DNA from: Octopus sinensis | Lineage: Eukaryota | Direction of reading: 5' to 3' | NCBI RefSeq assembly: GCF_006345805.1 | Contig: NC_042998.1 | Coordinates: forward strand, 10,354,001-10,418,000 | DNA length: 64,000 nucleotides | In this document: positions 1 through 64,000 of the stretch, one piece after another | Layout of the letters: each line of letters begins with the position of its first letter | Numbering within the stretch: position 1 is the first letter of the stretch | Notes under the pieces: generated by a model | The model's input: only the letters and a program-made list of their open reading frames with translations | Database searches by the model: none | Told to the model about the DNA's origin: nothing | Made by a program: the position numbers and the translations under genes

Positions 1-171
1 TCCTCATTCAAGGAAGGATTTTTTTCTCTCATTCATTTATTTTTATGTAATAAAAAAGCAAACAACACCTCATGCATCATTGTTCTTCAACAATGGATTA
101 ACTCTATCTCATGATGGTGCAAATCCATTTGCACAAACAGATTTTCTTCAAGCCAAACCATCCAGCTGGAG

Positions 172-606
172 ACCTAAAAATGCTTATATAGTTATTTCCC
201 TTACAAACCCGAGCAACGCCGGGCGATACTGCTAGTTATATATAAAAGTGAAGTTGTGTGTCTGTCTCCTACGATTTAGATTCCTAACTACTCCCACATT
301 TTGCGGTGCAGTTTAACCAAAACCGGGTATCTTATAGTCGTGATTCATATCGAGCCCTTCTGGGTATTAGCGCATGTCTACAATGAGTCTACAATTAAAA
401 AAAAAATTACCATCATTTTTTCCATTTTAATGCATTTTTTCGCTATTATATAAGGGAAGTAACTCTCTAAAAATGTCTACAATGAGTTAACGATTTAAAA
501 AAATATTTACCATAAGTTTTTTGCTATTTTTTGGCTATAAGTCTCTAAAAATGCTTATATAGTTATTTCCCTTACAAACCCGAGCAATGCCGGGCGATAC
601 TGCTAG
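172..606 (+). mobile_element. Non-autonomous Helitron: 3' fragment (172-235) plus near-complete copy (237-606)
   Basis: 3' hairpin cccgag caacg ccggg and CTAG|T at both 235 and 606. Confidence 0.85.
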
Positions 607-1199
607 TTTCTGATATAACTGAAATTATATTGTTTACAACTTGCTTGTAACCATGTTGCATAAATTGAAAATAAATTAAAGATAAATGGTTGTTGAATTA
701 CATTAACAACAATTATTTCCAAGCAGTTTTCAAATTGTTTTTAGTGTATAAAGAAGCTAAGAATAGGTGCTAAAAATACACCGGAAATATGATACACATT
801 GTCTATTATTATCAATAACTATCTCATCTTATCAGTAGTAATTCATTATGCAAAATCAGGTACAACATAAAATAGCCGTCAACCATTATGGCTTCTATTT
901 TTTGAGGTGAAACATGAAACACAAATTTCAAACTGGAAGAATTTAACCGAATAAAATTCATTTGATAAAATTTAGTCAAAACCTGCAAGAAATCAAAAAT
1001 TATATATAATAAGCATAATAATATTATTAATACCTTAATATATAACACACACATACACACATGCACGTGTGCACACACACAGACACACATGCACACAAAT
1101 ATGCACACATACATATGCACAAACATGCACACAAATATGTACACAAGCACACACACACACACACACAGAGACACAGACACACACTCACACATATATTGC

Positions 1200-1350
1200 A
1201 CACTGTAAAGTGTTTAGCACTAGGAAGAGCTTCCAGCTATGGAAACCATGCTAAGGGTAACACTGGAGTTTGACACAGTCCTGCAGCTTGCCAGATCCTG
1301 TTATACTGCCCAATCCATACCAACATGGAAAATGGATGTTAAATGATGAT
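1200..1350 (+). mobile_element. Diverged RTE 3' tail fragment
   Basis: taggaagagcttccagctatggaaacc...catggaaaatggatgttaaatgatgat. Confidence 0.6.
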
Positions 1351-1371
1351 AAATATATATATATATATCAG

Positions 1372-1557
1372 TCGCCATGATAGATCGTTAGGCGCTACAC
1401 ACATTTTTTTCTCTCCTTGTTTTTTCTGTGTCCCTTTCTCTAGAAGAGCATAGGCTCGAAATGTAAAAGACTTTTTCTATTCCTGAGCGTTATACTAATA
1501 CATCTGTTTGTTTTGTACAACTGCCTTCGTCTTTTGTTTTTTTGTAAACTCTCCCTA
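1372..1557 (+). mobile_element. Probable Penelope-like terminal fragment
   Basis: Contains GAGC atag GCTC-GAAATGTA-AAAGAC (eroded mini-hammerhead) followed by ttcctgagcg, which is shared with the 3.2-kb element. Confidence 0.4.
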
Positions 1558-1607
1558 AACGGTTTATTGAATTTTAACGGTAAACATAGGATAATTCATT
1601 CATCCAT

Positions 1608-1664
<57 letters not shown>

Positions 1665-1683
1665 AGTAAGATTATTATGTATG

Positions 1684-1762
<79 letters not shown>

Positions 1763-1772
1763 GGTATATATA

Positions 1773-1827
<55 letters not shown>

Positions 1828-2134
1828 ATATATATATTATATAAAATAATAATAATGATAATAATTAACAGAATAATATAAAAAATTCAAGGCTGTGAAT
1901 AGTTTTCAGAACATTTATAAGGAGAAGTCTTACAGCTGTTTCCAGGATATTTTATATATCCCTTCATGAGAGATAGTGTAAGAAAATGTTTAAGTAATAA
2001 TTATTGTAGAGAAGATATGAAATACAGGGGGAAGTGAAGGATGGAAATAGAATTGAGATATTTAAGGTATATGTGTATATATATATATATATATATTATT
2101 ATATATATATATATATATTATATTATATATATAT

Positions 2135-2410
2135 CCGAACGTGGCCGATGCCAGTGCTGCCTTGACTGGCTTCTGTGCCGGTGGCATGTAAAAAGTACCA
2201 ACCGATCGTGGCCGCTGCCAGACTCCCCTGGTACGTAAAAAGCACCCACTACACTCACGGAGTTGTTGGCATTAGGAAGGGCATCCAGCTGTAGAAACAT
2301 TGCCAGATCAGACTGGAGCCTGGTGCAGCCCCTGGCTTCTCAGACCCCGGTCAAACCGTCCAACCCTTGCTAGCACAGAAAACGGACGTTAAATGATGAT
2401 GATGATGATA
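2135..2410 (+). mobile_element. RTE 3' UTR/tail fragment
   Basis: gttggcattaggaagggcatccagctgtagaaac...ggacgttaaatgatgatgatg; matches 10690-10844. Confidence 0.85.
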
Positions 2411-2486
2411 TTTTATTTGTTAGGGAATAAAAATCCCGGCATCACGGGGGTTCAAATTATTCTCAATGAGGAAATATATATTTTTT

Positions 2487-2853
2487 TATTTAGAGATAGT
2501 AGTCCCCTTCATCCCACCCTATAAAAGAATTTAATTTAATACTTACTACTTGTATCTCGGCCACACGTGTTTCTTGAGGTTCCTTTTCCAGTTGCTTAAC
2601 CACGCCGTGTTTTGCGGGAACCTTTCTTAAAATGTAACCCCAATCATCAGGTCTCTAAATATTTATCATAGTTTTATACTAAAAACTATATTTTAATCAT
2701 GATAAAGTTATTTAGAGGCCTGATGATTGGGGTTATATTTTAAGAAAGGTTATATTTTAAGAACACGTATAGCCGAGATATGAGTAGTAAGTATTAAATT
2801 AAATTAAAATTCTTTTATATGGTGGGATGAAGGGGACTACTATCCTCTGAATA
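2487..2853. repeat. Imperfect palindrome (head-to-head inverted repeat), probable Penelope-like terminus
   Basis: Arms 2487-2669 and 2699-2853 are reverse complements (internal deletion in the right arm); both carry CTGATGA. Confidence 0.85.
2556..2655 (-). ncRNA. Degenerate type I hammerhead ribozyme
   Basis: Minus: CUGAUGA-UUGGGGUU...AACCUCAA-GAAAC acgu GU-G-GCC; 8-bp stem II, palindromic ACGU loop; the triplet is GUG here but the other arm has A at position 17. Confidence 0.6.
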
Positions 2854-2874
2854 TATATATATATATATATATCT

Positions 2875-3348
2875 CCCTTCCTCCTTCCTTCTTTTTCTTG
2901 TCTGCTAGCTGACCACTAGTCTCGCCCTACCTCACACGCCTACACACAGACGCACACACTAACACACATATATATTTTTTTGTTTTTCATCTCGCCTCAC
3001 ACACACACCATAAACACACACGCACATGCACACACTCACACATACACACACATCTGTTGGGTTACCAACCTTGTCTCCACTCTTTTGCCTTAAAAAAACC
3101 CACTTTGCTCTTGTTATCGTCAACATCCGCCTTCACCATGTGCAACTCGTAAACACCGTCTTTTTTTCTTTTCTCTTTCCCTGTTGCCCGCTCTGGGATC
3201 TTTCTTTCCTCTCTCTTCTTCTTTATGTTTCCGACGAAGAGCTCCGCTCGAAACGTCATACCTCCCTGCTTCCATCTCCTGAGCGCCTATTAATAATAAT
3301 ACTGTAATTGTTCCTGTTGTTGTTGTTTTTTTGTTTCCCTTTTGGATT

Positions 3349-3350
<2 letters not shown>
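2875..3350 (+). mobile_element. Probable Penelope-like terminal fragment
   Basis: CCGACGA-A-GAGC tcc GCTC-GAAACGTC at 3231-3257; the downstream 90 bp is repeated at 58140-58230. Confidence 0.45.
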
Positions 3351-3392
<42 letters not shown>

Positions 3393-3393
3393 C

Positions 3394-3447
<54 letters not shown>

Positions 3448-3797
3448 ATACATACATATATATATATTATATATATGTATTATATAATATCTATGTATAT
3501 ATCTATATATATATATATTATGTTGATAAAGAAACAATTGTTCAGCATTAATCTATCTTTTCGTTGTACTTAACTTTCCTTACGTTGAAGGTAATGTTTT
3601 TCTTCTGTGGAAACAACTTCGGTGGCATACCAGAATAAGGAGCTATTTCTAGCACTAGAGTTAACCACTTAACGTTAACTCTCTTATATTTACGTATAAA
3701 TTTGTACTGTCTCCCTGGTTTTTTATGTGCTAGGCCACTTGATGTTAAACTGACGGTATTATTAAATTAATATCTAATTTTTCACCCTCATTTATGA

Positions 3798-3867
<70 letters not shown>

Positions 3868-3871
3868 TATA

Positions 3872-4795
3872 CATAGGCCATGTACAGATATGCTGTCAGT
3901 AAGGTGAGAGTTAACCACAAGTACAACAAAATATTTGGTGTACAGGTAGGGATTCATCAAGGCTCCATGCTCAGATCCCTCATTTTCATCATTGTCCTCC
4001 AGGCCAGAACAGAGGAATTCAAGACCAGTAGCTCCTGGGAATTACTATATGCTGATGATCTTGCCTACATAGCAGATTCCATATCAGAGCTAGAAGAAGA
4101 ATTCCAGGTATAGAAGTAAAACCTGGAATCTAAGAGCCTTAAGGTTAACTTAGCAAATATTAAGGTCCTGGTAATCAAGAAAACTGACAGGATCCTACAC
4201 ACCTCAGGTAGATCACTCTGTTCGATTTGTAAGAAAAGTGTAGGCAGGAACTCCATGCAGTGTAGCCAGTGTAAGCTATGGACTCATAAGAGGTGCAATG
4301 GATTAATAGGAAGATTATCAGAGAAGATAGTTTTCATATGTGGAAGATGCACAAAACCCATAAAAACTTTAGAGATTTGGGAAATTGATTGATTCTCTCA
4401 AATGCCTTGGTGGTTCATTAGAGGTCATAGATAACTTCTGCTACCTAGGGGACCAAATTAGTAGTGGGGAAGAATGCACGGAGAGTGTGATAGCTAGAAT
4501 AAGAATAGGATGGAGGATATTCAGAGAGCTGTTACCTTGGTTGGCCATGAAATGTTTCTTATTCTGAGTGAAAGGAAGATTGTATGATGTACATATACAG
4601 ACTGGCAATTCTACATGGTTGTGGGATGTGGGACTTGAATGCAGTGGACATGTGAAGGTTAGAAAAGTATGAAGCTAGTATACACCACTGGATGTGTACT
4701 GTAGGTGTACATGTTTGACAAAGTGCTAGGGGATTGAGAGAGAAGTTAGGCATATGAGGAATTACTTGCTGTGCACCTATATTATTATGTGTACC
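3872..4795 (+). mobile_element. Older fragment of the same RTE family (RT C-terminal half)
   Basis: GIHQGS.L..LIFIIVLQA, ELLYADDLA, NFCYLGDQIS; collinear with 8810-9700; several stops. Confidence 0.9.
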
Positions 4796-5589
4796 TGCAC
4801 CTTTCAACAATGATCTGTACCTACCCAGATTGTTCAGTTTTGTAGGTGATGTCTTTTTATCCCCCAGATCCCGCTTGATTGAGTAAACCTTTAAATCAAA
4901 AGTATTCTGATAACATCTATTACAAATTTAAGGATATCTAGAACCACATCTTGCAATCTACTCTCCTTGTTGAGGATGTTATGGTGTGTGATTTGAAGAA
5001 GATTTTGGTGTGTGATTTGAGGGAGATTTTGTTGCTATTAGTAGTAGGTCTAGCAACCACAATCATTATTGGATACTTGTCTAAAAGTAGCAAGGCAAAT
5101 GGGTGTTAAGATGATAAGACTGTGAGAAGGTAAAGTCAGTGGCAAGATTTAAACAATCTGACCAACAAACATTCAACTTTACTTAGCTATTCCTGGCATT
5201 TAAGTAAAAGAAAGGATATATTTTTTATATTCAAAATCTATTTAATCTTTCAGCTATTCTATTACATCTAATAAGTTTGAGCTAGGCCATGCTTTGCTGA
5301 GGAAGCCTAAAAAGACCAAAACATATCCAAAGTCGTTTCCCTTATTTAACAAAGATTAGTTACATTTGCTAAAGCATGTCTCAGTTCAATTTTTAACTAG
5401 TTTGAATTCTGAACTTGTTTACTTTGCCTTTGAAAAGGATTATCATTAATGCTAATGATTTTTCTATTAATCACTAAAGTAATTTTATTGAATAAAAACT
5501 TTTTGTTTTGGTTTAATTCATTAAGTATGCATCCCAGAAACATCTTCTAATTTTAGTAATACTAACTTTATGTTCTTAACTTTGAATAG

Positions 5590-5970
5590 ACTTGTCAACC
5601 ACATGACTTCACATTCAGTGACATTGGGCGACCCTATGGACAAGTGTCTTCTACTATAGCCCTGGGCTGACCAAAGTCTTGTGAGCAGATTTTGTAGATA
5701 GAAACTGAAAGAAGCTTGTTGTGTGTGTGTGTGTGCGCGCGCGTGTGTCTGATGCCATAGTTGTAAACAAGTGTCACCATCATACAAGTGGTGTCTTTCA
5801 TTTCTAGTCTGCCATGAAAACACATCAGGCCATGGAGAATATTACCTTATTTGGAGACAGGTAAGAGCTGGTGACAAGAAGGGCATCCAGCCATAGAAAA
5901 TCTACCCCAATGAATTCTATCCGACACATGTAAGCATTTAATGTGTATATTAAAACAATTGTGATGATGT
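5590..5970 (+). mobile_element. Old SINE (family A-like body) with RTE-like tail
   Basis: ggacaagtgtcttctactatagccc...gaagggcatccagccatagaaaa...gatgatg. Confidence 0.6.
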
Positions 5971-6289
5971 TGTCTAAATGTAGATCAACTTTTTCTTTTT
6001 AATGTTTTTATTCCCAATAAACTTTATATTTTTTAATTACCTTGTTTTCCACATTCTTTTTCTGACTGTTTATCATTCCTCTTTGTCTGTGTCTGTCTGT
6101 TTCTTTCTCTTGTTCTTTCCCTGTCAAAGTTTTGTCCCTTAAATCAAGGAACCTAGTGTAGCCAGGAACCACGCTAGGGTTCGTAGTCTGTTTTAGCATG
6201 GTTTCTACAGTTGGAGGCCTTTCCTAATGTCACCCACTTCACAGAGTGAACTTTGTGCATTTTATGCTGCACCAACACATGTGCTTTAT

Positions 6290-6503
6290 ATATATATATG
6301 TATGTATGTATGTATTATGTATGTATGTATGTATGTATGTATGTATGTATGTATGTATGTATGTATGTATGTATGTATGTATATGTATGTATGTATGCAT
6401 GTATGTATGTATGTATGTATGTATGTATGTATGTATGTATGTATGTATGTATGTATGTATTTATTTATTATATATATGTGTGTGTGTATACATACATACA
6501 TAT

Positions 6504-6561
<58 letters not shown>

Positions 6562-6575
6562 CATATATATGTATA
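6290..6575. repeat. (TATG)n/(TA)n microsatellite
   Basis: Direct reading; representative of dozens of similar tracts in the window. Confidence 0.95.
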
Positions 6576-6602
6576 TATCGTTTCGTTTTTGTTGTTTATC
6601 AC

Positions 6603-6893
6603 TTAACGTCTGCTTTCCATGCTAGCATGGGTTGGACAGTTTGACCGGGATCTGGGAAGCCAGGAGGCAACACCAGGCTCCAGTCTGATCTGGCAGTGTT
6701 TCTACAGCTGGATACCCTTCCTAACGACAACCACTCCATGAGTGTAATAGCTGTTTTTAACGTCCCACTGGCACAGGTGCCAGGGGAGGTTGGCAATGGC
6801 CATGATTGGTCGGTGCTTTTTATGTGCCACCGGCACGGAAGCCAGTCAAAGCGTTGCTGGCATCGGCCAGTCAAGGTGGCGCTGGCATTGGCC
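6603..6893 (-). mobile_element. RTE 3' UTR/tail fragment
   Basis: Reverse complement of the 2135-2410 type. Confidence 0.85.
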
Positions 6894-6894
6894 A

Positions 6895-6896
6895 TA

Positions 6897-6981
<85 letters not shown>

Positions 6982-6999
6982 CTCTCTCTTTCTCTCTTC

Positions 7000-7037
<38 letters not shown>

Positions 7038-7041
7038 CTTC

Positions 7042-7077
<36 letters not shown>

Positions 7078-7088
7078 ATATTATATAC
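6895..7088. repeat. Compound (TATC)n(TC)n(TA)n microsatellite at the 5' junction of the RTE LINE
   Basis: Direct reading. Confidence 0.95.
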
Positions 7089-7089
7089 A

Positions 7090-10000
7090 AGATTTTCTGG
7101 GCAGGAACACTGACGGGGTTGGAGGCGTGGGTATACTTATCGCTGAGAAATGGGTAGATAAAGTAATTGAGGTAATCAGAGTATGCGACAGAATACTTAA
7201 GATTAGATTAGTGCTTCATCATAGTTTAGCAACCATTATATCAGCCTATGCTCCTCAGTCGGGGCTACCTGATGGACAGAAAGACCGATTCTATGACACT
7301 CTACTGCAGACTACCTCGTTGACAAACGACAGAGACCTTCTCTTTGTGGCTGGTGACTTCAATGGTCACGTTGGACGACATGCTGGGGGCTTCCACGGCG
7401 TACATGGAGGCTATGGCTCTGGTTCCCGCAACGAGGAGGGAACCAGGCTGCTGGAGTTCTGCAATGCAAATAATCTTATGATTTGCAACACTAACTTCAG
7501 GAAACCTACCAGCCACCTAGTCACCTACCGATCGGGCCAACATACCAGCCAAATTGACTACATCCTTGCCAGGCAAAGGGAGAGATGGCTACTTATAAAT
7601 GCCAAAACCTTCCCAGGCGAAGAATGCACCCCACAACATAGACTGGTAGTTAGTGATTTTAGGATCAGGAGTAGGAGGACAACCAGAAGACGACCAACAT
7701 GGAGAAGAAGGATCTGGAAGCTTAAGGATCCTGTAAATGGACAGAGATTTAGAGACATGTTACTTGAAGCCTTTGACGAAGTAGAAGGGGATAGAGTATC
7801 ACATGGGGTAGAGGACAACTGGACGTTCTAAGGGACAACCTGCTGAGAGCCACTGACCAGATCTGTGGCTGGTGCAAAGTCCCCTCTCGTCCCAAGGTAA
7901 CGTGGTGGTGGAACAGTGTCGTAGACAGGCTATTAGAGAAAAGAGACAGACTTGGAAGCACTGGAAGAATGGTGGTAGCAGGGAATTGTATCAGACTGCT
8001 AAAAGGGAAGCTAGGAGACAGGTCTATCTAGCCAGAGGGGAAGCAGATAAGAAAAAATTTGCCAATGTTCTGCGCCGTGAGGACCAAAGACTGGAGGTGT
8101 TTCGCGTTGCAAGACAGTGTGTGAGAGAGAATTGTGATGTGGTGGGAGAGAAGTGGTTCGCATGGAAGATGGTTCACTTGCGCTAAACGAGGATGCAAAG
8201 AGAGAGGCTTGGAGACGCCACTATGAAAGGTTGCTGAATAAAGAAAATGAATGGGATAAAGAGAGTCTGCCGAACGTTGACCCAACAGAGGGACCAGCTA
8301 TCAGGGTTGATAGTTCCTTAGTAGCTAAGGCAATTAGAAGCGTGAAGACAGGGAAAGCCCCAGGCCCATCAGGTATCACTGCAGAGATGCTCAAAATATC
8401 TGGTAGTGTCGGCTATAGCCTAGTCACCTGTATAGTTAATCAGGTGATACATGAAGGAGTCATACCCAATGACTGGTGTAGCAGCATAATAGTCAACTGC
8501 TACAAAGGTAAAAGTGATGCCCTAGATACAAATAATTACAGAGGTATCAAGCTGTTGGATCAGGTGATGAAGGTTACAGAGAGGGTCATAAGCCAACTAA
8601 TTAGAGAGAGAGTTAGTTTAGATGAGATGCAGTTTGGTTTCGTGCCAGGGAAAAGTACTGCTGATGCTATATTCCTGGTAAGGCAGCTGCAGGAGAAATA
8701 CCTACCTGGCTTTTGTTGACATGGAGAAAGCCTTCGACAGGGTCCCCCGATCCCTTATCTGGTGGTCAATGAGGAAACTAGGGATAGATGAATGGTTAGT
8801 GAGAGCTGTGCAAGCCATGTACAGGGACGCTGCTAGTAAGGTGAGGGTTGGAAATGAGTACAGTGAAGAATTCCGGGTAGAGGTAGGGGTCCACCAAGAC
8901 TCAGTCCTCAGCCCCCTCCTATTTATCATAGTCCTCCAGGCAATAACGGAGGAATTCAAGACAGGATGCCCCTGGGAGCTCCTCTATGCTGATGACCTTG
9001 CTCTAATTGCTGAGTCATTATCAGAACTGGAGAGGAAGTTTCAGGTGTGGAAGCATGGTTTAGAATCGAAGGGCCTTAGAGTCAACCTAGCTAAAACCAA
9101 AGTACTAATAAGTAGGAAGGTAGACAAATCACAAACGCCTTCAGGTAGATGGCCCTGCTCGATCTGTAGAAAAGGTGTAGGTAGAAACTCTATAAGATGC
9201 ACCAAGTGTAAGCTATGGACACATAAGAGGTGCAGCAATGTCATAGGAAGGCTAACTAGGAAGATGGTTTTTGTATGTGACAGATGCTCGGGAGCATTAA
9301 CCTCTGAAAATCTGCAGAAAACAACTTCCGTCACTTTCCAGGGGGAAAAACTAGAAGTAGTTGATAGCTTCCGTTATCTTGGTGACCAAGTCAGTAGTGG
9401 GGGTGGGTGTGCTGAAAGTGTAACGGCTAGAGTAAGAATAGCCTGGGCAAAGTTTAGGGAGATCTTACCTCTGCTGGTGACTAAAGGCCTCTCGCTCAGA
9501 GTAAAAGGCAGACTGTATGATGCATGTGTACGAACAGCCATGCTACATGGCAGTGAAACATGGGCCGTGACTGCTGAGGACATGCATAAGCTCGTGAGAA
9601 ATGAAGCTAGTATGCTCTGTTGGATGTGTAATGTCAGTGTTCATACTCGACAGAGTGTAAGTACCTTGAGAGAAAAGTTGGACCTAAGAGGAATCAGATG
9701 TTGTGTGCAAGAGAGACGATTGCGCTGATATGGTCATGTGGTGAGAATGGATGAAGATAGGTGTGTGAAAAAGTGCCACACCCTGGCAGTTGAGGGGACC
9801 TGTGGAAGAGGTAGACCCAGGAAAACCTGGGTCGAGGTGGTGAAGCACGACCTTCGAACTCTAGGTCTCACCAAGGAAATGACCAGAGACCGAGACCTAT
9901 GGAAGTATGCTGTGCGTGAGAAGACCCGGCAAGACCAGTGAGAACAATCAAAATCAAATCATATATCAGAAAGCAGGGGTTAAGTGACCCATCCGTTCGT

Positions 10001-10844
10001 GTCTGGCACCCGTGCCGGTGATGCGTAAAAGCACCATTCGCTCGTGGCCGTTTGCCAGCTCTGCCTGGCCCCGTGTCCGTGGCACGTAAAAGCACCATCC
10101 GTTCGTGTTCGTTGCCAGCCTCGCCTGGCCCCGTGCCGGTGATGCGTAAAAGCACCATCCGTTCGTGGCCGTTTGCCAGCTCTGTCTGGCCCCGTGTCGG
10201 TGGCACGTAAAAGCACCATCCGTTCGCGTCCGTTGCCAGCCTCGGCTGGCCCCCGTGCCGGTGACACGTAAAAGCACCATCAGCTCGTGGCCGTTTGCCA
10301 GCTCTGTCTGGCAACCGTGTCGGTGGCACATAAAAGCACCATCCGTTCGTGTCCGTTGCCAGCCTCGGCTGGCCCCCGTGCCGGTGACACGTAAAAGCAC
10401 CGTCCGCTCGTGCCGTTTGCCAGCTCTGTCTGGCAACCGTGTCGGTGGCACGTAAAAGCACCATCCGTTCGCGTCCGTTGCCAGCCTCGCCTGGCCCCGT
10501 GCCGGTGACACGTAAAAGCACCATCCGCTCGTGGCCGTTTGCCAGCTCTGTCTGGCAACCGTGTCGGTGGCACGTAAAAGCACCATCCGTTCGCGTCTGT
10601 TGCCAGCCTCGGCTGGCCCCCGTGCCGGTGACACGTAAAAGCACCATCCGTTCGTGGCCGTTCGCCAGCTCTGTCTGGCACCTGTGCAGGTGGCACGTAA
10701 AAAACACCCACTACACTCGCGGAGTGGTTGGCGTTAGGAAGGGCATCCAGCCGTAGAAACACTGCCAGCTTCATAGACCCCAGTTGACCCGTCCAACCCT
10801 TGCTAGCATGGAAAGCGGACGCTAAACGATGATGATGATGATGA
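7090..10844 (+). mobile_element. RTE-clade LINE, 5'-truncated, disrupted ORF (APE endonuclease, RT, PHD-like finger), 3' UTR minisatellite, (GAT)n tail
   Basis: APE motifs SAYAPQ, GDFNGH, SQIDYIL, QHRLV; RT motifs NYRGIKLL, QFGF, D.EKAFD, YADD, FRYLG, RLR*YGH; stops or frameshifts near 7830, 8155, 8710 and 9726. Confidence 0.95.
9990..10710 (+). repeat. Minisatellite of 60-62-bp units in alternating A/B form (about 122-bp higher-order dimer)
   Basis: 12 occurrences of the (g)taaaa(g)cacc motif from 10025 to 10696. Confidence 0.95.
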
Positions 10845-11210
10845 TATATATATATCTGGCCAAAGTTTGCCAGGGAATCATGAAATGGCACATACTCAGA
10901 TTTGTTGGAATGTTTCCTTAAAACATTTAATCCATGCATATATTCACCTGATGAAAGCGTTTTCTTTCACATGATATAATAATTCTATTCATCAATAAAA
11001 AGCATGTCTGAAACATCTGTAGCAAGCGAACCATTATCCATCTGTTGTTATTTGTTTATTATTAACTTTACACAGAACCTGCAATTAGTGTGGATAAGGA
11101 GTCGCAGTACAACTGGTGCAGTATATTCAATGGTATATTCAGTCGGGTGCTTATAATTGTACATGCTACTGGAATAAAAATCTGTCTTTATTTCATAAAG
11201 TACGCATATA

Positions 11211-11628
11211 GGCGCAGGAGTGGCTGTGTGGTAAGTAGCTTGCTTACCGACCACATGGTTCTGGGTTCAGTCCCACTGCGTGGCACCTAGGGCAAGCGTC
11301 TTCTACTATAGCCTCGGGCCGACCAAAGCCTTGTGAGTGGATTTGGTAGACGGAAACTGAAAGAAGCCTGTTGTATATATGTATATATATATATATATGT
11401 GCGTGTGTGTTTGTGTGTCTGTGTTTGTCCCCCTAGCATTGCTTGATAACCGATGCTGGTGTGTTTATGTCCCCGTCACTTAGCTGTTCGGTAAAAAGAG
11501 ACCGATAGAATAAGTACTGGGCTTACAAAAGAATAAGTCCCGGGGTTGAGTTGTTCGATTAAAGGTGGTGCTCCAGCATGACCGCAGTCAAATGACTGAA
11601 ACAAGTAAAAGAGTAAAAGAGAAAGAGT
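11211..11628 (+). mobile_element. tRNA-derived SINE family A
   Basis: A box tggctgtgtggtaag, B-box-like gggttcagtccc, CORE-like ttgggcaagtgtctt, internal (TA)/(TG) repeat, (AAAGAGT)n tail. Confidence 0.9.
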
Positions 11629-11699
11629 ATATGTTGACCTAATTTTGTTTTGTTCATTCACCTGACCTTGGTGCTTTGTTTGCTATTTAAGGAACTGAT

Positions 11700-12520
11700 T
11701 CACCTGAATCTTGAGAAAAACAATGCAGATATGCCTGCAGCTGTGAGGGGAAATTGTTGAATGACCGTCCATGAGTTATCAGAGGATATGCAAATTAGTT
11801 ATGGTTCAGTTCAGTCCATTATCTCTGAAGATTTGGGAATGAGATTCATGTTTGCCAATGTTTGTGTCAAATCTGCTTTTAGCTGACCAAAAAGACACTT
11901 GGGTTTCAGTTGCACAGTTTCTCCTTGATTACTCTCTTTACTCTTTACTCTTTTACTTGTTTCAGTCATTTGACTGCGGCCATGCTGGAGCACCGCCTTT
12001 AGTCGATCAAATCAGCCCCGGGACTTATTCTATCGGTCTCTTTTGCTAAGTTACTCTCTTTACTCTTTACTCTTTTACTTGTTTCAGTCATTTGACTGTG
12101 GCCATGCTGGAGCACCGCCTTTAGTCGAGCAAATGAACCCCAGGACTTATTCTTTCGAAGCCCAGTACTTATTCTATCGGTCTCTTTTTGCTGAACTGCT
12201 AAGTGACGGGGACGTAAACACACCAGCAATGTCAAGCAATGCTAGGGGGACAAACACAGACACACAAACACACACACGCATACATATATATATATATACA
12301 TATATATGACGGGCTTCTTTCAGTTTCTGTCTACCAAATCCATTCACAAGGCATTGGTCGGCCCGGGGCTATAGCAGAAGACACTTGCCCAAGATGCTAT
12401 GCTGTGGGACTGAACCCGGAACCATGTGGTTGGTTAGCAAGCTATTTACCACACAGCCACTCCTGCGATTGTGTCAAGAATGAAGAAAACTTTTTAGAAA
12501 ACTTTGCGTAGACCTCTGAG
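11700..12520 (+). mobile_element. Mariner transposase fragment (HTH region) interrupted by a SINE
   Basis: MTVHELSEDMQISYGSVQSIISEDLGMR..FVS.LL.ADQK; resumes DCVKNEENFLEN after the SINE. Confidence 0.75.
11931..12467 (-). mobile_element. SINE family A with duplicated 3' 120 bp
   Basis: 11931-12049 repeats the start of 12051-12467. Confidence 0.9.
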
Positions 12521-12705
12521 CAGGTATTGCTAAGCTTTTGACAAAATTTGATGCAAATTCTTTACTCAATTTTCTCTGTCGTGGTCAATGCAACTATCAC
12601 ACGCTACACACCTTCCTTCCAAGCATTGCTGTAAAGAGTGGAAACGTGCTTTAACTTTATTACTATAGCAACAGTTTGGATATTTATTGATCAGACCACG
12701 CATTT

Positions 12706-13284
12706 ATGTATGTATATGTATGTCATTGTTCAGTTTTATTTCAAAATTTCTTGCCAATAGAGAAAGTGCCAATTTCTAACCTAGATCCACTGGAATTTCA
12801 ACTTCAACAACAGGGCATTTTTGTTTGGATGTATGTATGTATGCATGTATACATGCATGTATGTATGTGCAGATTTGTATACTTTATGTATGTGTTCTCA
12901 TATATATAGTTGCATATCTATATGCTCAAATATATTTAAATGATAAACTTCTGGAAAGTTTTACAGATTTTTACAGTTCCAGTGGTGGATTGGATCTGTA
13001 ATCTTAGGCAGTATGCTACATATCTCAGGGCCCCAATAATTACAGGTATAAACCTGAACTTGTAACCTGGATAGAGTTACTGCAGATTTCTCAATAGTTC
13101 AGCATAGGTGTTCTCTTTTTCACTTATCATCAGCTTCATGTTAATATCTGCTGGGCAGCTAATTTCTGCAACTATGAACAATTTCTCTTCTCTGTCCCCA
13201 ATCATTATGTCAGGTCTGGTGTGCTTACATTTTATTGAGGTCTTCACTGGGACATTCCACCAATATTTCTTTTTATTATGAGTG
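12706..13284 (-). mobile_element. 5'-truncated R4/Dong-like copy (EN end plus 3' UTR, (CATA)n tail)
   Basis: Matches 14100-14510; AATAAA precedes the tail on the minus strand. Confidence 0.85.
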
Positions 13285-13436
13285 ACTATGGCTTATGTAT
13301 GTATGTATGTATGTATGTATGTATGTATGTATGTATGTATGTATGTATGTATGTATGTATGTTTGTATGTATGTATGTATGTATGTATGTATGTATGTAT
13401 GTATGTATGTATTTATGTATGTGTGTGTGCAGATTT

Positions 13437-13832
13437 CCTCATTGCCGTCGGGTGGATCGAGTTCTCACCGCCAATCTCCGACTTCGCCTATCCCTGCGGC
13501 CCCTTCCATCTGTCCTTCTGCAACGGTGCTTGCGGTGGTTTGGCCATGCATGCAGGCATCCGGTGGGTGAACTGAGCCGTGATGTCCTTCTCCCAACTCC
13601 ACTTCCCAACATGCGGGCGGGCAGCTGAAGACCTGGGTTACGACGATCAAGGAGGACCTCTCCGTGCTCACGGATCCACAGGTGGCTGGCCTGCGCCGAT
13701 GGAACCATGACTGGCTCGCTATCTCCAGTGAACTGGTGCAGGGCTGCCATGGTTTGAGATGCCTCGAGGGTGCTAGAAGAAGCCGACTCAAGCCACTCAG
13801 GGTGAATGTTGCCACAAGTACAAGTACAAGTA
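13437..13832 (+). mobile_element. 3' fragment of a second RTE-type LINE with (ACAAGT)n tail
   Basis: LQRCLRWFGHACR...GQLKTW; flanked by a 6-bp duplication AGATTT (13431, 13833). Confidence 0.8.
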
Positions 13833-13875
13833 AGATTTGTATGTCTTGTTTTATATCTGTATTCTCATGCATATA

Positions 13876-14097
13876 TATTTCTTTACTACCCACAAGAGGC
13901 TAAACACAGAGGGAACAAACAAGGACAGACAAACGGATCACGTTGACCCCAGTGCATAACTGGTACTTAATTTATCGACCCCAAAAGGATGAAAGGTAAA
14001 GTCGACCTCGGCGGAATTTGAACTCAGAACGTAACGGCAGACGAAATACAGCTATGCATTTCGCCCGGCGTGCTAACGTTTCTGCCAGCTCGCCACC
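13876..14097 (-). mobile_element. tRNA-derived SINE family D (middle resembles the MetaSINE domain, from memory)
   Basis: gaggtcgactttacctttcatccttttggggtcgataaattaagtaccag; exact 14-bp target duplication TTCTCATGCATATA (13862, 14098). Confidence 0.88.
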
Positions 14098-16559
14098 TTC
14101 TCATGCATATAGTTGCATATCTAGACATGCTCATATCTATCTAAATGATAAACTTCTGGAAAGTTTTACAGATCTTTACAACTCCAGTGATAGACTGGAT
14201 CTGTAGTCTTTAAATTAGTTTTCTCCTTTCTGGTTTTGGGAAGCCTAATTTCTCAAGATTGGTATTTAGGCAGTGTATTACATATTCCAGGGCCCCAATA
14301 ATTACAGATATAAACCTGAACTTGTAATCTGGATAGAGTAACTGCAGATTTCTCAGTAGTTCAGCATAGGTATTCGAATTTCCATAACTATACACAGTTT
14401 CTCTTCTCTATCCCAAATCATTATATCAGGTCAGATGTGCTTATATTTTATTGAGGTCTTCATTGGGACGTTCCACCGGTACTTCCTTTTTATTATGAGA
14501 GGCTATGGCTTCTACCATACTCTGGGTTCTTATTTCTTTGTCTTCGGAGTTATCCATCTGATGGATTTCATTATAGAGTATCTTAGCTACAACATTATGT
14601 CGCTTCAGTGGATAATACCATGATGACATTTTCGGACAACTGCTTATGATGTGGGTGATATCTTCAGTGTGAACTCCACAAAATCTGCATTGGTTGTCAC
14701 ATTTTATTGCTTTTCCTGCATCCCTATCCCTTTTGTGCATCAGGTATTTGGTTCCTGGATTGAAAATGCATATCCTTCAAAGTGGGAGGTAATAATCAGG
14801 GTATTGGTCCATGATAGACAGCTTTCTTGATCAATGTTATTATCATCTTGGAACTTTCCACTAACATATCCATGCATAGTCTTCTGCTTATTTAAGCTCA
14901 TCCTTTCATCTGATAATATGTTGTAGTAGAGTCTTTGGGCATTTATCAGAAAAGGGATGTTGCTTAAGGAGCTGTCTACTAAGTCTTATGATGCTATCAG
15001 CTTCATTTATGCAAACTTGGTCAAGGGATGCACTTTGACACTTGGTGGTTAAAAGATGTTGCCAAAGGGATATGATATGACATTCTGCCACCTTTTTGTA
15101 TTCATTTGAGGTGGTCTATGTCACTGTTTATGTAGAAATTGTGTGCTTGTTAGTATTTTTCGGGTTTTCACATCAATGGCTCAGATTTCATCAAGTGTCC
15201 AATAAAGCAGCGCAAATGTTGGTATGAGTACTGGCACGGCAAACACATTGTGAGTCACTGTTTTATTGAATGTAGAGAATACTGAGGTCCAAATTTTCTT
15301 TATTTCGCTGTAATATTCTTTAGTGATGTATGCCTTGTTACAGATGCTATTGTAAGGTATATCATCACTCACCCCAAGCTATCTGTAACATTCCTCATCA
15401 GATATAGGAGAAACATTCAAATCATTGATGGAGATTTATTAGTTTGATCTATAGTTTTCCCCCTTTTCACAACCATATAACATTTATCCTGGCCAAACTC
15501 CAGCCCTACATCCTTTGAGAATGTTGCAACTAGGTCAAGGCTCTTTTTCATCTCATGCATATTTTTTGCATAAAGTTTCAAGTCATCCACAAATAAACAG
15601 TGTGTAATTTTAGTATTTCTGTTTCCTTGTGAACCAGTGAGATATCCTTGAGACCTTCTTAACATGAATGACAAGGGGTTTACAGAAAGTATAAACAACA
15701 TCACAGAGAGGTTGTTCCCATGAAATATACCTTTGCAATACTGTATTCAATCAGTGGTAATACAGTCACTCTTTGTGTTTAATTTCAAAATGGTGGTCCA
15801 CGATAAAGTCAGGTCAATTATGGTTTTGACTATGTTCACTGGAACTTTAGCAAGTTGAAGGGTTTCTAGAATCCATGAGTGGGAATAGAGTCAAAGGCTC
15901 TCTTGTAGTCTAGCCACATTGAGACTAGGTTCTTCCTATACTCTTGCATCTCTGACATCACAGTTTTGTTGATTAACAATTTCTTGGTACATACCCGGAC
16001 TCCCTTCCTCCCAACTGTTTGTTCTGCTGTGATTATGTTATTGGTTTCACAATGGCCCATGAGGAAGTGTTTTAAGCATGCTGTATATATCTTATACATT
16101 TAGCTCTGGCATGCAATTGGTCAGTAGTTTTTGCATGTGGCCGGTTCTATATTTGGGGATCAATTTTGTCTTTGTCAGAGCTAACCAGTGTGGTATGCTA
16201 CAGTTCCCATTGAGAGCTTGCTGGTACAGATTGATAAGATATAGTTGGTAGAAAGTTAGCTTCTTGTACCAATATCCAACAATCAAGTTTCTTCCTGGTG
16301 CTTTTCCATCCTAGAGTTTCTGGATCACAGTTGCAAGATTTTCACTATCAATGTTGTATGTCTTGGATGTAATGCAGGAGTAATAACTTTTTCGGATTTC
16401 TTCCCGCCACAGAGTATCTTGGTTAAACTCCTTTTCTTCACTCCAGATTTTCCCCCAGAAGGAGTCTATGTCTTCTCATAAAGGATCTTCCGTGATAATT
16501 ACTGCTCCTCCTCTCATGTCTCTGTATACTGCTGCCTGGTTTCAGTTAAATATTTTGGC

Positions 16560-16812
16560 TTCCGTGCCAGTGGCATGTAAAATGCACCAATCCGACCGTG
16601 GCCGTTGCCAGCCTCGCCTGGCACCTGTGCAGGTGGCACGTAAAAAGCACCCACTACATTCACGGAGTGGTTGGCGTTAGGAAGGGCATCCAGCTGTAGA
16701 AACATTGCCAGATAAGATTGGAGCCTGGTGCAGCCCCTGGCTTCCCAGACCCCGATCGAACCGTCCAACCCATGCTAGCATGGAGAACGGACGTTAAACG
16801 ATGATGATGATG
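16560..16812 (+). mobile_element. RTE 3' UTR/tail fragment inserted in the Dong-like LINE
   Basis: Same tail, ending cggacgttaaacgatgatgatgatg. Confidence 0.85.
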
Positions 16813-17303
16813 TTCTCTTGGTTCTTCTCTTCTGATGTTGGAGTTTTCCACTGACAGCTTTTAGCTCCTGCTTGAGGGCAATCAGTTTGCAAGGGAGTGT
16901 TCTCTTTTTGCTGTCTCCAAACATCACTCCTATCTCCTTCTTTACTTTCTGTTGGTGGGACGTATAGGGATTTGCTTGTTTTCACACTATAACCATCATT
17001 AAATGACTGAAGGTCTTCCGTAAACCAGCTATCTTTTTCTCTGTCTTCAAAATCCACGATGTGTATGTATGTATACACACACACAGACAGACACACACAC
17101 ACAACCATCCAAAAGTCACTGATGAAGTCCAATTGGACTGAGCGGTGCCTGGAGAGGTTTTGTCGTTGACAAAGATCAGCCTTTGCATTCCGATTTTATG
17201 TAAATACGAATCCTGCAGTTGCCTCCCTTGAATTTGTTAAACAGAATTAATCATTCACATAAAATTTGAAAGAACTGATTGAACAATGGTATAATAATAC
17301 AAT

Positions 17304-17664
17304 TATAATAATAATAAAACATTGTGTACAGTGCTCAGGTGCACTACAACTCATCTAAAGTGTATGTATAGTACATAGGGGTAATGTACAAGCGTCAGGA
17401 AAAGAACAGTGCATGAGTCATGACATACACATATGTGTATGAGTATGGAAGGGGGACAATCAGGTGTAGTTTCGGCGGATTTCGGAAAGCATGAGGGCCT
17501 TAAAGGATGCAGTGTCATGGCAGTCAACAACTGACGCAGGCAGTTTGTTCCATGCTTCAGCAACTCTGAGCGTGAAAAAATGTTTCCGAAAGTCATGGGA
17601 GCTGTGCTGTTTTCTCACTTTGTAGTCATGTCCACGTGTGTTGGACACATGGGGATCAAAAAGT
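17304..17664 (-). mobile_element. CR1-type LINE 3' fragment (subfamily A), (ATT)n tail
   Basis: RGHDYKVRKQHSSHDFRKHFFTLRVAEAWNKLP. Confidence 0.9.
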
Positions 17665-18006
17665 ATGAATTTAGATAAATAATTTAAGAGGTAAGGTATT
17701 ATACTAAATGATATATGTACAAATAATTAGATGAATAAATAGATAAATAAATAAATAAAGAATGAATGAATGACGGAATGGAAAAGTTCTCTGTTAATCT
17801 AAATTTCTCTTTTATTCAAGATAAAAAGTAACATTAAATTTTGGTGACACTCACACAAGATGGGAGATATTTGAGGAAATTAAGAATTTATTTTCACAAA
17901 ATTAATTTACATGGTTGGGAGAAAATGTAATATTTGTCGTTTTGTCATCATTATGAGTATAGCTTTAATTTCATTACATTATTAAAATTTATTAGAAATT
18001 GCTCAC

Positions 18007-18012
18007 TTACAC

Positions 18013-18068
<56 letters not shown>

Positions 18069-18608
18069 CACATACGCACACACAACACACATACGCACAC
18101 AACGCATACACACACAACACATACACACACACAACACACATACGCACACACAATACATACACACACAACACATACACACATACACACACACAACACATAC
18201 ACACACACAACACACAACGCATGCACACACACAACACATACACACACACAACACACATACACACACACAACGAATACACACACACAACACATACACACAC
18301 ACACAACACACATACAACACATACACGCACACACAACACACATACACATACAACGCATACACACACACAACACATACACACACATACACACACAACGCAT
18401 ACACACACACAACACATACACACACACACACAGCACATACACAGACACACACACACACAACACACATACAACACATACACACACACACAACACACATACA
18501 CATACAACGCATACACACACACAACACATACACACACATACACACACAACGCATACACACACACAACACATACACACACACACACAACACATACACACAC
18601 ACACACGC
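18007..18608. repeat. Compound CA-rich repeat (ACACACAACACATAC-like units)
   Basis: 600 bp almost entirely A/C/T; source of spurious HT/CV ORFs. Confidence 0.95.
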
Positions 18609-18826
18609 CAAGTCAAGTGAAATCGTAGTTGTGTTCGATGCTAGGGTCACATAACTGACACCTGTGACAGTGGCATGTCAAAAGCACCCATTACATTCTT
18701 GGAGTGGTTGGCATTAGGAAGGGTATCCAGCTGTAGAAACCATACCAAATCAGATTTGAACCTAGTGCAGCTCTCCAGCTTACCAACTGCAGTCAAACAG
18801 TCTAACCCATGCCGGTATGATGATGA
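18606..18826 (+). mobile_element. Diverged RTE 3' UTR/tail fragment
   Basis: ggagtggttggcattaggaagggtatccagctgtagaaac...atgatgatgat. Confidence 0.7.
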
Positions 18827-18876
<50 letters not shown>

Positions 18877-19042
18877 AGACACACACACACACAGACATGC
18901 ATACACACACACACACATATGCATACATACACACGCACACACACACATATGCATACATACACACGCACACACACAGACATGCACACACACACACACATAC
19001 ATACACACACACACAGACATGCATACACACACACACAGACAT

Positions 19043-19077
<35 letters not shown>

Positions 19078-19296
19078 ACAATACAATAGCATAGATTCAT
19101 TCCAGCTGATTTTACAATCAGTCTCACATGTGAGACAGGGAAATCCCAAATATCCCTGTGCTCATCAGAATTGGTCGAGAAGAAATTCTTTCCATATCAG
19201 TCCTTACTTTACATACTAGCTCTTCTGATGACCATCAGGCTTAAGTTTTCCCCCCCAACTACTGTGTGAAACCATTTGGTCAGAACTGGCTGAAAT

Positions 19297-19686
19297 GGGA
19301 AGCACTCCGTCGGTTACGACGACGAGGGTTCCGGTTGATCCGAATCAACGGAACAGCCCGCTCGTGAAATTAACGTGTAAGTGGCTGAGCACTCCACAGA
19401 CACGTGTACCCTTAACGTAGTTCTCAGGGATATTCAGCGTGACACAGAGAGTGACAAGGCCGGCCCCTTGAAATACAAGTACAACAGAAACAGGAAGTAA
19501 AAGTGGAGTGAGAGAAAGTTGAGGCGAAAGAGTACAACAGGGGTCGCCACCACCCCCTGCCGGAGCCTCGTGGAGCTATGGGTGTTTTCGCTCAATAAAC
19601 ATACACAACGCCCGGTCTGGGGATCGAAACCGCGATCCTCCGACCGCGAGTCCGCTGCCCTAACCACTGGGCCATTGCGCTTCCAC
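19297..19686 (-). mobile_element. tRNA-derived SINE family B
   Basis: Head gtgga.gcgcaatggcccagtggttagggcagcggactcgcggtc...gtttcgatccc with A and B boxes. Confidence 0.88.
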
Positions 19687-19884
19687 ATTAACTGGCTGAA
19701 ATAATGCTGTGTTGTATAAATATTAACATATCCACTCCGTTGTCAAATATACAAGTGCCTGTTTTTCTCTGACTTACGGATTTTTAGATGACTACATGTA
19801 TGGTTAAATAGAAATGAAATAGACAGTGTCTGAAGGCCTTCTATGACTGATGAAATCAATACAATTGATTTTTATATAATATAA

Positions 19885-20268
19885 CTAGCAGTATTGCCCG
19901 GCGTTGCTCGGGTTTGTAAGGGAAATAACTATATAAGCATTTTTAGAGATGTAAAGTATAATAGCCATCCCAATATGGCTAACCACAAGGGGGTGTGTTA
20001 CTGTAGCTTTTTACGTTCTGAGATTTAATAATAAACTTTTAGAGAGTTACTTCCCTTATATATGCCAAAAATGCATTAAAAATGGGAAAAATTGATGGTA
20101 AATTTTTTAAAAAATCGTAGACATGCACTAGTACCCAGAAGGGCTCGATATGAATCATGACTATAAGATACCCTGTTTTGGTTAAACTGCATCGCAAAAT
20201 GTGGGAGTAGTTAGGAATCTAAATCGTAGGAAACAGACAGCACACAACCTCACTTTTATATATAAAGA
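19885..20268 (-). mobile_element. Non-autonomous Helitron
   Basis: A|TC 5' end, subterminal hairpin, CTAG|T 3' end. Confidence 0.88.
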
Positions 20269-20464
20269 TTTCTAAACTTTTGAAAGTGAAGCATTCATGG
20301 CCAGAATATTCCACAGGTTTGTCATTTCTGGAAGTTATGAAAGTAAGTGGCTACTGTGAGATGCGGATGGCAAGATACAGCAAGAAAAACTAGAGGAAAG
20401 AAAACGGTGTTGGTTGGGCTGGAATGATGGTGATACACAAAAGAATGGAAGTCTTGGTGGTATT

Positions 20465-20962
20465 GAGAATACCCTCCATCAGGCATTTGCCATATTCTGA
20501 ACGCCTTACTTCCCTGGCCACGGATACATTGAAACTCCGACGTCTGGCAGCTGACTTGCCAGACACCCATAAAATTATTAACCATCTTACAAACAATAAC
20601 TCTGAGCACCTTTTCAAACTCCACCTGTCTAACACCTGTGGACATGTTTACAAAGTCAGCTCCCATGACTTTCGGAAACATTTTTTCACGCTAAGAGTTG
20701 CTGAAGTATGGAACAAACTGCCAGCATCAGTTGTTAGTTGTCGGAGCACTGCATCCTTCAAAACTTCCATGCTTCCTGAGATTCGCCAACACTACACCTG
20801 ATTTTCTCCCCACTGTACACACGCAAGCATGTATCTGACTCATATATTGTTCACTTTCCAAATATTTGTACATTACTGCATATGCTTTATACACACTTTT
20901 GACAAGTTGTGGTGCACCTGAGCACTGTATACAATAATTTCATTATTATTTTTATTATTATA
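20465..20962 (+). mobile_element. CR1-type LINE 3' fragment (subfamily B)
   Basis: RIPSIRHLPYSERL...FFTLRVAEVWNKLP; different 3' UTR, (TTA)n tail. Confidence 0.88.
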
Positions 20963-21516
20963 TTGATAGAACAGGTGGAAAACTTGTTGACTGCTTTATG
21001 AAATTACTTTTGAATTTGGTTTACAAGATTCAGGCTGACTAAATTTTGTTGAGTCTTGGCAAAGTCATTATGTCAATAATAAACACATGCACTGTTTCTG
21101 TTTCATTTCTTTTATTATTATTACTCTATTATTTAACGTTTAACTAGTTAACTAATGGATAGCTTAATTAATCAAATCATCAATTAGTTAATTATCAAAC
21201 TGAGTAATAATGATAAAATAAGTGACATAGAAACAGTGCCTGTGCTTATTAGTGGCATTATGACCCACCCAAGATACATCAATTAAAAATTTTTGAAACA
21301 GATTAAATGTTTAAATACTTGAGACTCAGTATTCATAAGGTTGTCATTTTTTTGAATTATTAATATTTTTTAAAATATTCTCTTTCCTGCACACTGAATT
21401 TGAGAACAAACTGTTTCAGTTTCCATTTTCTCTTATTTCCTAATTTTTTTTTACTTATTTTGTAATCCTTGACTTTTAAATTTTTAATATTTGATAAGAT
21501 GAACATACACATTCAA

Positions 21517-21920
21517 ACTCTTTACTTGTTTCAGTCATTTGACCACGGCCAAGCTGGAGCGCCGCCTTTAATCGAGCAACTCGACCCCGGGACTTATTCT
21601 TTTTGTAAGCCCAGTACTTATTCTATCGGTCTCTTTTGCCAAACCGCTAAGTGATGGGGACATAAACACACCAGCATCGGTTGTCAAGCAATGCTAGGGG
21701 GACAAGCACAGACACACAAACATACACACACACACATATATATACATACATATATACGACGGGCTTCTTTCAGTTTCCGTCTACCAAATCCACTCACAAG
21801 GGCTTTGGTCGAACCGAGGCTATAGTAGAAGACACTTGCCCAAGGTGCCACGCAGTGGGACTGAACCCGGAACCATGTGGTTGGTAAACAAACCACTTAC
21901 CACACAGCCACTCCTGCGCC
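21517..21920 (-). mobile_element. SINE family A
   Basis: Full-length match to the other copies. Confidence 0.9.
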
Positions 21921-22278
21921 TAAACTGGTAATATTTTGTAAACGTCATGTAATGTAATAAATATAAAAAATACTCATCCTGCCCGATTAAAAAAAGGGAG
22001 AAAGAAAATACAAACCCTTTAAACATACTTCTGTGCTACGTTATTTACATTATTTACATTCGATGGATATTTGTCCTCATCTTGTATATTGCTAACACAA
22101 CGTTTCAGCTGATTAACTCTCCAGCCTTCTTCAGGTGTCTTGGAGAAATTTCGAACCTGGGTACTCATTCCTAAATATAGACCTGTATACTTCTGTGCTG
22201 TTTCCACTTATATTCTTTCCTTACAACATTAGATTTGTATGGATTCTGAATCCCTTTTCAACTATATATATATATACA

Positions 22279-22568
22279 CTAGCAGTATCGTCCGGCGTTG
22301 CTCGGGTTTGTAAGGGAAATAACTATATAAGCATTTTTAGAGAGTTATAGCCAAAAAATAGCAAAAAAATGCATTAAAATGGAAAAACATGATGGTAATT
22401 TTTTTTTAAATCGTAGACTCATCGTAGACGCGCGCTAATACCCAGAAGGGCTCGATATGAATCATGACTGTAAGATACCGGTTTTGGTTAAACTGCACCG
22501 CAAAATGTGGGAGTAGTTAGGAATCTAAATCGTAGGAGACAGACACACAACCTTACTTTTATATATAA

Positions 22569-22571
<3 letters not shown>
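22279..22571 (-). mobile_element. Non-autonomous Helitron (shorter variant)
   Basis: A|TC ... CTAG|T termini. Confidence 0.88.
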
Positions 22572-22662
<91 letters not shown>

Positions 22663-22917
22663 CTCTTTCTATAGACTACTTCTGATGTTATATCATATCA
22701 CTTTTTTTTCAGACATATTAATAGTGTTCAGTAAATCACTATACACATCCATCATTTTCTGTTAAAATGTCTTATTGACGAGTTTCATTTCTTCACTTCC
22801 TTGAAGAGAAAATTACATTGTTTTATGCCAATTTATTCCTTTGGAATAATATCAGTGATATCTTCGAAACATGTGTTTGGAAATAAAAGTATTTGAATTA
22901 TACCTGCATTAAACTCC

Positions 22918-22989
<72 letters not shown>

Positions 22990-22993
<4 letters not shown>

Positions 22994-24320
22994 GGATGTG
23001 GGGAATAAATTGTCGTCTAAATTATGCAAAAATGAAAATAACACTGACATCTCATTTTTACAGATTTATTTACCAAAATTACAGAAAAATATCTGGAAAT
23101 ATTAAAGAGTTAATTTATACAATAAAATCGCCATTGGCTTCAACTACGGCCTCCAAACGACTTCAGAATCTCCTGCAACTCTTCTGGACGGTCTCCTTGT
23201 TTAAGTTGGTGAATGCTGCCATAATCCTTGCCTTCATTTCATCTTTGGTGTTACAAGGAGTTGGTCTCTTACTCAACTGAATTCCTCACATGATAATCAA
23301 GGGGGTTGGAGTCTGGAGAATTAGGTGGCCGGGTGTTAGGGGTGGTGTGGTCGCAGAAATTGTCTGACAGTCATGACTGGGTTTTCCTACGTGTGTGGCA
23401 TGGTGCAGAGTCCTATTTCCAGACATAGGGTCTTCCAGAAGCCACCCTCTTGACCCAGGACAGCACTACCTCCTCCAGGCACTTGATGTAGGCCTCTGTG
23501 TTGAGTCTGAGGCCGTGTGGGAAGATGAATGGTGGTCGAAAGAGTCCAGAAGCTGGCTACCCGCATGGTTCTTGGTCTCAAGAATTTGTCTTATGAAGAA
23601 AGGCTGAAGACGCTCGACCTTTATTCTCTAGAAAAACGACGACGCCGTGGTGATCTCATTCTTGCTCACAACATCATAAGCGGAAAGTGTAACCTCTTGA
23701 AAGAGCTGTTCTTCACTCCTGCTCCAGAGCGTCGGCTGCGGGGTCATTCCGAAGAGCTCTATCTGCGACGATTTCATCTCAATCGAAGGAGAAGGGCTTT
23801 CTCCGACAGGGTTGCGGATCCGTGGAATAAGCTGCCAGACAAGATAGTGAAGATGCCGACGACTGCTCGGTTCAAGTGGCCTGAACTCTTTACATGAACA
23901 CCACCCTGTACATAACTCCATGTCCCACTACATGGCCTTGCTTTTTGCTGTTTGAGCCAAAAATTAACTAACTAACTAACTAACTAACATAACGTCGCCG
24001 TCACTCCAAACACTATGATGTTGACTGGATGTTTGATTTTTATCACTCTCGGTACATGTCTTGGGGACACAGCAAGCCAACGTTTGTTCTGTGTATTCAC
24101 CATCTGATTCTGGATGAAATTTTTCTCGTCTGAAGTAAACCAAAGCAAGTTCGGTTGGAGGGGATACTTGAGTTTGTTCAGAAGCTTCAAAGCGCAGTCT
24201 TTCCTCTTGTCCTTGATGGCTTGGGATATAAATTGGCCCTTTCCCTGAGGAATACCGAATGTCATCATGCACTACCTGCCTGGTAAGTAACTCAGACACT
24301 CACATCTCTCTGGCTATATT
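22990..24320 (-). mobile_element. Tc1/mariner DD37D (maT-type) transposase pseudogene
   Basis: FTSDEKNF ... W.*DSAPCH-(37 residues)-SPDSNPLDY; split cleanly by CR1 between VM and PPFIFPHG. Confidence 0.88.
23536..23987 (+). mobile_element. CR1-type LINE 3' fragment (subfamily C), (TAAC)n tail, nested in a DD37D transposon
   Basis: VERVQKLATRMV.GLKNLSYEERL..LDLYSLEKRR.RGDLI. Confidence 0.9.
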
Positions 24321-24700
24321 TGGCATTACTAACTGACTACTCTAAAAATATACTTTAGGAGTTATTTCCCTTGAAGATACATACGTTCATTTAATTTGAG
24401 TATGCATGTGACTCTCTCTGCCCGCTCTCTCTGTGTATATACATACATACATACATACATACATATGTATATATACATGTATGTATGTATGTATGTATGT
24501 ATGTATGTATGCATGTATGTATGTATGTATGTATGTATGCATGTATGTATATTTATATATATGTATATATTTATATATATTTATATATATATGTATTTAA
24601 ATTATATATGTAAATTATATATGTGTGTGTATATATGTGTGCATATATATATGTGTATGTATGTATATATATATGTGTGTGTGTGTGTTTCTCTGCGTAT

Positions 24701-24759
24701 ATTCCACTGATGAGGCAAAGCATTTCTAAATGCAAAGCCAGAAATCCGGGACCTGGAAT
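24701..24759 (+). ncRNA. Degenerate type I hammerhead ribozyme
   Basis: AUUCCA-CUGAUGA-GGC..GCAUUUcuAAAUGC..GCC-a-GAAA-UC cgg GA-CC-UGGAAU; perfect 6-bp stem I, U16.1 to C change, one extra A. Confidence 0.6.
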
Positions 24760-24825
24760 TATCCAGTAATTTTTTACTAGTTTTATTTTGTCTTTTTGTC
24801 TTCTCTCCTTGTGCTATATGAACAC

Positions 24826-24827
<2 letters not shown>

Positions 24828-24892
<65 letters not shown>

Positions 24893-25601
24893 TAATAAAA
24901 CATTGTGTACAGTGCTCAAGTGCCCTACAACTCATCTAAAGTGTATGTATAGTACATAGGGGTAATGTACAAGCGTCAGGAAAAGAACAGTGCATGAGTC
25001 ATGACATACACATATGTGTATGAGTATGGAAGGGGGATGATCAGGTGTAGTTTCGGCGGATTTCGGAAAGCATGAGGGCCTTAAAGGATGCAGTGCCATG
25101 GCAGTCAACAACTGACGCAGGCAGTTTATTCCATGCTTCAGCAACTCTGAGCGTGAAAAAATGTTTCCGAAAGTCATGGGAGCTGTGCTGTTTTCTGACT
25201 TTGTAGGCATGTGCACGTGTGTTGGACACATGGAGATCAAAAAGGTGTTCAGTGTTGTTGTTGGTGAGGTGGTTGATAACTTTGTGGGTGGTTACCAAGT
25301 CCGTCGCCAAACGCCGGAGCTTCAGTGAATCCATGCCCAGGGAAACAAGGCGCTCAGAGTATGGTGGGTGTCTGATGGAGGGTATGCGTTTGGTTGCACG
25401 TCTCTGAACAGATTCCAGGAGGTCAATGTTCTGAGCAAGATAGGGGTTCCAAACTGATGATGCGAATTCCAAATGTGGTCGTACCATAGCTGTATACAGC
25501 TTTAAATAGATGGCTGGAGAGCGGCTAACAAAAGTCTTGCTGAGTGATACCAAGACACCCTCGGCCTTCTTGACAATTTTAGAGATATGCTTTGTCCAAC
25601 G
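24828..25601 (-). mobile_element. CR1-type LINE 3' fragment (subfamily A)
   Basis: LYTAMVRPHLEFASSVWNPY...LESVQRRATK; long (AAT)n tail. Confidence 0.92.
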
Positions 25602-25685
25602 AAATCAAATCATGTGGTCTTAGAGGCAGATCCTGACTGCTATTTTCAGCATGGCGTATCTCGTAGATACCATAAGTTATAATAA

Positions 25686-25753
<68 letters not shown>

Positions 25754-25797
25754 GTATGTAGTGTATGTATGTATGTATGTATGTATGTATGTTGATG

Positions 25798-25830
<33 letters not shown>

Positions 25831-25836
25831 CACAAT

Positions 25837-25873
<37 letters not shown>

Positions 25874-25895
25874 TGTGTGTGTGTGTGTGTGTGTG

Positions 25896-26090
25896 TGTAA
25901 CAAAATTTTATATCTTGGACATAACGTTACCCATAGTTTCGCATCCACAAAGCCAAAGCCTTGTGAACATCGCGTCAGACTCTCTATATAGAAATCTTTA
26001 TACAGGGTCTGACGAGTTGTTCACAAGGCTGTGGCTTTGGGGACGCGAAACCTTGGCTAACTCTATGTCCAAGATATAAATTTTGTTGCA
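25896..26090. repeat. Palindrome, arms about 93 bp, about 10-bp spacer
   Basis: tgtaacaaaattttatatcttggacata... versus ...tatgtccaagatataaattttgttgca; each arm contains a hammerhead copy. Confidence 0.9.
26004..26064 (+). ncRNA. Type I hammerhead ribozyme, near-canonical
   Basis: AGGGU-CUGACGA-long stem II-GAAA-CC uug GC-UA^ACUCU; core intact, 5-bp stem I, one C.C mismatch in stem III (G in the opposite arm). Confidence 0.7.
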
Positions 26091-26224
26091 ACGATTACTG
26101 CTCTATTCTTTACAGTGTGCTTTTCTGATATATATTTTTTATTAACTATATATATATATATATGCATATATGCATTATATATACATACATACATACATAC
26201 ATACATACTACATACATACATACA

Positions 26225-26258
<34 letters not shown>

Positions 26259-26263
26259 ATATA

Positions 26264-26327
<64 letters not shown>

Positions 26328-26476
26328 GGTAATAATGGAATTTTTTAGAGATTTCTGTCGCCCTGTTTTTTTTGAGTAGCGTGCGTATTGTGAAAAATTA
26401 TATGGTTATGGACAGGGTTGTCTAATTTCGGCATATTTGGCATTAGAAATCTTTTCGTTTGCCCTATTTAAAGTTG

Positions 26477-26516
<40 letters not shown>

Positions 26517-26593
26517 AGAAGAAAATGGATAGAATAACAATGGGACACTCGAGGTTTACGCTGGTATGTCTTATATTAAATAGGTAATATGAC

Positions 26594-27048
26594 TTGGCAA
26601 CAGTAAAGTATAATTTATGGTGTCTGATGATGACATTGTCACAACGATGCCTGTCTGTCTGTCTGTCTGTCTGTATGTATCTATCTATCTATCAATCTAT
26701 CTATCTATCTATCTATCAACATAGCAACGGCAGGATATGATTTTTGAACACAAGTGGTGACACCCTTCACAACTATACCCAATCTCTCTCTCTTTCTGTT
26801 TCTCCTACTGCGAGAAATTAGATTGGCTGCCGAAGAACGATGTCCTCCGGAAGGCATTTAAAAACGCCCAGTGTTTTATGACCGTACTATTTACAAGGCT
26901 GTCAGCAGTTGAATGATGAAATAAAGATTAGAAAAGGTGTGAGAATTATAAAGGTGAATGAGATTATCCAGAATAATAGTGGTTTCAATATACGGACTCG
27001 TTCAAATATTGAACAACGAATTGATTTCTTGCACAGAGAGAAAGAGAA

Positions 27049-27081
<33 letters not shown>

Positions 27082-27149
27082 AAGAGAGAGAGAGAGACGT
27101 CGTTGTGACAATGTTATCATCGGACACCATAAATTATATTCTACTGTTG

Positions 27150-27153
<4 letters not shown>
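26594..27153. repeat. 56-bp inverted repeat pair enclosing about 450 bp
   Basis: 26594-26649 versus the reverse complement of 27098-27153: 5 differences in 56 bp. Confidence 0.85.
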
Positions 27154-27189
<36 letters not shown>

Positions 27190-27314
27190 CTTAAGTTTTT
27201 CATTGTATGATTTGCCTAATAGTGGTTTTATCTCTAATTTAATATAATATACATACATGTATATATATACATATATATACATATATACATATATATACAT
27301 ACATACATATATAT

Positions 27315-27648
27315 GCATGGCTCAGTGGTTAGAGCGTCGAGCTTACGATCGTGAGGTTGTGAGCTCGAATCCCGGACCGGGCTGCGTGTTGTGTTCTTGA
27401 GCAAGGCACTTTATTTCACGTTGCTCCAGTTCACTCAGCTGTAGAAATGAGTTGCGACGTCACTGGTGCCAAGCTGTATCGACCCCTTTGTTTCCTTTGG
27501 ATAACACTGGTGGCGTGGAGAGGGGAGGCTGGTATGCATGGGCGACTGCTGGTCTTCCATAAACAACCGTGCCCGGACTTGTGTCTAGGAGGGTAACTTT
27601 CTAGGTGCAATCCCATGGTCATTCATGACCGAAGGGGGTCTTTACCCT
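27315..27648 (+). mobile_element. tRNA-derived SINE family C (CORE-like middle)
   Basis: tggctcagtggttagagcg...gagctcgaatccc...ttcttgagcaaggcactttatttcacgttgctccag. Confidence 0.8.
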
Positions 27649-27673
27649 ATATATATATATATATATAATATAT

Positions 27674-27715
<42 letters not shown>

Positions 27716-27822
27716 TATATATTATATATATATATCTGTAAATATAATATGTGACAATTTACAGATAAATTCCTCTATTGACATAATATCGAGGTCTCTT
27801 TAATTCTTTTGTTGTCTTACCT

Positions 27823-28146
27823 GTGAAGGCACGTGGCTTAGTGGTTAGGGGTATTCAGCTCCTGATCGTAAGGTCATGAGTTCAATTCCTGGCTATGTGT
27901 TGTGTCCTTGAGCAAGACACTTTATTTCACGTTGCTCCAGTCCACTCAGCTGGCAAAAATGAGACGTACCTGTATTTCAAAGGGCCAGCCTCGTCACACT
28001 CTGTGTCACGCTGAATCTCCCCGAGAACTACGTTAAGGGTACACGTGTCTGTGGAATGCTCAGCCACTTGCACGTTAATTTCATGAGCAAGCTGTTCCGT
28101 TGATCGTATCAGCTGGGACCCTCATCGTCGCAACCGACGGAGTGCT
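27823..28146 (+). mobile_element. Chimeric SINE: family C-type head and middle with family B tail
   Basis: gtccttgagcaagacactttatttcacg followed by acctgtatttcaaagggcc...cgacggagtgct. Confidence 0.8.
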
Positions 28147-28228
28147 CTCTCTCTCTCTCTCCCTCCCTCTCTCTCTCTCTCTATATATATATATGTGTGT
28201 GTTTATATATATATATATATATATAAAA

Positions 28229-28606
28229 GGCGCAGGAGTGGCTGTGTGGTAAGTAGCTTGTTTACCAACCACATGGTTCCGGGTTCAGTCCCACTGCGTG
28301 GCACCTTGGGCAAGTGTCTTCTACTATAGCCTCGGGCCGACCAAAGCCTTGTGAGTGGATTTGGTAGATGGAAACTGAAAGAAGCCCGTCGTATATATGT
28401 ATATATATATATGCATGTGTGTGTTTGTGTGTCTGTGTTTGTCCAACATTGCTTGACAACCGATGCTGGTGTGTTTATGTCCCCGTCACTTAGCGGTTGG
28501 GCAAAAGAGACCGATAGAATAAGTCCCGGGGTTGAGTTGCTCGATTAAAGGCGGTGCTCCAGTATGGCCGCAGTCAAATGACTGAAACAAGTAAAAAAGT
28601 AAAAGA
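28229..28606 (+). mobile_element. SINE family A
   Basis: Full-length with a small internal deletion. Confidence 0.9.
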
Positions 28607-28626
28607 TATATATATATATATATATA

Positions 28627-29902
28627 TATATGCTTCATTCCAGAAGTTTTCAGACTTTTTTTTAAGGGAAACAGTTTTAACTGTCCTATATTATTGCAAT
28701 ATTAGTATGTCATTACTATACATCGAATAAACTGACCTGCTAACTTATGTTACTCCAAATTAAAGGGGATGACTGTAACTGCACTTTGGACACATCCTGC
28801 CAAACACTGCTTGTCACAAATGGCTAGTTAGCAGTACGCAGTCGCGGCCTGAAGACACTTTGGAAGCTCGCTATGCAATAAAGTTCTGTGTTAAACTGAG
28901 CAAAGACGATACAGAAACTTATGAAATACTCTTGTCTTATGAAGAAAGACTGGAGACGCTCGACCTTTATTCTCTAGAAAAACGATGACGCCGTGGAGAT
29001 CTCATTCTTGCTCACAACATCATAATCGGAAAGTGTAACCTCTCAAAAGAGCTGTTCTTCACTCCTGCTCCAGAGCGTCGGCTGCGGGGTCACTCTGAAA
29101 ATCTCTATCTGCGACGATTTCATCTCAATCGAAGGAGAGGGGCTTTCTCCGTTCGGGTTGTGGATCCGTGGAATAAGCTGCCGTACGAGATAGTGAAGAT
29201 GCCGACGACCGCTCGGTTCAAAGTCTCTCTTGACCAGAAATGGCCTGAACTCCTTACATGAACACCACCCTGTACTTAACTCCATGTCCCCTTACATGGC
29301 CTTGCTTTTTGCTTTTTGAGCCAAAAAATTAACTAACTAACTAACTAACTTTGTATGCGCCAAGCATCTGTTTTCCGCAGACACAAGAGGCTAGGTAAAG
29401 CAAACCCACCGGGAAGCACATGATGATCCCCATTTTCAACAGTAAGGGTATCATCTACATGCTCTGGGCTCCTTCTGGCCAAAGGGTTAACAAAGAGTAT
29501 TTTATGGCAGTTTTGAAGGAGTTCAGAAAGAGATTCCGTTGCGAAAGGCCAGAGTACTTGCAGCAGGTCAATGCATCAGTTTACAATTCCAGACTGGTAA
29601 GTAACTACTCGACAGAGATGGGCATCAAAATTATTCTTCACCCTTGCTAAAGTCCAGGATTTGCTCCCTATGATTTTTGGTTGTTCCCCAATCTTAAGGA
29701 AAGATGAAGGATGCTGTGATAAAGGAGGTTACCTTGTCTTTGGAGGACTTCCATGGAGCCTCCAAGAAATGGCTACGGCACTACCTCAAGTGCATTGGAA
29801 TCAAAGACTCCTACTTTGAAGGAGGTTAGAAATTTGCACTTCTTTGAAATTAACAAAAACCTCTCCTGAAAATGTATCAAAACTTCTGGAATGCAGTTTG
29901 TA
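28627..29902 (+). mobile_element. Mariner-like transposon, internally deleted, with TIRs
   Basis: ARYAIKFCVKL..ETYEIL; MMIP.F.SKGII..W.PSGQ.VNKEY; FAPYDFWLFP.LK; inverted ends share cattccagaagtttt (about 28636-28650 and 29879-29893). Confidence 0.85.
28932..29350 (+). mobile_element. CR1-type LINE 3' fragment (subfamily C), nested in a mariner
   Basis: Highly similar to 23587-23987, same (TAAC)n tail. Confidence 0.9.
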
Positions 29903-29928
29903 TCAATATCGTTGAAATCTTAACTGTT

Positions 29929-30296
29929 CTCTTTACTCTCTTTTACTTGTTTCAGTCATTTGACTGCGGCCATGCTGGAGCACCACCTTTAGTCGAGCAA
30001 ATCGACCCCGGTCTCTTTTGCCGAACCGCTAAGTGACGGGGACGTAAACACACCAGCATCGGTTGTCAAGACAAACACAGAAACACATACACACACACAT
30101 ACACACACACATACACGCATATATATATACATATATACGACAGGCTTCTTTCAGTTTCCGTCTACCAAATCCACTCACAAGGCTTTGGTCGGCCCGAGGC
30201 TATAGCAGAAGACACTTGCCCAAGATGCCACGCAGTGGGACTGAACCCGGAACTATGTGGTTGGTTAGCAAGCTACTTACCACACAGCCACTCCTG
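29929..30296 (-). mobile_element. SINE family A
   Basis: Match to the other copies. Confidence 0.9.
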
Positions 30297-30699
30297 TTGC
30301 TTATTTTCTTCCCCCTTTTGTAGCTACTTGGTTTTCTATAAACATTCCACCGACGTCAATACCGACCGAAGGCAAAAGCGATGACGATCCCTCCTTTTGT
30401 TTAAGAATCGTTTATCTGAAGCATCATTGTTGAGTGCTGTCATAGTGTCATAAATTTTATACGACAGTTCATAGTTTAAGGGGAATTTGGTCCCGTTTGC
30501 TGATAAGTTAAGCAATAACGTAGAGGTATATAATTTAGTTTTGGTGTGAGATGATTTACGTGATTCATTTACTGTTAGATACTTGCTACAATGCATTATA
30601 CAATCAATACGTGTGTATTATAGCGAGAAGAAAACTTCCATTAACTCTTAATATCCATGTAGTTAGGAAATGAGATTCACTGTAAAGGGGCATAAAAAA

Positions 30700-31118
30700 G
30701 GCGGCGAAATGGCAGAAACGTTAGCACGCCGGGCAAAATGCTTAGCGGTATTTCGTCTGCGTTACGTTGTGAGTTCAAATTCCGCCGAGGTCGACTTTGC
30801 CTTTCATCCTCTCGGGGTCGATAAATTAAGTACCAGTTACGCACTGGGGTCGATGTAATCGACTTAATACCTATGTCTGTCCTTGTTTGTCCTCTCTGTG
30901 TTTAGCCCCTTGTGGGTAATAAAGAAATAGGTATTTCGTCTCCCGTTACGTTCTGAGTTCAAATTCCGCCGAGGTCGACTTTGCCTTTCATCCTTTCGGG
31001 GTCGATAAATTAAGTACCAGTTATGCACTGGGGTCGATGTAATCGACTTAATACCTATGTCTGTCCTTGTTTGTCTTCTCTGTGTTTAGCCTCTTGTGGG
31101 TAATAAAGAAATAGGTAC
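30700..31118 (+). mobile_element. SINE family D, tandem dimer of 183/184-bp units
   Basis: Units 30748-30930 and 30931-31114. Confidence 0.9.
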
Positions 31119-31514
31119 TTAAAAAAATATATAAACGAAGGGGGATAACTCTGACGAGGTCCGTTGATGTTTTTAGACAATAGTATAAACAATTGTAGAT
31201 TGGAACGAGTCTGGTCTCCAAAGCCGACCGAGGAAAGCAGATGTTTCGGTTTCATTAGACTTCCTCAGCAAATTATTTTCTACTCTTCTGGCAGTGCTAA
31301 AGAGTTATCAGTATATACAGAAACAGATGCAGATATAACGACGCTGATTATGAATATCACTTCACTATTGTATGATTCGACAAATAACACCAAACCAATC
31401 TCACTTCGCCGATTGTTTCAGTCCAGGTCGTGACAGCCTTCGTGTTTTATCGAATCTGTTTCCTTTAAAATTATTTCTTAAAGTTGAAGTATTTAATAAA
31501 TATTTTATCTTCAA

Positions 31515-31910
31515 CTAGCAGTATCGCCCGGCGTTGCTCGGGTTTGTAAGGGAAATAACTATATAAGCATTTTTAGAGAGTTATCAGCCAAAAAATAGCA
31601 AAAAAATGATTAAAAATGGAAAAAAAAATGATGGTAAATTTTTTTTAATCGTTGACTCATCGTAGACATTTTTAAAGAGTACTTCCCTTATATAATAGCG
31701 AAAAATGCATTAAAAATAGGAAAAAAATGATGGTAAATTTTTTTTTAAATCGTAGACTCATTGTAGAGCGCGCTAATACCCAGAAGGGCTCGATATGAAT
31801 CACGACTATAAGATACCCGGTTTTGGTTAAACTGCACCGCAAAATATGGAAGTAGTTAGGAATCTAAATCGTAGGAGACAGACACACAACTTCACTTTTA
31901 TATATAAAGA
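31515..31910 (-). mobile_element. Non-autonomous Helitron
   Basis: A|TC ... CTAG|T termini. Confidence 0.88.
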
Positions 31911-32374
31911 TATCTTGTTTTGTTTAGTGGGAGCCATTAATTTCCCATTTCTATAAGACTCCTATATTTGATATTCCTATAATTCAAATACCAAGGCCAT
32001 GCATATTTATTTATCGCATGAAGTAATGAGATGAATTACCTCTTCGTTTGATGATCAGTGGCAGCTATTAACGAGTAATTAACAGTTAAAACACCCAAGA
32101 GGACTAAGTAGTTGTGTTAAATAGGACAACGGATTAAATCTACCATCCAAGAACAGGAAACATCTCTCCTACAGACTTCCACACCTGAAACTAAGTATTA
32201 AATTCTTGCCCAAGGGGATGTAGTAGATTCGAACCTGAACTTGAAAATGAAAAAAATACTTCCATATGAGACATTTGTGTTATTTTCTCAAGAAATATCG
32301 ACCAAGTTGCTCCAATATATAATTGCTATATAATTGTTTTTTTTATTAGGGATATCACTTCTCGTATTTTAGTA

Positions 32375-32700
32375 TATAATAATAATAATAATGAAATTAT
32401 TGTATACAGTGCTCAGGTACACCACAACTTGTCAGAAAGTGCATATAAAGTACATGCAGTAATGTAAAAGTTTGGGAAGCGAGCGAACCATGTATGAGTC
32501 AGATACATGCTTGTGTGTGTTATGGAGAGGAGAAAATCAGGTGTAGTGTTGAATCGAAAGAAAAGCATGGAAGTTTTTGAAGGATGCAGTGCTCCGACAA
32601 CTAACAACTGATGCCGGCAGTTCTGTTCCACGCTTCAGCAACTCTCAGCGTGAAAAATGTTTCCTGAAGTCAGGGGAGCTGTGCCTGTTTTCTGACTTGT
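32375..32700 (-). mobile_element. CR1-type LINE 3' fragment (subfamily B)
   Basis: Reverse complement of the 20680-20960 type. Confidence 0.8.
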
Positions 32701-32974
32701 TAAATTGTCCACGGGTGTTAGATGGGTGAACTTTCGTATTTTGTTCGTCCTCTTATGGTTATTAATCAAATGTCTCTTCTTTCTACTAACCCTCATCATT
32801 TCATTGTTGTTCCTTGCGAGAAGAGTTCTAGTTTGATAGTTTCCTTCCTTCGAACATTTTACATAACCCGCCATCTTAATTCTAAATCTTTTAAATCTCA
32901 TGTTGATAGTTTTATGGGTTTTAAGACCTGAATCTTAGTGGAGGGAGCTAGTAGATGACATCGACTCCATTGCT

Positions 32975-33552
32975 TAACTGGTACTTGTTTGTCCTTGAAA
33001 GAATAAAAGGCAAAGTCGATCTCAGCAGAATTTGAACCGAAGACGTAAAGCTAGAAGAAATGCCATTACGTATTTTGTTCGGCGTCCTATCGATTCTGTT
33101 GGCTCACCGCCTTTCACTTCCAGTTAATAATTCTTTCTAATTTTGTTACAGGCCAGCAATTTTGAGGGTTGAGGAAGCCTGTTACATCGACCCTAGTGTT
33201 CAACTGGTACTTATTTTATCAAACCCAAAAGGAAGAAAGGCAATGTCGACTTTTGTGGAATGTGAGCTCCGAACAAGAAGAAATGCTGTTATACACTTTG
33301 TCCAGCGTGCTAACGATTCTTATTTCTTTATTGCCCACAAGGGGCTAAACACAGAAGGGACAAACAAGGACAGACAAACGGATTAAGTCGACTATATCGA
33401 CCCCAGTGCGTAACTGGTACTTATTTAATCGACCCCGAAAGGATGAAAGGCAAAGTCGACCTCGGCGGAATTTGAACTCAGAACGTAGGGGCAGACGACA
33501 TACCGCTAGGCATTTCACCCGGCGTGCTAACGACTCTGCCAGTCTATTGCCT
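32975..33552 (-). mobile_element. Cluster of family D SINEs (two diverged, one well conserved at 33322-33552)
   Basis: Repeated aaaggcaaagtcgacc..ggcggaatttgaac motif. Confidence 0.75.
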
Positions 33553-33700
33553 TCTTTCCAGCTAATAAAAATATTGAAATCACATGGCTGGTTTTTCTCA
33601 GAGTAGAACTGAAAAGGTACTTTCAGCCTACTTATCTTTCAAAGGTTATTTGTATCCTTAAGGGTCTCTGGTCTGAGGGAAACAAATATCATGATGTACT

Positions 33701-34025
33701 GTGAAGGCGTGTGACCAAATGGTTAGGGAATTTGACTCACGATTTTAAGGTTGTGAGTTCGAAATGTGGTTGTGCCTTGTGTCCTTGAACAAGACACTTT
33801 ATTTCATATTGCTCCAGTCAACAAAGTTACTAAAAATTATTTGCACCTGTATTTCAAAGGACCAGCCTTGTCACATTCTGTGTCACGCTTAATCTCCCCA
33901 GAAAATTACATTAAGGGTACGCATGCTTGTGGAGTGCTCAGCCAATTGCCTGTTAATTTCACGAGAGGAGGCTGTTCCGTTAATCGGATCAACCTGAAAA
34001 CACACCGTCATATCCGACTGAGCGC
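33701..34025 (+). mobile_element. Diverged chimeric C/B SINE
   Basis: Same layout as 27823-28146. Confidence 0.7.
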
Positions 34026-34231
34026 CAATTTATCATGAGGTGCTCATTCTATTGATTCATGGTCCTTCTCTTCTTTTACCAACTCATCAGTGCCGAAGGC
34101 CTTGCAAGAGGTTACGGATGCCAGCTTTACTCCTATCGCCAAATAAAAAAAAAATGTCACATGATTGAAATTCTCTGTAACATCAGTTAAGAATCGAAAC
34201 CGGGTCTTAAATAAAATTTAGGTGGGATGGA

Positions 34232-34615
34232 TGGAAGCACTCCGTCGGTTTCGACGACGAGGGTTCCGGTTGATCCGAATCAACGGAATAGCCTGCTCGT
34301 GAAATTAACGTGTAAGGGGCTGAGCACTCCACAGACACGTGTACCCTTAACGTAGTTCTCGGGGATATTCAGCGTGACACAGAGAGTGACAAGGCCGGCC
34401 CTTTGAAATACAGGTACAACAGAAACAGGAAGTAAGAGTGAGAGAAAGTTGTGGGGAAAGAGTACAGCAGGGATCACCACCATCCCTGCCAGAGCCTCGG
34501 GGAGCTTTAGGTGTTTTCGCTCAATAAACACTCACAACGCCCGGTCTGGGAATCGAAACCGCGATCCTATGACCGCGAGTCCGCTGCCCTAACCACTGGG
34601 CCATTGCGCCTCCAC
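34232..34615 (-). mobile_element. SINE family B
   Basis: Near-identical layout to 19297-19686. Confidence 0.88.
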
Positions 34616-35109
34616 TTTAGGTGGCATATTAATCACGCCTACTGACTGTTTATGAATGTGGGAATCAACCTGAAAGAACCTCATTTTGAACGTTATTTCT
34701 TTGTGAAGTGGATAGCAACATAATTGACAAATTTGAGAGGACTGTCAAGGATTACTAGGAATATAAACATCGCAAGATAAACATGACTCTTAGGCGTGAA
34801 TAGATAACATTTCCAATGTGGGAACGATATCTATTTTTGCCGATTAAGTTCGGTTTTTTTTTGTAAAGAGGATGAGTCAGACATGTGCATGTAGGGCTCT
34901 CTCTCTCTCTGTCTGTCACTCTCTCTGGTTCTCTGTCACACACACACACACACTCTCTCTCTTAAATCTACTTGTCTGCGAATACTTGTGTGTATGCGTG
35001 CGCGCGCGTGCGAGAGAGGGAGAGAGAGAGAGAAAGAGAGAGAGAGAGACAGATTTAAAAGGTAGAAGTATATGCATATATATATGTAAGTATGTATGTA
35101 TAAGTATTA

Positions 35110-35157
<48 letters not shown>

Positions 35158-35355
35158 TATACACATACAGATACATACATGCATATATGCACACACGCAT
35201 ATATATATATAGATACGTGTATATACCCATATATGTGTGGTATATATGTGTGTGCATGTATATGTGTATATAATATATATATATATGTACATATATTATA
35301 TATTATATTATGTATTATGTATATATATATGTATATATTATATATTATGTATGTA

Positions 35356-35405
<50 letters not shown>

Positions 35406-35478
35406 ATGTTGTGTCTGCATATACATGCATGCATGCATACATACAATATGATGATGTTTGTGTATGTGTATATATAAT

Positions 35479-35520
<42 letters not shown>

Positions 35521-35563
35521 TATATATATAATCTATATATATATATATATATATATTATATAT

Positions 35564-35607
35564 GTCTGATGATAGCTTAACTGACCGAAAACTGCGAAGT
35601 CACTGTC
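35564..35607 (+). ncRNA. Hammerhead ribozyme remnant
   Basis: CUGAUGA...GACC-GAAA-ACU gcga AGU-C-ACUGUC; extra A in the GAAA run, stem II eroded, stem I 5' strand replaced by (TA)n. Confidence 0.4.
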
Positions 35608-35679
35608 AATACCATTCTTAAAGAATGTATCCTTCAACTTCAATTGTTTTTATTATAACATAAAACAACATTTTATATA

Positions 35680-35696
<17 letters not shown>

Positions 35697-35735
<39 letters not shown>

Positions 35736-36848
35736 TGTGTACAGTGCTCAGGTGCACTACAACTCATCTAAAGTGTATATATAAATATAATCAGGCGTAG
35801 TTTCGGCGGATTTCGGAAAGCATGAGGGCCTTAAAGGATGCAGTGTCATGGCAGTCAACAACTGACGCAGGCAGTTTATTCCATGCTTCAGCAACTCTGA
35901 GCGTGAAAAAATGTTTCCGAAAGTCATGGGAGCTGTGTTGTTTTCTGACTTTGTAGGCATGTCCACGTGTGTTAGACACATGGAGATCAAAAAGGTGTTC
36001 AGTGTTGTTGTTGGTGAGGTGGTTGATAACCTTGTGGGTGTTTACCAAGTCCGTCGCCAGACGCCGGAGCTTCAGTGAATCCATGCCCAGGGAAACAAGG
36101 CGTCAGAATATGGTAGGTGTCTGATGGAGGGTATGCGTTTGGTTGCACGTCTCTGGACAGATTCCAGGAGGTCAATGTTCTGAGCAAGATAGGGATTCCA
36201 AACTGATGATGCGAATTCCAAGTGTGGTCGTACCATAGCTGTATACAGTTTTAAATAGATGGCTGGAGAGCGGCTAACAAAAGTCTTGCTGAGTGATGCC
36301 AAGACACCCTCGGCTCTTGACAATTTTAGAGATATGCTTTGTCCAACGCAAATCTGCTGACAGTGATGCCTAGGTCACGCTCGCAAGAGGATTTCTTGAT
36401 ATCAGTGTTGTGGAGGGAGTATGTGGACGCAGGGTTTTTTCTCCCAAAATGCATGGTGGTACACTTGTCCACAGCCAGTTTCAGTTGCCAGTCTGTGATC
36501 CATGCTGCATTGTGTCTAGGTCTGATTGCAGGAAAGAGTTGTAGACATCAGGATCAGTCCTCTTGATTTCAAGGTACAGCTTGATGTCGTCTGCATATTT
36601 CAATACTGTGGCATTCTTTAAATTGGCATCTATGTCATTAATGTATGCCACAAAAGGAGGGGACCAAGGAAAGATCCCTGTGTACCCCGATGACATCTCA
36701 TATGGTGTAGAGTGCTGTCCTAGAACTGGGACTACCTCCTTTCGGCTGAGGATGAAGGATTTCAACCAGTTAAAAAGGTCATCCCCCACACCCATTGCAG
36801 AAAGTTTCACCATAAGCCTTTTGTGTGGCACAGAGTTGAAAGCCTATA
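35697..36848 (-). mobile_element. CR1-type LINE RT fragment (subfamily A)
   Basis: AFNSVPHKRL, YINDI, KYADDIKLY, VRPHLEFAS, LESVQRRATK; frameshifted. Confidence 0.92.
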
Positions 36849-36896
36849 TATATACACGTAGAGAGAGAAAGAGAGAGAAAGAAAGAGAGAGGGAGT

Positions 36897-36928
<32 letters not shown>

Positions 36929-37433
36929 AAGAAAGAGAAAGAGAGAGGAATGTGTAAGATAAAGAAAATTTAAAAGGAGACAACATTAGATAACATAAAA
37001 GCGAGACCGAGAAGGAATAAGAAAAAAAACTGAGGAATGAGTGATAAAAATAAATGAACGGCAGTGACTGATAAGATATCAGTTTAAAATATCTCATCAT
37101 ATTATCACAAGTAGGAAGGATATGCACTTCAGTTTTAACCGCATTATTTTCTTCTTTTAAACGTCTGAAGTTCAAGAGGATTTCAAATACTGGAGTCCAG
37201 TAAGCATTATATAGGAACAGAGTAGCCTCATTTGAAACGTCTTGGATCAAAAGTCTTTTCCATCACAGCCGATTTGCAGCTAAACAAAGCAAAATAACAA
37301 ATAAATTCGCTTTTATTGATTTCTGTTATGAAATCTGACTTCATGCCTAGTCAGTAAACAAATTCGATGAGTTTCTTGTTTTTGTGTCGTGGAGCCAACA
37401 GTATTCTGGTGATGGTCCTAATATGTTTCTTTA

Positions 37434-37826
37434 CCAGCAGTATCGCCCGGCGTTGCTCGGGTTTGTAAGGGAAATAACTATATAAGCATTTTTAGAGATG
37501 TAAAGTATAATAGCCATCTCAATATGGTTAACCACAAAGGTGGGGGGTTACTGTAGCTTTTTACGTTCTGAGATTTAATAAATTTTTAGAGAATTACTTC
37601 CCTTATATATGCCAAAAATACATTAAAAATGGGAAAAATTGATGCTAAATTTATTTTTAAATCGTAGACTCATCGTAGACGCGCGCTAATACCCAGAAGG
37701 GCTCGATATGAATCCCGACTATAAGATACCCGGTTTTGGTTAAACTGCACCGCAAAATGTGGGAGTAGTTAGGAATCTAAATCGTAGGAAACAGACAGCA
37801 TACAACCTCACTTTTATATATAAAGA
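37434..37826 (-). mobile_element. Non-autonomous Helitron
   Basis: A|TC ... CTGG|T (CTRR) termini. Confidence 0.85.
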
Positions 37827-37827
37827 T

Positions 37828-37937
37828 TACCCACAAGGGGCTAAACACAGAGGGGAGAAACAAGGACAGACAAACGGATTTAGTCGATTACATCGACCCC
37901 AGTGCGTAACTGGTACTTAATTTATCGACCCCGAAAG
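37828..37937 (-). mobile_element. Family D SINE 3' fragment
   Basis: cccacaaggggctaaacacagagg...atcgaccccgaaagg. Confidence 0.8.
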
Positions 37938-38856
37938 GGTCCTAATAGCTAGCTCAGTTTAACACTTTATGTGGCTTTAGAGGAGCTTAATGAGTTGTAA
38001 GTATTTGGAAAGATCTCTGATCTGAGGATAGCTTGGTATATTGATTCATTGCTTCCTATAACATCAACCCACAAGCATTGGTTTCTTTCTCTCTTTACGC
38101 TCACTAACAGGACCGTTTCAACAGCATTATAGGCCCCTGAACTGGACCCTATAGTATTTACTTACCGATATCTAGCCACAACATACATAGATCAAAAGTG
38201 GTTCCCTAGACCCGTGAGGCCCCCGGGAAAATGTCCAATGTTTTCATACTCAGAGTTTTCATGACTTAAGACAGCACTTCTCTCTAATCTCGGAGACTTT
38301 GTAGAAAGTAAAGTCGTTATGGGTGCTGCTTCTTCTCTTGTAAACCATGAAAAAAGTCTGACAAGCTGAAACACAATGTTGATTCAGTCAGTCGAAAACC
38401 ATTTTACTTATATTTTACTTAAATGCTAATGACTCTGGAATAGGCATTTGTGGAACGGTGTACCGTTGCCGTGCAGGTCCAGCTTTAATGTTATTGGCGT
38501 CCTGGGAAAGAAATTTCTGCGTCCTTACATGTGTAATATAAACATCTTCTGACAAGGCTTAAAAACTGTAAATGAAGAAATAAAACAATTATTACCTTTT
38601 ATTGAATATAAGAAGGAAATACTTTTTATTTTTGCATTTTTACGCTTGTATGTTTTTGTTCTATCCCAAACAAAGAACGTAATATCTCGCATGATTATCC
38701 AAGATGCTAGTAGCTTCAGTCGGTCTTGCTTCCGTTTCGTGGCGGATAAAATATAGCCTTGTGACAAGCCAAAAGAAACGAAAATCTATCCTGTTTTGTC
38801 GGAAACCACTTTCTTCATATTGCTAACTCTCTTAGCAATGATGGAATCGTCACAGT

Positions 38857-39275
38857 ACTCTCTCTTTTACTCTTTTACGTGTTTCAGTCATTTGACTGCG
38901 GCCATGCTGGAGCACCGCCTTTAATCGAGCAACTTGACCCCGGCACTTATTCTTTTCTAAGCCCAGTACTTATTCTATCGGTCTCTGATGCCGAACCGCT
39001 AAGTGACGGGGACGTAAACACACCAGCATCGGTTGTCAAGCAATGCTAGGGGGACAAACACAGACACACAAGCACATACACACACATACATATATATGTA
39101 TATACATATATACGACAGGCTTCTTTCAGTTTCCGTCTACCAAATCCACTCACAAGGCATTGGTCGGCCCGGGGCTATAGCAGAAGACACTTGCCCAAGA
39201 TGCCACGCAGTGGGACTGAACCAGGAACTATGTGGTTGGTTAGCAAGCTACTTACCACACAGCCACTCCTGCGCC
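38857..39275 (-). mobile_element. SINE family A
   Basis: Full-length match. Confidence 0.9.
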
Positions 39276-40193
39276 TATACATTGCATTTCTTCTCTCATA
39301 TAAATAAGTAATTGATGTGTTGCTTTTTCTGCAGGTCAATTCTGTTCAATCAAACCTATGATAACATATTCCAATTATGAACATCATGGTTTTTCTTTTC
39401 AGATATAATGCATCTAGGATTACACTATTCAATGTTTGTTCACCTCATAAAAGAAGACATAGTGTGACTTGAGGGAGTTTCAGCTGACATTTCTGGCAGG
39501 CCGAGCGATCCATTAATAGCTCTACCATTAGTTGATATATTGCGATTCTTTTAAAATACAAATTAGCCAATATTAGTCGTGGAAGAGCTATTCTTGGACA
39601 CAAAACTCTTAAATTAATTTTAAATTCTTCCACTAGCACAGTTCCAGTGCGACTGTCTCGGTGACTAGGTCACAGTTTTGCAATAAAAATTTGGAAACCT
39701 CATGAAATAAATAAAAAAAAATTTGAAGAGAATTTAACAGATTTAACACTAATCATGATATTCTGGGAATCTGACGAGCCAGCATTTTTTTTTATTTGCG
39801 TTAATTTGTGAATATACAATTGTAATGCATAATGTTGAGCATCTGTATCAATGCAAATACGTACATATAGTTTCTTGTAAACTGAAATTATTACTACATG
39901 ATGAAAGTTGCTATGGAATTCTATGGAACTCACGCAATTAAATAAATCCATATTCACCTTTCATACCTCTTGACTTTATGTTTTACATACTCCTCACAAA
40001 ATAAAATTATCTCTCGGCTTTTCAGGATTTTCAGTTACATGGACAATTTATATTGCACCTCTTTGTAATTGATTCCTGCATAGACTGATAGCCGTATTCG
40101 TAAGAGGCGCTTACTGTGATAGTCGCATGATTCCATGAATTAAAATCTCGCACAAATCTCTCTCTCTCTCTCTCTCCCTCTCTCTCACACACA

Positions 40194-40252
<59 letters not shown>

Positions 40253-40284
40253 TGTAAATGTGAGAAAAAAGAAAAAAGACTAAG

Positions 40285-41870
40285 AAGAAAATATAGTAGA
40301 ACAAGATAATTAATTTATATCGTAAGAAAGAAACAGAGGAGTGTTCAGGATATCAGACAGTAGTCTTTGAGGGAAGGGAACGGTTTAAGAAGGTTCCGCG
40401 AAAGCAATGTTTTACGATGAATGCTACATAATGAAATTAATTAAATGATTAACAGAAATAGATTTGTGGGGGTGTTTTTCAGCCAAAGGGTATTATTTTA
40501 ACCATGGAACGTGCTCGTATGTGAGAGGCGTATGTACATGTATGATAGAGCCAAGACAGATAAAGTATGAGAATATGCTTGCATGTATGTGTAGGCGCGT
40601 ATGCATTTGTGGTGTGAAGCGTATGAGCATGTAATATGAATGTCTGGCGAGTATTTAGCATGATTGAAACATAATGGTAGAAGCACGTATGTAAATGTGT
40701 GTGAGCGTGGGTGTGTGTGTGTGTGTGTGTGTTCATGCGTGCGTGCACAATAAATGGCTAATGGACATGCTTGTTAGTGTGTAGAGAAGAAGGAAATGTG
40801 AAGTGCAAATGCTGGTTATTAATATCAGTTGGACGAGCTGTGCGTAGAAGGATGGTTGGCTACTGTTCACGGTGCAAGCGGTAAATAGTTGATCCAAGAT
40901 GCGAAATAGCGTGGTGTGATTAGTCACGTGTCACAGGTCGAAGTGGTCCTGTGTAGTTACATTGAGTGTATAAAAGGCGCACTCCCTTAAACGTTCAGTC
41001 AATCTCTGACAGACAATCCACAAAAAATTTAGTATAAGAAATACCGTTCTGTGCAGGCCAAAAAGTGAATGCATTGTTTCCAACTGGCAAATATCTTACT
41101 GAACTCATCATCAAATACATAGAGCAATTTTTACCCTTTTGGTTGTAGCCTTTCCATTGTACATCCACGACATCAGCCACGCTCACCACCACCTTAAGTC
41201 CTCTTTCACCCGTAAGCCCGGTTCCTTTGCAATATAAACATCAAATCCTTTAAAATTGCCTTTCTTCATGAGGATGTTCTTAAAATACTTAAAATACTTC
41301 ATTGAGCCTTGCCCCACGATCAAGCTCAATACACTTTTCTGCTTAACCGAACACGTCCTTATCCTCAATTGCTTTTTCTTTATTGAGCCGGTCACTGGAC
41401 GGTCATGGGAACCAGGAAGATTCTAAATATGCCAACGTGTTTGTTGGATTACAGAGACCCAAATCTTCACCAGTTCACCGAGTCTCTCTAAAGGATCGGT
41501 GCACAAGGCGCTCACATAAGTTATCGAACACATTTACCTACACTCACAGAACGTACTCTCACAACTCACCCCTATTGGCCCAATAGCCTCTTCCCCATCT
41601 ACACACACAAGCTTACCTTTGTACATTATCTCGTTTGAAATACGCTCGTTTGGCTGAAGAGCACCATTTTCCCTTTATACGCTTCAATTAATTCATTACG
41701 CCATATGAATTCCATCGTAAAACACCGTTTCTACAGAAATTTGTCCTCTACGATTTTCATTACCGTTTTTTAATGACGAAGAACCGCAGTTCGAAACGTT
41801 CTTTCCTCTCTTTCTTTCTTAAACATGAAATTAATTACATGGCACCGATTTCTGTTTGTTGTTCTTCGGA
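40285..41870 (+). mobile_element. Highly degenerate Penelope-like element: inverted arm, GIY-YIG-like remnant, terminal repeat with mini-hammerhead motif
   Basis: 40285-40500 aligns in blocks with the reverse complement of 41640-41870 (tgttttacgatg, taatgaa.ttaatt, ttcagccaaa). 41090-41350 gives broken GCSLS-YI..TSATLTT.L and KIL..AL...P.LN-like pieces; motif ATGACGA-A-GAAC cgca GTTC-GAAACGT at 41773-41801. Confidence 0.45.
40923..41000 (+). promoter_or_regulatory. Candidate Pol II core promoter (E-box, TATA, Inr)
   Basis: CACGTG 40925-40930, TATAAAAG 40969-40976, TCAGTC 40995-41000 (A+1 is 28 bp from the TATA start). No downstream gene identified. Confidence 0.3.
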
Positions 41871-42186
41871 TTTGTAACTTAGGATATCTCGTTACCATAG
41901 ACTGACACAAACATCCCGATTACAACTGTATTTAATTTGTATTTTAATACTAGTACAAAAAAAAATGCAATTAGCATGCATAGTGTAATGAAGTATTAAA
42001 AATTCACTTGAAAAATAAATACGTACTGAAAAGAATAGAATAAAATGATACACACATGAGAAGAAATGAAAATATTAATCGAAGGATGGGTTTTTAAATG
42101 TTCTGAGTCATTTTGACAGAAAGTAGAGGCACAATGTAAAACTATATTCACTCTACCACACACACACACACACACACACACACTCT

Positions 42187-42224
<38 letters not shown>

Positions 42225-43317
42225 ACACACGCACATACATATATATCTGTATATATATATATATACAAACTACATATATATGTATGTGCGTGCGTGTGTG
42301 CATATATATATACATTTATAGTACGTGTATATATGTATTTGTGTGTATATATACATACATACATGCATACATACATACATATATATATATACATATATAT
42401 GTATGTATATATAGGTAAAACATTAAGGAGTGTGTGTGTGTTACATAATATTTTCAAGATTAAATAAAAAGACTACAAGCACAAAATTTGATATACTATA
42501 TATAGATATGTCAAATGTTCCATTTGTTGCCTTTATATTTAATCCTGAATATATATATATATATATCATGTTTACGTATTTGTTTTGCAACGCACATGCA
42601 TGCGTACATACATACATACATACATACATACATACATACATACATACACACACACATACATACATACATACATAGGTACACGCATACATACATATACAAT
42701 ATACAATATTTACTGGACGGGTATTATACACATAGCTTCACGCTGGCTTATTTGCATACTTTCGGTGAATGTATGAGCAGGATACAGAGAAGTTGGACGT
42801 ATAAATCAGCAAAAGATACCCTATATTCCTACACCATGCTTAATCTTGTGTAATTACTGATTCATTCGTCACACTTCAACAAATTTGGAGAAAAAAACTA
42901 TGCTTCGATGAAGATGTCAGAATAAGGCGGAAACATGTATTGAGTTGTTACATCTATAAAGTGGTAAAATTAAAATAATATTGATATCGACTAATATTGT
43001 TTGTCTTTTCCCTGTATATTTATTTCTAATTAGCTTTCTTTAATGCTGCATATATTAAATATGTTTATACTGCGTAATATTGTTTTTTTCTATATAGACG
43101 GTACGTCTGAATGATATGATTTCTAAAGAATTCTATTTTTTTTTACACTAATACATGTAAAACATTGTCTATTTATTTAGTGATTTGTTCAGATTCACTT
43201 CGGAAATTACAGTAAAAACTATACTATGCTGAAAAGATAGGTCAAAATAAGACGAGAACGGACCCAGAGTTGTCTTCCATACGTGCTGGAAAATGAAAAC
43301 GGTATCAATCAGCCACA

Positions 43318-43400
43318 ACTCTTTTACTCTTTTACTTGTTTCAGTCATTTGACTGTGGCCATGCTTGAGCACCGCCTTTAGTCGAGCGATGTTGCGGGGA

Positions 43401-43445
<45 letters not shown>

Positions 43446-43483
43446 ACACACACACACATACATACATACATGTATATATATAT

Positions 43484-43546
<63 letters not shown>

Positions 43547-43717
43547 CATATATACGACAGGCTTCTTTCAGTTTCCGTCTACCAAATCCACTCACAAGGC
43601 ATTGGTCGGCCCGAGGCTATAGTAGAAGACACTTGCCCAAGGTGCCACGCAGTGGGAATGAAGCCAGAACCATGTGGTTGGTAAGCAAGCTATTAACCAC
43701 ACAGCCACTCCTGCGCC
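43318..43717 (-). mobile_element. SINE family A
   Basis: Match with expanded internal microsatellite and an internal deletion. Confidence 0.88.
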
Positions 43718-45059
43718 TTCCAGTCTATTTATCTCTTGTGAACTGTTCAGCTACTTTAATGATATGAAATAGGGAAATGACTTGGAATAAATATGCATTT
43801 AATATATCAAAATTGACTTATCTAAATGATAAAATAATTGATAATGAATTCAATAAGTTAAGGCACGGTTTTACATTTTAATAATAAAACTTTTTTTTTA
43901 TGTAAAAGACGATTTATTCTAAGAATAAATGATAAAAGTTTGATAGAAATATGAAATGTTGGACACATGGATACAAACTTTAAATTTTCGATGTATACAT
44001 TTTTCCTAAGTCGTGATTTGTAACTCTGGCATAAGGCCATACATTTTTAAGGAGAATATAGTCGATTAAATAGTACTTGATTGATATTTTATTTCATCGA
44101 CCACTGAAGGATGAAAGACAGGGTTAACGTCAGTGGGATACGGATTTGTGACATAAAGGCCAGTAACTAATTACCACAAGGCATTGCGTCTGACGCTCTA
44201 AGCAGTCTATATATATATATATATGTATAAATATAAACAGGAAAAACTTAATGAAGATAATGAAATACTATATCAGATATGTATATAAATGTAAGTAGAG
44301 CTTCTATAAGTTGGATATGTACGCATAGAGCGTTGATAGATATGGGCTACAGATGTTCCTATGTGCGTTAATATATATATAATCCTGTATTATAATCCTC
44401 TACAGCCGATCTTACGAATCGGTTTCACACCGGATATTGGGTAACCGCGTAGTTATATGACACACGTGCTCTTCAAGGATGGCAGGCATGAAAATATATG
44501 GTGACTGTTCTCTGTTAATGGTGGCGAGAAAGTATCAAATCCGGATACTATTTCTTTATTTAATGATATTATTTCTTTATTAAATCCGGATACATTCATA
44601 GACAACACACACACACACAATGGATTCTCCTGTCGATTTCGATGTATGAGGGTCCAACAGCCTTAGCTGTTAGATTACCCATACATATTCGATTTCAAGG
44701 GTGATGGTTTGTATAGGACCAGTCATAACTTTGAAAAAGCGGAGAGAGAAAGCTGGTGGATAATTTTGCCACAAACACAAACACAATAATAAACACCCTT
44801 TAGTCTTTTCTATTAGAATTCTCCATCTTCTGGGTTAGTTGCCTTTGCTGCGCTTTAGAGCTCAACCTACCCTAATAGACTTGGTGGTGTTACCGGTTTA
44901 GCAACCGCCCACCCCTCCATAACTGGTTTACATGTATGTATGTGTACGCATGTGTAAACTGTTGTAGAAAATAAAATTTAATAAATAACATATACTATGT
45001 TAATTAGACACGTAGATTTATGTATGACGATAATCCTTTCGAGTGAGGTGACTAGTCAA

Positions 45060-45427
45060 GTACATCAATTCCAGTGCTCGACTGGTACTTATTTTATCGA
45101 CCCCGAAAGGCAAAATTGACCTCAAAATTGGATCGAGAACGTAAAGACGAACGAAATGCCGCTAAGTATTTTGCCCTGCGTGCTAACAATTCTTTTTTTC
45201 TTTATTACCCCACAAGGAGCTAAACATAGAGGGGACAAAAAAGGACAGACAAACGGATTAAGTCGATTACATCGACCCCAGTGCGTAACTGGTACTTAAT
45301 TTATCGACCCCGAAAGGATGAAAGGCAAAGTCGACCTCGGCGGAATTTGAACTCACAACGTAACGGCAGACGAAATACGGCTATGCATTTCGCCCGGTAT
45401 GCTAACGATTCTGCCAGCTCGCCGCCT
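45060..45427 (-). mobile_element. Two family D SINEs (diverged 45060-45200, conserved 45200-45427)
   Basis: Same motifs as above. Confidence 0.82.
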
Positions 45428-46036
45428 AAGATTAAGATGATATGTTACGATTAACGCCGAAAGTACTCATGCATTGAAAACGTCTCTTTAAGTGTATATG
45501 GAATGCTTTTAAGCGACTCAAATAATTTATCCGTCACAGTTAAAATAACCAATTAAATGAAAATAAATTGCAGCTGGATAATATAATCAAGGGATTAAGG
45601 GTTAGGATTTTCACATATTAAGTAAATAACTTAGTCCGAGTTAAATCTAATAATACGAAAAGTGTTGGATTAATCTTGACACTAATCTAAATTGTTATAT
45701 CACTGTGAAATTTAAAGCTAAGGAAGGTGTAAAATTATACAGGAGTAAGAAACGTGCATATTACATCCAAAAATGTCCATCTCTATGTGACGAAATTTCA
45801 TTGTGTTTATAATATTTTGCAAAAGGGATTACTCTTGCAGTACTCCAGCATGGCCACAGCCATTGGGTGGAAACGTACAAAAGAGAAAAAAGAATATATA
45901 TATATACAAAAACATACATATAAATATTTTCATATATATTTGTATCCATATATACCTTGTATATATATATAAATATATATTTGTATATATATAAATATAT
46001 ATTTGTATATATATATATATTTGTGTATATATATAT

Positions 46037-46386
46037 TCTTTTACTTGTTTCAGTCATTTGACTGCGGCCCTGTTGGAGCACTGCCTTTAGTCGAGATAAT
46101 CGACCCCAGGACTTATTCTTTGTAAGCCTAGTACTTATTCTAGCGGTCTCTTTTGCCGAACCGCTGAGTGACGGGGACGTAAACACACCAGCATCGGTTG
46201 TCAAGCAATGCTAGGGGGACAAACACAGACATATATACATATATACGACAGGCTTCTTTCAGTTTCCGTCTACCAAATCCACTCACAAGGCATTGGTCGG
46301 CCCGGGGCTATAGCAGAAGACAGTGGGACTGAACCCGGAACCATGTGGTTGGTTAGCAAGCTACTTACCACATAGCCACTCCTGTG

Positions 46387-46388
<2 letters not shown>
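46037..46388 (-). mobile_element. SINE family A
   Basis: Match to the other copies. Confidence 0.9.
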
Positions 46389-46428
<40 letters not shown>

Positions 46429-46434
46429 TACATG

Positions 46435-46481
<47 letters not shown>

Positions 46482-46837
46482 TATAATATATATATATATC
46501 AATTGGTTAAAGTTAAAACATGGTCTGGTTTTCATGTATTTAATTATGGTATTTTAGCATTAAAAATATAATTTGTAATGTTCATATACAGTTGTCAAGA
46601 ACTCAACTGTCAGTAAAATACATTTTGAAATCTGATGATTACTACGAACGTATGAAAGCGCTAATTAAACTTTATGAACATAAAAAAATATTTTTTTATG
46701 TTAAAATACCATAACAAAAAAATGTGAAAACCAGACAATGTTTTAACTTTAATCAGCTGATATATTATTCTATACACATTCACACAAATTCGGAAAAAAA
46801 AAAGATATATTCATTTGAACCTTCCTATTTTTTATCA

Positions 46838-47237
46838 TTTACTTGTTTCAGTCATTGGACTACGGCCATGCTGGGGCACCGCCTCGAAGGGTTTAGTCGA
46901 ACAACTCGACGCTAATACTTATTTATTCTTTAACCTGGTTCTTATTTTATCTGTCCCTTTAACCGAACCGCTATGTTACAAGGACATAAATAAACCAACA
47001 ATGTTGATGCAGGACAAACATACTCAAAGACTCACACACAGAAATATACATACACACATACATGCTCACAAACACACACATATATCTATCCATTTACCAA
47101 ATCCACCCACAAGGCATTGGTCGGCCCAGGGCTATAGTATTTAAGTAACAGTTGAACACAAGGAACCGCGCAGTGAAACTGAATGCGGAACAATATGGTT
47201 GGGAAGCAAAATTTTTATCACACAGCCACCTCTGCAT
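46838..47237 (-). mobile_element. Diverged SINE family A
   Basis: acttgtttcagtcattggactacggccatgctggggcacc...cacagccacc. Confidence 0.75.
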
Positions 47238-47353
47238 CTAACAGAAAAGAGACTAGCCACCAGGATTGAACCAAGGACCTTTAGATCTTCACTCTAATGT
47301 TCTCCCAACTGAACTCTTTCGGTTGCATATTATATATCTCCTTATCCTTTATA

Positions 47354-47580
47354 TTTTACTTGCTTCAGTTATTAGATAGAAGGGGTGCCTTGAGGAATTT
47401 TGGTCGAACGAATCGACCCCAGTACTTATCTTTTAAGCCTGGTAATTATTATATCAGTCTGTTTTACCGAGCCACTAAGTTACGGGAAAGTAAACACACC
47501 AAGTACGGCCGTCAAGTGGAACTGAACCCGAAACCATGTAGTGGGGATGCAACTTCTTACCACACTGCCATGCCTGCGCC
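47354..47580 (-). mobile_element. Diverged, internally deleted SINE family A
   Basis: ttacttgcttcagtt...gaactgaacccgaaaccatg...cctgcgcc. Confidence 0.65.
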
Positions 47581-47865
47581 TATATGTGTACATATGCATA
47601 ATTTATTCTCGCACCCACATATACACAGTATATACAAATATAGCTAGTACACATATTTAGTACCTAAATGCATACGAACCTAAGAATTAGTATTTTAGCT
47701 CATGTGAGCGAGATGTTTTATCACCGAGAATGTATAACGACCCCAGCGGTGGTCGGTGGTAGAGATAGTACCTTTTTGTAAATTAAAGAAACGGGATGAA
47801 TGAAACAACTACTACATACACGTACACACATATATGCTGCGCGTGTATATATGTATGTATGTATG

Positions 47866-47901
<36 letters not shown>

Positions 47902-48042
47902 TGTATGTATGTATGTATGTATGTATGTATGTATGTATGTATGTATGTATGACCCTTGATACATACTCGTATTTCGATTTCATGCTCTTTGAAATGTTAA
48001 CTGATGAAATGATTCCAAAATAGTAATCATAATCCAAAAATA

Positions 48043-48450
48043 TCTCTCTTTTACTCTTTTACTCTTTTACTTGTTTCAGTCATTTGACTGCGGCCATGCT
48101 GGAGCACCGCCTTTAATCGAGCAACTCGACCCCGGGACTTATTCTTTGTAAGCCCAGTACTTATTCTATCGGTCTCTTTTGCCGAACCGCTAAGTGACGG
48201 GGACATAAACACACCAGCATCGGTTGTCAAGCAATGCTAGGTGGACAAACACAGACACGCATACATATATATATACATATATATATACGACGGGCTTCTT
48301 TCAGTTTCCGTCTACCAAATCCACTCACAAGGCTTTGGTCGGCCCGAGGCTATAGTAGAAGACACTTGCCCAAGATACCACGCAGTGGGACTGAACCCGG
48401 AACCATGTGGTTGGTAAGCAAGCTACTTACCACATAGCCACTCCTGCACC
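48043..48450 (-). mobile_element. SINE family A
   Basis: Full-length match, about 550 bp downstream of the ENT stop codon. Confidence 0.9.
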
Positions 48451-49002
48451 TCAAATGGCTTAATATACAAAATAGAAACCAATATCCATTTGATGGGAAC
48501 CCAACGTTCAAACTCCCTAACATGTACAACGCAGACTATTTTCTGCTCTCTCTATATATGTATATACAACAATACTTAACAATCTCCTATTAAAATACTC
48601 TTTCTTGAAGTATTTTAAAATGTTAACTGTTTGTAAGAAAATTTTTCTAGGCTAGAAAATCTAATTTGATATTAATTTTTCATTATGTACTTTTTTTGGG
48701 TGTTTTGTAGTCATGAATTATTGGTTATAATTGTTTTAGCTAATTTCGTGTCGCTAATGATATGATAATGATAGTAAACCCACACAATCTAATTTCCTCT
48801 CAAGCAAAATTATTTTTAACATAGACCATTTGTTTGTGTAAAAAGTTAATTTTGGTAACGAGGAATTTCATTAAAAATAATTTGTTTTTGGTATTTGGTC
48901 TTTTGGTGTCTCGGAATTTTCTATATACAAAAAGAGATCAGATGAACAATGATGAAAAAAAAAAAAGAAAAAAAAGATTCCCCAAAATCCTGCAGTGTCT
49001 TC

Positions 49003-49168
49003 TCAAAAGTTCAGCGCATCCGTATCATCATTCACTAGGGTAGAACTGCCGACATTCTTCACGATGTAAGGATACAAGAATGATAAAAAGCCACCAGATA
49101 GAATTCCAAGATACAAGAAAATATTCAGCATCATTCCACCAATTACAACTTCATCGCTTTTCAGCAAC
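49003..49168 (-). CDS. SLC29A: ENT/SLC29 terminal coding exon (TM11 plus C-terminal tail)
   Basis: Acceptor ttcttcctatcag|G completes codon AC+G (Thr); reads TLLKSDEVVIGGMMLNIFLYLGILSGGFLSFLYPYIVKNVGSSTLVNDDTDALNF*, TM11-like. Intron 49169-57192 (8024 bp). Confidence 0.88.
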
Positions 49169-49369
49169 CTGATAGGAAGAAATAAATATATGATATAAAA
49201 AATATTATTCATATTTACAAAAAAATATTTTCTCTACCTTCCCCACCTCTTTTCCCCCGCTTTTTCTTTCTCTCCGTTTCTATATCTATATTTATATATC
49301 AATATGTGTGCCTGCATGTATGTATGTATGTATGTATGTATGTATGTATGTATGTATGTATGTTACCCC

Positions 49370-49885
49370 TCCTCCTCCCTCTCGCCATTAACCCGCGACG
49401 AGAGCCTTGCCACCTTCTTTCTCGCCTGACCTTCTTGAGGTGTGGACGGCAATTTTCTTTGCTCCCTTCGACGTCCACAGAAATAGCGTTCGTAATACTT
49501 TTTTTCGTTCGGCTTAACAGCCCTTCTTGTCTTGTTATTTTCCTTGTCCTGTTTTTTACTGCTTATATTTTGTACTGTCGTTACTGTCCTGTTTTTGTTA
49601 CCATTTTTACCCCTCTGCAAAAAGATCTCAAATTTTATTTGATTTGCTTTTCGCAGGAAGGAAAGTTTCTATCGAAGATACGCTCGCCTTCACCTTCGAA
49701 ACGTAGTGTAGATGAAACCATGGCGACTGAAGAAGGGTTTTTTTCCTTGTGTTATTTGTCCTGTACTCTATTTTTTTTGTTGTTTAAGAAAAATGTCCAG
49801 TTCCTTGGGTTTGTGTCTATGTTTTCGTTTCTCATTGTGTGTTCGACGTTTTTTTGGTGTCCTGTACTCATATATGCGTGTATAT
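49370..49885. repeat. Unclassified pyrimidine-rich segment, possibly a retroelement terminal repeat
   Basis: Composition resembles 2875-3350; no second copy in the window. Confidence 0.25.
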
Positions 49886-49950
49886 ATACATGTAGAGGTA
49901 GGTACGTACATATATGTATATATATATGCATATGTTTTATTTATTAATTT

Positions 49951-50487
49951 ATGTATGTATGTATGTCATTATTCAGTTTATTTCAAGATTTCTTGCCAAT
50001 AGAGAAAGAACCGGTTTTTAACCTATATCCAAGGCTCCTTCACAGGAATTTCAACATCAACAAGGTATTTTTGTTTGTTGTATGTATGTATGTATGCATG
50101 TGCAGATTTGTATATATTGTTTTATGTATGTATTCTCATGCATATAGTTGCATATCTAGACATACTCATATATTTAAATGATAAATTTCTGGAAAGTTTT
50201 ACAGATTTTTACAGTTCCAGTGATGGATTGAATCTGCAGCCTTCGAATTAGCTTTCTCCTTTCTTGTTTTGAGAAGCCTAATTTCTCAAGATTAGTATTT
50301 AGGCAGTGTGTTACATATCCCAGGGTCCCAATAATTACAGGTATAAACATGAACTTGTAATCTGGGTAGAGTAACTGCAGATTTCTCAATAGTTCAGCAT
50401 AGGTATTCTCTTTTTCACTGATCTTCAGCTTCATGTTAACATCCGCTGAGCAGCTAATTTCCACAACTGTGCAGTTTCTCTTCTCTA
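49951..50487 (-). mobile_element. 5'-truncated R4/Dong-like copy in the ENT intron
   Basis: ORF 50174-50464 EIS..ADVN..K..EKENTYAELLRNLQLLYPDYKF; (TATG)n on both sides. Confidence 0.88.
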
Positions 50488-50684
50488 TCCCAAATCATTA
50501 TATCAGGTGTATGTGTGTATGTATGTATGTATGTATGTATGTATGTATGTATGTATGTATGTATGTATGTATGTATGTATGTATGTATGTATGTATGTAT
50601 GTATGTATGTATGTATTTGTATGCATGCATGTATGTGTATGCATATATATATGAATGTATGCATGTATGTGTCTATATATACGT

Positions 50685-50727
<43 letters not shown>

Positions 50728-50728
<1 letters not shown>

Positions 50729-51010
50729 TCACCGTGATCACCGTACCGATCAGATGTTGCTACACATAGCTTGTCACAATGCGCTTCGCATTGTTTTAGC
50801 CTTCAAATGACGCCACCCCGCTGGCTAAGCGAGCAGGCCAACAGAAGAGTGAGAGGAAGTTGTGGCGAAAGGGTAGAGCGGGGAACGCCACCACCCCCTG
50901 CCGGAGGCTCGTGGAGCTTTTAGGTGTTTTCGCTCAATAGACACTCACAACGCCCGGTCTGGGAATCGAAATTGCGAGTCCGCTGCCCTAACCACTGGGC
51001 CATTGCGCCT

Positions 51011-51013
<3 letters not shown>
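50728..51013 (-). mobile_element. SINE with family B head and alternative tail
   Basis: Tail gcttagccagcggggtggcgtcatttgaaggctaaaacaatg shared with 55306-55572. Confidence 0.8.
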
Positions 51014-51084
<71 letters not shown>

Positions 51085-51188
51085 CGTGCAAATAATAGAT
51101 TTAAAACCTATTTGGATGGAAAAAAACGAAAGCTGCTTGTGAACAACAACATGTGTATGTGTGTGTGTGTGTGTTTGTGATTTTTTGA

Positions 51189-51560
51189 TGGCACTCCGTC
51201 GGTTACGACGATGAGGGTTCCGGTTGATTCAATCAACGGAACAGCCTGCTCGTGAAATTAACGTGCAAATGGCTGAGCACTCCACAGACACGTGTACCCT
51301 TAACGGGGGAGATTCGGCGTGACACAACTGTGACAAGGGTGGCCCTTTGAAATACAAGTACAACAGAAATTGGAAGATAGAGTGAGAGAAAATTGTGGTG
51401 AAAGAGTACAGCAGGGTTCGCCCCCCACCCCTGCCAGAGTATCGTGGAGCTTTAGGTGTTTTCGCTCAATAAACACCCACAACGTACGGTCTGGGAGTCG
51501 AAACCGCGATCCTACGACCACGAGACCGCTGCCCTAACCACCTGGCCATTGCGCCTCCAC
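51189..51560 (-). mobile_element. SINE family B
   Basis: Same head and tail. Confidence 0.85.
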
Positions 51561-52022
51561 TGTATTTATGTATGTATCAGGGAAGTTGAAAATGTACTTG
51601 AAGTTTCTGAAGTGATTTATTTGCATTTACTGAAACAATTTCGTAATTTCATGACTTTCAAAAGTAGTATGAAATGCCTGAATATTACATTAGATATTAG
51701 TATGAACGATAATGGCGCCGAAAGTCAAGTCTGTAATAATCCAGTGAATGTGTTATGGGACAGAATGAAAATCATTTCTAATGCACAGAAAACTCGGGTC
51801 TTACGCTTCGTTTGAATTATAAAGCAACATCAGTAAAATACATAATATATTTCTACTAATACATTTCTTAGATTATTTTACAAATGTATTCAACCCATAT
51901 ATTTTAATCTTCCATAAAACACAAGTTCGGTTTTCAGCTGCTTTGTATAATCTAAGAGGATATTAGACAATGTCTACTCACGAAAAAACAACCTGATTTG
52001 TTCACAGATTCTTTAATCTTTC

Positions 52023-52291
52023 ATCTTTTACTTGCTTCAGCTATTAGACTGCGGCCATGCAGGGGCACCGCCTTGGTGAATTTTTAGTCGAATGAATCGA
52101 TTCCAGTATATTTTAAAAAATCTTGGTACTTATACTATCGGTCTCTTTTACCGAACCACTAAGTTACGGGGATGTAAACACATCAACAGCGGTTGCCAAG
52201 CAGTGGTGTGGGACAAACACATACACAAACACTCACACGCACGCAAACACAGACACACAAAGACACAGACACACACTCACTCACACACACA

Positions 52292-52341
<50 letters not shown>

Positions 52342-52505
52342 TACACACACACACACACACGCACGCACGCTTACACGTCTACCTAGTCCACTTACAAGGC
52401 TTCGGTCTCTTCAAGGCTATAGGAGAAGACACTTGCCCAAGTTGCCATGCAATGGAATTGAACCCGGGGCCATGTGGTTTGGAACCAGAGTTCTTACAAC
52501 CATAT
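52023..52505 (-). mobile_element. Diverged SINE family A
   Basis: Recognisable ends, expanded (CA)n. Confidence 0.75.
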
Positions 52506-52595
52506 CGTACAATGATTGCCTACGAAAGGATTTTCAAAACGCTCTCACATGATAAACGCAAATACGCCTACCGGAAGGCAGACACAATGTATATA

Positions 52596-52960
52596 CTCTC
52601 TTACTCTTTTACTTGTTTCAGTCATTTGACTGCGGCCATGCTGGAGCACCGCCTTTAGTCGAGCAAATCGACCCCAGTACTTATTCTATCGGTCTCTTTT
52701 GCCGAACCGCTAAGTGACAGATAGAATACACCAGCATCGGTTGTCAAGCAATGCTAGGGGGACAAACACAAACGCACACACACACATACATATATATATA
52801 TACATATATACGACAGGCTTCTTTCAGTTTCCGTCTACCAAATCCACTCACAAGGCATTGGTCGGCCCGGGGCTATAGCAGAAGACACTTGCCCAGGGAC
52901 TGAACCCGGAACCATGTGGTTGGTTAGCAAGCTACTTACCACACAGCCACTCTTGCGCCT
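52596..52960 (-). mobile_element. SINE family A
   Basis: Match to the other copies. Confidence 0.9.
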
Positions 52961-53152
52961 ATCCCCCTTTTTCCATCAAAATACTATACGTTGACGTAAT
53001 ATAAACCACATCGCCAACGAATGCACACCTCTGCAAGCTAAACTATCCATTTCCGTCAAGTCATAGTTTGTGCTTGACATTTATGAATAGAGTAGAAGAG
53101 GCTGCACCAGCACTTAGAGGGTGCGTATTTCCTGCTGAGTAAATCTGGAGTA

Positions 53153-53293
53153 GGTAAGTAGCTTGCTTACGAACCACATGGTTCCGGGTTCAGTCCCACT
53201 GCGTGGCACCTTGGGCAAGTGTCTTCCGCTATAGCCTCGGGCCGAACAAAGCCTTGTGAGTGGATTTGGTAGACGGAAACTGAAAGAAGCCCG

Positions 53294-53366
<73 letters not shown>

Positions 53367-53900
53367 TGTGTGTCTGTGTTTGTCTCCCTAGCATTGCCTG
53401 ACAACCGATGCTGGTGTGTTTACGTCCCCGTAACTTAGCGGTTCGGCAAAAGAAGCCGATAGAATATATAAGGCGCAGGAGTGGCTATGTGGTAAGTAGC
53501 TTGCTTACCAACCACATGGTTCCGGGTTCAGTCCCACTGCGTGGCACCTTGGGCAAGTGTCTTCCGCTATAGCCTCGGGCCGACCAAAGTCTTGTGAGTG
53601 GATTTGGTAGACGGAAACTGAAAGAAGCCCGTCGTATATATGTATATATATATGTATATATATATACATATGTGTGTTTGTGTGTCTGTGTTTGTCCCCC
53701 TAGCATTGCTTGACAACCGATACTGGTGTGTTTACGTCCCCGTCACTTAGCGGTTCGGCAAAAAGAGACCGATAGAATAAGTACTGGGCTTACAAAAAGA
53801 ATAAGTCCCGGGGTCGATTTGCTCGACTAAAAAGGCGGTGCTCCAGCATGGCCGCAGTCAAATGACTGAAACAAGAAAAAGAGAGTAAAAAGAGTAAAGA
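53153..53900 (+). mobile_element. Tandem SINE family A dimer (partial 53153-53462 plus full 53472-53900)
   Basis: Head-to-tail copies flanked by a 65-bp duplicated segment. Confidence 0.88.
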
Positions 53901-54100
53901 GTAGAGTAGAAGAGGTTGCGCCAGCACTTAGCGGGGGTGCGTATTTGCTGCTGAGTAATCTGGAGTAACGTAAAGTGAAGCGCTTTATTTCGAGATACAA
54001 CTCGCCATGCATGTACTTCAAGACAATCTTAGCTGATTAATCATGAGCTGATTATTCAAACAGCTAACTCATGCTCCTTCACATCGAGTGGATTTTGTTT

Positions 54101-54332
54101 CCTCTCTTTACTCTCTTTTACTCTTTTTCTTGTTTCAGTCATTTGACTGCGGCCATGCTGGAGCACCGCCTTTTTAGTCGAGCAAATCGACCCCGGGACT
54201 TATTCTTTTGTAAGCCCAGTACTTATTCTATCGGTCTCTTTTTGCCGAACCGCTAAGTAACGGGGACGTAAACACACCAGCACCGGTTGTCAAGCAATGC
54301 TAGGGGGACAAACACATACACACACATACATA

Positions 54333-54364
<32 letters not shown>

Positions 54365-54527
54365 CGACAGGCTTCTTTCAGTTTTCGTCTATCAAATCCA
54401 CTCACAAGGCATTGGTCGGCCCAAGGCTATAGCAGAAGACACTTGCCCAAGGTGCCACGCAGTGGGACTGAACCCGGAACTATGTGGTTGGTTAGCAAGC
54501 TACTTACCACACAGCCACTCCTACACC
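54101..54527 (-). mobile_element. SINE family A
   Basis: Full-length match. Confidence 0.9.
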
Positions 54528-54620
54528 CTGTTTATCTGATTCTAAACAATGTCTTCTGTTTTGCAAAAAATATAAGTAACCTAAGTACAGTGCATATGAC
54601 GCCAGACTGCCGTCTTCCTT

Positions 54621-54808
54621 CCCGCCTTTTGTCTCTTCTACCCGTCTTTTGTCTCTTCTACCCGTCTTTTGTCTCTTCTACCCGTCTTTTGTCTCTTCTA
54701 CCCGTCTTTTGTCTCTTCTACCCGTCTTTTGTCTCTTCTACCCGTCTTTTGTCTCTTCTACCCGCCTTTTGTCTCTTCTACCCGTCTTTTGTCTCTTCTA
54801 CCCGTCTT
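54621..54808. repeat. 20-bp minisatellite (CCCGTCTTTTGTCTCTTCTA), 9.4 copies
   Basis: Nearly invariant units; two carry a T to C change. Confidence 0.97.
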
Positions 54809-55070
54809 AGTACCGGTAAGATGTTAGGCTTTTTTAAATTCTTTGTGAAATAAGAAACCTCTCTTGATCAAGCAGACTTTAAAATCAACACTGTTCTATT
54901 TGACGTAATGCTCAAATGGATTAAACAAGTGCACTGTTAGTCGTGTGTATGTGCTTGTGTGCGAATGTTCTCACTACATTGGAAAGTTTGTAGCAGAGTG
55001 AACATTGTTTATGACGAGGAAGACATCAGTAGTATATGCACAGCCATTTAAGAAAGCAAACACACACACA

Positions 55071-55153
<83 letters not shown>

Positions 55154-55305
55154 ACAAACACACACACACACACACAGATAACTTAACTGAATATGGAAAC
55201 CAGACTGTTAGTGCAGCCGTTTTTTGGTTGTCACATCCTGGGTGGTTTGCTGGTTCAAGGGTGGAGGACGAATATATATACATATTCTGTGTCTACATAG
55301 GTACC

Positions 55306-55572
55306 GTGGAGGCACAATGGCCCAGTGGTTAAGGTAGCGGACTCGCAGTGGTAGGATCGCGGTTTCGATTCTTTGACCGGGCGTTGTGAGTGTTTATTGA
55401 GCGAAAGCACCTAAAGCTCTACGAGGCTCCGGCAGGGAGAGGTGGCGATCCCTGCTCGCTTAGCCAGCGGGGTGGCGTCATTTGAAGGCTAAAACAATGT
55501 GAAGCGCATTGTGACCAGCGATGTGTAGCAACATCTGATAGCCTGGTCGGTCACGGTAATCACGGTGATATA
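55306..55572 (+). mobile_element. SINE with family B head and alternative tail
   Basis: Reverse complement of the 50728-51013 type. Confidence 0.8.
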
Positions 55573-56383
55573 GGTACCAGCACTTAAAGCTAATAGTGAG
55601 CACACAGCGCATGCCCTCAAAGTAGAAAAAGAGAGAGAGAGAGAGAGAGTTGAACCGTTACTAAGTTGGGACTCATTTTCAGCTGAGTAGATGGAGCAAT
55701 GTGAAACGAAGTGTTTTTGGTCAAAGGCAATCATGAACCCAACACTGTAACCATTAGACTCCTAGCCCAACCCAGTCCAGTGTAGAACGTGTACCCGTAT
55801 AACCTAAGTCATTACATCTGAAACCCTCCCTGCCCTAATGTATATCTAATACTGAGTTGTCGAATATATCTTTCTTCATTTACGACACAGTGTCTCTAGC
55901 ACTGTATTATCCAAAGTGTTGCTCCGTTTTTAAGACAAGATGTGACTGAATATGAATTGGTTTCTATTTTTAGCAGAGGAGGCAACCGCATAGAGACTTT
56001 TGAAATTTAGTACTTTTATCTTGTCCCACATTTGGGGATACGATAATTGCCAATCTACGCTTACATTTGATGTGTACTGTGTACTAGTGTACTAGTGGGA
56101 CCCGTGAATATTTCACGGAGTTAATGATAAACCTATTTGGTTATTTCTGAAAACTCTATTAAAAAAAAAAACATATCCTAAATGTTTGGGGCGGGGTTAA
56201 TCGATTACTTCGACTCGTACTCAACTGGTAGTTGTTTTTTTTTTTGACCCCGAAGGTCTGATTGCCTAAGTCAATCTCGGCGGAAATTGAATCCGCGTAA
56301 CATTTTGTGCGGTGTGCTTGCCTCCTTAATTTATGACGCAATAATAAAAAGATTGTGGGAACCGGATCTCCAGTTTTATTCTG

Positions 56384-56775
56384 AGCAGGAGTGGCTGTGT
56401 GGTAAGTAGCTTGCTAACCAACCACATGGTTCCGGGTTCAGTCCCACTGCGTGGCATCTTGGGCAAGTGTCTTCTGCTATAGCCCCGGGCCGACCAATGC
56501 CTTGTGAGTGGATTTGGTAGACGGAAACTGAAAGAAGCCTGTCGAATATATGTATATATATATGTATGTGTGTGTTTGTGTGTGTGTGTTTGTCCCCCGA
56601 GCATTGCTTGACAACCGATGCTGGTGTGTTTACGTCCCCCGTCACTTAGCGGTTCGGCAAAAGAAACCGATAGAATAAGTACTGGGCTTACAAAGAATAA
56701 GTCCCGGGGTCGATTGCTCGACTAAAGGCGGTGCTCCAGCATGGCCGCAGTCAAATGACTGAAACAAGTAAAAGA
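56384..56775 (+). mobile_element. SINE family A
   Basis: Full-length match. Confidence 0.9.
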
Positions 56776-57192
56776 TACAATGTGTGATCTATTCAAAAGA
56801 GAACAAACTATGCTTAATAACCGATTAGAAGTTGGATATACACGAATTTATGTGGAGTTTTAAGCAAACGGTAACTGTTCCTTTGTCTCATTTGAAATAG
56901 CATCTTTTCAAAACAGACACGGATGCAAGAGAAGAAATCCCCTTACTAACGTCGCTTAATCGTTCAATATATTTTGTTTTCCTCGTACAATACTCCTACA
57001 GTATATCTCCCGATAGATATCTGTTTCTTCCTTAGCAATAGTCAACTCGAAGAGACATCATATACTTTAGTTAGATAAGGCTTAACGACAGCGCACAGTG
57101 ATGGCTATAAAATAAGGACCTTAATTAACTATTAGTAATTATTGAATGGGAAAAGATCATGGAAGAAAGTAAAGACTATAAAGTAGACTTAC

Positions 57193-57392
57193 GTTGGCCC
57201 ATACTGGAAAGATAGCGTCGTTAAGTGAGCATTGGTTAAGGCAAGTAATACAATGCCAATAATATACACATAATCATTTGAGAAGTACACAGGAAATGTC
57301 CGCTGTTCCGGTAAATAGTTGCAAAACATGAAGAATGGAATACAGATGAGGCCTCTGATAATTGCTACTAACCAAATATACTTCACTGTAGG
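57193..57392 (-). CDS. SLC29A: Equilibrative nucleoside transporter (ENT/SLC29) penultimate coding exon, TM9-TM10 region
   Basis: Translates PTVKYIWLVAIIRGLICIPFFMFCNYLPEQRTFPVYFSNDYVYIIGIVLLALTNAHLTTLSFQYGP, matching the ENT pattern R..FIPLF..CN...P....ND.......FA.SNGYL......GP. Acceptor ctttatag|CCT, donor AC|gtaagt; 200 bp (phase 0 to 2). Family-level call only. Confidence 0.9.
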
Positions 57393-58139
57393 CTATAAAG
57401 AGAAAGAGTAAACATATATTATAAATATAAATATGAATATATATATTTATATACATAACAATTATGTTTATATACCAACAGAATGTGGCAGTCCTATAAA
57501 GGACAATGTAAGTGTTGTTTTTTTCATATAAATATGAAAATAAAACAAAGGAAAATGCATACATTTTACATAGTTTTCGTGTAATTTAAAATTTATTCTA
57601 TATTGTGTTTGTCGACCGGTTTCACTTTCGCTAATCACGACATTGAAATTATTGTAATTTCATATTTTCTTAAGAAGATTTTAGTCCATGTTGTATGTGG
57701 AGAAGTTTATGAATGAATGATTCAACAAGCAGAAAAATCTAAGTGGGGGGGGGGGGTAATTGGCGATCGTTATTACTGGGGACAGGGAAGGTAATTGTTC
57801 ATCTTTCGGGAGAGGATAAATAAATGTACACAAAACTCAAAAGCTAAAGTAGTGAGATGAAATATGTATAGTGATGGGTATGTTATCATAAATCAAAATA
57901 TATACTGAGATCAAAGTTGGTTATGCACTGATATTTAGACGTGTTCTGTATTTTTTGATGAACAAATATTCATTATTTTAACGCTCTCATACAGAAATTG
58001 TCTCTTTGCACTGGTTGATGGGTGAAAACTGTGAAGTTTGGTTGGATATTACCGGCACATCTCTCTATGTGTTCATTCAAAGGAATCTGTATTGCATGAA
58101 CCAGATCTGTTCCTTGTATATATATATATATATATATAT

Positions 58140-58230
58140 ACCCTCCTTCTTCCATTTTCCTGAGCGCCTAATAATAATAATACTGTAATTGTTCCACGTG
58201 TTGTTGTTTTTTCTGTTTTCCCGTTTGGAT
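58140..58230 (+). repeat. Fragment of the same interspersed repeat as 3260-3350
   Basis: cctgagcgccta.taataataatactgtaattgttcc...ttggattaa shared. Confidence 0.6.
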
Positions 58231-58484
58231 TAACCTTATATATATATATTGATATATATATATATACATGAGGAAAAGATCCTTCTGTTGCTAATATATA
58301 TATGTGCGCGCGCGCGTGTGTATGTGTGAATGTGTGTGCGTGTGTGCGTGTGTGAGTGTGTTGTGTGCGTGTGTGTGTGTGTGAGTGTGTGTATGTATAT
58401 ATATATATATATATCTTAATATATAAAATCCGTTCCGCATATATATCCACATATATATTAGCAACAGAAGCAGTGTTAAGACCG

Positions 58485-59201
58485 AATGGCTATCTTCATA
58501 TTCTACTTAATATGGGTTAGAATGCTGTATCATTGCTGTATTCACCCCGAGAGATCCTGTCATATAGCTCTACTGTGTTAAGAACACGGGAACATATCGT
58601 TAGCAGACGAAACTATCTGCCATGGGCACTGGAACAGCCAGATCATGTGATTTCAGCGTATTTGCACTTCCTCAGTAGCAGGCATTTGCTCGTTTCATGC
58701 CAGCCAAATCTCTGCCAACAATATATAAAATAACAGAGCGCTCGCCTGCCACTGATATTTGCTTGTGCTCTTAGTAATGTAAGTCTATATGAGAGAGTCT
58801 CTTAAAGCGAACACGGCGACCGAATAATACATTCACGTTAAGTAGGGCATAAAGAATGCCATTTGATATAACTACATTTTCTGTCACAAGTATTTATTTC
58901 TTTTTAAAGTTTTCTGGCTATTTGCAACAACCAGTGACTGAACAGTCACTGTTATTCTATATATTATTGGCAGCGAGATTTGGCTGACCTGCGACGAAAG
59001 ACACATATCACAGAAGAAGTGCATGTTCGCCGAAATCACGCGATCTACCAGTTCCGGTGCTCATGCCAGACAATTCTCAACTAACGATATATGTCTGTGC
59101 TTTTAGCTCTGTACGTCTATATTAGAGACGAATATCTCTGTAATACAAATACGACGCTTTAATAATACATTCACGTTAAGTAGGATATAAAGATTGCCAT
59201 T
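58485..59201. repeat. Old inverted repeat, arms about 250 bp, about 210-bp spacer
   Basis: 58485-58740 matches the reverse complement of 58949-59201 in several blocks (e.g. cagccaaatctc.gccaacaatatataaaataacag); 58823-58868 is also repeated directly at 59161-59206. Confidence 0.8.
58635..58681 (-). ncRNA. Type I hammerhead ribozyme, canonical core
   Basis: Minus strand CUGCUA-CUGAGGA-AGUG caaaua CGCU-GAAA-UC acau GA-UC^UGGC: full core, 4-bp stem II, 3-4-bp stem III, 4-bp stem I, AUC triplet. Activity not tested. Confidence 0.8.
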
Positions 59202-59318
59202 TGATACATACATATGTGGTTGAGTGCATGTGTGTAGATATATATATATTTATATATATATATGTTTAAATATTTGTTGTGCAAGATTTTTTATGTGAAG
59301 TCGTGTGTGTTGAAACAG

Positions 59319-59743
59319 ATATTGTTATATTTCGGAATGGTCATATTGCCAGTTAGCCAATAAAAAACACACGCACTATATATTTGGTGTTATTTTGCTT
59401 CAGTGATATTATTTTTTACATTAATCTTAATCTTATTTCGGCCAAAGTTCTTTCGTCACACTCCTGTGACCGCATCAGTGGTCCTTTGTTTTCTTCTCAC
59501 TTATTTGTGTCTCTCCTTACTAACCGTCAGCCATTTTGTAGTAAGGAGAGACACAAATAAGTGAGAAGAAAACAAAGGACCACTGATGCGGTCACAGGAG
59601 TGTGACGGAAGAACTTTGGCCGAAATAAGATTAAGATTAATGTAAAAAATAAATATCACTGAAGCAAAATAACACCAAATATATAGTGCGTGTGTTTTTA
59701 TTGGCTAAACTGGCAATATGACCATTCCGAAATATAACAATAT
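59319..59743. repeat. Near-perfect palindrome, arms about 204 bp, 16-nt loop
   Basis: 59319-59522 versus 59539-59743 differ by about 1 substitution and 3 single-base indels; loop 59523-59538. Confidence 0.97.
59439..59484 (-). ncRNA. Hammerhead-like motif with variant core (mirror copy at 59577-59622, plus)
   Basis: GGACCA-CUGAUGC-G-GUCAC aggagu GUGAC-GAAA-G aa C-UU-UGGCC; A9 replaced by C in both arms. Confidence 0.4.
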
Positions 59744-59948
59744 ATATATATATATATATATGTATGTATTATGTACGTATATATATATGTATATATTATA
59801 TATATATATATATATACATACATATATAGGTTCAGTAAAAATTTAGATTCAGTTGAATATGGTACTTAAGTTAAAGGCACCAGAATTTGGTATGGTATTA
59901 TCCATATAATTCAAAATGGGGTGATTATATCCTTGCTGCTTATTTTGA

Positions 59949-59993
<45 letters not shown>

Positions 59994-60699
59994 TATGTAC
60001 TTAACACATTAAATAAAAACATGCATTAACTTAAAAAAACTGACTCCTGATTGAAAGTAGAATTTTGATTCTGGTTAATTATATGTGTGTGTGTGTGTAT
60101 ATGTGTGTATCACTGTGAGTCTGAATATACATATATGTATTTTTGTATGTGCGTTCATGTGTATGTGTTGAGTGGACACTGATATCAAATAAGATGGTAA
60201 GTACTTATAGTATGCTAATTAGTGACTCCAGTTCTCTGAAGTTACTAGATTTGCTATGTATACAAAACTGATTGGCTACTTTTTTCCGCCTACAGAATTA
60301 AATTTGCTCTGCTTATAAGTCTACTACAAAGGATACATACATCTGTCTGTCTGTCTGTCCCTCTTTCTCTCACACTCTCTCTCACTCTTTCACTTTCTCT
60401 CAACATATATGTACTTATATCTATGTATATGTATATATATAGGCATAAAATTGATAATTTTATTACATTACGTCAATTGACGTAATGTAATAGGTATGTG
60501 CTATGAGTGCTCACTTTGGTTTACCACTAAAACCTCGTCTTCAACTACAACAAAGATGTGTGGTGCTGAAATTGCCTATCCATGGTGGATAGAAGTGGTT
60601 TATCACTGAGCGAGTAGGCATACATTAAAACAGTTAATGAACCAGCAAAACTTTTGACATCATTCTAGTACATATAATTTATAATATAAACATAGCACA

Positions 60700-61267
60700 A
60701 AGGCGGTAAGCTGGTAGAAACGTTAGCACGCCGGACGAAATGCGTAGCCGTATTTCGCCTGCCGCTACGTTCTGAGTTCAAATTCCGCCGAGGTCGACTT
60801 TGCCTTTCAGCCTTTCGGGGTCGATAAATTAAGTACCAGTTATGCACTGGGGTCGTTGTAATCGACTTAATCCCTTTGTCTGTCTTTTTTGTCCCCTCTA
60901 TGTTTAGCTCCTTGTGGGTAGTAAATAAATAGGTATATCGTCTGCCGCTACGTTCTGAGTTCAAATTCCGCCGAGGTCGACTTTGCCTTTCATCCTTTCG
61001 GGGTCGATAAATTAAGTACCAGTTATGCACTGGGGTCGTTGTAATCGACTTAATCCCTTTGTCCGTCCTTGTTTGTCCCCTCTATGTTTAACCCCTTGTG
61101 GGTAGTAAAGAAATAGGTATTTCGTCTGTCTTTACGTTCTGAGTGTAAATTCCGCCGAGGTCGACTTTGCCTTTCATCCTTTCGGGGTCGATAAATTAAG
61201 TACGTTGCGTACTGGGGTAGATCTAATCGACTGGATCCCTCCCACCAAATTTCTGGCCTTGTTCCTA
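60700..61267 (+). mobile_element. SINE family D, tandem trimer
   Basis: Units 60750-60932, 60933-61116 and 61117-61267 (third unit has a different tail). Confidence 0.9.
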
Positions 61268-61354
61268 GAGTAGAAAAGAATGTTTATATTATGAATTAAA
61301 TGTTCTAGAATGATGCCAGATGTATTCTTGTTTTAATATATATATTTTTTATTC

Positions 61355-61660
61355 TTTTAGTTACTTCAGTCATTTTGACTGTGGCCATGCTGGAGCACCT
61401 CCTTTTAGTCGAACAAATTGACTCCTGGACTTATTCTTTGTAAGCCTGGTATTTATCCTATGGGTCTCTTTGTCGAGCCGCTAGGTTATGGAGACGTAAA
61501 CACACGATTGACTTCTTTCAGTTTCCGTCTAACAAATTCACTCTCAAGGCTTTGGTCGGCTCGAGGCTATCATAGAAGGCACTTGCCCAAGGTGACATGC
61601 AGCGGGACTGAACCCCGAACCATGTGGTTGGGAAGCAAGCTTCTTACCACACAGCCACGC
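61355..61660 (-). mobile_element. Diverged SINE family A
   Basis: Recognisable ends, internal repeat deleted. Confidence 0.75.
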
Positions 61661-62214
61661 CTGGACAGGATAGATAGGTATTAACAGATATAGCAAACTG
61701 GTGGTTTAATCATTTGTGACATCAGTTTCTATATAAAATTTTCTGGGAAAACAGGTAAAAATAGAAAATTGTATGTATATGTGTGTATGTATGTATGCAT
61801 GCATATATGTACAAAATGGCGATGGTTGGTATCTATTGCTATGCTATCACTTATTATTCAGAGTATATGCGAGCATCCAGCAAGAGTAAAAACCGAAAAC
61901 TCTGTAAGATAGATGAAGGACAGTACCAACTGCAACTAAATCCAAGGAAGGAAACAGACTCCACTTGAATGGAAGCTTCTCCAATGTTTGATTCTATACA
62001 GGACTGGTTCTGGGTGCAGGAAACCCCAAGACCAAAATGGAAATTCTATGGAAACAACTTAACCAGCATTAAGGAGAAAGGAGAGCACGAGTTGAAAAGG
62101 TAGTGTTATATGGTAGTACGTTAGTCCAGAAAGATAGGGTAAACTGAATCGATTGCATAAATTTTATGTAATTTGTGTATGGTGTCTATAGATGTAATAG
62201 ATTTAATATTTCCC

Positions 62215-62510
62215 TCTGAGAAACATTTTTTCACGCTGAGAGTTGCTGAAGCATGGAACAAACTGCCGGCATCAGTTGTTAGTTGTCAGAGCACTGCATC
62301 CTTCAAAACGTCCATGCTTTCTGAGATTCGCCAACACTACACTTGATTTTCTCCCCTCCATACACACACAAGCATGTATCTGACTCATACATTGTTCGCT
62401 TTCCAGACATTTGTACATTACTTCATATACTTTATATGCACTTTCTGACAAGTTGTGGTGCACCTGAGCACTGTATACAATAATTTCATTATTATCATTA
62501 TTATTATTAT
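62215..62510 (+). mobile_element. CR1-type LINE 3' fragment (subfamily B)
   Basis: aaacattttttcacgctgagagttgctgaagcatggaacaaactgccg...ttattattat. Confidence 0.85.
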
Positions 62511-62771
62511 GAGATAGCAGGGATCTTGTACTAATGCTGAGAGATACTTCGAAAAGGCTTATCCATTCTACATATCTCTATTGAGAGTAGGGAATAAGTA
62601 GGCTGTTGTGTAGTTTGAGAAGAAAAATAAATACTTAGTTGCTTCTTACTGTGAGTTGGTTTTTAATATAAAGAGTTGTTTATGATTGTAATTACATATC
62701 AAGTTAACACTTGTAGTTGTATATTTAGTTGAAATAAACAAAAGTTTTATACACCCAGACAAATATTTATA

Positions 62772-62892
62772 CGTATGTATGTATGTACGTCATCATTCAG
62801 GTTTATTTTGATTTTTTGCTAATAGAGAAAATGCCGGTTTCTAACCTAGATCCAAGGCACCTTCATTGGAATTTTCACATCAACAGCAGGGT
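62772..62892 (-). mobile_element. R4/Dong-like 3' UTR fragment
   Basis: gccaatagagaaa..gccggtttctaacctagatcc matches 12750-12790. Confidence 0.7.
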
Positions 62893-63279
62893 ATGTATGT
62901 ATGTATGTATGTATGTATGTATGTATGTATGTATGTATGTATGTATGTATGTATGTATGTATGTATGTATGTATGTCTTTGTGTATGTATTTCAGTGTTA
63001 TGAATGTATCTGAGCAAGTTAATGAGAGATACGAACCACAGCTGCATGATATTCAACATGTCACCTGATTTATTCGCTGAATCAAGGCTACTCCCTGGGG
63101 TTCGGAGTAGAGCGGTCGATCTACACTTTGGCCATTAAGAGAAATTAAATCAAGTTTGAGAAGACAAGTAAACACTTAGTTGCTTCTTACTGCGATTTGG
63201 TCTTGAATATAAAGAAGCAAATGAGAGGCAAGGTTTATGCACACAGACATAAATATTTATACGTATGTATGAATCTAAT

Positions 63280-63678
63280 GGCGCAGGAGTAGCTGTGTGG
63301 TAAGTAGCTTGCTTACCAACCACATGGTTCCGGGTTCAGTCCCACTGCGTGGCACTTTGGGCAAGTGACTTCTACTATAGCCTCGGGCCGACCAAAGCCT
63401 TGTGAGTGGATTTGGTAGACGGAAACTGAAAGAAGCCCGTCGTATATATATATATATATATATATACGTGTGTGTTTGTGTGAGTGTGTTTGTCCCCCTA
63501 GCATTGCTTGACAACCGATGCTGGTGTGTTTATGTCCCCGTTACTTAGCGGTTCGGCAAAAGAGACCGATAGAATAAGTACTGGGCTTACAAAAGAATAA
63601 GTCCCGGGGTCGAGTTGCTCGATTAAAGGCGGTGCTCCAGCATGACAGCAGTCAAATGACTGAAACAAGTAAAAGAGT
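63280..63678 (+). mobile_element. SINE family A
   Basis: Full-length match. Confidence 0.9.
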
Positions 63679-63751
63679 AATGCAGGAGCTTAAGCGAACT
63701 GAAAGAATGTCGTCTGACGTATTAGAGATTGCAACACTATCCTTTTCTGAT

Positions 63752-64000
63752 GTGGAGGCGCAATGGCCCAGTGGTTAGGGCAGCGGACTCGCGGTCATAG
63801 GATCGCGGTTTCGATTCCCAGACCGGGCGTTGTGAGTGTTTATTGAGCGAAAACACCTAAAAGCTCCACGAGGCTCCGACAGGGGATGGTAGTGATCCCT
63901 GCTGTACTCTTTCACCACAACTTTCTCTCACTCTTACTTCCTGTTTCTGTTGTACCTGTATTTCAAAGGGCCGGCCTTGTCACTCTCTGTGTCACGCTGA
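63752..64000 (+). mobile_element. SINE family B, cut by the window end
   Basis: Intact tRNA-like head. Confidence 0.88.

What the first reader, a model, noticed from the sequence alone, without database searches (positions are those of the whole stretch)
58635..58681. Apparently intact hammerhead ribozyme on the sense strand of the ENT transporter pre-mRNA
Seen: minus strand CUGCUA CUGAGGA AGUG caaaua CGCU GAAA UC acau GA UC^UGGC has every conserved core base, three helices and an AUC site (predicted cut between 58641 and 58640). The mirror copy on plus (59005-59051) has lost U4 and stem I. It lies about 1.2 kb upstream of the 57392 acceptor. Inference: if the gene's upstream exons lie beyond 64000 this is intronic and could cut nascent ENT RNA, with the upstream antisense arm (or its A-to-I editing) acting as a switch. 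The asymmetric decay hints at, but does not prove, selection on the sense copy.
Basis: partly seen in the sequence, partly recalled or inferred. Interest (0 to 1): 0.85.

Follow-up and report, generated by a model that had tools for sequence, protein, structure and literature searches.

The report
Hammerhead ribozyme relic in transporter intron
The hammerhead ribozyme motif is real, but it is one old copy of a repeat family scattered through this genome that carries such a ribozyme, lodged by chance in an intron of a nucleoside-transporter gene, and nothing suggests the gene uses it.

Summary
Observation confirmed. On the minus strand, 58681-58635 has every conserved hammerhead (HHR) core base, three helices and a C17 site (cut between 58641 and 58640). 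It is the only such motif in the window; 150 simulated windows gave none.

It is not a gene-specific device. It sits in a 5'-truncated copy (58736-58439, minus) of a dispersed, non-coding repeat with a ~341-nt unit. That copy lies head-to-head with a ~1.5-unit copy on the plus strand (58741-59261), which holds the decayed "mirror" HHR. Both 3' ends run into TA/TG microsatellites, the insertion pattern known for Penelope-like elements.

The family consensus is a better type I HHR than this copy. Related subfamilies show compensatory changes in helix II, and by direct reading in helix I. Young 359-370-nt tandem arrays exist, matching animal "retrozymes".

- **Not unusual:** 8 of 35 other old copies are as intact as this one.
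- **Location:** it is intronic and on the sense strand of the nucleoside-transporter (ENT) gene.
- **Folding:** the predicted transcript pairs the HHR with the upstream antisense arm (-219 kcal/mol).
- **Selection:** the asymmetric decay of the two copies fits neutral drift.

Most likely a retroelement fossil. Orthologous introns could not be examined.

The parts
58635..58681 (-). Type I hammerhead motif. Helix I 5' strand 58681-58676; CUGAGGA 58675-58669; helix II and loop 58668-58655; GAAA 58654-58651; helix III and loop 58651-58642; C17 at 58641 (cut between 58641 and 58640); helix I 3' strand 58640-58635.
   Evidence: Direct reading. Only descriptor hit in the window, none in 150 simulations. 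One of 112 genome-wide pattern matches.
58616..58693 (-). Extended hammerhead region including the degraded outer part of helix I.
   Evidence: Full-length sub-threshold alignment to Rfam RF02275 Hammerhead_HH9: 21.9 bits against a gathering score of 52.
58439..58736 (-). 5'-truncated copy of the ~341-nt-unit repeat (consensus positions 210-515, 81% identity) that carries the candidate HHR. Its 3' end runs into a TA-rich microsatellite.
   Evidence: blastn of the family consensus against the window; consensus built from 30 genomic copies.
58741..59261 (+). About 1.5 tandem units of the same repeat in the opposite orientation (consensus 337-469, then 86-529; 76-78% identity). It includes the pseudo-LTR-like direct repeat 58803-58868 / 59141-59206.
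   Evidence: (repeat D13).
59005..59051 (+). Decayed hammerhead of the plus-strand copy (U4 changed to A, helix I lost, mismatch at the 10.1-11.1 pair).
   Evidence: row L001_2.
58594..59090 (.). Inverted-repeat pair (arms 58594-58736 and 58949-59090, 75% identical). In the minus-strand RNA it is predicted to form a long imperfect hairpin that buries the HHR.
   Evidence: Fold of 59120-58560 (minus): -219.4 kcal/mol, z -11.2.
58295..58440 (.). TG/TA microsatellite next to the 3' end of the minus-strand copy.
   Evidence: families D1-D4.
59205..59280 (.). TG/TA microsatellite next to the 3' end of the plus-strand copy.
   Evidence: The family consensus also ends in (TA)n.
57189..57392 (-). Open frame containing the ENT (equilibrative nucleoside transporter) exon downstream of the intron that holds the repeat.
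   Evidence: PF01733 positions 213-274, 52.5 bits, E 6e-14; genome scan.

Best explanation
The motif is the hammerhead ribozyme of an old, decayed copy of a non-coding, non-autonomous retroelement.

**The element.** Its unit is about 341 nt, with 43% GC, no long open frame and no tRNA-like head. It resembles the animal "non-LTR retrozymes" and the pseudo-LTR regions of Penelope-like elements (PLEs).

**What the ribozyme does in the living element (inferred from the published model).** The type I HHR sits once per unit. It cuts multimeric transcripts into unit-length RNAs, which can be circularised and reverse-transcribed by a PLE-type enzyme.

**What is shown here**
- The family exists in hundreds to thousands of copies.
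- Its consensus is a canonical type I HHR with a long, interrupted helix I. Its helix III segment was probably the palindrome AUCACGUGAU before CpG decay.
- Helix II covaries between subfamilies, and by direct reading so does helix I.
- Young tandem arrays exist.
- Copies show PLE-style architecture: partial tandems, head-to-head inverted 5'-truncated partners, and 3' ends in microsatellites.

**The window's insertion.** Two such copies landed head-to-head in a microsatellite inside an ENT intron. They have since diverged by about 25% from each other. The minus-strand copy happens to keep its core, as roughly a quarter of old copies do.

**Expected behaviour in the ENT pre-mRNA (inferred).** The HHR is probably inert or nearly so, for three reasons. 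Helix I is weakened and its outer extension is lost. The helix III palindrome is broken. The complementary arm is transcribed first and is predicted to trap the HHR in a long duplex.
For: **A dispersed family**
- 112 exact matches to CTGANGAN{13,14}GAAATCAYRTGATCTGG, against 0 for the reversed control.
- 467 matches to the 17-mer 3' half, against 1 for the control.

**The consensus is a hammerhead.** The consensus of 36 copies reads CUGCCA CUGAGGA AGUGCAGUACGCU GAAA UCACAUGA UC UGGCAG, with a perfect 6-bp helix I.

**Covariation.** In 30 HHRs whose helix II was not constrained by the search, 86.9% of cells pair, against 21-45% when the partners are slid. All four helix II pairs change on both sides: 30 cells against 13.7+-3.2 in shuffles, reached by 0 of 500 shuffles.

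**Young relatives**
- Arrays of 2.3 units x 359 nt (96% match) and 1.9 x 370 nt (98%).
- Their unit aligns along its whole length to the old consensus at 62-65% identity, E 1e-35, GC 42%.
- Their helix I, CCAUCA/UGGUGG, differs from CUGCCA/UGGCAG by compensatory changes (direct reading).

**Architecture**
- Consensus positions 83-155 repeat at 424-497.
- 13 of 30 loci have an inverted partner just upstream.
- The window map shows the same arrangement.
- This matches the PLE pattern described in PMC8557442 and PMC11167929.

**Possible mobilisers.** Uninterrupted RT plus C-terminal GIY-YIG open frames of 781-883 aa are present at many loci.

**Not a SINE.** No tRNA-like sequence, no pol III boxes, longest open frame 85 aa.

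**This copy is not exceptional.** 19 of 35 other copies keep the core; 8 of 35 keep core and helices as well as this one.

**Sequestration.**
Against: - No experiment or RNA data: cleavage, transcription and circular RNAs are all untested.
- No Rfam hammerhead model reaches its gathering score on this copy.
- The young subfamily also scores below threshold: 22.1 bits against 34.
- Nearest-neighbour folding does not favour the HHR fold for the candidate, the consensus or a young copy alike, so it cannot separate active from inactive copies.
- No sequence link to an autonomous PLE was found. Two intact PLE loci share no similarity with the repeat and show no HHR core nearby.
- Within this copy the HHR stretch matches the consensus better than the rest does: 43 of 46 against 169 of 215, p 0.02. 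That would fit local constraint. However, the same bias appears in the other 29 copies, and those copies were retrieved with a query centred on the HHR.
- Orthologous introns could not be examined, so selection on this copy is not formally excluded.
Confidence: 0.85

Rival explanations
1. Exapted intronic ribozyme. The sense-strand HHR is kept by selection and cuts nascent ENT pre-mRNA. The upstream antisense arm, or A-to-I editing of the duplex, decides whether the HHR can fold.
For: - The motif is intact enough to pass a strict descriptor.
- It is on the sense strand and intronic.
- There is precedent: HHRs derived from retroelements are conserved in introns of RECK, CTCL and DTNB in amniotes (PMC6155905). 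The only Rfam hit here is to that HH9 family, below threshold.
- The HHR stretch is closer to the consensus than the rest of this copy.
- A long duplex with the antisense arm is predicted.
Against: - About a quarter of paralogous old copies are equally intact.
- The better conservation of the HHR stretch is family-wide.
- This copy is weaker than the consensus: a U.U mismatch and a wobble in helix I, loss of the CGGA/UCCG and GGCG/CGCC outer pairs, a longer loop II and a broken helix III palindrome (direct reading).
- The motif still sits in a plainly recognisable repeat copy about 19% diverged from the consensus.
- The predicted default state is sequestration.
- The asymmetry between the arms is not significant (my count).
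Confidence: 0.04
2. The inverted pair matters as double-stranded RNA, not as a ribozyme. The roughly 140-bp imperfect intronic hairpin would be a substrate for ADAR editing or small-RNA processing, and could affect ENT splicing. This is compatible with the fossil reading of the HHR.
For: The predicted hairpin is -219.4 kcal/mol, z -11.2 against shuffles. Head-to-head pairs recur at 13 of 30 loci. Cephalopods edit RNA extensively (general knowledge, not tested here).
Against: The arms are only 75% identical. There are no RNA data. Such hairpins are a by-product of the insertion mechanism and are common, so nothing indicates function at this locus.
Confidence: 0.08
3. Chance resemblance: an AT-rich intron happens to contain the short core strings.
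For: No Rfam family reaches its gathering score.
Against: No descriptor hits in 150 simulated windows. The motif is inherited from a repeat whose consensus is a better HHR. 112 pattern matches against 0 for the control. Helix II covaries.
Confidence: 0.005

Closest known systems
Animal non-LTR retrozymes (Cervera & de la Pena 2020, PMC7229834)
   Same: - One type I HHR per unit.
- Non-coding units of a few hundred nt: 341 nt in the old subfamily, 359-370 nt in the young arrays.
- Low GC (42-43%).
- Tandem or partial-tandem copies, many per genome.
[quoted passage not shown]
- Molluscs are known hosts (mussel).
   Different: - The arrays seen here are short (1.2-2.3 units), not long multimers.
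- Many copies are solitary, or are paired head-to-head with an inverted truncated copy.
- Circular RNAs and self-cleavage are untested.
- The old subfamily has A10.1-U11.1 rather than the usual G-C at the base of helix II.
- Two literature searches returned no paper on hammerhead or retrozyme repeats in cephalopods; the second was poorly specified.
Penelope-like elements and their pseudo-LTR hammerheads (PMC4209133, PMC8557442, PMC11167929)
   Same: - Partial tandems that create pseudo-LTRs.
- An inverted 5'-truncated copy next to the upstream end.
- Insertion into microsatellites.
- An HHR in the repeated terminal region.
- Intact RT plus GIY-YIG open frames are present in the same genome.
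   Different: - The element has no ORF.
- Its HHR has a full-sized helix II and a long helix I. The minimal PLE form is also present in this genome as a separate family, and that family is what the Rfam Hammerhead_1 model finds.
- No sequence link to an autonomous PLE was found.
Conserved intronic hammerheads of amniotes (Rfam HH9 and HH10; RECK, CTCL, DTNB introns; PMC6155905)
   Same: A type I HHR of retroelement ancestry on the sense strand of a protein-coding gene's intron. HH9 is the only Rfam model that aligns to the candidate.
   Different: Those are isolated motifs conserved across whole vertebrate classes. This one lies inside a recognisable decayed repeat copy, scores far below the family threshold, and has no demonstrated orthologous conservation.
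Dimer-dependent hammerheads of newt/salamander satellite repeats (described in PMC7229834)
   Same: A short helix III with a palindromic segment (inferred ancestral AUCACGUGAU) that could pair between two ribozymes.
   Different: Helix III here is longer (3 bp) than the one-base-pair amphibian form, so action as a monomer is possible. Dimer dependence is untested. In the window copy the palindrome is broken (AUCACAUGAU), and no second sense copy lies in the transcript.

Membership tests
Hammerhead ribozyme, type I | Conserved core: C3 U4 G5 A6 N7 G8 A9, G12 A13 A14, A15.1-U16.1, H17 | tested here: met
   All present at 58675-58641 on the minus strand.
Hammerhead ribozyme, type I | Three helices around the core, with helix I open-ended | tested here: met
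   Helix I 5 of 6 pairs (one wobble, one U.U mismatch); helix II 4 bp; helix III 3 bp. Weaker than the family consensus.
Hammerhead ribozyme, type I | Helices supported by compensatory change among relatives | tested here: met
   Helix II: all 4 pairs change on both sides, reached by 0 of 500 shuffles; 86.9% of cells pair against 21-45% when slid. Helix I compensatory changes between subfamilies by direct reading. Caveat: the sequences are related repeat copies.
Hammerhead ribozyme, type I | Reaches the curated score of an Rfam hammerhead model | tested here: not met
   No hit at gathering threshold or at E<=10 over 1.1 kb. HH9 21.9 bits against 52 in an 86-nt search. A young relative scores 22.1 against 34 on Hammerhead_1.
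Hammerhead ribozyme, type I | Tertiary contact between the helix I internal loop and loop II | tested here: inconclusive
   The consensus has a long helix I interrupted by an internal loop. In the window copy the outer pairs are largely lost. Specific contacts cannot be assessed from sequence.
Hammerhead ribozyme, type I | Self-cleavage 3' of position 17 | not testable with these tools
   Needs in vitro transcription or RNA-end mapping.
Animal non-LTR retrozyme | Short non-coding units (about 150-450 bp) in tandem, each with a type I HHR | tested here: met
   At family level: 341-nt unit in partial tandems; 359- and 370-nt arrays of 1.9-2.3 units; longest open frame 85 aa. The window itself holds about 1.5 units plus an inverted truncated copy.
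Animal non-LTR retrozyme | Low GC content (below about 45-50%) | tested here: met
   43% for the consensus unit; 42% for the young unit.
Animal non-LTR retrozyme | Expressed as unit-length linear and circular RNAs | not testable with these tools
   No transcriptome data available.
Penelope-like element (autonomous) | ORF with reverse transcriptase and GIY-YIG endonuclease | tested here: not met
   The repeat has no ORF. Such ORFs exist elsewhere in the genome but share no sequence with it.
Penelope-like element (insertion architecture; non-autonomous derivative) | Partial tandems forming pseudo-LTRs, inverted 5'-truncated neighbour, microsatellite targets | tested here: met
   compared with the description in PMC8557442. 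The 30-40-bp 'tail' signature was not examined.
Domesticated intronic hammerhead (HH9/HH10 type) | Sense-strand intronic position in a protein-coding gene | tested here: met
   ENT exons flank it on the same strand. That both exons belong to one transcript is inferred.
Domesticated intronic hammerhead (HH9/HH10 type) | Conservation at the orthologous site across species, beyond neutral expectation | not testable with these tools
   No other cephalopod genomes were reachable. The protein route to orthologous contigs found nothing. Within the genome, intactness is ordinary for the family.

The most novel reading that the evidence does not exclude
This particular copy has been co-opted. It would be a conditionally active hammerhead in the ENT pre-mRNA, with folding gated by the upstream antisense arm. 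For example, A-to-I editing of the duplex, which is common in cephalopods, could free the ribozyme so that cleavage tunes transporter expression. A second, more likely but less striking reading: the family's young 359-370-nt tandem arrays mean octopus has a still-active retrozyme system making circular RNAs that I did not find described in the searched literature.
Probability: 0.03. Interest if true: 0.8.

Novelty: new member of a known kind. Interest (0 to 1): 0.22.

Why it matters
For the ENT gene, probably not at all: this looks like one more decayed repeat in an intron.

The family is of modest interest. It adds a cephalopod (inferred from assembly statistics, unverified) to the animals that carry hammerhead-bearing retrozyme-like repeats. 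The evidence includes clear helix covariation, young tandem arrays that could yield circular RNAs, and Penelope-style insertion architecture. [quoted passage not shown]

It also shows that Rfam's gathering thresholds miss this family, so ribozyme censuses based on them undercount. For scans like this one, an "intact" ribozyme motif should first be tested for membership of a repeat family before any gene-level function is proposed.

Tried and rejected
1. **Rfam at gathering threshold and at E<=10.** No hammerhead hit over the whole window or over 1.1 kb. A 20-locus scan was swamped by microsatellite "miRNA" hits. Only an 86-nt search gave a sub-threshold HH9 alignment.
2. **Rfam Hammerhead_1 over the whole genome.** The listed top ten hits (eight above the cut-off) were mostly a different, minimal PLE-type family. 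It does not report this family.
3. **Thermodynamic folding of the isolated motif.** It does not favour the HHR fold for the candidate, the consensus or a young copy, so it is uninformative about activity.
4. **Route to orthologous loci.** I searched the large protein collection with the ENT exon peptide, hoping to fetch contigs from other octopods. No candidates were found.
5. **ENT-like exon on contig C11994 as a possible second haplotype.** It is a divergent paralogue by direct comparison of the two translated exons, and its flanks share only a 93-bp repeat segment with this locus.
6. **Link to an autonomous PLE.** Two loci with intact RT plus GIY-YIG ORFs share no similarity with the repeat and have no HHR core nearby.
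7. **Six-frame Pfam scan of 57393-64000 for more ENT exons.** A low-complexity open frame on C18 was useless as an ENT query.
8. **SINE classification.** Rejected: no tRNA-like sequence and no pol III boxes.
9. **Species identification from the literature.** Not confirmed. The Octopus sinensis guess rests on my memory of the assembly statistics.

Full report
Read from 58681 down to 58635, the minus strand is CUGCUA CUGAGGA AGUG CAAAUA CGCU GAAA UC ACAU GA UC^UGGCUG. All conserved hammerhead (HHR) core positions are present: C3-A9, G12-A14, A15.1-U16.1 and C17. C17 is base 58641, so the predicted cut lies between 58641 and 58640. Helix I forms 5 of 6 pairs (one wobble, one U.U mismatch), helix II 4 bp and helix III 3 bp. 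A descriptor requiring the core and these helix strengths finds only this site in the 64-kb window, and none in 150 simulated windows.

Rfam does not call the motif. There was nothing at gathering threshold and nothing at E<=10 over 1.1 kb. In an 86-nt search the only hit was a full-length alignment to Hammerhead_HH9 at 21.9 bits, against a threshold of 52.

**2. It belongs to a dispersed repeat.** The window comes from a 2.72-Gb eukaryotic assembly. The consensus of 36 aligned copies is a better HHR than the window copy: CUGCCA CUGAGGA AGUGCAGUACGCU GAAA UCACAUGA UC UGGCAG, with a perfect 6-bp helix I. Variation at CpG positions suggests the ancestral helix III segment was the 10-nt palindrome AUCACGUGAU.

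Extending the alignment gives a unit of about 341 nt. Its positions 83-155 recur at 424-497, a pseudo-LTR produced by partial tandem duplication, and its 3' end runs into (TA)n. The unit has 43% GC, no tRNA-like head, no pol III boxes and no open frame longer than 85 aa.

**3. Map of the window's insertion.**
- 58736 to 58439 on the minus strand is consensus 210-515 at 81% identity. It is 5'-truncated and carries the candidate HHR.
- 58741 to 59261 on the plus strand is consensus 337-469 followed by 86-529, about 1.5 units at 76-78%. It carries the decayed HHR.

The two copies meet head-to-head at 58736/58741. Both 3' ends abut TG/TA microsatellites at 58295-58440 and 59205-59280. Among 30 genomic loci, 13 show the same head-to-head arrangement and many are 1.2-2 tandem units.

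This matches the architecture described for Penelope-like elements (PLEs): partial tandems forming pseudo-LTRs, an inverted 5'-truncated copy at the upstream end, and a bias for microsatellite targets (PMC8557442, PMC11167929). [quoted passage not shown] No sequence link between them and this repeat was found in the two loci examined.

**4. The family's hammerhead is genuine by comparative evidence.** The pattern CTGANGAN{13,14}GAAATCAYRTGATCTGG leaves helix II and the 5' strand of helix I free. It has 112 exact matches in the genome, against 0 for its reversed control. The 17-mer 3' half has 467 matches against 1. Given roughly 19% divergence per copy, I infer thousands of copies.

The matches fall into subfamilies with different but internally complementary helix II sequences: AGUG/CGCU, ACCC/GGGU, GACC/GGUC and GAUG/CAUC. 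On an alignment of 30 of them, 86.9% of cells pair, against 21-45% when the partners are slid. All four helix II pairs change on both sides: 30 cells against 13.7+-3.2 in shuffles, reached by 0 of 500 shuffles. The caveat is that these are related repeat copies.

One subfamily forms young arrays: 2.3 units of 359 nt at 96% match, and 1.9 units of 370 nt at 98%. Its helix I (CCAUCA/UGGUGG) is compensatory relative to CUGCCA/UGGCAG. Its unit aligns along its whole length to the old consensus at 62-65% identity, E 1e-35.

These features match animal non-LTR retrozymes: a type I HHR in short, low-GC, non-coding tandem units, already known in molluscs such as mussel (PMC7229834). [quoted passage not shown] The architecture seen here agrees with that view.

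**5. Gene context.** The open frame 57189-57392 (minus) matches the nucleoside-transporter (ENT) family PF01733 at positions 213-274, E 6e-14. A second exon matching positions 6-37 (E 5e-5) lies on the same strand 27.5 kb upstream, beyond the window's end. The motif is therefore on the sense strand and within an intron of the ENT transcription unit. That both exons belong to one transcript is inferred.

**6. No sign that this copy is special.**
- Of 35 other old copies, 19 keep the full core and 8 keep core plus helices at least as good as here.
- The window's HHR stretch matches the consensus at 43 of 46 positions, against 169 of 215 for the rest of the copy (p 0.02). In the other 29 copies the HHR stretch is likewise better conserved, 84% against 73.5%. 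This is expected from selection on the source elements and from retrieval with an HHR-centred query.
- The two arms carry about 5 and about 11 changes in the HHR stretch.
- Relative to the consensus, this copy has a wobble and a U.U mismatch in helix I and a longer loop II. It has also lost the CGGA/UCCG and GGCG/CGCC outer pairs of the long helix I, and its helix III palindrome is broken (direct reading).

**7. Predicted RNA behaviour.** The isolated 85-nt RNA folds no better than shuffled sequences (z +0.64), and not into the HHR fold. The same failure applies to the consensus and to a young copy, so this says little. In the 561-nt minus-strand context the minimum-energy structure is a long hairpin pairing the HHR arm with the antisense arm: -219.4 kcal/mol, z -11.2. 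The antisense arm is transcribed first. The default expectation is therefore sequestration. A "switch" is conceivable but has no support.

**8. Verdict.** The motif is real and non-random, and it is intronic on the sense strand. It is best explained as a fossil hammerhead of a retrozyme-like, PLE-style repeat. The kind is well known. The octopus family appears undescribed in the searched literature (the second search was poorly specified). The species is inferred as Octopus sinensis only from my memory of the assembly statistics and was not confirmed.

Intronic co-option has precedent in amniote HH9/HH10 (PMC6155905), but it needs orthologous conservation, which I could not test.

Noticed in passing
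window 59319-59743: A near-perfect foldback in the same intron. Inner arms 59409-59522 and 59539-59652 are 99% complementary with a 16-nt loop. Outer arms 59319-59417 and 59645-59743 are 92% complementary. It could be a MITE-like element or a hairpin-RNA precursor. It drew spurious plant-miRNA Rfam hits.
   Followed up: no
window 56377-56775, 61416-61672, 63283-63676 (and many other places, e.g. 43169-43767, 46140-46375, 53167-53742): A very abundant short interspersed repeat, present in both orientations at 84-97% identity between copies. It gives the recurring pseudo-peptide '...PNPLTRHWSARGYSRRHLPKVPRSGTEPGTMWLVSKLLTTQP...'. Copies are often next to TA/TG microsatellites.
   Followed up: no
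window 47260-47315 (minus): The only Rfam hit at gathering threshold in the window: a partial tRNA-like match (29.9 bits, model positions 9-63). It may be the head of a tRNA-derived SINE rather than a tRNA gene.
   Followed up: no
window 60750-61257: Three tandem units of about 183 bp (96% and 64% identity to the first). Parts of them are inverted-repeat partners of 56240-56291.
   Followed up: no
L031-L040 (e.g. G000:C13:29988995-29989039; tandem pair at C16:25146363 and 25146794): A second, unrelated hammerhead family in the same genome: GUAC CUGAAGA GACCC..GGGUC GAAA CAUGUG UC GUAC. This is the minimal form typical of Penelope-like elements. It is what the Rfam Hammerhead_1 model detects (8 hits above threshold out of 74 scored, from 265,664 first-look candidates).
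   Followed up: partly
L079:2220-4562 (+), L080:4039-6687 (-), and many loci listed: [quoted passage not shown] The 781-aa length and the identical scores recur at about ten loci, which suggests a young Penelope-like element family. No hammerhead core was seen within the 8-kb stretches fetched.
   Followed up: partly
family consensus positions 193-219; loci L001, L002, L006, L024, L027, L030: 5'-truncated copies repeatedly begin at consensus positions 200-215, around the 3' arm of a perfect 8-bp hairpin (CAGUGACU GAAA AGUCACUG, consensus positions 193-212). This may be a preferred stop or strand-switch point for the reverse transcriptase.
   Followed up: no
L075 (G000:C30:3250001-3260000) and L077 (C30:3283001-3292000): The same 2.3-unit, 359-nt retrozyme-like array with the same flanking open frames occurs twice, about 32.7 kb apart. 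This points to a recent segmental duplication or an assembly duplicate.
   Followed up: no
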